The position numbers and the translations under genes are program-made. A DNA stretch of 55,318 nucleotides, counting the filler, from Sphacelaria rigidula (lineage: Eukaryota), in assembly GCA_964200075.2 (NCBI GenBank). It is 5 parts of 5 records of this genome, joined end to end, with 100 filler letters (N's around TTAATTAATTAA, not from the genome) between each part and the next. Parts side by side here need not be neighbours in the genome. Positions count along the whole stretch, not along the records: positions 11,086 to 22,069 come from CAXNAA020005576.1; 4 more parts are not named here. One strand, 5' to 3'. The notes under the pieces were generated by a model that worked only from the letters and a program-made list of their open reading frames with translations, had not been told where the DNA came from and did not search any database. Positions 1-55,318 of this stretch are shown here, one piece after another (within the stretch, counting starts at the first letter, position 1; each line of letters starts with the position of its first letter).

Positions 1-624
1 CGTTCACGTCCCGCATTTCCGGCTCTAGCACGTCCCGTTCCCCCTTGTATAGTTCACATTCTGCCACTACATGACTTCTGCTCTCTATTCCCTTGCCACA
101 GAGGCAGTTCTGTCCATCTACCTCCTCATCCTTTCGACTGCTGGTATATCTCTTTCTTCTTTCTGGCAGATCCAGGTCCCCCACCCGAAATGCAATTTCA
201 TATTTTTCGCAGCGTCCATTGGGCCATGCAAATATACTTTCATCCCGATCCCCTCTCTCAACCACCCGTATGTCTCCAGGTGTTCTTCCTTGTCTACTTT
301 GCGTTCGAGCACTCCTTTTCCCCTTTTTTCTATCATGTCTCTTACTTTTGCCTTGTACCCCGCGTCTTCATCTATGGACAGTATTTCGTCTTGGTTTCCG
401 TCTATCTCCTTCCACACTTTCTCGACTTCTCTATCCCACCTTATACCACGCCCTTTCCTACTTTTCTTCTATACAGCCCTATCAACTATAGCTGGCAATC
501 TCTCCCTCTGCATGTTGTTTACGCTATATTGCCATCGCAATTTTCTCACGTCTCTGTTTGTTTCAAGTGGGTACATTGCCAACTCTGCTCTCAAAACTTT
601 ATTACTCATCGTTTTCCACCAGTA
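1..624 (-). mobile_element. Degenerate non-LTR retrotransposon (LINE family A), 3' part of ORF2 including the C-terminal Cys/His region
   Basis: Frameshifted minus-strand translation ...LRAELAMYPLETNRDVRKLRWQY...HLETYGWLREGIGMKVYLHGPMDAAK...CLCGKGIESRSHVVAECELY. Bases 330-385 match the LINE copy at 55261-55318 in reverse complement. Confidence 0.75.
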
Positions 625-760
625 GGGGGGGGTGTACCCATGATCTTGCATGCCGTAGCCACATGACCATTGACCTCGCATCCTTACGAAGTCGGGATGG
701 AGCACGCCGGGTTCTCGCCGAACCAGAGTTGAGGGGGGGGAAGGCTGGAGGAGGCGAGGT
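625..760 (-). mobile_element. Short dispersed retroposon-like repeat (poly-G-associated family)
   Basis: Core ATGACCATTGACCTCGCATCC...GGAGCACGCCGGGTT between G-runs; about ten further copies or fragments in the window. Confidence 0.75.
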
Positions 761-1149
761 GTGAGGGGACGGTCGGTACTCGTGCATGTAAGATCGTGGT
801 GGAGCTACCGTACCTTGAGCGCGACGTTGCGTCAGTGAAGGGTGAAATATTAATGCTACAGCGGCGTTTCATTTTGTGCCGATTTGCCGCACACACGCGC
901 CGATTTCCTTTACGAAGAAGCGTCGAACGTTCCATTTCATTTCGAAGTGACCCCCATCTTGTGAACCCTCACGTCGCAGTTGTCGTATGCCCACCCTTGT
1001 ACTGGTGTCCTTGCTCCACAGCTCGCCAGGTATTTCGAGTTGGCGACGGATGCTCACCGCCGATTACCGCAAGAGTGCAGCGTGGACCGTGTCAGGTGTG
1101 GTCATCGTAGAGAAAATGCCGGGACGACGATTACACCTGGCCAATAAAC

Positions 1150-1391
1150 GAGTGGTACTACGATAAGCGGGGGGGGGGGGGGGGGGGGGTGTTAGATTCC
1201 ACGGAGAAAGGACCGTGGGTTTGTCAGACGACCTAACACACGCGCTGTGCCCTTGTATTTGGGTGAAAACGGTGTCAAGCAGTATGGGCGAGTGTTATTT
1301 ATCGGTCACAACCGCGTTCGAAAGATGTTGCTGCTTTCGTGGAAGAAATGCCCCCAACTACCTCCTCTCCTCCCCTGTCGTAGGATGACTC
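1150..1391. mobile_element. Sola-like MITE
   Basis: Termini GAGTGGTACTACGATA.../...TGTCGTAGGATGACTC (GAG..CTC), flanks aaac/gaac; internal sequence homologous to 9750-10000. Confidence 0.55.
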
Positions 1392-1416
1392 GAACAGTAT
1401 TAAATATCGCTGAGTT

Positions 1417-2022
1417 TAGGCTTCTACTTGTAATGCAAGCATAGTGGTCTTTTTGTGCTGCTAATATCACCGAAAGCATTGCTCGTGAAGTGGCAATTAC
1501 GCTCGATTTATGCTCGCATTCTCGTAAGAATTATGCTCGATTTAGGCTTGTCACGTGGAAATCATGCGTGTTTATGCTCGCCTGTGTAGTAGCGAAGCGT
1601 GTGGAACAGCTGATGACGTGGTTCATTTTTCCTTCACGTTTTCTTCTTTTTTCCTACATGGGTTTGTGTGGTCGTTATGGCCCTTATTCACCCCTATAGC
1701 TGTACTACTGCTGTACTGCTGTGCTGGTGCTTAAAACCTTGACAATAGTAGTACACGATCGCACATATTCTTTCAAGACCCCCAGTCAATCGCAGCTTTT
1801 CGGCCCAAATACGCGAAGAGGCGAGCATGTAGGCTGGCGTACCAGCCCCTAGGACGGAAAATCATGCTCGATTATGCTATTAACGTGGACATGATGTTTT
1901 GATGCTACTCGCTGAAATCCTGTGCAATAATTGTGCTCCTCAGCGAAACGCGATGCTTTTTTGCTTCCAAGGTGGAATTATGCTCGAAATTATACCATGA
2001 TGGCGTAATCGGTACAAGCCTC
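1417..2022. mobile_element. hAT-like MITE with repeated TTATGCTCG motifs
   Basis: Imperfect TIRs TAGGCTTCTAC.../...GTACAAGCCTC; degenerate 8-bp flanks gctgagtt/cctgattt; many (T)ATGCTCG subrepeats. Confidence 0.5.
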
Positions 2023-2299
2023 CCTGATTTGTTGCTGTGACGACCACGCTATGCTCCAATGACGTATGGCATATGCCACACCTCGAAGCGCTAACTCGAC
2101 ACCAGGCACGAGAGCTGTCCGCGATGTGCGGTGAATGATGACCTTCTAGTGCGGTGGATCACAGCATCTCCTGAGATCACTTGGTCGCTCAATCTAGGTT
2201 TCGATGCTGTAGATCGAGGGAAAGTTATGCACCGTTTATCGTATCGCAATAGGAGAACTACTCATTCCTTCATTTTGCGCTGCTGACCCTCAACGGACG

Positions 2300-3250
2300 A
2301 TGGGGTACTGACGCTGCACCCTTGTTTGTATCTCCCCGATCTGCGCACAGAGCATGCCTGGCAATCGCGCTGATGCATGCTTCTCCTCATGATCCGGTGA
2401 GTCAACGCTTGACGTGTTCTCGCGAGTATTGGCGTTGTAACCCTGACCATCCGTAAACACTTTGATGAGATGATGGTGCACAAAGAAGGCACTTCTGGTG
2501 TTTAACAGTCATCCTGTCAGAGTGCGACAGAGTGCAGATTCAACAGATGGGCACCCATGGGCAGCCAAAAGGGCTAAACCGAACGACTTAGGCGACATTC
2601 TCTCGAGCAGTTCGCGAGGATATTGTCGCTGGGATATTCTCTTGTGGCCCCGGGCAATACGTTTTTTATACTATGGTTCACTTTTGAAAGATTGGTAGAG
2701 ATGCTCCCACGCTCACTCCTCATTTCCGCTACGATTCGGTCCACCCGCCAGGACGCTTTTGCGGGGTACGCAACTGAGGCGGGGAACGTCGTCCGACAAC
2801 TCATAATGCTGGGACCAGGAGCAGTACCACATGTAGGTGCCGTTGCAGGAGTCCCGTGGTACCCTTGTAGTGCGTGGTGAAAGCCCACGTTGGCCATATT
2901 TCGCACAGACGGCAAACAAACGTGTACCTGATGACGGTTGAATGGACTATGATTTATTATGGACAATTTTGCCGACGGGCCTCCGGGAGTGTTGCCCCTG
3001 TTCCGCTGAGGATTTCCAGCAGATTTCGCCGACGACAGACGAGACCCACCCAACATTCTTGTTGTTTAGTTTGAGGAGAACTGGATATTCTTGCACGAGC
3101 TTCAGTCACACTGGTCACACAGACTTCCCGTCGCTGCCTCTTGTGAAATATGGCACCCCCATCCGTCAACCGACCACCATTTTCCGCTCTCCGTGGATAG
3201 GACCTCTCGGAGTTGATGCGGTGGATGGGAGGAACATACATCGTCACGGA
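2300..3250 (-). pseudogene. Highly degenerate piggyBac-like transposase remnant
   Basis: Broken minus-strand translation contains NNKNVGWVSSV (cf. WxDNKxVxxLST), RVDRI (cf. MGGVDxxD) and AWEHLY...ISQRQYPRELLERM, in the expected order. Confidence 0.35.
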
Positions 3251-3440
3251 GGAATCGATTGATGCGGTTTCATCGCGTTCGTCCGCTGGGGGGGGGGCGT
3301 CCGCTGTAGAGGTACGCTAGCTTGATATATTGTTTGTGATGTTTTTTGAGTAGAGCGCGTTTTTCGTCCGTAATAGATTGGTCACTGATAAGTAGCACAC
3401 GATTTTGTTCCGGGTATGACTCCTTACTTCTGTTATTGTT

Positions 3441-3499
3441 GTTGTGCATATTGTGCATTTTGTGCATTTTGTGCATATTGTGTACTCTGTGCATTTTGT
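3441..3499. repeat. Imperfect 9-bp tandem repeat (TTGTGCATW)n
   Basis: About six consecutive ttgtgcata/ttgtgcatt-like units. Confidence 0.8.
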
Positions 3500-3955
3500 C
3501 ATAACGACTTTCAAGATAAATTTCTGCGTTCGGTCCCAATTGTTCATCCGGCCATTTTTAGCCTCACTTTTTGCGTGGGTGTCCGTAGTGGGCGAGAAAA
3601 CGGTAGATTCTGTGTTCGTGAAGAAAATGTCGACTTCGTTTTTACGTCCAATTGACTGGTTTTACTTGCCTGTATAGTCTGTCCACTTCATCTTGTATGT
3701 AATTGGTCGCGGTAATTCGGGAGGACGCGAACAAATTATATCCGTTGGAGGCCAAAGTAGACAAATATATAGGTTACGAATGAATAACTCATCATTTGAT
3801 TGTTGTACACATATTCCCTTAGGTTGATGCCGCTCTCACGTGCGATTCGGTCGTCTTGCCCCTGTTATGGAAGTTTCGAATAACGCTCAGAATTGAGCAA
3901 GATACTGTAGATGTTGCTTATGGGTGATCCCCGCCATTTTGTGTCGTGATCCTGT

Positions 3956-4078
3956 GCTGAATTCCGGGGGGTGTACTCATGATCTGACGTGCCATCGTAA
4001 TAAGACCATTGACCTTGCATACCTACAAAGCCGGGACGGAGCACGCCGGGTTTTCGCTCAATTCCGGAGGAGGGGGGG
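3956..4078 (-). mobile_element. Poly-G-associated short retroposon copy with TSD
   Basis: Family core flanked by the direct repeat gctgaattccgggggg / gctcaattccggagga. Confidence 0.75.
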
Positions 4079-4089
4079 AATGATCTGTC

Positions 4090-4900
4090 TTGGAGACGAC
4101 ATGGAGAAGGGAGAAAGAGATTTCATCCTTGATGAGCAGAAGCATCAATTTCACTGCCGGTGATATTTCTGAATTAGGGTGGTGGTCGTACTCCAAGCAG
4201 TACGTGGATGGGGAAATTTTCACGCCATCTGACAGGAAGCACTATTCTGTGAATTTCGGTATATTCAAGTACCGATGGAATGAAATAGCACATGTGCCAG
4301 ACTGAAAAACTGCTCTGAACCAGTAACCCACCGGCCACCTGCTTGACGGATTGCAACGGGGCACGGGCGGGCAGGCGGATGCTTTGTTCACCGAGATGGA
4401 AGTGCGCCGATTCATGTTCAATCTCGACGCCAGATTCACAAGCGCAACCGACCGCGACGCATCCATGGCTTGTGGTGTACTTGGCGGTTCTGCCGAAGAT
4501 ATACCCCGCGAAGAATACACGTCTGGCTCGGCGGGGGAACCTCGCTCAGAGAACACGGCTGCTTGCGGACATGGTGGTTCCGGGAGGGTGAGCTCGGGCC
4601 GCGGTGAACACTGTCGGGTGTCTGATCCGCTGAATGAAGGGCATGATGCGGTGCCCCCCGCTTTTGCAGAGAGCCGGAATACATGGACATATCTGCGAGG
4701 GGCTCGGCGCTACATCGACGGGATGAAGCATGTGGTCGCGAGGTGCGCCGTCGTTGTGTCGGAGTGCCGTAGGCGTGATATTGATACTGGAGCGCGCGCT
4801 CCTGCCGTGTTTCTGGGTGGTACCTATCTCACGGTCATGAGGCCCCAGGCCTCGCTTGGGGTTCGCATCCCAACTGCGTGTACCGTGTTGCTCAACTCTT
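4090..4900 (+). pseudogene. Possible DIRS/Ngaro (tyrosine-recombinase retrotransposon) RNase H remnant
   Basis: Stop-interrupted frame with ELGWW, DASM, SENTAA (cf. DNxxA) and YIDGMKHVVA (cf. HIPGxxNxxAD). Confidence 0.35.
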
Positions 4901-5209
4901 GTTTCGGGTGCGCGATACCCAAAAGGAAATGTTGGCATGCCCGTTCTGTTTCATGAATCTGAAATTGGGACAGGCTCATTTGCCTGCCTGGTCGGCTCGC
5001 AGTTGCGACCTGAAACGGCCTTTTTTTAAGTATACACTTGCGGCCGCTCTTTGTAATGGAACATGCTCTGCGCTTCCTTTAGTTGTCGACGTGAAACTGT
5101 CAGATACACGCCGTGACTTTTTGTACTGACATCGGTGTCAGAGTGCCTGTAGTTATCGATCCGCGCTGACCTCGCCGTCGTCCCCACCCCCCTTCTTGAA
5201 GCTTTCACG

Positions 5210-5515
5210 CGTCGAATGACTCCGATTCTTGCTCCTGAGACGCTGAGTCAATGATTCAGTCGTGCAAAATATTCAATTGATCACGACGGGTCGAGTCACT
5301 CTCGTGTCCATTTTCCTCATTGGCCGTAATGATTCGAGTCAGATTCACCTCATCGTTTCCCTAATAGTCGTTATGGCTGGGGTCAGACTTGTATTTCATT
5401 CTCCCCCGAGTACTACCAGACTCCGACTCGCTACCTACTTTCAGGGGGTCAGCCGAGTGACTTGACTCAGAGTCGCCGCTGTTTGTCTGAATTAATTGAC
5501 TCGCGACTCGTTGCC
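5210..5515. repeat. Cluster of GAGTC/GACTC motifs, probable MITE subterminal repeats
   Basis: About ten GAGTC/GACTC pentamers in both orientations within ~300 bp. Confidence 0.45.
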
Positions 5516-6091
5516 GTGTGGAACCTGTTGTGACCGGCGTTCTGTCACTGGTGCTTGGCGCGAGCAGGCCTAACGTCCGAGCCGGCGTGGGTGGGACTCT
5601 GTTGAACTGGTGAGATCCTGATGTCGACTGCTGACCTTCAGTAAACGGTAAGGAAGACTACTGTTTTGTTGACTCTATCTGCCGTTGGAAGACTCTTCTC
5701 AATCGCCGATTGATAGTCATGTATATCCGAACAAGCTACTTCCGGGTGGTATTCATTCTCGAACCCTCCCGTTCAATAGCTGACAGCACCCCGCATGACT
5801 GTTGAGCGGAACACGAAATCTCACTAACGTGCGCAACAGAGGTTATTCATCTACCTAGCTATTCAGGCAATTCTGGTTGTGTGTCGCAATGATCTAGGTA
5901 GGGGCAGGAATATTAGGTGAAATGAAATTTTGCGTTGCATCGAGCGAGCTCTAGAGAACGATATCCTAGCACCGTATGCATGGCTTATTGGCAGCATAGC
6001 ATATTGAACTCTTGCGTCTCTCACCGTAGATTTAAAGCGTGTGTGGTGATCTATCCCTCACCCCATCGATGTACGACTTGGTTCTCCACAG

Positions 6092-6202
6092 GTCACTCTT
6101 TGTTGTGACAGTGGCGAACGGCGATGTGTCAGGCGCACTGGGCGCCGCCAGAGGGATCATCGACGTCGTGGATCGCTATCCGGGGCTGGCCAGAACTCTT
6201 CG
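6092..6202 (+). CDS. Candidate isolated internal exon, unknown protein (SLFVVTVANGDVSGALGAARGIIDVVDRYPGLARTL)
   Basis: Acceptor ttctccacag, donor gtagga, 111 nt (phase 2-2), open and GC-rich; no partner exons identified. Confidence 0.3.
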
Positions 6203-6342
6203 GTAGGAAGCGTACCTGAGACCAAAATTAGTGCCTCTTGCAGGCACCTCGCTCGTTAACGCACGCGCGATGGCGATGGAGTGGTAGTGCTCGATGCGTA
6301 TTGGAAATTAGTCGGTGTGTATCTGCCCGCATTTTCCCTGTA

Positions 6343-6772
6343 ACACGGGATTTTACAAAGTGGGCGGTGGATCTTTTATTGGGGATGGAAACCCGGAGAA
6401 TTAGAATCTTCGTATCCGCACCACATCTTCGAATTATGCTTCCATTTCTTCATTTGCTGGTAGCTATTGATGACTACTACACGCTATTCAAATTTGTATT
6501 TCGATAATCGAAGTGTTGGGGTCTTACGTGAAAAACCAATTTTAGGGGATTTTAGCTGTCCGATCGGACGCCAGAATTGGTTCTTCACCTACGACCCCGA
6601 CATCTCGGTTATCGAAATCCAAATTTGTGTGGCGTGTAGCAGTTGTCAATAGCTGCCAGCTAGTGAAGAAATGGAAGCATACTTCGAAGATTCGGTGTGG
6701 ATACGAAGATTTAAACCCTCCGGGTGTTCATCCCCAATAAAAAATCCATCCTCAATCTGTAAAACCCCGTGT
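6343..6772. mobile_element. MITE with ~110-bp terminal inverted repeats
   Basis: ACACGGGATTTTAC...TTCCATTTCTTCA (6343-6452) is the imperfect reverse complement of 6664-6772; a further TIR copy lies at 10609-10717. Confidence 0.8.
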
Positions 6773-6774
6773 CC

Positions 6775-8375
6775 CGTACTGTTGAGGCGTCGGCACCGGT
6801 TGCCATCATCATAATGTAAAGTATCGGCGACGTATTGCTCACCCCCCCATTCGTTGCCCGTCGCATCTACACCAGGCTCCATAGGGTCCACGCCCTGATG
6901 CTGGCCTTGTCCATCGCGAACGAATGGCATTCGTACGACCGGCTCAGGCAAATCTACAACACCCAGATGTGCCCCTTCGGGCAATCGCCGATGCCGCCTA
7001 TAGAACATATGCGGGCCACTGCAGCGCTCTGCGACAACTTCTCTTGTAGGTGAGTGATGCTACGGTAGGGGTACACAAATATGTTGTGAGGTTAGAATTG
7101 TTAGGAGCCCTTCATCTCATCCAAAACACGACTTATGGAAATATGCGACAGTACGCCAGGATTGCTATTCCAATGTACTGAGGATATCCCGAAAAAATCT
7201 GCAAAATGGGGATGCCCTGATCCACATTCTTGTGCGTCTAGAATCGTTAGGAGCCCCTTAACCAGACAAAATTTCGCGAGAAAAGTGCACCCCTACCGTA
7301 GCATTGCTCAGATGTGTGTGCCTACTGTAGTCAAGTCGTAACGTTGGTTTGCGAAACCAATGGCTTGGGAAGTCACAAAGAGCCTTACGCAAGGACCATG
7401 GGCAGAATAGTCGCGAGCGGTAGAGTTATCCGACAGATTTGCTAACGCTGCCACTTCAAACTTGATATTCTCGATACGCAGACTATTCCAACGGATTATC
7501 GAGCACGGTTTCGCCGGAGTAACTTCCGCTGCTTCAGCGTCAGCACTCGTGCCAACCCCTGAATGCACTTTGAGATCCCTTGAGATGCGAGAGTATCGCA
7601 ACACTGACGGCGATGCACGACGTAAGGCACCAGGACCCAACATCGATGCAGCCCTATGCGTGACCGCTCGGCATACTCCCGGAGTGGCACATACACGCCC
7701 AATCCCTTCCCCTGCCCGGGAGGACAAAGAACTTGACTGCTTGGCGACGGTGCTTCTGGATGATGACGGAGATGAGATGGACGATAAGTTGTCGATGAGC
7801 GCAATAGAGACCGAACCTACTCCCGCCGGTGCATCACTCATCCAGATGGGAAATGACTCCGAGATGGTACCCGTGTCCGTGCCGTACGCCGGGATGGATA
7901 TATGTCGTGGCGGCGCCCGCTTCGCCCCCGATCTCACTACCGGCGTGTCGCTCATGAACACGAGAAACCGAGAGTTGACGAGCATCCACGACCTTTCGGT
8001 GAGCACAAGCCGACAGTTGGACTGTACTGGCGTACTGGCGGAGAATGCGGTGGAAGTAGATAAGAGCGTATCTACGGTGGTTGAGGTGTGCGCAGAAGAC
8101 TGGCTGGATGCTGCCGGTGTCTTGTAGTTGATGAAAATGGACGGGTATGCGGCGGGTTGTTTGCGCAGTGCGTGGCAAGTCAGTCTCCAAGATCCCAAAG
8201 GATTGTGCTGATATCAAGTGTAGAGAGATCGAAATGGCCCGCAATATCGATAGTAAACACCCGTACTGTTGAGAAGTACGACAAATTGATTGTGAACTTG
8301 AAGCATCATGGTAACGGAGACGCTCGAATATCAACTGTGTTGAGATTGCGGTGGGCCAAACTTTTCTGTCCCTAG
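6775..8375 (+). pseudogene. Decayed intronless ORF of unknown family, interrupted by a MITE
   Basis: Coding-like segments 6835-7050, 7342-8127 and 8125-8375 line up with a few stops and frameshifts once the 7052-7309 MITE is removed. Confidence 0.35.
7052..7309. mobile_element. Sola-like MITE
   Basis: ~25-bp TIR GAGTGATGCTACGGTAGGGGTACAC / GTGCACCCCTACCGTAGCATTGCTC; 4-bp flanks aggt/agat; homologous to the outer element at 37003-37520. Confidence 0.8.
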
Positions 8376-8934
8376 TTTCACACATTTAGTTGTTATTGCA
8401 TGCAGACTTCAGCATTTGCTCATATTGCATCGGTGCGGTTCTCGAATTCTACCCGCCAAAACCTGTTACACGCCAAGATTGTACTGGTGCCCCACCGTAC
8501 TGGGTAGGAGGGTTGTGTGTCATTACAGATTTTTTCTGGATATGGAATGGATATGAAATGGATCAAACAGGTTGTACCAGATCGAATTTAATCTATATCG
8601 TCGGTATATCGAATCGGTGGGATATGTTTGGATCGGCGATTAGCGCGAAATCTGTGGTTTGTCGCTATCGGCTATGAAGCGTGATATCTCTGGTTTTCCG
8701 TTGTCGGCTACTACGTGCGATGCATATAATCGGTTATTGTCCACTTCGTGCATAGATGGAATATGATCTTCAGGAAGTGGAGTGTACGTTACATGGCTCG
8801 GTGCCGTGTGGTAGGTAACTTATGCTGAGAAGATGTCACAATAACGGCTGAGCTAATCGATCAGCGCTGACTGAGTAGCTCAGCGATTATTGTGACACTT
8901 GACAAAAGTCGATTCCGGTGTTCGTACAAGCTGT

Positions 8935-9350
8935 TCAGCCTATATTACCTATATATGCGTCGAGACGTAGAGTAGTAGCGGTGATTTCACGGCCGCGTGC
9001 CACATTTGTTTCTCGTAGCCCTTTTGCCATGCGCACGAGAGCCTCGTCGTTTAGGCTATTGAGCGCACCGGTTTTTTGTCTCACTGTGAATAAGATTATA
9101 CAGAAGGGTGAACAGGCTTTGTTGCTTCTCTCCCCCTCTGATGATGCACATCGAAAGATTCGTGGGGTCAATCGATAGTGCGTTATTGTATAGTGGTAAT
9201 CCTCCGATATCGATCGGTAATTGGACAGTTGTTGATGCGTATCGAAGCAACTCGAAGGGCACGATTTGCCTCGATACTCGATGTCGCATCTCTCGGGAGA
9301 TTGAGAGATCAGAAACCCTCACAATCAGTTTTTGTCCTGATGGTGCCTCA
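8935..9350 (-). pseudogene. Frameshifted coding-like segment, unknown family
   Basis: Overlapping minus-strand ORFs 9056-9322 and 8935-9171 read as one protein-like sequence with a single shift near an A-run. Confidence 0.25.
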
Positions 9351-9630
9351 TTGTAAATTGATGTGAAGAATCACACGTAGTCTTGCACAGGAACAGTTAC
9401 ACTTGGAGTACAATACGTATAGGTGCACTCAGAGGATAAGACGTCAGTAGCTGTCGTTGTAGACTTATTTGCACACAGTGGACCAGCGCCGTTGTTCCAT
9501 TTTCCCGTTCGGTGTGGAGAAATCTCCGGCATGATATGAAGATGTTAAAAAGGACCATGTGCAAGTAAGGAACGCATGAAAAATACGTTGTTGTCGGTCA
9601 GCTCTCGCGTGTCTTTGGAAGGGATGAGCC

Positions 9631-10000
9631 GCGTGATGCTACGATAGGGTCCACTCATGACCTCGCATGCCGTCGTCATAAGACCGTTGACCTCGCATCC
9701 TTGCAAAGGCAGGGCGAAGCACGCCGGATTTTCGCCGGACTTCGATAGGGGGGGGGGGGGGGTGTTCGAGTCCACGAACAAAAGGGCTCAGGTCTATGTA
9801 AGACGACCTAACTACTCGCGGTGCGTTTGTATTTGGGTGAAGACGGTCGGTGTCAAGTGGTGTAAATGAGAGTCGTATTGGTAACAAGAGCGTTCGAACC
9901 AACATTGCTGCATTCAACGATGCTTTCGAGGTGGGATTTTGTGGAAGACAAATGGTCGAAATACCCCCCCCCCCCCTCCCCCTTCATCGTAGCACCAATG
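9631..10000. mobile_element. Sola-like MITE carrying a nested poly-G retroposon (9650-9742)
   Basis: Degenerate TIRs GCGTGATGCTACGATAGG / CATCGTAGCACCAATG, flanks agcc/cgcc. Relative to the 1150-1391 copy it has an extra 93 bp flanked by CGATAGGG duplicates. Confidence 0.65.
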
Positions 10001-10608
10001 CGCCGAGGATGATACGGTCGCTTTTTCGTTGCAAGGTCCAGTGACCTTTGTGAGGCGGACCCTTTTACCACCAGGGTGACAATATGTGAAATCGGCATCA
10101 CGTTTTCTTTAGAGTTAACGTGAGGCTCAGATCGCCCACCCTTGGTCAAAGGGTTAGTAGCTGCCGCTGCGGATCATTACCATTACACTTCATACTGTCC
10201 GTTGCTCCCTGACGCAAGATTTGTGTGTGCTTTCCTTGGCCTGTAAAACTGTGGTATGCTTTCAGCTACTCGTCGATATCTTATACTCGGGGTTATCAAA
10301 GCCTTCAGTTGCAAGCTGCTACAGAAAGCGTATACTGTAAAAGAGCCGAAGTGACACTTTGGATAGGACTGAAACTCTTCTTTTCATTAACTGAACGCTT
10401 CTCACTCTCGATGTATCCTGGACTCTCACTCACGAGAACATTGTTGTTGGAGACAACCAGCACTACATGCACACATCATCGGCCCCGTCATAGTCACCGC
10501 GGCCATAGTCGTTGCTCACAACATGAAATTATTTCGTTAAAAAAAAGTAATGATAATTATAGTATGGGATGGGACGACTGAGCCGAGGCTGGTGAAGTGC
10601 AGCCATAA

Positions 10609-10717
10609 ACACGGGATTTTACAAATCTGGGATGGATCTTTTATTGGGGATGAAAACCCGTATGATTGAAACCTTCGTATCCGCACCAAATCTTCGAAGT
10701 ATGCTTCCACTTCTTCA
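10609..10717. mobile_element. Solo TIR of the 6343-6772 MITE family
   Basis: Direct similarity to 6343-6452. Confidence 0.75.
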
Positions 10718-10985
10718 CAACCTTAAGGTTAGGATTAGACCCCAGGGAAAATCCTGAAATAACGGATAACAGCGGATCCTAACTTTTGGGGTTGAAAAAA
10801 CAAATGAGGTTGAAGTCGCATTTCTCTAATGCAGGGAAGATACGAAACAGTAACACAGAGCGGAAGTATCTTCCTCCGCAAAACTCCGCAGGAGGAGTTA
10901 ACCGTCAGACCGCGAGAGTACATCACCTGCTGAATCGGCATCAATATTCACTTGAAAAAAGTACACGTGGTCCAGATGGACTACC

Positions 10986-11085
10986 NNNNNNNNNNNNNNN
11001 NNNNNNNNNNNNNNNNNNNNNNNNNNNNNTTAATTAATTAANNNNNNNNNNNNNNNNNNNNNNNNNNNNNNNNNNNNNNNNNNNN
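10986..11085. other. Artificial contig linker
   Basis: N44-TTAATTAATTAA-N44 (stops in all six frames). Confidence 0.98.
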
Positions 11086-11219
11086 TATGGCAAGCATGAT
11101 CATGAGTACCCCCCCCCTCCCCCCCCCCCGGGTCTCCGTCTTGTATGACAAACTGGGGTGTTGCTGATGCGTTATTATTGTTCGTGTCTGTCTCCTCTCC
11201 GAAATTGAAAACAAAGCAG

Positions 11220-11362
11220 GCGGTGGTGACGATGACGATGACGGGGACGCTGACGGGGTGGCCGACTGGAACCTGCGGAAGTGTGCCGCGGCGGCGCTTG
11301 ACAATCTATCGGGCACGTTCGGCCCAGACCACGTGCTACCAGCGTTACTTCCGGCGTTGGAG
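11220..11362 (+). CDS. TNPO1: Transportin-1 (importin beta-2) internal exon, acidic loop/HEAT8
   Basis: aaagcag|...|gtatgc; GGDDDDDGDADGVADWNLRKCAAAALDNLSGTFGPDHVLPALLPALE matches the transportin motif DWNLRKCSAAALD. Confidence 0.93.
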
Positions 11363-11579
11363 GTATGCATCTCTTCATGTACCTGTTGAATGTGTGAAGC
11401 ATGGCATCCTTGTTTTGTTTCGTTTTTTTGTTGTTGGAGTTCATGTTGTGCGCGGTGTAGCTTACTTTTAGAGAAATCTCACGATCGCACGTCACAACCG
11501 CGGGTCTGCTGGATGAGAGCTCATGTGAAGGAGCATTAAATTATCGTAATTAAGCCTTCCCACGATGTCTTTGACGGAG

Positions 11580-11800
11580 GGGGCAGGGGTGGGTAGGGTG
11601 TGGTCATCATGCCATCGTCATGAGACCGTTGATCTCGCATCCCTACAACGCTGGGTTTTCGCCGGATCAGACACGCAATCACCAAGCGTGACGCGCCGTG
11701 ATGTGCTCGGCGAGTCGCATGAGGGTTGGACTGCACCATGCTAGGATTGTTCGATCCGAAGCGTACTGATTATCTTGCATATGGATGACAGCCTCGAATC
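11580..11800 (-). mobile_element. Longer copy of the poly-G-associated retroposon
   Basis: Family core plus an extension shared with 16430-16670 (TCCGAAGCGTACTGA.TATCTTGCATATGGATG). Confidence 0.7.
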
Positions 11801-11814
11801 ATTTGCTTCATTTT

Positions 11815-12347
11815 CTGGCATCGCCATCCTCGGAGACAGCCACGGGTTGCTCGCTGCCTCATGAGGGTGACCCTTTTGAATATGAATACAGGTTGTTCGT
11901 CTGAGGGTTGCTGCTCTGCTCCGGTAAATGCACACCATGCAGAGGTTTTTCGCGCCCTTCATTGGAAGAGATTGTTCATTGCAGCCGTTACGAGGTAGAC
12001 GCCAAAGCCGTAAGACAAGGTCGTCTTCTCGTTATTGAAGCTGACCATGTATTCCATCCGAGAAGCGTTGAATGCCTCGTTGACTTTCCAGAACAAAGCT
12101 GGCTCGAAAGCGCTGTCAAGTATATGTGGTGGTGAACGGGTCGAAACGTGTGACGCTCTTGATATCCTCCAAGACAAAAATGATGTTGTCTTCCTTCGAG
12201 TGCATCATCATGATCGCCATTTACCATCCTGTGAGGGCGAGGGTGAACAACTGATACCCTTTCCCCGAGGACTCTATCCCGACGCTCATTTTGCAGATCG
12301 GGTGCTGGCCGAAGTGCTTTGTTGGTTTCCCTACTCCTGAGGGCGCT
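11815..12347 (-). pseudogene. DOT1-like SAM-dependent methyltransferase fragment, left arm of foldback
   Basis: Frameshifted translation SGVGKPTKHFGQHPICKMSVGIE...FVLEDIKSVTRFDPFT..DSAFEPALFWKVNEAFNASRMEYMVSF aligns by eye with DOT1 motifs (GSGVGQ, CKxxxGVE, GDF, NNFAFGP). Confidence 0.72.
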
Positions 12348-12348
12348 G

Positions 12349-12935
12349 AGCGCCCTCAGGCATTGAGAAGCCAACCCAGCACTTCGCCCAGCACCCGAGT
12401 TGCAAGATGAGCGTCGGGATAGAGTTCTCGGAGAAAGGGTATCAACTGTTCCCGCTCGCCCTTCACAGGATGGTGAAAGGCGTTTTGATGATGCACTGAA
12501 AAAGACACATGATGTTCGCCTTCGGGGATGTCAAGAGCGTCACACACTTCGACCCTTTCACCATCATATATATATATATATTTGACAGCGCATTTAAGCC
12601 AGCTTTGCTTTCGGAAGTCAGCGAAGCATTCAAGTCCTCTCGAATGGAATACGTGGTCAGCTTCAAAGACGAGAGGACGACCTTGTCTTCCGGCTTTAGC
12701 GTCGACCTCGTCACAGGGGGGCTGCACTGGGAAATATTCCCCAATGACGAGCGGGGAGAACTCGTGCATGGTGTACATTTGCAGGAGAGGAGAAACCCTC
12801 CGACGAACATCTGGCGTACAGCCGCATCACGTCTTGAATTCTGCGCTCTATATCCTTACGAAAGGGGAAATGGTCATCCAAGAGCACGTCAACAGAAATA
12901 GTTGCAGATTTATGGCCGGCGGAGCATGGTGATGC
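12349..12935 (+). pseudogene. DOT1-like SAM-dependent methyltransferase fragment, right arm of foldback
   Basis: SGIEKPTQHFAQHPSCKMSVGIE...FAFGDVKSVTHFDPFT..YIFDSAFKPALLSEVSEAFKSSRMEYVVSF; contains a stop and an (AT)n expansion; inverted relative to the left arm. Confidence 0.72.
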
Positions 12936-13329
12936 AATACACAGTCTAGGTCGCTGGTCACTCATACAGTGCTCACGTCGAGGCGCAATCCTGCAGCTTC
13001 GAAGTTCTACCTTAGACTGGAAACGAAGCTGAATCCCGCAGCGGCAGCGTTTCACCCTGGGTTGACACACTGTCACGAAAAGTACGTTGACGAAGATGAG
13101 GCACGTTTAAGTAAGTACCAGGTTCGGCGGACTGGAGATGGCAGCTGACGCGGAATTGGAAGGCTGCACTCTACCCGCGAGACCAACAGACAAGGCAACC
13201 GTGACAGACGTGCCAAAGATAAATCGGAACAGAAAAATCTCGCCCATATAATCAGAAGGCGAAACAGACCAGGAAGGAGAGCACAGGAAACAAAAGGTCG
13301 CGTTATATATAGAGAAGGGTAACAGCTAG

Positions 13330-16240
13330 GTCGCGTACTGGGGAGCTCAAAGTGTTGACCTATGACGTCCGCATACTTGTCCCTCATTGGAAAGAACGGA
13401 GTTGGGCCATGCTGAGGTGATCCTGCAGAAACGTCAGGCCGTCGGATTTGACGTCATCTGGCTACAGGAAACGAGTAGACCAGGCAAGACGGTTAGTTTA
13501 CTGGCTACGAACCTCGTCGACGTACTCGTGAATGCCGCTGAAAAGGTGGTACCCCGTCTGACACGAAAGCCATGTATACCGGGGTGGTTTAAGAATGCTG
13601 CCATTCGAACGGAGTTCGAACGGGCCTGGATTGAGAGGGAGCGGGCGAGGTAAACGGTGCGACTGGGACAATCACGAGAAAAACCCGCATGGCACACTTT
13701 GCGAGCAGTGTGCAAAAAGGTTAGAGAGGTGATCCAAGTTGGGGTGGACAAATATATGGATGTGTATGCTGGAGAGTTGGAGGAGTGTACTCGAGCGGGG
13801 AACGTGAGAGGTTGGTACAGCCATCTCAACGGTAGGCGGAGACTGTCTGGACGACCAATCGAGAGTAAGCATTACATTCGAGGTGAGGACGGCAACTTAT
13901 GGTGGGACGAAGGTTGGATCAATGGGAGATGGGAACGGTACTTCTCCACATTGCTGAACGCCATATAGGCAACTGTCGACCGAACCGTCATAGAGAAGAT
14001 TGCGTAACGACGGACAGCGCCGTCACAAGTAGACCTGCCATGCCCAAGTGAAACTGAATAGGCTCTGAGAGCTATATCGAACGGTAAAGCAACGGGTCCG
14101 GATGGTCTACCTACTGAAGTCCTGAAGCTTGGCTTGAACGGGGAGGCGTCGGGGATTCTGTACCGATTTCCACAGCATCGTCTCTGTGGTTTGGGAATCT
14201 GATGAGGTGCCGCAGGAATGGAAACATGTCGCAGTCAAAGGGCTGGACAAAGAAAAGATGGGGCCGAGTGTCGTCACTAGAGAGGCATTTCATTTGTGGC
14301 ACATGCTGCTAACATTCTCGTCAAAACCGTACCCAACAGGCTCGGTAATTTTTGTGAGGAAGCAGACGCCTTCTCGGACGAGCAGTGTGGATTTAGGCGC
14401 CACCGACCATCGACATGATGTTTGTAATACGCCGACTTTGGGAGTTGGGATGGGCTCGTGAGGCCCCACCAAACATGTGCTTTACCGATCTGCAGAAGGC
14501 CTACGATTCCGTGACCACACGCTCCTCTGGGAAGCGCTTGCTTGGTTCGGAGTCCCACCGTGAATGATCACGACCATCCGTTTGTGCCACGACGGCATGC
14601 CAGCTCGGGTACAGGTAAATGGTGGCAAACTACCAGTGTGGTACCACGTCTGCCAGGAACTCAGGCAAGGTTGCGTTTCGTCCCGCTGTTGTTCAACATC
14701 TTCGGAGCAGCCTTAATCGACGTGACTGTTGCGGCGGACCCAGTTGCTATCTCAGACATGGTCCTACTAGATGATGTGCCAAAAGGTGACGGTGGTGAAC
14801 CCCTGGAAGAGACGCCGCTGGAAAGGGTGCGACGCGCGGTGTGGGCAATGCTCTGTGCGGACGACGCCGGATTAGTCTCGAGGACCTTAAAAGGCGTTGC
14901 TCGAATGATGGCTGTGATAGTGGTGAATTGCCAGGAATCCGGCCTGATGGTCACCGAGAGCAAGGAAGAGTCCATGCGCCGTGGGTCAGTACCCAGTCAC
15001 CCGCAGGATACCATGCATATCAAAGCTGCCGATCAACGGTATAAGCAGACGGGGAAGTTTGTCTACCATGGTGGTGCTATCAACGCGGATGCGAAAATAT
15101 TCATCGAAAGTATAGGCCCCAACTATATGATCGACCCAACGCCCAGCTATCCTCGAACGTCCGGCTGCTTGGAGCGGAGGTGGTGACAACTCTGTTGTAT
15201 GGATGTGCCACACGGACGTTGCGTGACGTTGCGTTCTGAGAACGTCGACAGTTTGCGGACTGCCCATTACAGCAAGTGGTTGGATTCCGCAGGAAAAATC
15301 GCAATGAGTACAAGACTCTTTCGTATAGTGCGGTGCTCGAGATGACCGACTGTAAATGTATCGAGACGACTGTCCGCAAACGTCACCTCTAGTTCGCGGG
15401 AGCCCTTGTTCGGAAGAAGGAAACACGCCTTCCTAAACGCATCATGAATGGACGGTTATCCGCACGAGGGACTAAGTAGGCCGGCCGCCCCCCCCCAAGC
15501 AATGGGGGGAAAACCTCCAGGAGAACCTGCGTGCATTAGGGGGCTGTTCCGTAAAAGGAGCGCGACGGAAATGGTCCGTGTACGGTGCAGAGACTAACGA
15601 TGCATGAGATTGGGTCACTGCGGCGAAGAACATGGGCAAATGGGATTGGCTTCAAAAAAAGAGCGGAGGAGTTTGAGGACACGTGGCGACGCGCAGAGGC
15701 TGCAGCGTCGAGGGTCGCCAATCGAAGAATCTTTTCTGCTCATCTCCGTTGTTGATTGTGTCCTTGGTGGGTGGCACTGCGGTGCTCCCTGGTGGGTGTC
15801 TGTATCTACTCTGCCGCCCTGAATTCGTAGGGCTTCACCACTGTGGTCTCCCTCCCTGTTCTCCATTTTCCCCATTTTTCTCTATATATGTATTTTTTCC
15901 TGCCGGTGTGTGGCAAAGCAGTGTGGTACCTCGCTTCATTGTTTTTGTCCGTGGCTGAAAGGGCCCATAATTTATCATAGAGCGTTTGTAGTGACCGAGC
16001 TGCAATCTTTTTCCCCCACGGCCTTTCGTTTTCTACGACTAGGTATGACTGTGGTTTTGCGTAAGACCTTGTACGCCGAAACCATGTGGCAAAGACCCGT
16101 CATTTCTTTGCTTCGCTGTTGTGTTTTTTTCAGCGAGGGTGTCGGTTTTGTTTTGTTTTGGGTATGTCTGTCATGCAACCACGGCTGGATCCCCGGGGGG
16201 TCTGGTAAAGTGCGACATTCAACTGATCAATCAATCAAAG
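13330..16240 (+). mobile_element. Degenerate RTE-like LINE (family B) in the transportin intron
   Basis: AP-endonuclease start (DVIWLQETSRPG), RT motifs GKATGPDGLP, DLQKAYDSV, LRQGC/PLLFNIF, LCADD; 3' UTR ends in (TCAA)n at ~16226-16238. Confidence 0.85.
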
Positions 16241-16429
16241 TACGAGCATCCCCTTTCTTCCTAGTTGAGATTTGTCACCCCATACAGGATTTCTACCACC
16301 GTCATGATCTACGCAAAGAAACACGAACAAGAAAGGAAACCCCAGTAATCTGGTTTGCTAGCTCACGTGGTGAGTGGCGTGTTGTACAGCATCGTTGCCA
16401 ACCGACGCCAACCGTTGAAAGGGAGAGAG

Positions 16430-16670
16430 GGGATGGGAGCGGGTGCTCGTCAGCTTGCATGCAGTTGTCATATGACCATTGGCCTCGCATCCCTACAAAG
16501 CCCCGACGGGGCACACCGAGTTTTCTCAGGACCATGCTCGCAATCAATCACTGAGCGCGGAGTGCTGTAATGTGTTCGGCGAGTCGTACCAAGGGTGAGC
16601 TGCATTCTGTTCAGATTGTTGAGTCCGAAGCGTACTGAATATCTTGCATATGGATGGCAGCCTCCAATGA
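16430..16670 (-). mobile_element. Longer copy of the poly-G-associated retroposon
   Basis: Homologous to 11580-11800; abuts a G-rich tract. Confidence 0.7.
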
Positions 16671-16682
16671 GTCGCTTCTATT

Positions 16683-16951
16683 CTGGACGTCAGTCTCGCA
16701 ACACAGGAGCTTTTTTTTTTTTTTTCTACCCCACCTTCCTTCTGCGGCGCTTGCCTTTATTTTTCATCGCGAAAGGTGTTCAGCAATCCCTTTCCCTCGT
16801 CGACCGTTCAGTCGAATTTTGTGTACCCACGATACAGTCGCTCTCCACTGCTGGGCATGAGAAAAAATCTCAATTCGCTCTGAGATTCAAACCCACGACC
16901 CAACCGTCAGAGGGTTTCGAGGTTACCAACTGAGCCACCGGGGCGACCGGT
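16683..16951 (-). mobile_element. tRNA-derived SINE
   Basis: Head GCCCCGGTGGCTCAGTTGG (A box)...GGTTTGAATCTC (B box), followed by a body shared with three other copies (ATGCCCARCAGTGGAGAG...ACGGTCGACGAGGG). Confidence 0.8.
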
Positions 16952-17824
16952 CTGTCGGTGACCACGCTTATACCAATACAAGGCCTGCAATGGCTTTTAC
17001 TAGTTTTGGAGAGTGCCGATTATGTGAACATGGATGGTGAGCGATCAAGGACTCCGTACTAGAAGCCAACAGTATTTCTTTGGTTTGAGGCAGCGGATGT
17101 CGGCAGTGCACGCGTTGAAGTGGTGACATGCGCGAAACACGCTGCTGCGCGGCACGGTCGATGTCAAGCACGGGAGCCACCTGTATTTGTGTGCTGCGCT
17201 GCACTGCACCGTGCTATGCCATGGCCGCGCCGTGCCATGATTGACGTACACTTGTGCCCTTACGTAATATGTTTTTGTTTCTACATCCACTTGTAACCCA
17301 ACTCCTTTCTCGGGACGAGTCCGTGGTCAGAAGGAAATGAAGCATTTCCCCCCCGGTACACGCGTTACGTTCTGGCGTCGCAGATTGGATCATGACTAGC
17401 ACTCCCGCACCTCGTCGACTATTGTGTAGGAAACTCCGACTAATTTCACGTTTTTTTTCTCACGTTCTCACTTTTTCCACGACAGAAATCAGATACTTGA
17501 AAAAAAAAAATGCCAAACCAGACGCATCCGGTGAGGAATGAACCCGCGTTTTCTCGCCCAAATGGTGTAAATTGTGTCGCTAGACCATGGCTGTGGGGCG
17601 ATAACTGTATACGATAAGACAAAATACGACATACGATACGATACAATACAATACTATGTTAACTTTATGCACGCCGCCCAAAACGACGTGAGACATACTG
17701 CACGTACCGATTATAAGGAGATACCAGCCGATGAAAACCATAATTATGCACTTGCAATTGATCATCGGTTACTGTACCCGCTCCCACTGAATGTGTTGTC
17801 GCATGAAAACTGTCCTACGCGCAG

Positions 17825-18015
17825 GAACGTTTGGGCAGCCCGGATGTCTGGCAGCGCGAGAGCGCAATGCTGGCATTGGGCGCGGCCTCTGAGGGGTGCA
17901 TTGAGGGGCTCGGCCCGCATCTGCCGGCCTTGTTTACGTTTCTGAATCAGCAGCAGGCGGCAGACACGCCGCAGCTGAGGAGTATCTCTTGCTGGGTCAT
18001 GGGAAGGTTTATGAG
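17825..18015 (+). CDS. TNPO1: Transportin-1 internal exon
   Basis: gcgcag|...|gtaatt; ERLGSPDVWQRESAMLALGAASEGC...LRSISCWVMGRFM; phase 0 start fits the previous exon. Confidence 0.93.
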
Positions 18016-18124
18016 GTAATTTTTTTCCTTCCGCAACTTGTTGCTCCTATGGTCGCCACTATTTTCGTGTGTAATGTCATCACGTCTCATCATCTTGGTT
18101 GTGATGAGGGTATGGGAGAGTGGC

Positions 18125-18240
18125 AGGGGGGGAGGGGGGGGGTTATCCCTCCATTTGAGCCCCCTGCGAGATCAATGGTCTGATGACTGTGGCATGCATG
18201 GTCATGAGTACCCCCACCCCCATCTCCACCCTCACCCGCT
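18125..18240 (+). mobile_element. Truncated copy of the poly-G-associated retroposon (intronic)
   Basis: GCGAGATCAATGGTC...CATGAGTAC followed by a C-rich tract. Confidence 0.6.
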
Positions 18241-18463
18241 CTAGCCCCCTGGAGATCCAAATGTCATGGTCGACACGATGAGGGGCGCGAGCGTCGTTGC
18301 ATCAAACCATCGCATTTTGGTGTTGGTAAAAAATACACTGGGTGAGTTGTAGTGCTCCCCTCTGCATTTTTCACGTTTTTGCGCAGGAGGCAGTAAGTGT
18401 GATTCTCAACTCACTTCTTGTGTGTGTGTTTGTGTTTTTTTTTTCCATTTTTTCCCCCGACAG

Positions 18464-18551
18464 GTGGATCGTGAGCCAGGAAGAACAGGACAAGTATCTC
18501 CTCCCGGCGCTACACGGACTGATGCAACGAGTTCTGGATAGCAACAAAAAG
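18464..18551 (+). CDS. TNPO1: Transportin-1 internal exon
   Basis: cgacag|...|gtggaa; (R)WIVSQEEQDKYLLPALHGLMQRVLDSNKK; phase-compatible. Confidence 0.9.
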
Positions 18552-18855
18552 GTGGAAGAGAAAATGGAAAACTTTTTTTTTTTTTAGAATTGTGTGGACA
18601 GTATATTTCGAGATGGTGCTGACAAGATGATTCGAGTTGAAGAATGGCCGGTCTCCTTCATGAATACAGGGTACGTGCTCTATCGGGAGGGGTCCTCCTC
18701 TCTAACGGACACAACAAGCTTCCCGACCTTTCCTGTCTCTCTGATGAAGGGTATGTTCATTGTTGCTGGCCGCTCAGGCATCTTGAGATTGTTTAACGTC
18801 TAGACTCCCCCCCCGCCCTCCCATCCCCCCGCCATACGCCGTCCACTGCGCTCAG

Positions 18856-18941
18856 GTGCAAGAGGCGGCCTGCTCTGCTCTGTCTGTCTTGGAGGAAGAA
18901 GTCGGCTGGCATCTCAATCCGCACCTGGAGCATCTAGTGAG
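18856..18941 (+). CDS. TNPO1: Transportin-1 internal exon
   Basis: gctcag|...|gtgcgt; VQEAACSALSVLEEEVGWHLNPHLEHLV (cf. VQEAACSAFATLEEE). Confidence 0.92.
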
Positions 18942-19498
18942 GTGCGTGTAGTGTATGTTGCGTCACGGTACGAGCTCGGCGTCTTTACTCTGCTCTTGGA
19001 AAAGGTTCTTTGTAGCTAGCGTGTGTTGGCGGGCACGGAAATTTGGCTCGCGAAATATCCACTCCGTTTGGGGGGGTGATAACCAATACAGGTGGTATGA
19101 TGCTTCTTGCCTTCCCCAGTCCAAACGCAAGAGAAACAGATCGAAAATGTCTATATGCATATATGCCTGTATGTATGTGGACATCACGACCAGCCGATGA
19201 AAGCACGGAGTCGATTTAATACTTGTTTGACTTACTTTTTGTTAAGTATGTGGGTGTGTTCGATTGTCGTGATCGTTCCATCTTGTTTGTGATGTGGTGG
19301 AATATGACATGTCTTGCATACACGTCCGCGGAATAGAATATGGCAGCATTTCTCCAATCGATAAACGTCCGGACATCTTCCGTTGCGGAGGTAAATGGTA
19401 TGTCCTATGCGGTCATAAGTGTTTTATGTTGTACGCATCACATATTTCAAACATACTTACCCTCTTTTTGCTTCTCGTATCGATTTGTTCTCGAACAG

Positions 19499-19652
19499 AT
19501 GCTTTGCGGCGGCGCTTGCGAAATATCAGACCCGAAGCCTGATCGTGCTATACGACACCGTGGGAACTCTGGCAGATAATACCGGACGATGCTTGGCCCA
19601 ACCGGGTCTGCTGTCCATCCTAATGCCGCCCCTTATGCAGAGGTGGAATCAG
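19499..19652 (+). CDS. TNPO1: Transportin-1 internal exon (last visible; gene incomplete at both ends)
   Basis: gaacag|...|gtatgt; (R)CFAAALAKYQTRSLIVLYDTVGTLADNTG...LMPPLMQRWNQ (cf. LYDAIGTLADSVG...LMPPLIQKWN). Confidence 0.93.
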
Positions 19653-20663
19653 GTATGTATGCCAAGAAATGGTGAATACGGCCTCTGATCAGCAATTTAA
19701 AGTCAAATTGGATATTCCGCACCATAGTTTCGATTTGCAGTGTGGAGCTCTAGAAATATTCGATTTTCATCATTTTGTTTTTATCCTCATCATACTCTGA
19801 CATGCGGGACGTTCAGGAGAATCCCCTGAAACAGATGTTGACTACAAGCTCGTTCACTCGTATCACCCAAAACTGTGTCATCAGCAAATGCCCTTCGCAT
19901 TACCTACCCAATAATTGCATACATCATATTATGCTGGCCGCCATTGACGGCTTCAGAGCATGACATTGCCGAATTTGTGTTGTAGGTCATAGCGGTGGTG
20001 CTAAGGGCGAAAATGTACCTTTATCATTCAGCGCTCTTCAAATTGTTCTGAAATCTAATATACCAATTCCCAGCCCATTTTTCACCCGATCTTCCGCATG
20101 ATTCAAATCTTAGTAACCACAATTAACTCGGGAATCTAACAGAAGAAACAGATTCGAAACGTTCACCACGGGGTCGTATTATATCCGAAAACGTGGTGCA
20201 AAATGTCATCGTCTCCACTCCCAAAATCGGCGTCAAGTTCTGCGGAGGACGGTTTTTAGGTTGATGAGCGTGAACCGGTCTGTATGTCACCACACATGCA
20301 GGTCGCCAGTAGACGTAAAGAAGTGTACGTGAACAAAAGTTGATACTCGATTTTACGTGATTTTAGAATCAAGGAAGTTTTGAGATAATTTATTACTTGG
20401 GGCAGGTGAGCAGTGGTGAGCAATGGACCGAGCTCGTCCAGGACGTAATGTTGATCCAAAATCGGCTCAAAGGTGTCGATTTGAGCTTGGCAACGCACAC
20501 TTTGCTTTAGAAACATCTTGTACGCCCGTCGCCCGAGGATTGTCGGTGTGCCTTGGTCGGGGTTAGGGTTAGGGTTAACGGTATGGTCGGTGGCATCGTT
20601 AACGTTATGGTTGGGGGCATCTCTATAACAACCATTGTTGACGTACGTTTCTTCAGGTCCCCT

Positions 20664-21020
20664 CCAGGTCGCTCCGGTAACTCAGTTAGTAACCTCGAAA
20701 CGTTCTGATGGTTGGGTCGTGATCTCGAGTCGCGGTGAAGTCACACGATTTTTTTTTTCGCACAATGCCCAACAGTGGAGAGCGACCATGTCGTGGGTAG
20801 ACAAAATCCGACTTACACGGTCGACGAGGGAAACGGACTGCTGGACCCCTCTTGCGATAAAAAAGGAGGCGAGCACCGCAGAAGGAAGAAGGAATACCAC
20901 GACAAATGAAATAAGAAAAACTTTTGAGTTAGCCTTTCTCCTGTGTGCCCCGGGCTGATGTGCCCACATGTACTAGAAGGTGTAGACCGGCGTCCAGAAT
21001 AGGTGGGATGGCGACACAAA
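20664..21020 (+). mobile_element. tRNA-derived SINE
   Basis: Same head and body as 16683-16951. Confidence 0.8.
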
Positions 21021-21521
21021 GTGCCCCTCCCCCTTGAAATATATAGCCCAAACAGATCCTGCGAAGACTTGGCCAGTGAGGAAACTACTGTAGTGGGGTT
21101 TCGTTTGTTGTCCCATAAAAAACATGATAACTTGTCTTCTTTTCTTGTGTTATCTTGGGTACCTCATTTACCTGTAGAATCGAACGTTCACTTTTTATCA
21201 GGTGCATTTCATGCCTACCCGAGGCAAAGCTGTAGGTTGGCAAGAAGTGGAACTTTGGAACCGAAGAGACAGCATGAAAGAGGAGACAAACTGAGAGGGA
21301 GGGGGAGGGGGGAAGGAGGGACGACTTGTTTTGGAAGAAACAAGTAGTTTTGACTGAAAATCGAATCCCCGACTTCGAAAAACATAGATGTTCACATTGC
21401 TTACTACGCAACTTGTCTTAATCGACCTTATATTGCTGACGAGAGGAAGTATCTTCCTTTTTTATCGGGGCCTGGGGCAGCGGCCGGTGTGGTGTGATTA
21501 TTCGAGAACTTTTTTTGCAGA

Positions 21522-21885
21522 TTAACCCTTTTGGGATCGACCCCCCACTAACACAGAGTTGACCCTGTGTTGGTGATATAATTAAAGATAAGTCTTCGAG
21601 CGACCTGCCCAATTACGGCGAGACGAAATTTATCGACCAGACCCGAACGACCAGTGCTGGGGCTGTTGTTGAATATGATGCCACTGTAAAGATCCTGTGG
21701 GGACCCTATCCCTGGCTCAGATAAGCCCTCGCAGGTTTCCAAGCGCAGGGCGGTCGGAGCTTGGTTATATGATATGACTTGCACTCAGTATACCGTTCCC
21801 GAGTTTTCCGGGGGGTTTTTGGGTCACAATTCTTTACTAAACGTGGTAATTTACACTAACACAGGGTCGACCGGAAAAGCCGAGA
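21522..21885. mobile_element. piggyBac-like MITE
   Basis: Starts TTAA-CCCTTTT; internal palindrome CACTAACACAG-agttgacc-CTGTGTTGGTG; CACTAACACAGGGTCGACC recurs near the degenerate right end. Confidence 0.45.
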
Positions 21886-22069
21886 AGGAGTGTACATGCT
21901 ACCATGTGGTCATTTTTACCACCCCCTAAAACCAGGTGGGCTGTGGAAAGACAAGATGATCTACTGTCACGACTTCTACTTATCCCTCTGGCGATGACTT
22001 GCAGGGTGCAGTCAACACGTATGTAGGGGGCGGGGATGAAGAAGCGGTATATAGGCAGTTGATCTCGGT

Positions 22070-22169
22070 NNNNNNNNNNNNNNNNNNNNNNNNNNNNNNN
22101 NNNNNNNNNNNNNTTAATTAATTAANNNNNNNNNNNNNNNNNNNNNNNNNNNNNNNNNNNNNNNNNNNN
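22070..22169. other. Artificial contig linker
   Basis: N44-TTAATTAATTAA-N44. Confidence 0.98.
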
Positions 22170-22260
22170 CCCGATGTGCCCCGTCTCGAAAGGGATGCGG
22201 GGCCAATGGTCAAATGACTAAGGCAAGCAAAAAGTGAGTCCCCCCCCCCCCCCCCATCCC
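22170..22260 (+). mobile_element. Poly-G-associated retroposon at contig start
   Basis: Reverse complement of the 33253/35444 subfamily, ending in a C-run. Confidence 0.7.
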
Positions 22261-22825
22261 AATGTTCGTATATTTCAGTTGTTATGGTCTGGGTATCCGA
22301 GTGAAGGCCATATGTATGGTCGATCCACACATGCGTGGTTAGCCTTTGCCTGTGTTCTATTTTCTGTGGCACAGCGGCCAATAGCATGTGACAGTTGCTC
22401 ACACCTTCCTCGTCTTCCTCGTGTAAACAGCATCAGCAAAACGAGCGATGTCGCCTTTTCGATACCGCTCGTCGTGTCGCAAGTAAGCATGCGATCGCAA
22501 TCGGTTTTTGAAGCACCGTATTTCCTTTCGTCGCTGAGCGGATCAGGCTCTCCATGCTCGGCTATGATCGGATCGCACACTAATTCAAGTGACGGTCGGG
22601 TTGAGGTATTGTAGAAATTATGACCGGAGGAGCACCCGTTGAAACAAATACGAAACAACAGAAGGTCATCATCCAACACTATCGCAGATGTAGCGAGCAC
22701 CGGAACCTTCGGGCAAGTTTGATTGAAGTCAGAACAAAAATTAACGCGAGTAATACGGCAGGGTCAACGGCGCACGCAGGAGGTCTGGAGTTCGCACTAC
22801 TATATCAGCGGGACGTTACGGGAAG

Positions 22826-23060
22826 CTACGCTAATTTCTCCGCCGCGTGAAACACGCCATCCACCACAAACGGCTGTACGTCGATAAAAACTCCGACCAG
22901 CGCGAAGCGCCCGCCCTCAAGATCCTGAAACCGCCTCAGCGATGCCTGCCCGAAGTGGTTGCCCCACACGAACAGCCGCTCCACATACGAGTTGTATTCC
23001 ATACCCTCGGCCAACGCGTTCAAGCCCGAGTCGTGTATATTGTTGCTGCGAAGGTCCAAC
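22826..23060 (-). CDS. LRRC34: LRRC34-like RNI-type LRR protein, terminal exon
   Basis: cgacag| (M)LDLRSNNIHDSGLNALAEGMEYNSYVERLFVWGNHF...DVQPFVVDGVFHAAEKLA*; WGN.F and DV.PFVVDG are characteristic of the LRRC34 C-terminus. Confidence 0.85.
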
Positions 23061-23980
23061 CTGTCGTAGTTTTTGGGGTCGTTGAGTAGTTGAGAGTCTA
23101 TTGGTGTAGGTCCATATGGTGGTACTAGTTGTTGACGTGTGCTTCAGTGTTTCTAGCACTTGTCGTGATCGCGAAGCACTGAAGGGTGGTATGGCTGGCG
23201 ACGCCGGGTGGGGGTTGGGCTCCAGAGAAGCAACCAAATTGGTCAATTCTGGAGACGCGATAAACCAGGAAACCTCTAAAATACGAGTTTGAGGGGACTT
23301 TGACAAGAAATTCATGCTTGAGCGCCCCAACAGACCCGCTGCCCTTGACTGGACGGTACAGTTCATTCCCGTGTTTTCTCGTCTTCAGCCCAATGCCGGC
23401 ATTTCCACAAGCCCTCTACATACGCTCAAAGAGGGAAACGCGGGTAGGCTCTGTGTACCCGTAGTTCCGCGTATTGATTACATGGACATGGTTGAGATGA
23501 ACGATCACAGGTGGACATAAGGTATCGCTGTTCGCAGAGCGTCACAGGGAGAGGGCAACAAACGATGGGCATGCGGAAGTTACCAACCGTGACATGCCTT
23601 CAAATATCCCACGAACTAACCGGGAAGGACTGAAGATCTAGACATGAACCTCAAAGTTCTGCTACATCTTCAACTAACTGTTCTACTGAAATCATGTGCC
23701 TCCGTATAATGCTCACTTGGAATCATACGAGATACGAACCTCCTGCGGCACGTGAGTATCCTACATAATATTCATCACGTACTGACGATGTAACCATCCC
23801 CACATGCACACTACTCCAACGTACCGTTCAGGTTCTTTCTGCTGCCGCTCACGCCCTTTGTTGTTGCTTTGACCGAATGTTTGGGGCAGCGCTCAACAGT
23901 GAGCGCTAGATGGTTGTCTGTAGCGTGCCTTATTGAGCTCGTTCGAGCAATAATCATTTCATCCATATTTCATCCCTCAC

Positions 23981-24291
23981 ATTGTCAGCGTTTGACTGTG
24001 AAACAGAACGACTTGAAAGGCTCTCGCCCCTTCGTCCCCGATAGAGTTAGCCCTCAAGGCCAAGCTCGTTATGGTAGAGTGCTCCACCAACAAGTTAGCC
24101 AGTGCCTGCCCCCCTGTGATCCCTATGCGATTCCGTGATAAGTCTAGGCAACGCATAGTCGGATGCCCCGCTAGCGCCCCCCGCAACAGGTAAGCTCCCT
24201 CGTCTCCGATGCGACTCGAGGACAGATCTAGTGATCTTAGCATGCAAGGTGGCGTCTCGAGCATCCGCGACACGTGACATGCGACAACCTC
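23981..24291 (-). CDS. LRRC34: LRRC34-like internal exon
   Basis: tgacag|EVVACHVSRMLE...LRSLDLSSSRIGDEGA...LDLSRNRIG...LALRANSIGDEGA...|gtgagg; phase-compatible. Confidence 0.88.
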
Positions 24292-24910
24292 CTGTCAGTT
24301 TGGCGGGGTAAGCAATGTCCATTCATACGTGGCGGTGGATGATCATCTATGGTCTATGATGCTGCGGTTCGTTCGCCACGTTCGAGGGAGGAAGGTATAA
24401 CTGTCCGCGATATTTCACGTACCGAGCTCGGCCTTCCAAAAGAGGACAACACAACACGCAAATAAGGGAAAGCGTGGGGGGGAGACGTGGCAGTTACCAC
24501 CAGGGGAGGGATAGCGCTTCAGTAACGCTACGGCAGTGTAGGAGGGAACACAACGCCGATCCCCCAGCCTCCTTCTGCCTGCTGCACGGGAATGATGTCG
24601 GCGTCCGACTTTCGGAATTGCGACGAAGTGGCCGACGTAAATATCTGCGGGCTGCACGATTACAACTCAGAGCGCACGCAAACCTGCGAAGGATGGAAAA
24701 TTCCGAGGTCACATGGACCATTGGTAGTCGCCGCCAAAACCATGAGGCATTGTGATGAGTCATGCACCACATAAGAGCCAAACGTGAACGAGCAATATTC
24801 GCACACGTTTGATACGTTTGATGAAAGTACTGAGTTGTGTCAGACGCTAACTGAATGAACTTCTTTCCACCTCAAATACCACCACTTGTACGTCAGCCCG
24901 TCAGTCCCAC

Positions 24911-25063
24911 CTCTCGAGAGCGAAGTAGCTGGCCACCGATGCTGAGCTCCCTAACAGTGTTGTTTCCCTCGCGCAAGACCGCCGCGACGGCAGTGAACCC
25001 TCCCTCCGACATGTCGGTATTGCTCACCACCAGGCGCTCGATGGTGAAGTTGTCTGCCAACAT
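24911..25063 (-). CDS. LRRC34: LRRC34-like internal exon
   Basis: acgtag|MLADNFTIERLVVSNTDMSEGGFTAVAAVLREGNNTVRELSIGGQLLRSRE|gtggga; 153 nt, phase 0-0. Confidence 0.85.
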
Positions 25064-25784
25064 CTACGTGATGGCGAACATATGACTTGAGTCACGAAGG
25101 AATATCAGCTGAATTAACAGCAAGCTATAGGTTGACTGCACTTGTCAGCTTTTCTGGTATTATGCATGTAGGAGGAGGAATGTCGTGCGCGAAGTAGGGA
25201 ATTGCTTTCGGCTAGTGAAAACCACTCAACCTCCGGCATACCGCGTACACACACTTCCAACACGCCGAGCAACTCATGGACTACACATTATTTCAGGTTG
25301 CTGTTAAGACTTTGCCAGTGGCTGCATGAAAATGATCTTGAAACGTGTTTCATTGATGACATCAGATTACGGGTTGTCAACATTTACTTTACGTACCGCA
25401 AGGCATCTGACTCTAAAACATCTAACATGGATGACTCATTCAGTGAAGATGAGTCGACGAGTCATGTGTTCGCTACTGTAGATACAGCGTGGTGCTCCGT
25501 CCATCGTTTTCTTTTACTCTGTTGGAAATAAGGCGTTCGTGTCCCTGTTTTTTTTCGGGCTATTTCATGTGTGTCTTCAAAACCATATTTCTGTCGATGC
25601 AGTTATGGCTAGCCCATCTATGTTTTCAAAATTGCACATTTCTCCACTTTCAAAGTAGCGTTGTGGAGAATTCTGGCGGCGGCCACAACCGTATTATTTT
25701 GTTCTGGACTTTCCTCCGATCATGTTCGGTGTTCATTTCTGAATGCATAATGAGCAGAAATTAATTTTGACGCGAATACTTTGC

Positions 25785-26025
25785 CAACTTCGCCTCATGT
25801 AGCGGTTGTGCTTGACGTTCAGCGTATGCGTTGAAACTTGGGCGTTTTTTTTTCCTTAACGCATGTTTCAGTTTCGTTTTTCTTGGGTATGTCTGCCATG
25901 AGACCGGGGCTGGACCCCTTGGGGGTCAGTTAAAGTACGACAATCAATCAATCGAATCAACTTCATCAACTTCGCCTCATGTAGGAGTTGTGCTTGACGT
26001 TCAACGTATGCGTTGAAACTTGGGC
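25785..26025 (+). mobile_element. 5'-truncated RTE-like LINE 3' end (25844-25966) between 59-bp direct repeats
   Basis: Insert resembles 16150-16240 and ends in (TCAA)n; flanks 25785-25843 and 25967-26025 are nearly identical. Confidence 0.8.
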
Positions 26026-26641
26026 CTTAAGGATCCACCTTGCCAAGCCTCATCTAGAAAAATCCCAGCCCAGCTTCACGGGGTCCCCTGACGGAGTCCC
26101 CTGACTGCGTGTATCTCGAACCATGTGTGCAGCGAGTAGTTGCAATCTTTTTGTCGACCTGCTCATTGCCATGAGGTTCGTGAAAACTGTTTGTGCCCAG
26201 CGTCGTGTGCTACTGAACTCACTTGTGTCTTTTGAGAAAACACGCACGAGCGAAGCGAAGCCTTCAGACCACCCGCAACAAGGCTGCCCTCTGTTGCCCG
26301 CAATTTCAAGGCACGACAGAGCTGCTCTTTGTCTTCGTCGCACCGATTGCTCGGTGGAATGCGTTGCTTTGATATCGGCGAAGAGAACAGGGGAAGCAAG
26401 AAGTATACTGTAGAGCTAGAACTTTGATACGACGAAGTCATTCGCCCCTGATGGCATGGTGTTCGAGGGTGAGTCCCTGAAGCAAAAGCACGTTTGTTTA
26501 TTCAGGAAGAGTGGTGACGGTCCCCAAAAAAGTGCCTTTGTTACTCGAGTTTGACGGTAGTGACATGCATCTAACACCGAGAAACGAGAACATCTACCGG
26601 TGAGAAAACAATCGATTGGTTAACACGAATGCAGCCTGTAC

Positions 26642-26737
26642 CTGAGCGATAGCAAACCCCCCGTCGTTCCCCAAGGTATTCGAGCTTAGATCAAGCGATG
26701 TAAGCGTCGCGTTTTTCCGCAAACGTTCTGCTAGGAC
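26642..26737 (-). CDS. LRRC34: LRRC34-like internal exon
   Basis: ttacag|VLAERLRKNATLTSLDLSSNTLGNDGGFAIAQ|gtacag; 96 nt, phase 0-0. Confidence 0.87.
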
Positions 26738-27335
26738 CTGTAAATAATATTACGATGAGAAACGGCGAGAAAAGACAGCAACGAGGCGCGACTAGGATGT
26801 GACAGACTTCTGGCCGCAAGGTGGTCGAATGAGAGATACGACAGGGTTAAGGTCCTACATTCGAAGGAGAAATCCAGCATCGAGCAGATATAACGACTTT
26901 TCTCTGAGTTGCCAACGTCGTCAGGTACGAAGGGACACCGTCTCCGCGTGAGGTATATTGAGGTAGCCCAGGCGAAGTACGTATATATCATATATGTTCA
27001 TGATCTTCTCTGTTTTTTTGCTGAAGGGTGCGATTGTGTTGTTTGCCCGTCGCTGTTCTCTCCACAGTAGCAAGAGTATCTCGATGTCTTACTCATCGTG
27101 TACAACTATGATGCATCCAGGGAACAAACAGGCATCACTGACCTCGTGCAGCGAAGCGTGTCGTACGCAGTGATTCGCGTTTTGGCGCAATTGAACGGCG
27201 AAGAGATAACATCCCGATCGTCTCCAATAATCATCTTCGCCGGTCGGGCAGAGCTTGGGCAGAGTGTAAACCTGATCCATATACAAGGCGCGATAATTTG
27301 TCGAGGACGTGTTTCGACAACAATGACGAGCACAC

Positions 27336-27518
27336 CTTGCAGCCTTTGGGTCCGATGCTGTTCCCCCTTATGTCCAATGAAGCAAGCATACAGCGGTAGC
27401 CGGGTTCGTCGTCCAATAATCGCGCCAGTAATCCAACGCCAGCGTCTCCGATGTCGTTGCTTGCCATCGACACATTTCGCACCGCTATTCCAGAAGAAAC
27501 AAGCGCGCTGACGACTTC
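27336..27518 (-). CDS. LRRC34: LRRC34-like internal exon (most 5' exon recognised; start not located)
   Basis: gaacag|EVVSALVSSGIAVRNVSMASNDIGDAGVGLLARLL...LDIRGNSIGPKGCK|gtgtgc; 183 nt. Confidence 0.85.
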
Positions 27519-28606
27519 CTGTTCATTGCAGCGTCCCAATGTATGAGTGCCGACAAGACAGGGTCAGACCGACAAGGTGTTCCCCTATTCTTACCAGCTG
27601 TTCCGGCGCGGATTGAGAACGGCGACGTCCGCCACCGCACCGTGTATTCGGTATACTTTAGTCATGATCGCTTAGTCGCTGTGCTGGTCCATGTCATCGA
27701 GTTTGAAACACTGCTTCCTAGAGGTGCGACCACAGTATTTTATGCACTACTTGCAAACATCAAATGCTGAGGCACATGGAGGCAGCCAGGACAAGACATG
27801 CGACCGAGGGTGTGTGGTGAAGAAAGAGGTGGGAGGTTTTATGTCTGTGACAGAAGGTGTCCAGCACTACTACGAAGGGTAGCATGCGATTGCTCCCGAC
27901 GAAGCAGCCGAATAGAAAACTCCCCTAGCTCGGCTCTTGCGTACATAGTAGTGCAGAAGGGGCGAAACGAGCCATACTTACCAGCGGTTATTCATCTCGG
28001 GATAAGTGCTATTTTGTTCAACAAGATGGGTGGGGTACCTCGCAATGAGTATCCCTCAGAAGTAATGATCGTGCAAGGATAGCGCTATCGGGAATGCACG
28101 GGTGAGCTGTATAGCGAGTTCACGGTGCGTGCAGGGTGTGTAGCTGCAAATACTCTTGTTTGCGATGCGGCTCTTGTCTGTTGTTTGTGGTAAGACCGTT
28201 CTTACGAGTAACGATGAGGAAATAGTCATTCCCCTCAATTTTGCATGGTTCCCACACCCACATTCTTTCGTTTTTCCTTATCCGGAAACGTGCATGATTT
28301 GTTATCGTTTCGTTGTTCGTATCCATTCCCAATTTGGCGAGTGAGCATACAAGTCAGCACTGCTACAGCTTTCATGCAGTTTAGAGCACACACAGCCTCA
28401 AAGACTGCACACACCGTGGCTAGATTGCATGTGGATATGATTTCGTTATTCAGGAGGTGATCGCGGCGTTTCTCGGCCCTTTTGCTGCTGGCATAACATA
28501 TGTGGAATGTATGGCGTGGGCCCCAAACCGTTCAGCATCAAAATGTCATTTGCCCCCTTTTGCTGGAGGTGGAAAATGTAAACCTGGATATAACGTTCCC
28601 AAATCT

Positions 28607-29158
28607 AGTTAGGATAGAGGACGCTACTCCAGGCATTCTGAATTCCCGGGAGTTCTTCAGTACTCAGTATTCCGGAGTGCCTGAAGTACCAACTGCCGAG
28701 AACACGAGTACCCCGGAGTATCTGGAGTATCGGTTTCTGAATATACTGGGTATTCCAAGATATCTAGAGTATCTCCTGCCGAAGAAATTCAGGACTTCGG
28801 CGTACTGCAAGTATCGGCTGCCGAAAACGTTGAGTATTCCAGCGGTTGGGTCGTGGCTTCGAATCTCGGTGATATCACACGACCTGGGATTTTTCTCACC
28901 CCATGCCCAACAGTGGAGAGCCACTATGTCGTGGGTCCACAAAATTCGACTTCACGGTCGACGAGGGCAGGGGACCGCTGAACCCCTCGCGCGATAAAAA
29001 AACAAGGCAATCACCGCAGAAGGAAAATGTAGAAGTAAAGCTAAAGAAAAAAAGAAAAAAAGAAAACTCCTGTGCTGACCTTCCTCCTGTGTGACCCCGG
29101 CTGATCCACCCACATACACCAAAAGGTGTAGACTGGCGTTCAGAATAGATGGGATGAC

Positions 29159-29218
<60 letters not shown>

Positions 29219-30091
29219 CACATTCCCGAGAACCTGGAGCATCGCACTGCGCATTCTGGAGTTCTGTGGAGTATTCACAAGCTAATTCTGGAGACAAGGC
29301 TGAGCTGGGTACGGAGCAGTGCATACACCGTAGGTTGTGTGGGTGCACGTCGACGTCGTTACCGCCAGGGTGATGGCGCGTGCGTTACAGCCCACAGCGC
29401 GAATGCCCAATATTTTTACTTTCGAGCAACAACCGCGCCAAAACCCACTCCGAACTCCAGACTTCTCTCACGCATCACCCCATCAACAAATCCACGGTGC
29501 AGGAGTACAACAGTGTAGCAACGTTCAGCAGCGTTACACGCAAAATCGTGCAGACCACAGTAGTAGACGTCCCGTGCAGAGGATGTCACACGGCAACAAC
29601 CCAGTCGAAGGCTTGAAATATTCCCAGCATGAAGTACGATACTCCAGGCAATCCGACTCTTCAGAGTCCTTGCATAATTCAGTACTCCCAGAGTACCTGG
29701 GGGATCCACTGCCGAAAGCGAGGATATTAGGGTAGCTGTAGTATCGGTTGCCGAATCCACAGAGCATCCATGAGTGCTCAGGGTGTCGACTGCTGACAAT
29801 ACTCAGTCGCCCGCAGTACGTGGAGTATCGACTGCCGACAATACTGGGTACTCCAGAGCACCTCGGGTATTGACTGCCGAAAATCCTGGGTATTCCGGAG
29901 CACCCAGTAAATGGATTGTCGAAAACAACGGGTATTATTGAGTACCTGACGCCTGCCGAATATATTGATGGTAAAAAATACCGAGTATTCCGAAGTATCT
30001 GGAGCATTCTCTGCTGGAAATGCTGAAGATACCCGAGTACCTAAAGTATCTGCACCTCCAAATACTTGAGCGTGTACTCTACCCCATTCTA
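28607..30091. mobile_element. Non-autonomous TIR element with arrays of GAGTAYC/CTGCCGA subrepeats and a nested SINE
   Basis: Many ~30-40-bp imperfect units at 28620-28840 and 29610-30070; weak TIR TAGTTAGGATAGAG / CTCTACCCCATTCTA. Confidence 0.5.
28843..29222 (+). mobile_element. tRNA-derived SINE, 5'-truncated, with a (CA)n tail at 29158-29222
   Basis: Body matches the other three copies; ends in a ~65-bp CA microsatellite. Confidence 0.8.
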
Positions 30092-30729
30092 AGCATCTTT
30101 GAAGGTTTCCGCAAGTTCGTCCTAGTTGAGAACGGCCCTTAGCCTCTGGGGTGCGTAGTCTTCAGCGACACAGGACAGTAGTAGAATAACGTGAAGTATA
30201 TGCACAACGGCAAGGGTTTGGGCACCCGAACAAAACGCTCTATTACAGTTGCAGGCGTAAGTCTCCGAAGCATCAAAATGCAATTCATATGAAACGTTTG
30301 AGTTTATCCAAAAGGTGACCACACTTCATTCTTGTGCGAGCAAGTGTGATTCTCACCGTTGAGTAGCAGCTGTCAGTTACTGTACTGTACGCATGTAGTA
30401 AAGGAAGAGCGAAAGTAGTGATGAGTGATTGTTGCAAAAAGTCTTCCACCAAAACGATCACATTTGATTAAAGAGTTATCCCAACACACTCAGTACCATC
30501 ATTTTCATCGAAAGCAACGCAAAACATACCGTCGGCCTAGAACACGCCACTGCAGGCAACCGCGATATACTTGGGTAATGTATGTTCATTTCTGGCAAAA
30601 TAACCACGTCTTTCATGTTTAGGAGGGGGCGTCAATCAGAGTTTAAAACATGGAATTTGGTCGGTGTGGGGAGAGGAGGGGGAGGGGGGGGGGGAAGGTG
30701 TACTCATGATCATGCATGCCATAATCATA

Positions 30730-31450
30730 CAGGCTGGTTCACGGAAAATCCCCCAAAAACACTCATCGGCGAAACTTCACGCCGTTTCAAGGAGTTAGAC
30801 CCTGAAATTTTGCACAGGTGTCTTATGGGTCATTACACAACTTTGCAAGGACGAGTTATTTTTGACTTTTTGACTTTTTCACCGTTTTCCGGGGTCCCAG
30901 TTTTGTCGGAAAAACTTCGATCCAGTCGGACCCCCGTGAAACGGTAAAAAATAAAAATAAAAACTCGTTCTTGCAAAGTTGCGTAATGACCCATAGAACA
31001 CCTGTGCAATATTTTAGGGTCTAACTCCTTAAAACGGCGTTAAGTTTTTCGCGTTTGTGCGATGAACCTTGCCGTGCCACGGTGAAACGGCAAACAACTA
31101 GATTTTGGTATGAAAATGGCGTTTCAGGGTCTTTTTCGACGTGAACATGAAAATTCAAGCACCAGTTAATCGATTTTGGCAACGAAACTTTGTGAGGTTC
31201 TTCCTTGGGTGTGCGGCGGCAGAGCGTTCGCGGAAAAAATGAAAAAAATACTTTCGTGCCGGTTTTCCGGGGTCCCAGAACGGAAGACTTCGAAAAAACG
31301 ACTTGGATTCTATCACCCCCCCGAAAAACGGTGAAAAAATCAAGAATTAGAAAAACGTCGTTGTTCGAAACTTGCGAAATCATTCATAGCACATTTGTGC
31401 AAAGTTTCAGGGTCTAACTCCTAATAAATGCGTGAAGATTTGCGCGTTTG
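30730..31450. mobile_element. Tc1/mariner-like non-autonomous element with internal inverted and direct repeats (right end not defined)
   Basis: Starts TA|CAGG; 30770-30895 is inverted relative to 30931-31050, with a third copy at ~31315-31445. Confidence 0.5.
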
Positions 31451-33152
31451 GGCGAGGATGTGAGCTTGAAACGTGCAAACTCCTAAGTGCTTGGTTTGAG
31501 TATGAAAACATCTTTTAGGGTGAATTTTACGTCAAGGCAGAAAAATTGTATGACATTTTCGAGTTTCTCCACCAAACTTCGTACATGTCTTCCTTGGACC
31601 ATCCTGGGACGCATCATGTTATTATTTTTCTTTTGAGTCATTCTGTACCGCCTTTCGGAGGTCTTTCTACTGAGACCCCCGGAAGCCGGTAGAGAACGGG
31701 GAAACTTTGAACCCTTGGCAAGAACACAATTTTCCCATTTGGAGCATCAATACGCACGGAGCTGCCAAGTTTGAGGATGATCTGAGCTTTTTTACAACAC
31801 ATATAAGGGAAATCGTCACGAGGCACCCTGGGTCTTTCCTGCGTATTATGAGTGGAAATTAGACGACGCCAAACTCTACATCATCGAAACATTACGGTTT
31901 CGGGTATAATTCGACCCCGTTGGAACCGTTTTCAAATCCCATTTTCCCATTAGATTCTTGAGGTGATGGCGGTCACTACGACAGTGTTGCGCCGAAAGAA
32001 AAAAAAATCTCGACTACCTGAAAACCCGCATACAAGAGTCATAGTATAAGACTTCAGGTGGGACCAGCCGCAAAGTAGGTGTACTTCACACGGCCGTGGA
32101 GCTCCACACCAAGGAGTGCAGGTCCGACACGCGACACCACTGCGAAGCTTTGAACAAGGCAAGAGCGTCGGTGCTGGTTTATGACTGAAAAGGTGACGTT
32201 TAAGTGACAAATTACCGCATTGGGTGGTAAGAACACTGTTGCTGTGCACCCTAACCTGGGGAGGGAAGGTTAGTTCGATGTGTGGCGACCACGCAGGTCC
32301 AACCGGGTCTGCAGCACGGAGACGGTGTTGTGCATCATGTATAGATTCCATGGGGAAAAGAATCACGTGAAATCGTTCAGTGCACAAGGTGAGCGACACG
32401 ATTGTCCGCAGGCACCCCTGGTGGTGAGGTTGGACCGTGTGAAGTTTGATATTTGCAGCAGTTTCTTCATAAATTCCAGTATAAACACTGCCATGCACCG
32501 CCGCTCACTTTTGTATTTACTGTACTGTATTTGATGTACATGAATTTATTGTGCTGTGTTTGAAGTAGAGTACAGTACAGCAGGTGTTGTGAGTGTCAGT
32601 ATACAATAAGGGGTTACGTCGCGTGCTGCTGGCTACAATGCTGTACACTGTTCTGGACATGGATACGTTCAGGGCACGTTCATTGACCCGCAGGAAAAGG
32701 GACCACGCACCCCGGCCACTGCAAGTGTAGGAAAAGCACTGTATTGGGGTCGAATACCCTGTTCGTGGAGACCTAATTGTATATATTTATCTGTTTAATA
32801 TTCAACGGGGGTGCCCCGCCCCCTTCCTCGCGGAGCACGCCATTAACGAACGATGGTTCAGGCCCTATGTTATCGCCACGCTGTTATTCTCAGGTACAAA
32901 CACGTCGCCTCTATTACCCCCCAATGAATGACTTCGTTCCTGTGTCGTGAATGTGTGGGTTATGGCGGATACCAAACACGGTGACTGCCCATATGTGTAA
33001 GCAGCTGAGCTGCAGAGACAGATCGGCAGCACATGGGTGATGGTGATCGCGGCCTCGATCGCGTAATCATGTCTGCCTTCCTCATTGCTGCGTGTTTGTC
33101 GCAGCTCTGGGATCATGGACACGCGCCGCGGGGATACCACGGCGATAGACCA

Positions 33153-33252
33153 NNNNNNNNNNNNNNNNNNNNNNNNNNNNNNNNNNNNNNNNNNNNTTAA
33201 TTAATTAANNNNNNNNNNNNNNNNNNNNNNNNNNNNNNNNNNNNNNNNNNNN
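33153..33252. other. Artificial contig linker
   Basis: N44-TTAATTAATTAA-N44. Confidence 0.98.
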
Positions 33253-33345
33253 GGGGGCGTACTCATTTGTTGCTTGCCTTAGTCGTTTGACCATTGACCA
33301 CGCATTCCTTTCGAGACGGAGCACAGAGCACGGAGCACACTCTGC
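33253..33345 (-). mobile_element. Poly-G-associated retroposon at contig start
   Basis: Nearly identical to 35438-35505. Confidence 0.75.
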
Positions 33346-34534
33346 AGGAGGGGAGGGGAAATAGGCAGTGTTCCGCAGTACTTTCCGAGGAGTGAAGTTG
33401 TAGTTTCTCGACGACGCAAACGTCTCTTTTTCTTGGAACGAGTGCCGTTAGAAATTAGACAAGAGCTCAGCACGGGTGATGTAGAAGCAGATTTGACACC
33501 TTATGAAGTCTTCGTCATTATCCCCCGCTGACAGGTCGAAGAGGGGGTTTGAGGTAGGGGGGGGGCTCTGCATTCGTAGTAAGGGTGATAACTGTTCTGG
33601 TCCGCTTTGACTAGGGTCTCAACGCAGTTGCGGTCGTCGGCGTGAGCGTATTCCCTGTCTTAACCGCCAGTGGGATCGGTCATGCGGCGTTACGGAGTGC
33701 TAACGCCGATGTCCTCGCCACACGCAAGGCAGAGAAAGGGAACCTGCTTATTGGGGCCCTTCGCCACTGGATCCGTTCCCTGGGATACAGAGACATGGGT
33801 GATGCACACGGAGAAGCTGCTGATATCGAAAGAATCGGGGGAAGGACGGAGGGGCGGTTGCGGAAAGTGCAGCGAGGAAAGTACGGAAGGAAACATACTT
33901 GAACCGTGAGCGAGTGCGTAACCAACGGGTGTTGGAAGCGATGATGTCAAGTGGTTGAAAAAGCAAGAAGTTGGATAATGAGTTGCTTTCGTTAGTCAGG
34001 TTACGAGCTGAGTTAGTCTGAAGCATTTCTGGGCGGTTGATCACCGTTGCACGGCCTGTCGAGGAGTCGAAAGCTGAAAATTGAGGGGTACTCCTTGATA
34101 ACCTTACCGTGATAAAACCACCGGCCTGCTCGTAATTGTGGCATTTTGTACAAGCATATTTCGAGGGTAGGACCGAGGCGAACAAGCAATCATAATATGT
34201 AGAAGTGCGTTGTATTACGTAAACACAGAAACGGGGGGAGATGCTCTTCTAGCGAACCGTCCTCCTTGTGTGTTGAATCGTGGGCTGAATTTGGACGGTG
34301 TCACCTCGTATGGGAAAGTACACCGAACACATTCATCAATTGGGCTGGGAAGTGGACCAGTTAATAATACTGTCTATTTCCACTGGAACTGGAGGTGAAC
34401 CGGAAATGGCCACGACAGCGCCAGTTGTTCAGTTTGTTTGGGGTTTTGTCGTGACCGGGTACTTTTATGATAGTTTTATTATAGTGAGTTTATAACAAAG
34501 AAACACTGTATACTGTATATAATTAGACTGCACG

Positions 34535-34787
34535 ATTGACACTTTCTACGATAGCCCCTCCGAAAAAGTGCATGGTTTCGGGAGGCAAAAGCTTCACGTA
34601 AATCGAAATGGGAAACGCCGAGCACAACGAGGAGCTGGGAATTCCCACGCTTGGGTTCGTTCTAGCAAATGTCGCCCATATGAGGCGCTTCATGCAGCCT
34701 GGAGCCGAACATGAGGCGCTTTATGGCCATTTGTTTCGTGACACTTTTGGCTGGTTTTGGGGGTGGGCTATCGTAGAAAGTGTCAAT
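34535..34787. mobile_element. MITE with perfect 23-bp inverted termini
   Basis: ATTGACACTTTCTACGATAGCCC / GGGCTATCGTAGAAAGTGTCAAT. Confidence 0.8.
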
Positions 34788-35423
34788 TGAAGTTTGCACT
34801 CTACAGTAATACAGGTGCCTCAAACTTCGTTGGTACCTTGTTGTTCTGCAGTTTTCCATGTACCGACCGTAGCGGGTGGGTCGACGGTTGATCAGTCCAA
34901 TGAGGGAAATGAAGAAATCAAGAAGAAGTGTGACCTATTTATGGTGAGACGCTTGATGCGGAAGTGCCGAACGCCAAACCCCAATCGCCAACTGTATGGT
35001 GAAGAGCGTTCTGGACATGATGCAGTACATGCACACTACACCTGGAGGTGATTCAGCAGATATACCTTATCCGAAAATAAAATAACAAACAGTAAACCGC
35101 GATCACGAAATACACAAACATTCTACTCAAAGACAGGCGTGATTTTCGGGCTGGACGTGGAGAATTTGCGCTCTCGTCCCCAGGTGGGCTTACTTGCTCC
35201 CATCCTCCGCTCCTCACGGAGAGTCTCCGCTGCTGCATACTACAAATTGATGATTTTCGAATCGCTCTAGACACGTTGAATGACATTTTCGAGCAGTACA
35301 AGCCTCTTAGCTGGTGAATGTAAGTGGTGACATTTTTTACACTATTCACGATTTTTGAAGGAGAGGTAAGTCAAACACAGTGTTTTGTTTTTGCCTCGGG
35401 TGGCGCTCCCGCGAGCCCCCGCT

Positions 35424-35529
35424 CACCAGCCGGGGGGGGGGCGTACTCATTTGTTGCTTGCCTTAGTCGTTTGACCATTGACCACGCATCCCTTTCGAGA
35501 CGGAGGAGCACCAGCCGGGGGGGGGGGCG
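35424..35529 (-). mobile_element. Poly-G-associated retroposon, 65-bp insert with ~20-bp TSD
   Basis: CACCAGCC-G10-CG and CACCAGCC-G11-CG flank the family core. Confidence 0.8.
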
Positions 35530-35639
35530 ATTAAGCGGGAAAACCATCGATGTACTGGCCACTGGCGCGGCCAGTTTAAACCTAACTGACCAGAGCTGCT
35601 AGTTCACAGCCCTAGAAACAATGCTGTTTTTTGCAGGAT

Positions 35640-36200
35640 TAGGGTATATTGGGTAGGGTATGAGAGTCTTTACAGAACTAACAGGACTAACGGGTACCGG
35701 CATGAAATTTGCACAGGGCTTACAGAACCTATCGGGTAGGTATAGGAGGCTTACGGAGAATCCAGAACTTGTCCGGTGAGGAATGAAGATTGCATAGAAA
35801 ATCGAACCCGCACCCGGGTACTTTCGCGAGAGTATGCTCTAACCCGGGTAGGGGTAGACCATGTGTACAGAAAATACAAACCTGTCGGGTAAGGGTATAT
35901 AGGGGGGTACAACAGCATGGAAAAGTCGTGGACCGGTATGAAAGTCCTACAGAAATCACAGACCGATCGAGTAGGAGAATGAAAGTGTTACTGAAGTCAC
36001 AGACCTATCGAGAAGGGAGATTAAAAATTCTCACAGAATTCACAGAAATATCGGGTAGGGCAATGAAAGTCTTACAGAAGCTACAAAAGTGTCGGGTACC
36101 GGTATGAAAGTCCTACAGAAGTCACAGAACTGTCGGGTAGGGATAATACCCGGCAAGATACCCCGGGCATACAACAAACCGTATCCTATACAACACAGGG
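35640..36200. repeat. Imperfect ~40-bp tandem array (GTCGGGTA..GTATGAAAGTC.TACAGAA..CACAGAAC), probable MITE interior; a related patch at ~36560-36710
   Basis: Recurring TCGGGTA, ATGAAAGT and ACAGAA motifs at regular spacing. Confidence 0.7.
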
Positions 36201-36715
36201 TTCGATAACACCACCATCAATTTCGATGACCTGCACCTTGCTACTTAATACCGCTGCTGACTCAAATGAAGCGCCCCCACTCGATCCACCACTCGTGTCT
36301 AGGAATGATTCACCTCGACGGTCTGCATTGCTTTCCATGTTCCGCTTTCCCACTCAACGGTACCCCATAACCCGTCAGTGTGTGAAACTTGAAAAAATAT
36401 TTCGCTGGGTGTACTGTTTTGAGTTAACGAGGGGGGGTTTCATCGATGGGGGCTATGGAGAAAATGCAATTTATCAGACTGCGTAGGGATTGGATCAACG
36501 TCCATACCTCCCCCGGATTTATACCTGTATACTCTGCCTGCATCGAATTTAAACACAAGAGTGTACCCTGACCCCGGGTTGAGGTTATGGGAGACTTACA
36601 GACCTTACAGAATTGTCGACCAAGGGTGTGGTGGACTTACAGAACTTACAAAACTGTCCGGTACCGGAATGAAACTTTCACAGGGGTGGCAGGATTGAGG
36701 AACTCACAGCAGTAG

Positions 36716-36988
36716 CCGTTTGCCCCGGTGGCTCAGATGGTAAGCTCGAAACCTTCTGATGAGTGGGACGTGGATTCGAATCTCGGGAAGACCTGGGATT
36801 TTCTCCCACACCATGCCCAACAGTGGAGAGGGACTATGTCGTGCGTACACAAATTTCGACTTGACGGTCGACGAGGGGAGGGACCGCTGAATCCTTCTCT
36901 CGGTAAAAAGAAAGGCACCGCCAAAAAAAAGGTGGAGTATTCAAAATAAATGAAAAAAAAAGCTCCTGCGTTAGCCTTCCTCTGTGCG
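36716..36988 (+). mobile_element. tRNA-derived SINE
   Basis: GCCCCGGTGGCTCAGATGG...GGATTCGAATCTC head plus the shared body. Confidence 0.8.
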
Positions 36989-37002
36989 GAAAAAGTATAT
37001 TT

Positions 37003-37520
37003 GAGCAATGCTACGGTACAGGTGCACTTTTTTTCGCGAATGATTGTCTAGTTCAGGGGCTCCTAACGATTCTAGATGCACAAGAATATGGGTCAGGACA
37101 TCCCCGTTTGCAAATTCATTCGGGATATCCCCAGCACATTAGAGTAGTAGTAATTCGAGCGTACTTTCACATATTTTCATAAGTCGTGTCTTGGATGTGA
37201 TAAAGGGCTCCTAACAATTTTAGCCTCAGAAAATATTTGAGTGATGCTGCGGCAGGGTTGCACTTTTTGAGCGAAAATATTTCTCGGGGTGTTGCACGGA
37301 TCATTTTGAGAATCGGCATGATTTTCACTTGGAAAATTCTGAAAATGATGCCGATTCACAAAAAGACCCCTGTGTGTATCTCCATGTCCTGTCCCCGGAG
37401 ATTTGGGTTGCACAGTAAGCACCATATATTTGGGCTCCTACAAAAACGAGGCCCAGAAACAACAAGTGCAACCCCTATCGTAGCACTGCTCATTTGTGCA
37501 CCCCTACCGTAGCACCACTC
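37003..37520. mobile_element. Sola-like MITE with a second Sola-like MITE nested at 37239-37491
   Basis: Outer element is the reverse complement of 7052-7309 (flanks attt/attc). Inner element has GAG..CTC TIRs and a perfect ATTT duplication. Confidence 0.82.
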
Positions 37521-38022
37521 ATTCACCCATATAGGGGGAAATAAGAATCCACCCACACCTTCTGTTATGACGGATCCTGCGTCGTTTTTTTTATTCGGGA
37601 GCCTGCTTCTTCTGAGTCTGAGGCGTGAGACCAACTTGTATGGTAGCCAATCCCGAATTTGGCGGGACTCCAATCTATGCCAAATCGGGACGACTCAGAT
37701 TCGCGAAACTCAGATTCGTGTGTACGCCTATATGTGTCATGTCATCACATATTTGTTGAAATTGTTTTGTACCCAAAGGATCATTTTCTCCAGGGGTGTG
37801 GTCCCATAATGAAGCCGAAGAACGGGCAGGCAGTGAGCCATCTTTCAAGACTAGCGTCGTACCGTGGTACCCTAGGGTATATAAAGTGCGGTACACTCCA
37901 CAATCACAGTTCACGGTGATACCGTGTGGTAATACATGACGATACAGTCGGTATTGCGAGAGCAGTGCGCAGTGTGCGATAAGAGTTCACGAGTGCAGTG
38001 CCATCCATCGCCCTGCAAGTAT

Positions 38023-38518
38023 AGCGACAGCAGAGTGTAGGATAGTACAATACCATTTGTTATGATGGTACACACAGTAGCGCAGTGCAGCACAAAATGT
38101 TACTATCGCAGCAGGGTACGGCTTTAAACACTTCTTATTCGCTTGCCAAACCCCGTGCGAAGCGCAGCTCTGCAAGCGCAGACAGTTCAATAGTGCAAGG
38201 TTACAAATACAGGCTGTACTCGCGAACACAGAAGGTTGCTGTTCTTTGCAGATACAGTACAGACAGTACAACGATACAAGCACACATACTCTGCACACAA
38301 AAAGTAGAACGCAGTAGTCAATTATTTGTGCGCGACAACTGTAGACAAACTCGCATTCGGCATCAAATACAGCGACAGCAGAGTGTAGGATAGTATGAGT
38401 ACATTACCGTTTGTTATGATGATACACACAATAGCGCAGTACAGCATGAAATATTACTTTCGCAGCAAGGTACGGCGTCGATACTTCTTATCTGCTTGTC
38501 AAACTCCGTGCGAAGCGC
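38023..38518. repeat. Direct repeat of ~145 bp (38023-38165 and 38371-38518)
   Basis: AGCGACAGCAGAGTGTAGGATAGTA...CCGTGCGAAGCGC present twice. Confidence 0.8.
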
Positions 38519-39759
38519 CGAGAGGCATCTCTACCCCCGCGTACGTTGCGATCACAAGCGCCCACACGTCCGCCGTTTGTCGACACACTGAGAGTAGTTG
38601 GAATCAATCAGATCACGTACTTCAACACCCCATTCACCTCAGACACGGACAGCGGCGGCACGCACAGCGAAGATAACGCAGAAAGCAGCATCATAGCTGA
38701 ACCTTCTTGACGGTGAGCGAAGTGGTTCGAACAGCTGGTTTCTGCGTGTGATGTCTCCACCTACAAAAGCAACCTCCAGAAGTGCCTCGATTGAAGTTGC
38801 GACAGTCAAGTATGAAAAGTTCAATCAAGGCTCGCTCTGCTCGAAATTGGTCGAATTGGGTTGTTCTTGAGAGCGCCAAGAGACAGAAGCGAAACACAAC
38901 ACCATGAGCACCAATGACACTGAAACTTGTTGAGGGCGCGTTGAATGATGCTAGAAGAATGATGTGAGGGTTTGTTCGCGCAGCGCGACTTCGAATCAAT
39001 TTTGGGGGGGAAAGTGCGTAGTTCGGAGCTTCGTAATGATGTCCGGACGGACAGGACGGACGGACGGACACTTTTTGAATCTAGGATCAGTAGAAGCCTT
39101 TTAAGCCCTCAGGGCCTCAAAGGAATGACCTAATTATTTTCGATTGAAAGCTCGAAAATTCACCTGGACCCAACCCGACAAAAATAAGCGAATTTTGTTC
39201 ATATCGATTTCATCGCCACTTTCATTGATTAAGAATGAGAAACAGGATACGTCCTTAGCACATTATGTTTCGATCGAAAATATGCGGTGGAAAACAAAAG
39301 TTCTGATCTCATAGGTCGTGACTTCAACCGGCGGCGGGCTCATATGCATAGGTGCACCTGTACGAGTTTGTTTTCACAGTACAGTACGACCCGCGTACAG
39401 ACACTGATTTAAGATAATATCATTACACTTTTTGTGAGTACCAGGGTAATCCACAAGTCTTACACGTGTCCACGACCGCGACGGGGCCATATCTCCCTCG
39501 GCATAGTTCCCGAAGTATCTTATGGATCCCTCCACTCCGTTTCATGAATGTTCATGTCTCCGGCATAGTTCCTGAAACGTTCCCTCTGGAACACCAGTCT
39601 GTCCCGTCGGGTCATTATTTATCCTGTCCCCGGAGTAATAGTCATACTCCAACTCCAGTCGATGTCTTTCCCTACACCCCCTGGAGTTTACTTCTCCCCT
39701 CTACTCTGGAGTCTCCCTCCACAGGAGAACGAACTGTGTAGGCACGTCCCACGGCCAAG

Positions 39760-42700
39760 CCCGTGGCTCCTGAGACTACCAATCCCACACCTAGGGATAG
39801 TAGCCTTATTGGCGTCGAAGTCTCCCATTCGGCATATTATGTGCTCCATGGAGTTTTCAACGCTTCATGGCCACGGCTCTCGGGCACATAGGACCAGATT
39901 ATGGAATTTGATCCTACATGGATGACCTCATCTGTCTCAGTTCCACGTTCCAGGAGCATCTCAAATCTTTCGAACGCACATTCGCAGCTTTGCAAGCCGC
40001 GGGCTTGACTCTGAAGCTCTCAAAAATGCGTTTGGGTCCCAAACAGGTCTCATACCTAGGTCATGTCATTTCTTCCGACGGTATTCCATTAGGTCAAGAC
40101 CGCCTTCGAGCTATCAACGACCTACCTACCCCGACTTGTATCGAGAACCTTCGCTCTGTCCTGGGCATGGTAAATTTTGTGCACCAATTTATCGAAGATT
40201 ATGCCGACATTACGGCATCTCTAGTCGATCTCACCCGGGGGTAATTCACCACCAAACCCCTGTTCAAAAAGGCATGGGGTAGTGAGCAAGATAACGCCTT
40301 TGCTCACATTAAACGACTGCTCACATCAGCACCCATCCTGGGATTCCCAGATTTTTCTCGAGAATTTGTCGTACACTGCGATGCTTCTAATCTTCGTTCG
40401 GGGTCATTTTTGGGGCAGCAGTCTAAAGACAGCACCAACTCGAACGACGTTGACATCGTCGCGCATTTCTCCAAGCGTTTCTCCAAATCACAGCGTCACC
40501 ACAATCCTACTATGAAAAAATGTTGCGGTGGGGTCTGGTCCCTACTACTCTGGAGGTCTTATCTCTGAGGTCGTCATTTCACTTGCTGGACAGATCACCA
40601 AGCTTTAACGTATTTATATCGTATGCGAGGCACCAGCAACACGCTAACTCGATTGTCAATCTAACTGCAGAGCTTCGATTTCACGATGAAATATGTTCCG
40701 GGGAAAATAAACGTTGTACCAGATGCGTTGTTTCGCCTGTTCGGTGAACTTCAATCCGAACCCAGACTAGCTGCAATCTGTCGTAACGTACCGGATAATC
40801 GACCGTATCATCGCCCGTCTCCCCAAAAATTCGAAGTATTTTTTTTCTTTTTGTCCCCAGAGGACATGAAGGAACCTTAAATCATGCACTTCACTATTTC
40901 TAGTTTCGTGCAGCGCTTCGAGTCGCTTCACCCGTCAGACATGCCCACCCGAGGGTAGACATGGCCGGCGAATGTATGGATAGGCACCAAGGTGGGAGTG
41001 CCCCCCCACCCAGGTAGTGCCGGACTTGGGAAATAAAAACAAAAATGTCCTTCACCTACCAAACCTCCTACAATGTCCCCTAGTTCGACTCTGTACATGA
41101 GTCACCCTACCCATCCGGGCGTCGGTCCTCAAACTGCCCATCAGTTAGGTCATATCCTACCTGTCGAGAGCGACCGCGATATGTTCACAAGTGCCGTATC
41201 TATCTTTCCCGTTGCAGATCCCGCTCAAATTGCGAAACAGAAACATGAGGAGTCCGGTCCTTACATCGACAATCTCGATGACTCCAAGTCGTCCCCTCTC
41301 CCACCGAAGGAGAGCACACACACGAGAAGCTATTTTTTCCTCCACGAGAGTTCGCTTTTTCGCTCTTACCTGCCAGGTCATTTGCAGAAACGCAGCGATT
41401 TCCGGGATCAATTAGTGGTACCGGATAGGTTACGCCTCCTTGTCATGAAAGCTTTTCATAGTCTTCCCGCTTCTGGCTGCCATCTAGTATTTGAAGGTGC
41501 TTTCGAATGAGTGCGTCATAAGTACTGGTGGCCCACAGGACACACTGATGTTACAAGCCACGTTGACCATTGCCAATCATGTCAAGGGCGCAAGTCCTCA
41601 ACACGGCCACCGGTGTTACCGATCGGTCTCCGTCCTATCAGAAGGATATTTCAATGTGTCGCGGTCGGCCTCGTTGAGTATGAATCCCGCTCTCAAGGCA
41701 ACCGCTTCATGTTGTCAGTGATTGATCACTCAAGACGATGTGTAGTTCTCATTGCCATTCCCAACAAAGAGGCTATAAACGTCACGCGTGATACAGTGGG
41801 ACGAGTCTTTTCCATCTTTAGTCGCCCTAAAACATTTCATTCGGACCAAGTTCCAGAATTCGAAAAACAACACGTCAGGGATCCTGAAACCATATTCGGA
41901 TATACAGTAGTGGGCGGTCTAACTATTCAGGGGTGTTCCGGGGTTTCCCTCGCGTACTACTCTTCGATAGAACTCGAAATTGTTAGCGCCGGTGAATGTT
42001 GGTACAATAAACAGATCATACTTGAAACACAGTACCAAAGTTAGTTTCAGTTGGTGTTATCGGGCGATAGGAGTAAATACCCCGTTCATAAGGAGGGTGT
42101 TATTGACCGTGAAACACAGTTTCTCGGCTCTAGTGCAATGAGTAGGTGAAATTTGAAGAACCTCAAACTGTACATTTATTCACAAATATGATCGGGACAG
42201 GCTCGATAAATAAAAAAATACCGAAGAGTAAGAATCTGGGCTGAAACGTAGCAGGACCCTCGATGACCGGTCAGTCCGTGAGTCACTCAATATTGAGTAC
42301 AGACATTCTTTTTCTCGGAATGTGAAGTGGATACAAATAACTTCAGATCCCCCACGTAATGAGCGGTGGTAAGCGAAAAGAGCCCAAGAAAATCGCCAAA
42401 CACAAAAAAATCACAAAATGCCACAAAATGCCACAAAATGAGTAATGAGACCGCCCACGACTGTAAGAAGACTCGAACCACACCATATCGTCCCCAAGGC
42501 AACTCCGTTCTTGACCAAGTCCATAGTATGGTACACACAATGTTATCGACGTACAGTGATATATGGACAGATATGTTGCTGTTTGTCCAACTGGCACATA
42601 AAACAGCCAATTAATCTACGCTTCACGAAACACCGCACTTTCTTATGTTCGGCCGTCCCGCCGTACTACCTATCGATCAATCTTTGGTGTACCGTCGACA

Positions 42701-43600
42701 TCCGCGCCCCAGTCTCCCATGGATGACACGCGCGAAGCTGTCAATAAATTGCAATTAGCGTGTGACTTGGCTCGCCGGCATCTCAAGAGAATGGTCGGAC
42801 AAACAAGCTAGTGCAAACGACACATGATCATTTCCCAAATTTGTCGCAGACGGTCAAGTCCTGATCCACCGTCCTTACACGGACACTGATGCCCCCAACC
42901 CCAAGCTAATAAGCCCATGGCGTGGACCATACATTGTTCGTAGTCAGATTCCCCCAGTCGTTTATCGTGCCTGTAAAGACGGAGAAGTAGCCGAAAGTTT
43001 GTCCATCTTGGCAGACCCAAACAATATTGAGCTCCGTCCTCCCCATCTACGGTTGACCACGCAGTCCTGGAGGATTTCTTCCTAGGAGGAAAGTTGCCAA
43101 TCCCCGACTTGAGCGGTGACAAATCAGTCAAGTTCGGCTCGTTCACAATCGAGGGAATAGATGGTCACAGGAGAGGTGTGGGAGCAGCATCGAAAACGAA
43201 CTTTCAACACCACCTAAAATTCAAAGTTTTTTCTCCTCATTGTGTTGTGTGGCGTCATGTGTCTGCCCTACCCCAATGCACGGAGATGATTGCGTCATAT
43301 CGTGCGGATGTCTTGTCGCGGAATTCCACCGCATTCGATCCGCCACAACGGAACTCGCAATCCGTTGTCTCTTGATACTGTTGAGTATTTTACGTGTACG
43401 CACCCGTCTTGTCCCCACCATTTCCTCAGGTGCAGGTTTCGCAACTACCGCCGCCTACCGGGAGTATATACATCTATGGACGTCAACGGCTGATGATGTC
43501 GAACGGATGTTTTGTCAAAGATATTGAGTTCGTAACGAACTATGAGAGTCCATCGTGTATGCTACGAGTACCGAAAGTCGATCAGTCGCAGAGGGGAAGT
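39760..43600 (+). mobile_element. Degenerate Ty3/gypsy LTR retrotransposon pol (RT-RNaseH-integrase-chromodomain-like)
   Basis: PFGILCAPWSFQR, SYMDDL, YLGHVIS, LRSVLGMVNF, HCDAS, TDHQAL, YVPGKINVVPDAL, H..GxH..CQSC, HSDQ, TTPYRPQGN, PWRGPY, IEGIDGHR; purine tract AGAGGGGAAG followed by TG at 43600 (possible 3' LTR start). Confidence 0.9.
41905..42463. mobile_element. Tc1/mariner-type MITE inserted in the gypsy integrase
   Basis: TA|CAGTAGTGGGCGGTCT ... AGACCGCCCACGACTG|TA; removal restores FGYKKTRTTPYRPQGN. Confidence 0.88.
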
Positions 43601-44235
43601 GGAGCATATTCGGGTCTTACTACCACGGATCAAGTAATCCGTTCCATCAACAGGGATGTTAGTCGGAGTTCATCGTATGTTGTACCGCATTCGATCATTT
43701 ATTTATATGTTTGTTTGGCTGAGTTGTGAGATGAAATATCGCTTTGACAGGTCATGGCATAGGGTTTCACTTATAGCGCTATATTCGTGAGATTCAGAGT
43801 GTAACATCGGATTCAGAGTGAGACCCGAAACGATTGACTTTTCCGTCGATTTTGACATCGCCACAACAGTTCGAGGCGTAATGCGCCCAGCTGGTGAAGC
43901 GGTGGCTTCAATGAAAGCTGTCACCTACACGATCAATTTGACACATCACTTGATCGCAACGACGTACTCATGAAATTCTCCTCTTTCAGGAAAAATAGAT
44001 TAGTGCCTGAAATAACTTCAGTTCCGAAATTCCCCCCCAGGCGCAAAAATGCTTTGTGCGGTATCTCACCAACCAGACCGCCGAATTCCTTGAATGGGGT
44101 ACTGTACGGTAGCTGCATGCACAGGACGTGTACTAAAGCAAAAAAACGTTGCCTGTAAAGAACGCTAGAGCGTCCACTAACAGCCGATTTTATATTTTGG
44201 GGTTCATACAAAATATGGGATTGAAGTGGCATATC

Positions 44236-44335
44236 NNNNNNNNNNNNNNNNNNNNNNNNNNNNNNNNNNNNNNNNNNNNTTAATTAATTAANNNNNNNNN
44301 NNNNNNNNNNNNNNNNNNNNNNNNNNNNNNNNNNN
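44236..44335. other. Artificial contig linker
   Basis: N44-TTAATTAATTAA-N44. Confidence 0.98.
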
Positions 44336-44399
44336 GATTCATTCACTGATTGACCGCTTTTCACTCTCAATCTTATCATCTACTCTCAATCTCACGAAA

Positions 44400-45015
44400 A
44401 CACTGTTATATCTGCCAGCCAATTTTCTGGTTTCACGTGATAAATTATTATCTGGCCCTTTCTTGTCGTATCTTTTGGGTTGTTATTGTTTATGGCTAGA
44501 TGTTTGCCACGTGTGCCATAAGTCGAGCGTGATGACAAAGGTAGTGCTACTTGGAAATGATATAAACGGTGGGTGTTTTCTCACCGAACCATCCCAGTTC
44601 ATGAAGGAGGTTCAACAAAGGCATCTCGGATTTTGTCACACCTGGCTGTAGACGTGAGTTCTCCTTCGAAAGTTGAAGAAGCCGTAGTTTTTTGCAGGCT
44701 TGAAGAACAGTGAAGTCATCGGCTAGCGAAAACGAATATAGTTTCTGTAGCCGATCTCGTTCTGCCTTGTGTGGCGGAGTTCTCGTATGAAGATTGACAA
44801 TATCCTTGAAGATCCAAGTTATTCTTCGCGAAGCGGTAAGTGATGAGTAGACCCGGCGTTCCTTTTGAAATGGCGAAATACACGATTCACTGCAACTAAA
44901 ATATGAGTACTCGGTTTCCTCATATGGCGAGCTGCCTGAGTAACACTGAACGCTATGTCGAATCTGGCGCCCCACACACGAAAAATGAGACTTTTCACCT
45001 TTGCTGGGTATCGCT
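44400..45015 (-). mobile_element. Degenerate Ty1/copia RT C-terminus/RNase H
   Basis: SLIF...RFDIAFSVTQAARHMRKPST...VNRVFRHFK (cf. TRPDIAFAV..LARHMS.P...AKRVLRYLKG), then LLNLLHELG. Confidence 0.75.
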
Positions 45016-45016
45016 T

Positions 45017-46030
45017 TCGAGCATCCAAGTATTTTCTTCGCTGCTGCCATCTGTACTTTTCCCACCCTCTCCACCGAATTCACGTTCCCCTCCCATACTT
45101 CTCCTGCCTATTCTTGCTTTGGTACGATCACGTTCATCGGCATACACCTCTTAGTTCTAGTGTCTAGGTGCGAGTCTCTGAGGATCACGTCCATTTTTCC
45201 CATCTGTGCCTTACCCTCTTCTATGACGTTTTAAATGTGAGCTTCCCAAGAACAGTTTCTTGAGATCTCTACACCAAGGTATGTGTACTGGTCTGAGATC
45301 GGCAGTTCTTCTTCTCCCCACTTCCATTTGAAAATATACCGGGTGTTTCTTATCTTCGTGACAGACGAGTACCACACATGTGTTTACGCTCGCTGTCACT
45401 CTCCACTTCCTAGTGTATTCTAGCACCTTGTCTGTCTGTTTTTGCAATCCTTCTGCTGTTCCGGAAATCCCCACAATATCATCTGCGAACATCGAACCTC
45501 GTATCACATCTTCACCCACCTTTACTCCCTGCTTTGCTGCTTCTATATTGCTGATATGAGGTCATCAATGAGTGCCTGGAATAATGGGGGTGATAACATA
45601 CATCCCTGTGCAACTCCTTGTAAAAAACCAAAACACTTCGATATTTCCCCGTCTAGCATCATGGCACTTTTGGCACATTCTTTTATCTTCTTTTTTACCA
45701 TTCTCCACATCTTTCCTCTGATCCTAGTTGCCCACAACGTTTTCCACAGCCCATTTCTCCATACTATCCCACAAGCCTCTTGCACATCCAGAAAGAAACA
45801 GTACGTTGTCAGCCCGGCGTCTTTCCACCCTAAACAATCTTACCTGGCGTCTACACACGGCCTACGCAACTACGGTTTGGTCTGAAACCTGCTCATCCCT
45901 GGCTGTTTTTTCGTCCTTTTCTAGCATCGTTCCTTCTCCATAATTCAGAATCTTACAGAACGTTTTCCCTATCGTGCTCAGTAGCGTTATCCCTCTATAT
46001 TTCCGTGGGTCGGCCTGTTCTCCTTTCTTA
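45017..46030 (-). mobile_element. Degenerate LINE family A reverse transcriptase
   Basis: YRGITLLSTIGK, FLDVQEA...VWRNGLW, GVAQGCMLSPPLF, MFADD. Confidence 0.88.
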
Positions 46031-46251
46031 AAAATAGATTGTTCTGCTTCGCAATCGCGCTTCCAATTTTCTATTTTACTTTTCCTTTTGTTACACTTGT
46101 CCTGTATCGAAAAAAATAGAACTTACTTGTTGAAAAGTGCTTTTTTTACCCTTCTCCGTCGTGTTTGCCCCGACAAGAGGGCTCAGCGGATGTTGACACC
46201 TCAGACCGTTCCAGAGCACCTTTGCGTTTTCCGTAGGTCACAGTGTAGTAG

Positions 46252-46435
46252 GTGAGAGGACCGCGTGCTTAGAGGACCGCGCCGTAGCTCGAAACACCTC
46301 AGTATCGACGTTTTCCAAAACCAATCGGGCCAGTCCCTGCAGGTACCACGACCCTGACCCCAACACTAACCCTAACCCTAACCATAGGGATGTTCCAACT
46401 TCCGACGCGGTCCTGCAAGCACGCGGTCCTCTCAC
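46252..46435. mobile_element. MITE carrying internal telomere-type (CCCTAA)n repeats
   Basis: Perfect 19-bp TIR GTGAGAGGACCGCGTGCTT / AAGCACGCGGTCCTCTCAC plus an inner AGGACCGCG repeat; CTAACCCTAACCCTAACC inside. Confidence 0.75.
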
Positions 46436-46808
46436 GCATCACAACAGTTTCGCTCTTGGCCAAAAATCAGACAGTACAGTTATGGGTAGGAATTGCAGAT
46501 TCTCGGTACTATATTCATGGAAAGTGCAAGCTGAACGCTACATGCGTCAGAAGTGGCCGGTAATCCAACGAGTCATACAGTATCAACGGAAAATACAAGC
46601 GTCACCTACAAATGGCGATTTGGGTCATAAGAAATGAACCGGCCGGCGTATATCTGTCTGTACAGTGTACAGGCAGATTCACAGGACTTGCCTGTACCAT
46701 AGAACCAGTTCCACAACACGTTTGAGCAGACTCGACAGTCTAAAAACGAACGTATTTTTGATTTCACCCACCACCCCTCAATAGAGACGACGCAACATAC
46801 ATGTGTTC

Positions 46809-47252
46809 CAGATTTATCGGTTATGGTCCAGTCGAGTAGATTCCATGTGTCATACTCTCACGTTGTCTAGCCCGACAGGTCATGGGCCATTCTGAGTCTG
46901 ATTGATTTCGACAGTGCCCCCCCTACTCGGACACAGTCTTTTGGGAACTTATCTCGACGCGCGAATAGCAACTACCAGCCGGTTGCCAATAACACAAGAA
47001 GCATCAACACTATCACGGACTGCTATCTCAGAGGAGTCTTTGGTCTTCACAAATGTAAGCCCGCATTGCACGCATTATATGGGTCTTGTCTCCGGCGAGC
47101 CATGGGCATGGCGCCTGGTCATTGGTGTGTGGGTTGACTCCCCACATGGTAAATCGAGCTCAATGGCTTCGATACTAATGATTGTGTTTGAGCCGCTAGC
47201 CTGGTGCCCACTGAACTGGCACCATTCCCAGCTAGAGTATCGAGCCATGACA
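46809..47252 (+). pseudogene. Decayed coding fragment of unknown family, copy 1
   Basis: Homologous to 53393-53842, with synonymous differences in the frame ANNTRS..DCYLRG..GLHKCK..IELNGxDTxDCVW. Confidence 0.5.
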
Positions 47253-47812
47253 TGGTGTCTATCCGTGCTTGTGTAGAGTCAACTCCGGCATGACCCCCAA
47301 AGGCTTAGCATGCGCCTCCGTAAATTTGTTTTGTGGGGAGGTTTGAGATTTCATCTTGTCGTGTCACTAGACTTATATATGGTAAATAGTGTGCGTTGCA
47401 CACATGGGACAAAATCCACACAGCAACAGACGCTCTTCTTTTCACGAGTACGAAACAACACAACCGCGCTGCTTCACAGTTGCGTATACTCATTGTTCAC
47501 AAATAAAAAAAAACTGCACCAGGATATGCTTGTACTACAATTACGCGGAACAGTAATGAGTAAGCATGGACTAGGTAGGCTTTGTCGTCCTGTCTGTTCG
47601 TGGTATTGCGTTGTTGCCCGCCGCATTTGCCCTGCGTTACATACAACCCAAGCAGAGCGCCACCAACGGCTTTATGCACGAGCTCATCAAGGATGGTTCA
47701 TCAGCACGCCACGGCAGACGTTCAGAGCAAAAGTGAAATACCCTAGCCAAAACCATTGACAAAAGGCATAAAGGTCGAACGAGATTGCACGAGTCAACGA
47801 ACCAGAGGGCCT

Positions 47813-49400
47813 ACAACTACGTCGGGGTGTTTTGGGACATCAAGTTCCAGAAAGCTCCGGAAGCTGTACAGTCGCGTTGTTGTTATCCGTTGTTGTGGCT
47901 GTTCGTTGTTTGTTTGCTGCGGTTCGTTGTTATCCTTTGTTTTTGCTATTGTGCTGCTGCTACCGTCTGCGGCTGTTCGTTGTTTGTTTGCTGCGGTTCG
48001 ATGTTGTCCTTTGTTTTTGCTTTTGTGCCGCTGCTACCGTCTTTCGCTCTTGTTATCGGCCGTTGTTGTTGTTGTTGGTGGTGGTGGCGTTGCTTCTGCC
48101 TGTTATCGTCTGCTGTTGTTACGGCCGCTGCGGTCGCTGCCGCTTTGCTGTGTTGCTGTCGCTTTTGGCGATACTATAAACTTTCATGTTACTGCGGCTG
48201 TTACCCTGCTGTGTGGTTACAATTCCGCCTAAAGAACAATGCAATTTGGTTTGCTGCTCGGCAGCTACTGTCCCGATTTTGTTTTGCTGCTCTGCGGTTA
48301 CTGTCCCGCCTGAGGCGTTGCGATTTTCGACTTCACCGCCCATGGGTAGTTGTACCCTGCTGGCTATCGCACTGCCTGTTTAGCCCTCATGAGCGCGTAA
48401 TGCCTCTTACACCAGCATGTAAAGTCACGAGTTGTTTTCCCACTCGCGTAGTTTCCTACTTTGCTGCTTGTACGGTGCCCCACTTTGACCGCATGAGCTT
48501 TTACCGATAAACGATTGTCATCACCATATGTGCCTAAATTGTTACACCGAGGTCCCCACGCATCTGTTCCCCTGAAATGCACCTCTTCGTGGTGATGAGA
48601 CGTTGTTCGCTGTTGTGGCCTACCCGCACACTATAGTGGCTTTCCCTGCATCGCGTCACCATCATCCCGTTTGGTCGGGATCACACATGTTACTAATTGT
48701 GTGTACGGGTTGGCCGGGAATTTAGACTGCATCGCGTCACCATCATCCCTTTTGGTCGGAATCACACATGTTACTAATTGTGTGTACGGGTTGGTCGGTA
48801 ATTTAAAAATTCGTTTTGAAGCCGCTGCTGCCCGTACTGTTCATTACTGCGGTTGCTTGGATTGACGACAACCCTTTGATAACCAACTTTTGAGGACCGA
48901 TCCTTCTCGACAACAATTACGTCGGGGCGTTTCGGGACATCAGGCTCCAGACAGCTGCGGAAGCTGTGCAGCCGTGTTGTTATTGTATGTTGTCGTTGCT
49001 GCTGCTGCTACTGTTGTTGTTGTTGTTGTTGTTGTTGTTGTATGTTGTTGTTGTTGTTGTTGTATGTTGTTGCTGCTACTGTTGTATGTTGTTGCTGCTA
49101 CTGTTGTATGTTGTTGCTACTGCTGTTGTATGTTATTGCTGCTGCTGTTGTTTTCTGTCTTCTGTTATCTGTTGTTGCTGTTGCCTGTTACGACTGTTGC
49201 TGTTGCTGTTGTTGTTGTATATTGCTGTTGTTGTATATTGCTGCTGCTGCTGTTTCCTCCGTGTTTTCTGCTACCCTGGTTGGCTGTCATTGTCCCGCTT
49301 GTTGTGTTTTTGCCTTTACCACCTACTGTCGGCTACACTTTTCTCGCTCGCTATCACATTGCATGTTGTCAGGTGCACGTGCATTTTCCGCCCTCATGTT
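47813..49400. repeat. Two related repeat units (47813-~48500 and 48914-~49400), each with a conserved head and a (TGY)n low-complexity array; possibly LTRs
   Basis: Shared head CAAYTACGTCGGGGYGTTTYGGGACATCA...GGAAGCTGTRCAG, then TGT/TGC microsatellite. Confidence 0.65.
48646..48807. repeat. 81-bp tandem duplication
   Basis: CTGCATCGCGTCACCATCATCCC...GGGTTGG starts at 48646 and 48727. Confidence 0.92.
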
Positions 49401-50237
49401 CTTAATGAAGCTTGCTTCGATCTGATCGCACAGTATTTTTGTTTTGTCATTTGTCGCGTGCATTGTATTACCTTCGCCTGATCTACACCTGGTCACTCAT
49501 AACATCATCGCTGTACCTTACCAGCAATGACCGTGTTCTAGACATTCTCTGTATTATCCCGGTAGTTTTATTGCAGAACAACCCACCATGATCAGTATGT
49601 ACTTTGATTCCGGGGTTGCATTTTTATTGTGGCCATGAGGATTTGTGGAATGCGCATGCAGTAAAGCTTCCATTTCTATTTCGATCTTGTTTGCTTTTCT
49701 TTCATTTTACATACTCATATTGTCTGCATCTCCGGGTGTCGCGTCTACCACAACTGTCTTTTGAGCCCCTCGATTGTATTTTGAGTGCTGGATAATTTTG
49801 CGCTGCACTATTTTTCATTTCATGTTCTGGTAATTTTGTATTGCGTTTGGCGCTCGCGATGTTTTTCTTTGATCGTGCGGGTGCAGGCTATCTGCAGGGC
49901 CTTGTCTGTTGCGCTGCCTGTACTCATCATGATTGAGCAGGATTCCGCTGGTGATCGCTTCATCTATCTGGTTCGCAAGGCCGAAACGCCGAATTTACCG
50001 CCCGGCACACGACATTTCGATCTACGTCACGTGGTATAAAACCGAACCATATTTTCATGTACCCCAAGACTTCCAACGTATACTAACCACGCCCTCTATT
50101 ACTCCCGCCCCTGTTTCACCCACACTCTTGTCCTGGGTGTTCGCATCCCGCTGAGGGAACCGGCGCTAATCGTCATTGCGTTGGGGAGGACAGGCAGGAA
50201 ACCCTGAACGGTTTGCCAATGACGGTTTGTTCCCGCG

Positions 50238-50335
50238 TGGAGTGTCTGCAATTTGGTTTGGTTTAGGTAATATCGGGTACCTTTTTATGGAGTGTCCGCA
50301 ATTTGGTTTGGTTTAGCTAATCCCGGGTACCTTTT
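50238..50335. repeat. 50-bp tandem duplication
   Basis: TGGAGTGTCYGCAATTTGGTTTGGTTTAG starts at 50238 and 50288. Confidence 0.9.
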
Positions 50336-51939
50336 CATAGCATTCTGGTAGCAGGGTCATTACCTTGGTGCCACTAAATAGGATCCCCATTTTATCCCAC
50401 ACTGGTAATCGATCGTATGGTTTGCTATTCACCAGGTTGACCTCTTGACGCACCCTGTACCGTAGTTGGATACTACCTTGTTCCTTCGCGGTACCGTAGT
50501 TGGGTAATACATTATTCAGTTGTTTCAAACTTGGTTTTCGATATCATGCTGCCACTCATCTTCCCGTGGATTGCCTTGTCATTACTTATTTAGTACCCAG
50601 ACGTACGTAGTTTCCCTATTTGGTCTTTTTGCCCTTCATGCCCAGCCTACCATGCAAGTTGACTGCGCGACTATCTATATATTTTCTGACGGTCCTTACA
50701 GGCCCTACATATAGTTTTTAGACACTTGTGTCGCTGACATGGTCGCTGGACCCCCTTGGAGGGGGCGAAGCACGAGTGCCATATTTTTTTCTGGTTGTTG
50801 TCTCGCGTGCACACCCTTTGCCACAAAACAACGCGGTTTCCCACCATGAGAACGCTGTATGATCAGGAAAGAAATGCACAAGCTTCTTGACCGAGGTGTT
50901 GCTCACCCAACGTTCCCCGGGAAAGGTTGTCGACTACACGATTTTGTGTTCAGTGAAATTCGCCAAGTTCGCCAAATTTATCTTTACTGCAGGGTCTCAC
51001 AGGTTCCTTAGCCTGTTGATCGATAATGCCGGCATCCAAATACTCAGACGCCACGTCCATACAATCGAGAAACTACGTTCGTTTCTAAAACCACCAGGTA
51101 CCTTGGACAGTTTGTCCAGGAGCGTAGCATTCTAGTCGCCCTGCTGACCGATATTCTAAATAAGTAGGAAAGCCAACAGTATTGCTGCACGATGTAGGTA
51201 AACGCGCGCTCTCCTTTTGCTGTCAAACTCTTGTGCCGTATAACTGCAGCAAGACTTCACCACCACAATCCGGTCGTCTCATGGTGGCTCAGCTAGGATA
51301 TGGCATACGAACTAGACTCTCGCACAATGAGCATCAATGTACAACTCATGCGTGTGAGGGCATGTTTCTTGTCATTTCTGTGCTTTGTCTCGGTATATTT
51401 AGTACAACGTACCTCATTCTTATATTTTTGCTCAGCATGCCTATTTTATTTTATTTTCGCCATTATCTCTACAGTTTCACAGGGTTCGAGAACCGAGGGG
51501 GACGGCTGCTGAAGAGGTTACATAATTGTACAAATCTTGGCCCCAGAAATAGTACGTTTCACGCACACTCTTGAGCAATCGTACCCTACCCGACGACCTG
51601 ACGCCATGCTATCGTCTGACACATTCCCCTTCGAGCTCTGGACTGGCCGTAAATATTAAACACGTACCACCGCTGTCTCAATAGCAAGAAGTTCCTTCCA
51701 TATCCGCCCACCCTATCCGAAACACCTCATACCCGAAGTGTTTGCGTCTCACCTTGAGGGGGACCAAACTGGAACGCCACACCCACATTCCACCTGACCC
51801 CTGAATTTGTGTCGTGTTGGACTGCATTGCCTGTATCTGTCACCATGTTGGATTGTCGAGAACTCTACGTTGTTTCAGGCACTGACGGGTGGGGAAAAGG
51901 GAAAGACTTCAAAGGGGGGGGGGGGCGTACCTATTTGTT

Positions 51940-52430
51940 TCGAGCATCCAAGTAATTCCCTCAGCTGCTGTAAGCTGCACTGTTCCCTAACTCCTTCACC
52001 AACTTCACTTCATCCAAGTAGTTTCTGAGCTGTTGCACTCTGTACTGTTTTCATCTTCACTATTTTTATTGCATCCAAGTATTATTTTCTTTGCTGCCAT
52101 TTGCACCGTTTCCGCATCAAAGTATTCTCTTAGCTGCGGCCAGCTGCACTGTTTCCAGTTGTTTCATCATTTTCACCCCTCGCTTTGCCATGTCTCATGC
52201 TTGTATCAGGTCATCGAAGAATACCTCGGTTAGAGAGGGTGATAAAGTACATCGTGGTGCGACTCCTTAAAAAATATCAAAATACTTTGATATTCCCCTG
52301 TCTAGCACCGTCGCACTTTTGGCACATTTCTTTCGTCTTAATCGTCCACACCTTTCCTTTGATCACAGTTCCTCATATATTTTCCCACAATCCATTGCTC
52401 CATACTGCGTCATAAGCCTTTTGCACTTGT
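51940..52430 (-). mobile_element. Fragments of LINE family A
   Basis: Repeated GCATCCAAGTA..TTC..TGCTGC pieces like 45020-45050, and an RT segment (VQKAYDAVWSNGLW..CAKSATVLDRG) like 45640-45790. Confidence 0.65.
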
Positions 52431-52509
52431 ATCACCTCACAGTTTCCTCGACCCCGCCATCGCACTCGAAGCACCCCGCTTCCCCACGTAGTGATGCCTT
52501 GAGGCTTTT

Positions 52510-52644
52510 GCCACATGTGCTACCTCCTGGAAAGGTCACATCAGTGCCGAGTTGAAGCACCACGTGTATGATTATGGGAATTTCTTTCGGTGAGTACGAT
52601 ACGAAGATGGAGACTGGAAACAGCCATCTCGCTTGGAAGTTTAG
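52510..52644 (+). pseudogene. Tudor-like (xYEDGDxEEL-type) domain remnant
   Basis: HVYDYGNFFR*VRYEDGDWKQPSRLEV*. Confidence 0.35.
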
Positions 52645-53392
52645 CGCCCCACGCTGAAACGGAACGGAGGAGCCAAAGAATAGACTGCAGCCATGGACGT
52701 GTGCGAATGGCTGTTGTGTGATGGGGTACACGATATCATTGCGAGAAGAATACGGTAGTGAAATAAGGGAATATGTAACTATATGTTGCTGCTACCGTAC
52801 GCTTCAGTCATGAATTTCGAGTGTTCCTTGCTTTTTTCTTGTGCCGCTGTGTTATCGATTACTTCTCATTTGGTGACATACGGGCACATGTGTGAGCCAA
52901 GGCGCGTAGGCTCTATTTCCAGTAGAATAGGTATCGGTAGTTACAGAAGAGCACCCCTCAAAAGCTGCACTCTTGTGAATATTGATCAGTTCGCGGAAAG
53001 GTTGTTTTTAGCGAGGTTTAAGCCCCGCACTACCCTAGAATCCAGTCTAACTGATCCAGGGTGTCGACGCGCGATCACGCTAACTAGCCGATCGTTCTTC
53101 AGTCTAACTGAGATCCCGGGAAAACGACAGCGACCGTACTTGTCTGCTGTTTCTGTCGTTGGAAAGGGCGTTAAAGATTATTTTCCTTTCCTAACGGATG
53201 GAGTTTTCCCCTGCTTATCAGGATTTACCCATTCATTAGATCTGCAACAAGTTTTCTCCTGTACTGTAATTCAGCAGGTTTCTTTCGTTTTACTTTCAGG
53301 CGTATGATGCACAGGCTTTGTTTTTGTTCTGGCCCTTCCAGCCCTCCAATAAATTTGTGTGTAGCCATATAAATATGGCTAGGGCGATGTTA

Positions 53393-53842
53393 CAGATTTA
53401 TTGGTCATGATCCAGTCGACTGGGTTCCATTTGTCATACTTTGTCATGCTCGGTACCTGATGGGTCATACTACATTGTTTGATTGAATTGAGCTGCCTGC
53501 CCCCTTTGGGTCACAGCGTTTTGGACTATGCATCTCAACTAGCAAAGCACAAGTTGGCCTGTACGCCAATAATACAAGAGCATCTATACCATCAGGGACT
53601 GCTATCTCAGAGGATTCTCTGGTCTTCACAAAATGTAAGCTTGACCTCCATGCAACACTTGTTGTGCTGCAGCCTGCGCGGCTTATGGCATGACACGTGA
53701 CCACTGGTGCGGTGGCTGACTTTACAGCCGATAATATCGAACTCAATGGTTGCGATACTAAAGACTGTGTTTGGGCCTGCTAGCCCCGGTGCCCACTGAA
53801 CTGGCATCTTCCTACCCAGGTGGTAAGTATCGTACCATGACA
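53393..53842 (+). pseudogene. Decayed coding fragment of unknown family, copy 2
   Basis: See copy 1; shared block GGACTGCTATCTCAGAGGA...TGGTCTTCACAAA. Confidence 0.5.
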
Positions 53843-53939
53843 CAAAAGCAGGGGAGCGAGGGAAGTAGGATTCTTGGTCGAGGAGTATCTGTGTGACAGT
53901 AGAGATGTGATCGACGACACGTAATTCGACGAGAGCATA

Positions 53940-55318
53940 TATATTATGGTCAAGGGTACCAGGAGAGCGGGGAACGACGGATTCCTTCGTAGGTAACATC
54001 TACATGCCCCCGGAATCGAAGAGTAGGGTGGACGGTATTCAGCGTAGGTTTGAAGAGATAGCACTAGATTTACATAAGAATACATTCCAAGGAGAAGTAA
54101 TGTTAGTGGGAGATTTTAATGCAAGCGTATGAAGAGCAGGTCAACCGGGCGATATCATTGGCCAATACGGGGAAGATAAGAAGATCATGAATGGGGTAGA
54201 AATGCTGATGTTGCTCAGGCATAACGAGATAAAGACACTGAACGATAGAGCACAAGAGCCAGAGGCGCAATGGACATGGACCAGGAAATGCAAAGGGAAA
54301 AAGGAAGAAGACTCCGTTTTTGACGAAACACTGGCAGAGCATGGGAATGGTGAAAAAATGGAGGTACATGTATGCACGGGGAACGCGGTAACCACAGATT
54401 ATTGCCTAACATGGACAAAAAGCCAATGGACGAGAGCTGAAAGAGATATGGCGGGGTAGGAAGTTGTACAAATGGAGAATCGAAAGACTAGATATGGAAG
54501 AGAAACGACAAGAGTTCCAAGAAGAGATGGCCCACAATGAAGTGAAGTTTTCTGAGCTGTTGGAACGCGTAGGTACAGTTGATACCGAACGAAAAAGAAC
54601 TTGAGCAGGAGCGGAGGAAGGATAGTAACAGATGGTCAAGGACACAGCGAGTGAAATCATAGGGAGGAAACCGGTCGTATGCAACAGAGCAATAAAATGG
54701 TGGGATGAGGAGGTGAAAGAGACTAAGAGATTTAGGAGAGAGGCCCGCGCGAGATGGATGTCGAACAAAGCTACAGGAGGATGCGAGGAGAATACTAAAG
54801 CTCGAAAGAAAGTGAAAAATACGTTACAGCAGAAGAAGGAAGTTTGGGAGGGTGTAGTGAATATAACAAATGGAGAGTTCGACGGTGGGATGAAACAAAT
54901 GTGGGCAGGGATAAAATGAATAACAAGAAACCAGGCAGGAACGATGGACAAGGAGAAAGCTACACTCCGGGCACAGAGCGGTAAAGTGGTCAGTAGTTCG
55001 AGGGGAAAGAGAAAATTGCTGGTCGAGCACTACCGTGAATTATAAAGTTTGACAAGAAATCAACGCGTGGGCGACGGCAAATGTAGAGACGTCGAAACGG
55101 GAGGATAGAGGCTCGACAGAAGTGCAGAGAGAGTTTACCAGAGATGAAGTCAAGGAGTGCGTAGCTAAACTCAAGAACAAAAAGGCAGCAGGGGCAGACG
55201 GAGTAGTGAAAAAAATCTCAAGTATAGGAGAGAGGAAAATGATTACGATGATGATAAAATGTTGTCCATAGATGAAGATGCGGGGTAGAAGGCAAAAGTA
55301 AGAGATATGATCGAAATA
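53940..55318 (+). mobile_element. Degenerate LINE family A (endonuclease to RT start, internally deleted)
   Basis: GNIYMPPES, VMLVGDFNA, IKWWDEEVKE, LKNKKAAGADG; the last 60 bp match the element at 1-624. Confidence 0.85.

What the first reader, a model, noticed from the sequence alone, without database searches (positions are those of the whole stretch)
11815..12935. Intronic ~1.1-kb foldback built from two decayed DOT1-like (H3K79 methyltransferase) paralogues: candidate hairpin-RNA locus
Seen: a perfect palindrome CCTGAGGGCGCT-G-AGCGCCCTCAGG (12336-12360) with imperfect inverted arms running ~460-550 bp each way, inside the 6.5-kb transportin-1 intron. In the + strand pre-mRNA, 12265-12296 can pair with 12400-12431 without interruption if G:U is allowed. 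Both arms translate outward from the axis into a class-I methyltransferase that starts inside SAM motif I (SGVGKP / SGIEKP) and continues CKMSVGIE, (E/G)D(I/V), FDPFT, DSAFxP. Established: these align with DOT1 motifs (DLGSGVGQ, CKHHYGVE, GDF, NNFAFGP); in Ectocarpus H3K79 methylation marks repeat-rich or repressed chromatin, and its miRNAs are often intronic. Inference: transcription of a housekeeping intron would yield long dsRNA able to target DOT1-family or DOT1-carrying TE transcripts, i.e. a possible small-RNA control of a chromatin writer, or a proto-miRNA born by inverted duplication.
Basis: partly seen in the sequence, partly recalled or inferred. Interest (0 to 1): 0.85.

Follow-up and report, generated by a model that had tools for sequence, protein, structure and literature searches.

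The report
Palindromic DOT1-like pseudogene in transportin intron
A 0.9-kb DNA palindrome inside an intron of an alga's transportin-1 gene is made of two mirror-image, broken copies of part of a DOT1-type methyltransferase gene; it is most likely a decaying relic, not a proven regulator.

Summary
A perfect 12+1+12 palindrome (12336-12360) is the centre of an inverted repeat. Its arms run 12347->11894 and 12349->12810, and 374 of 451 ungapped columns are identical (83%). The folded RNA reaches -635.9 kcal/mol, z = -42 against shuffles. The repeat lies in a 6.46-kb GT..AG intron of a transportin-1 gene.

Both arms read outward as the C-terminal half of a methyltransferase. Pfam does not recognise the arms directly. 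However, 99 library proteins match at E<=1e-3, and 24 of the 25 best carry Pfam DOT1. The family profile hits yeast Dot1 and human DOT1L.

Contigs from two studies bridge the axis at single-copy depth, so this is neither an assembly chimera nor a multi-copy transposon.

The arms are each other's closest relatives and are cut at the same base. That fits one inverted duplication of one truncated fragment, not two paralogues. Both arms are broken.

The regulatory hairpin-RNA idea stays untested, because no small-RNA data were reachable. What I could test leans against it:
- no sequence at least 90% alike elsewhere in the reads;
- nearest protein only 37-40% identical;
- no G:U excess on the transcribed strand (24 vs 20).

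Most likely this is a passively transcribed relic.

The parts
11894..12347 (-). Left arm. An inverted copy of the DOT1-like fragment, read outward on the minus strand. It is broken by at least one stop and two frame changes.
   Evidence: The alignment to the right arm ends at 11894. tblastn of P0001 gives three pieces in three frames: 12346-12122, 12126-11974 and 11972-11871. ORFs 12221-12355 and 12116-12220 share a frame and are split by a stop; 11959-12204 is in another frame.
12348..12348 (.). Symmetry axis: a single unpaired G between the 12-nt perfect half-sites 12336-12347 and 12349-12360.
12349..12810 (+). Right arm. The DOT1-like fragment in the same direction as the host gene. It is open except for TGA 12497-12499, which lies in a short out-of-frame patch. 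It contains an (AT)n run at about 12565-12582 that the left arm lacks.
   Evidence: P0001 matches DOT1-domain proteins over residues 3-122, i.e. 12356-12715.
12811..12901 (+). Unpaired continuation of the right-arm reading frame to its stop codon. It is single-copy like the arms and has no counterpart on the left.
   Evidence: The frame 12500-12901 is open. Depth here is 11-28, the same as the arms. Arm homology ends at 12810.
11219..11363 (+). Upstream transportin-1 exon. The donor GT lies at 11363/11364 (one G is ambiguous).
   Evidence: A 3239-nt contig of run X9 (labelled RNA as a guess) lies only on 11219-11363, at its own positions 1727-1871. Sequence.
17825..18016 (+). Downstream transportin-1 exon, after the acceptor AG at 17823-17824.
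   Evidence: Sequence. phmmer against the PDB hits 9 Transportin-1 / karyopherin beta2 sequences at E about 3e-9.
11604..11855 (.). Unrelated, extremely abundant dispersed repeat that abuts the left arm.
   Evidence: Summed contig depth is 4e4 to 1e6 here against 11-28 on the arms. There is a 70% copy at 16458-16686.

Best explanation
This is a single-copy, near-palindromic relic. A DOT1-like methyltransferase coding fragment was copied once in inverted orientation onto itself. The fragment runs from inside SAM motif I to the natural stop and has no intron over about 550 nt. A likely route is fold-back repair of a break, or a replication template switch, at the point that is now the axis.

Since then both copies have decayed by about 17% from each other, picking up stops and frameshifts, so neither can make an enzyme. 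The N-terminal half and the D-x-G of motif I are missing from both.

The structure sits 530 nt downstream of the 5' splice site of a 6.46-kb, repeat-rich intron of transportin-1. It is therefore transcribed passively, on the + strand, as part of the pre-mRNA, and removed with the intron. The intron RNA can fold into a stem of about 450 bp (83% Watson-Crick, 88% with G:U), which Dicer might cut as a by-product.

I infer no regulatory role.

Shown: the repeat, its DOT1-like origin, its single-copy state, its presence in two studies, the host intron, and the lesions.
Inferred: the one-step inverted duplication, passive transcription, and the absence of function.
For: - The repeat is real and far beyond chance (z = -42, 0 of 20 shuffles).
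- DOT1-like origin: 99 proteins match at E<=1e-3, the best at 5.6e-12. 24 of the 25 best carry PF08123 above its cutoff. In the family-profile search of the PDB, 18 of 19 hits at E<=0.01 are Dot1/DOT1L. DOT1L chains make up most of the top fold hits.
- One fragment, copied once: both arms begin with the same 12 nt at the axis. The arms are sisters with SH-aLRT 100, on end branches of 0.42 and 0.29 below a shared stem of 4.55. The window holds no other copy and no N-terminal part.
- Single copy and not an artefact: a 1987-nt contig of X4 spans 11770-13600 and a 776-nt contig of X1 spans 12212-12924. Arm depth is 11-28, equal to the flanking exon region at 11.6 / 19.4.
- Decay: TGA at 12497-12499, and a left arm in three frames. 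28 gap columns; 44 transitions and 33 transversions.
- No sign of selection on the RNA stem: 24 G:U pairs on + against 20 on -, p = 0.65.
- No candidate target: word-index searches found nothing. The best identity to any fetched family protein is 37-40.5%.
- DOT1 genes are greatly expanded in brown algae, so dead copies are expected (passages of PMC13076208).
- The host exon still appears in a spliced contig.
Against: - Differences between the arms are enriched at third codon positions of the DOT1 frame (21, 20 and 36 differences at positions 1, 2 and 3). NG86 dN/dS is 0.48 overall and 0.37 over the domain, the lowest of the six frames (the others range 0.57-1.08). Only about 4% of neutral simulations reach the observed synonymous count. 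Pure neutral decay after one duplication of a dead fragment does not predict this. The signal is weak (p about 0.04), but it leaves room for a period in which both copies were under coding constraint.
- No small-RNA data could be examined, so production of siRNAs, and therefore a function, is not excluded.
- The depth test sees only sequence at least 90% alike. A paralogue at 70-90% identity, with short perfect matches, would be missed.
- I could not name the organism, so 'no annotated parent' may only mean that its proteome is not in the library.
Confidence: 0.62

Rival explanations
1. A functional hairpin-RNA (endo-siRNA or proto-miRNA) locus. The intron hairpin is diced, and its small RNAs silence a DOT1-family gene or a DOT1-carrying element in trans.
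For: - A very stable hairpin sits on the transcribed strand of an expressed gene.
- It contains a 32-bp helix with G:U and six helices of 15 bp or more.
- Intronic, same-strand small-RNA loci are the rule in Ectocarpus (passages of PMC4513859).
- The DOT1 family is expanded and repressive in brown algae.
Against: - No sequence at least 90% alike exists elsewhere in two read sets.
- The nearest proteins are 37-40% identical, too far for nucleotide complementarity.
- G:U pairs are not enriched on the + strand.
- The arms have drifted to 83% with 28 indel columns.
- Tarver et al. found no Ectocarpus miRNA derived from protein-coding genes.
- No small RNA was seen, because none could be looked at.
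Confidence: 0.07
2. Two full DOT1-like genes once stood head to head as an inverted tandem pair and evolved for a time under constraint. A later hairpin-mediated central deletion removed both 5' halves symmetrically.
For: dN/dS between the arms is 0.48 (0.37 over the domain), p about 0.04. The ancestral frame can be traced in both arms: where the right arm is out of frame, the left arm keeps the family's N-[VI]-x-F-x-x-x-D-I pattern.
Against: The two breakpoints would have to fall on exactly homologous bases. The perfect 12+1+12 centre looks like a primary fold-back junction. The selection signal is marginal. The right arm continues 91 nt further than the left.
Confidence: 0.15
3. A foldback-type transposable element, or a transposon that captured a gene fragment.
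For: The intron is full of repeats (depth table). The window holds two other foldbacks, 6368-6748 and 30772-31047.
Against: Arm depth equals single-copy flanks in X1 and X4. No direct repeat is visible at the arm ends 11894 and 12810. There is no other copy in the window.
Confidence: 0.08
4. Assembly chimera: the palindrome was created by the assembler.
For: Palindromes are a known assembly artefact, and the window itself is a composite of pieces.
Against: Contigs built independently from runs of two studies cross the axis with 0 differences inside the arms (X1 record 6; X4 record 14 has its 3 listed differences at 13238, 13420 and 13499). X1 may be the source sample, but X4 comes from a different study.
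Confidence: 0.02

Closest known systems
Ochrophyte / brown-algal DOT1-domain proteins, e.g. Ectocarpus siliculosus CBJ31200.1 (P0003, 456 aa)
   Same: Homologous over residues 3-122 of the arm peptide (E = 1.7e-11). Family-conserved residues are shared: of the 10 invariant columns, H11, P16, S21, G23, E25, L33, F70, Y76, F82 and F116 are all present in the right arm.
   Different: Identity is only 37-39%. The arms do not group with the brown-algal clade in the tree and sit on a stem of 4.55 changes per column. They lack everything N-terminal of motif I, and they are broken.
Canonical Dot1 / DOT1L H3K79 methyltransferases (PDB 1u2z, 7k6p, 1nw3)
   Same: The family profile matches them at E = 9e-7 (yeast) and about 5e-4 (human) across motif I and post-I. 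The predicted fold of the arm aligns to DOT1L at TM about 0.5.
   Different: Pfam DOT1 does not score the arm peptides themselves. The model confidence is modest, pLDDT 66.7. No activity on H3K79 can be claimed for this branch, still less for the fragment.
Hairpin-RNA loci and young plant MIRNA genes born by inverted duplication of a target gene (my recollection of the plant and Drosophila literature; no call)
   Same: Two inverted copies of a protein-coding fragment, with almost no spacer, on a transcribed strand.
   Different: No small RNAs were shown and no parent or target gene was found. The arms have diverged by 17% with indels. At 917 nt it is far longer than a miRNA precursor.
Ectocarpus intronic miRNA loci (Tarver et al. 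2015, PMC4513859, passages read)
   Same: [quoted passage not shown]
   Different: By the authors' comparisons those loci show no similarity to protein-coding genes, and they are short hairpins. This one is gene-derived and about 0.9 kb. Rfam reports nothing in the window.

Membership tests
DOT1 (Pfam PF08123) methyltransferase | The protein itself scores above the Pfam gathering cutoff. | tested here: not met
   0 families for 6 arm peptides, even at E<=10.
DOT1 (Pfam PF08123) methyltransferase | Significant homology to proteins that carry the domain. | tested here: met
   99 hits at E<=1e-3. 24 of the 25 best carry PF08123 above cutoff; the 25th (P0005) has no family. In the profile search, 18 of 19 PDB hits are Dot1/DOT1L.
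DOT1 (Pfam PF08123) methyltransferase | A complete SAM motif I (D-x-G-x-G) and the N-terminal part of the domain. | tested here: not met
   Both arms start at S-G of the family's D-I-G-S-G-L-G-K-P. No upstream part is found in the window.
DOT1 (Pfam PF08123) methyltransferase | An intact reading frame. | tested here: not met
   The right arm has TGA at 12497-12499. The left arm lies in three frames with a stop.
DOT1 (Pfam PF08123) methyltransferase | A class-I methyltransferase fold closest to DOT1L. | tested here: inconclusive
   AF2 pLDDT is 66.7. By Foldseek, DOT1L chains make up most of the top 30, but Trm11 ranks first; E is about 1e-3 and TM about 0.5.
Hairpin-RNA / endo-siRNA locus | A long inverted repeat able to form dsRNA. 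| tested here: met
Hairpin-RNA / endo-siRNA locus | Both arms transcribed in one RNA. | tested here: inconclusive
   The position inside an intron of an expressed, spliced gene implies it. No RNA contig covers the arms.
Hairpin-RNA / endo-siRNA locus | Dicer-sized small RNAs from the arms. | not testable with these tools
Hairpin-RNA / endo-siRNA locus | A complementary target transcript. | tested here: not met
   No extra depth at >=90% likeness on the arms. The nearest protein is 37-40% identical. The test is limited because no whole genome is held.
Foldback transposon / MITE | Multiple copies in the genome. | tested here: not met
   Arm depth is 11-28, the same as single-copy flanks, in X1 and X4.
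Foldback transposon / MITE | A target-site duplication at the ends. | tested here: not met
   The bases outside 11894 and 12810 share no direct repeat (read by eye).

The most novel reading that the evidence does not exclude
The foldback is a young, gene-derived small-RNA locus: an inverted duplicate of a DOT1-like gene, expressed for free from a housekeeping intron, whose siRNAs act on a diverged DOT1-family paralogue. That would be the first brown-algal case of the 'inverted duplication of the target' route to small-RNA genes, a route for which Tarver et al. found no evidence among 63 Ectocarpus miRNA families. It would also link RNA silencing to the expanded DOT1/H3K79 repression system of brown algae.
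Probability: 0.05. Interest if true: 0.7.

Novelty: new member of a known kind. Interest (0 to 1): 0.27.

Why it matters
As a relic, it is a small footnote to the large DOT1 expansion in brown algae. It shows that the family also leaves dead, rearranged copies, and it gives a cleanly datable example of a fold-back inverted duplication that a genome has tolerated inside an essential gene's intron without disturbing splicing.

It would matter more only if small RNAs from it exist and have a target. It would then connect RNA interference to the H3K79 repression pathway, which replaced Polycomb and DNA methylation in this lineage.

Tried and rejected
- Pfam on the arm peptides directly: nothing.
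- phmmer of the arm against the PDB: only 1wzn, a generic SAM methyltransferase, at E = 0.17.
- Word-index protein searches with the arm, in the 'longer' and 'near' length classes: no hit at E<=1e-3.
- JGI metagenome contigs searched with the arm peptide: 429 pattern matches, none confirmed.
- IMG/VR viral contigs searched with the family alignment: 5 pattern matches, none confirmed. This gives no support for a viral origin.
- Whole-genome search: no genome is held for this window.
With a transportin exon it gave only generic HEAT-repeat clusters and no useful taxon.
- Rfam at gathering thresholds: 0 matches in the whole window.
- No RNA holder was listed for the stretch. The contigs of X9, labelled RNA as a guess, cover the neighbouring exon and the abundant repeat but not the arms. 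This says nothing either way about expression or small RNAs.
- Pfam on ORF pieces at 13366-15186, which looked retroelement-like to me by eye: nothing significant.
- Naming the DOT1 subfamily (DOT1.1-1.5 of PMC13076208): the assignments are in extended data and supplements that I could not see.

Full report
**What is there.** The window reads CCTGAGGGCGCT-G-AGCGCCCTCAGG at 12336-12360. This perfect 12+1+12 palindrome is the centre of a much longer imperfect inverted repeat.
- The repeat finder gives collinear blocks of 114 nt (85%), 66 nt (82%), 139 nt (84%) and 73 nt (71%) around axis 12348.
- A global alignment of the two sides has 374 identical of 451 ungapped columns (83%), 28 gap columns, 44 transitions and 33 transversions.
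- Identity per 50 columns runs 0.84, 0.86, 0.84, 0.78, 0.70, 0.76, 0.90, 0.68, 0.72 and then drops to about 0.45.
- The arms are therefore 12347->11894 and 12349->12810, about 455-462 bp each, not up to 550 bp.
- As RNA, 11894-12810 folds at -635.9 kcal/mol against -297.0 +/- 8.1 for 20 dinucleotide-preserving shuffles (z = -42, 0 of 20 as good).
The longest pure Watson-Crick run is 19 bp.

**Where it is.** The window is not one stretch. It consists of five pieces joined by N44-TTAATTAATTAA-N44 spacers at 10986-11085, 22070-22169, 33153-33252 and 44236-44335. The finding and both flanking exons lie within piece 2, so this does not affect it.
- The exon 11219-11363 is the only part of the laid stretch covered by a 3239-nt contig of run X9, at the contig's positions 1727-1871. 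X9 is labelled RNA as a guess. That pattern is what a spliced transcript looks like.
- GT follows at 11363/11364. AG at 17823-17824 precedes the next exon.
- That next exon, 17825-18016, matches nine Transportin-1 / karyopherin-beta2 PDB sequences at E about 3e-9.
- The foldback therefore lies in a 6.46-kb intron of a transportin-1 gene on the + strand. It starts 530 nt after the donor site.

**What the arms encode.**
- The right arm is open from 12350 to 12901 except for TGA at 12497-12499 (P0001 when read through).
- Pfam finds nothing in six arm peptides, even at E<=10. The PDB gives only a generic SAM methyltransferase at E = 0.17.
- A full HMMER pass over 1.84 billion representatives finds 99 proteins at E<=1e-3 and 3 at E<=1e-10. 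The best is 5.6e-12 at 37% identity, all over residues 3-122.
- Of the 25 best I scanned, 24 carry Pfam DOT1 (PF08123) above its cutoff and two also carry a PHD finger. The 25th, P0005, has no family.
- Named members include Ectocarpus siliculosus CBJ31200.1 ('DOT1 domain-containing protein'), Chrysoparadoxa australica, a Lotharella transcript and MMETSP transcripts.
- A profile search adds Scytosiphon, Nannochloropsis, Odontella and others: 148 proteins at E<=1e-5.
- The family profile hits 19 PDB sequences at E<=0.01. Eighteen of them are Dot1/DOT1L, with yeast Dot1 at 9e-7 and human DOT1L at about 5e-4.
- An AlphaFold model of the right-arm peptide is of modest confidence (pLDDT 66.7). It finds DOT1L chains through most of the top ranks, although Trm11 is first (E about 1e-3, TM about 0.5).
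The family consensus D-I-G-S-G-L-G-K-P shows that both arms begin at the S-G, inside SAM motif I.

**Is it real DNA, and how many copies are there?** Six public runs from three studies hold the stretch or a part of it.
- Laid on 11100-13600, a 1987-nt contig of X4 ('algae metagenome', a different study from X1) spans 11770-13600. Its three listed differences all lie outside the arms.
- A 776-nt contig of X1 spans 12212-12924 with none.
- Arm depth is 11-17 in X1 and 28.5 in X4, the same as the neighbouring exon region (11.6 and 19.4).
- The palindrome is therefore not an assembly chimera. At 90% likeness or more, the arm sequence occurs once in the genome.
- In contrast, 11604-11855 has summed depths of 4e4 to 1e6.

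**One fragment or two paralogues?**
- The arms are 61% identical in protein by tblastn and 67% over 139 tree columns. No fetched family protein exceeds 40.5% (213 compared).
- I built a quick tree of 167 rows. These were blastp hits of P0001 at E<=1e-6 with at least 100 aligned residues; six near-identical rows, P0101, P0103, P0104, P0106, P0108 and P0110, were dropped from 173.
- In that tree the arms are sisters (SH-aLRT 100). Their end branches are 0.42 and 0.29, on a stem of 4.55, and they are unplaced within the family and not with the brown-algal clade. The tool warns that long branches may be misplaced.
- Taken with the identical start of both arms at the axis, this says that one truncated fragment was duplicated in inverted orientation. 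It does not fit two paralogues that met.
- The right copy runs 91 nt further, to a stop codon, in single-copy sequence. It may therefore be the original.
- About 550 nt of coding sequence without an intron is long for an intron-rich genome and would fit a large exon or a retrocopy. I could not test this.

**State of the copies.** Both are dead.
- The left arm lies in three frames with an internal stop.
- Near 12494-12512 the right arm has three single-base gaps relative to the left arm, and these create its TGA. At that point the left arm keeps the family pattern N-[VI]-x-F-x-x-x-D-I.
- The right arm also carries an (AT)n run that the left arm lacks.
- Neither arm has the N-terminal half of the protein, and tblastn finds none in the window.

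**An unexplained detail.** Differences between the arms are not spread evenly over codon positions of the DOT1 frame: 21, 20 and 36 at positions 1, 2 and 3.
- NG86 dN/dS is 0.48 (0.37 over residues 1-122, 1.14 distally). This is the lowest of the six frames; the others range 0.57-1.08.
- Two neutral simulations reach the observed synonymous count in 4.1% and 3.9% of runs. One keeps the transition:transversion ratio and the other keeps base-specific rates.
- This is weak, but it is not what pure decay of a dead fragment predicts. It is the main reason I keep a 'once-paired genes with a symmetric central deletion' scenario alive.

**Does it work as a hairpin-RNA locus?** The structural precondition is met, and the position guarantees + strand transcription if the host gene is on. 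Beyond that I could test three things.
- Selection on the stem of the transcribed strand should turn transitions into G:U rather than A.C. The count is 24 G:U on + against 20 on - (p = 0.65).
- A trans target needs nucleotide complementarity. No extra sequence at least 90% alike exists in the reads. The word-index searches find no near relative. The nearest proteins are 37-40% identical.
- Known RNA families: none in the window.

**Literature context.**
- DOT1 genes are 'greatly expanded' in brown algae, with at least five subfamilies (passages of PMC13076208; passage of bioRxiv 10.1101/2024.02.19.579948).
- H3K79me2 marks repressed, transposon-containing regions in Ectocarpus (passages of PMC7784034).
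- 75% of Ectocarpus miRNA loci are in genes, mostly in introns and on the host strand. The authors' comparisons found no evidence that miRNAs derive from protein-coding genes (passages of PMC4513859).
- I did not see the supplements or extended data of these papers. They may hold the DOT1 gene lists needed to assign a subfamily.

**Verdict.** The most likely reading (about 0.6) is a single-copy palindromic pseudogene relic, created by one inverted duplication of a truncated DOT1-like coding fragment. It is carried passively in a repeat-rich transportin-1 intron, and any small RNAs from it would be a by-product. A regulatory hairpin-RNA role is possible but unsupported (about 0.05-0.07).

I could not name the organism.

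Noticed in passing
window 10986-11085, 22070-22169, 33153-33252, 44236-44335: The window is a composite of five pieces of about 10,985 nt, joined by identical spacers (44 N, TTAATTAATTAA, 44 N). Adjacency of the pieces in the genome should not be assumed. The repeat finder reports the spacers as palindromes.
   Followed up: partly
window 11604-11855 (also 16458-16686; fragment at about 11086-11130 in opposite orientation): An extremely abundant dispersed repeat directly left of the foldback. Summed contig depth is 4e4 to 1e6 against 11-28 for single-copy sequence, in all four runs laid, including the one guessed to be RNA. There is a 70% copy later in the same intron. Its type was not determined.
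   Followed up: partly
window 6368-6541 / 6575-6748 and 30772-30863 / 30956-31047: Two further hairpin-forming inverted repeats: 174-nt arms at 84% with a 33-nt spacer, and 92-nt arms at 89% with a 92-nt spacer. Foldbacks are therefore not rare in this genome's non-coding DNA.
   Followed up: no
window 12948-13600 and ORF pieces 13366-15186 (+): The intron sequence right of the foldback is moderately to highly repeated (depth 150-4200). It holds open-frame pieces that looked retroelement-like to me by eye, but Pfam gives nothing significant.
   Followed up: partly
window 12356-12826 (-) and 12014-12340 (+): Long stop-free frames (156 and 108 aa) run antisense to the DOT1 frame in both arms, as mirror images of each other. 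They are probably a by-product of the GC-rich third positions (GC3 = 0.70) of the sense frame.
   Followed up: no
window 12565-12582: An (AT)n microsatellite lies inside the right arm and is absent from the left arm. It attracts unrelated contigs in the read laying (depth bump at 12528-12611).
   Followed up: no
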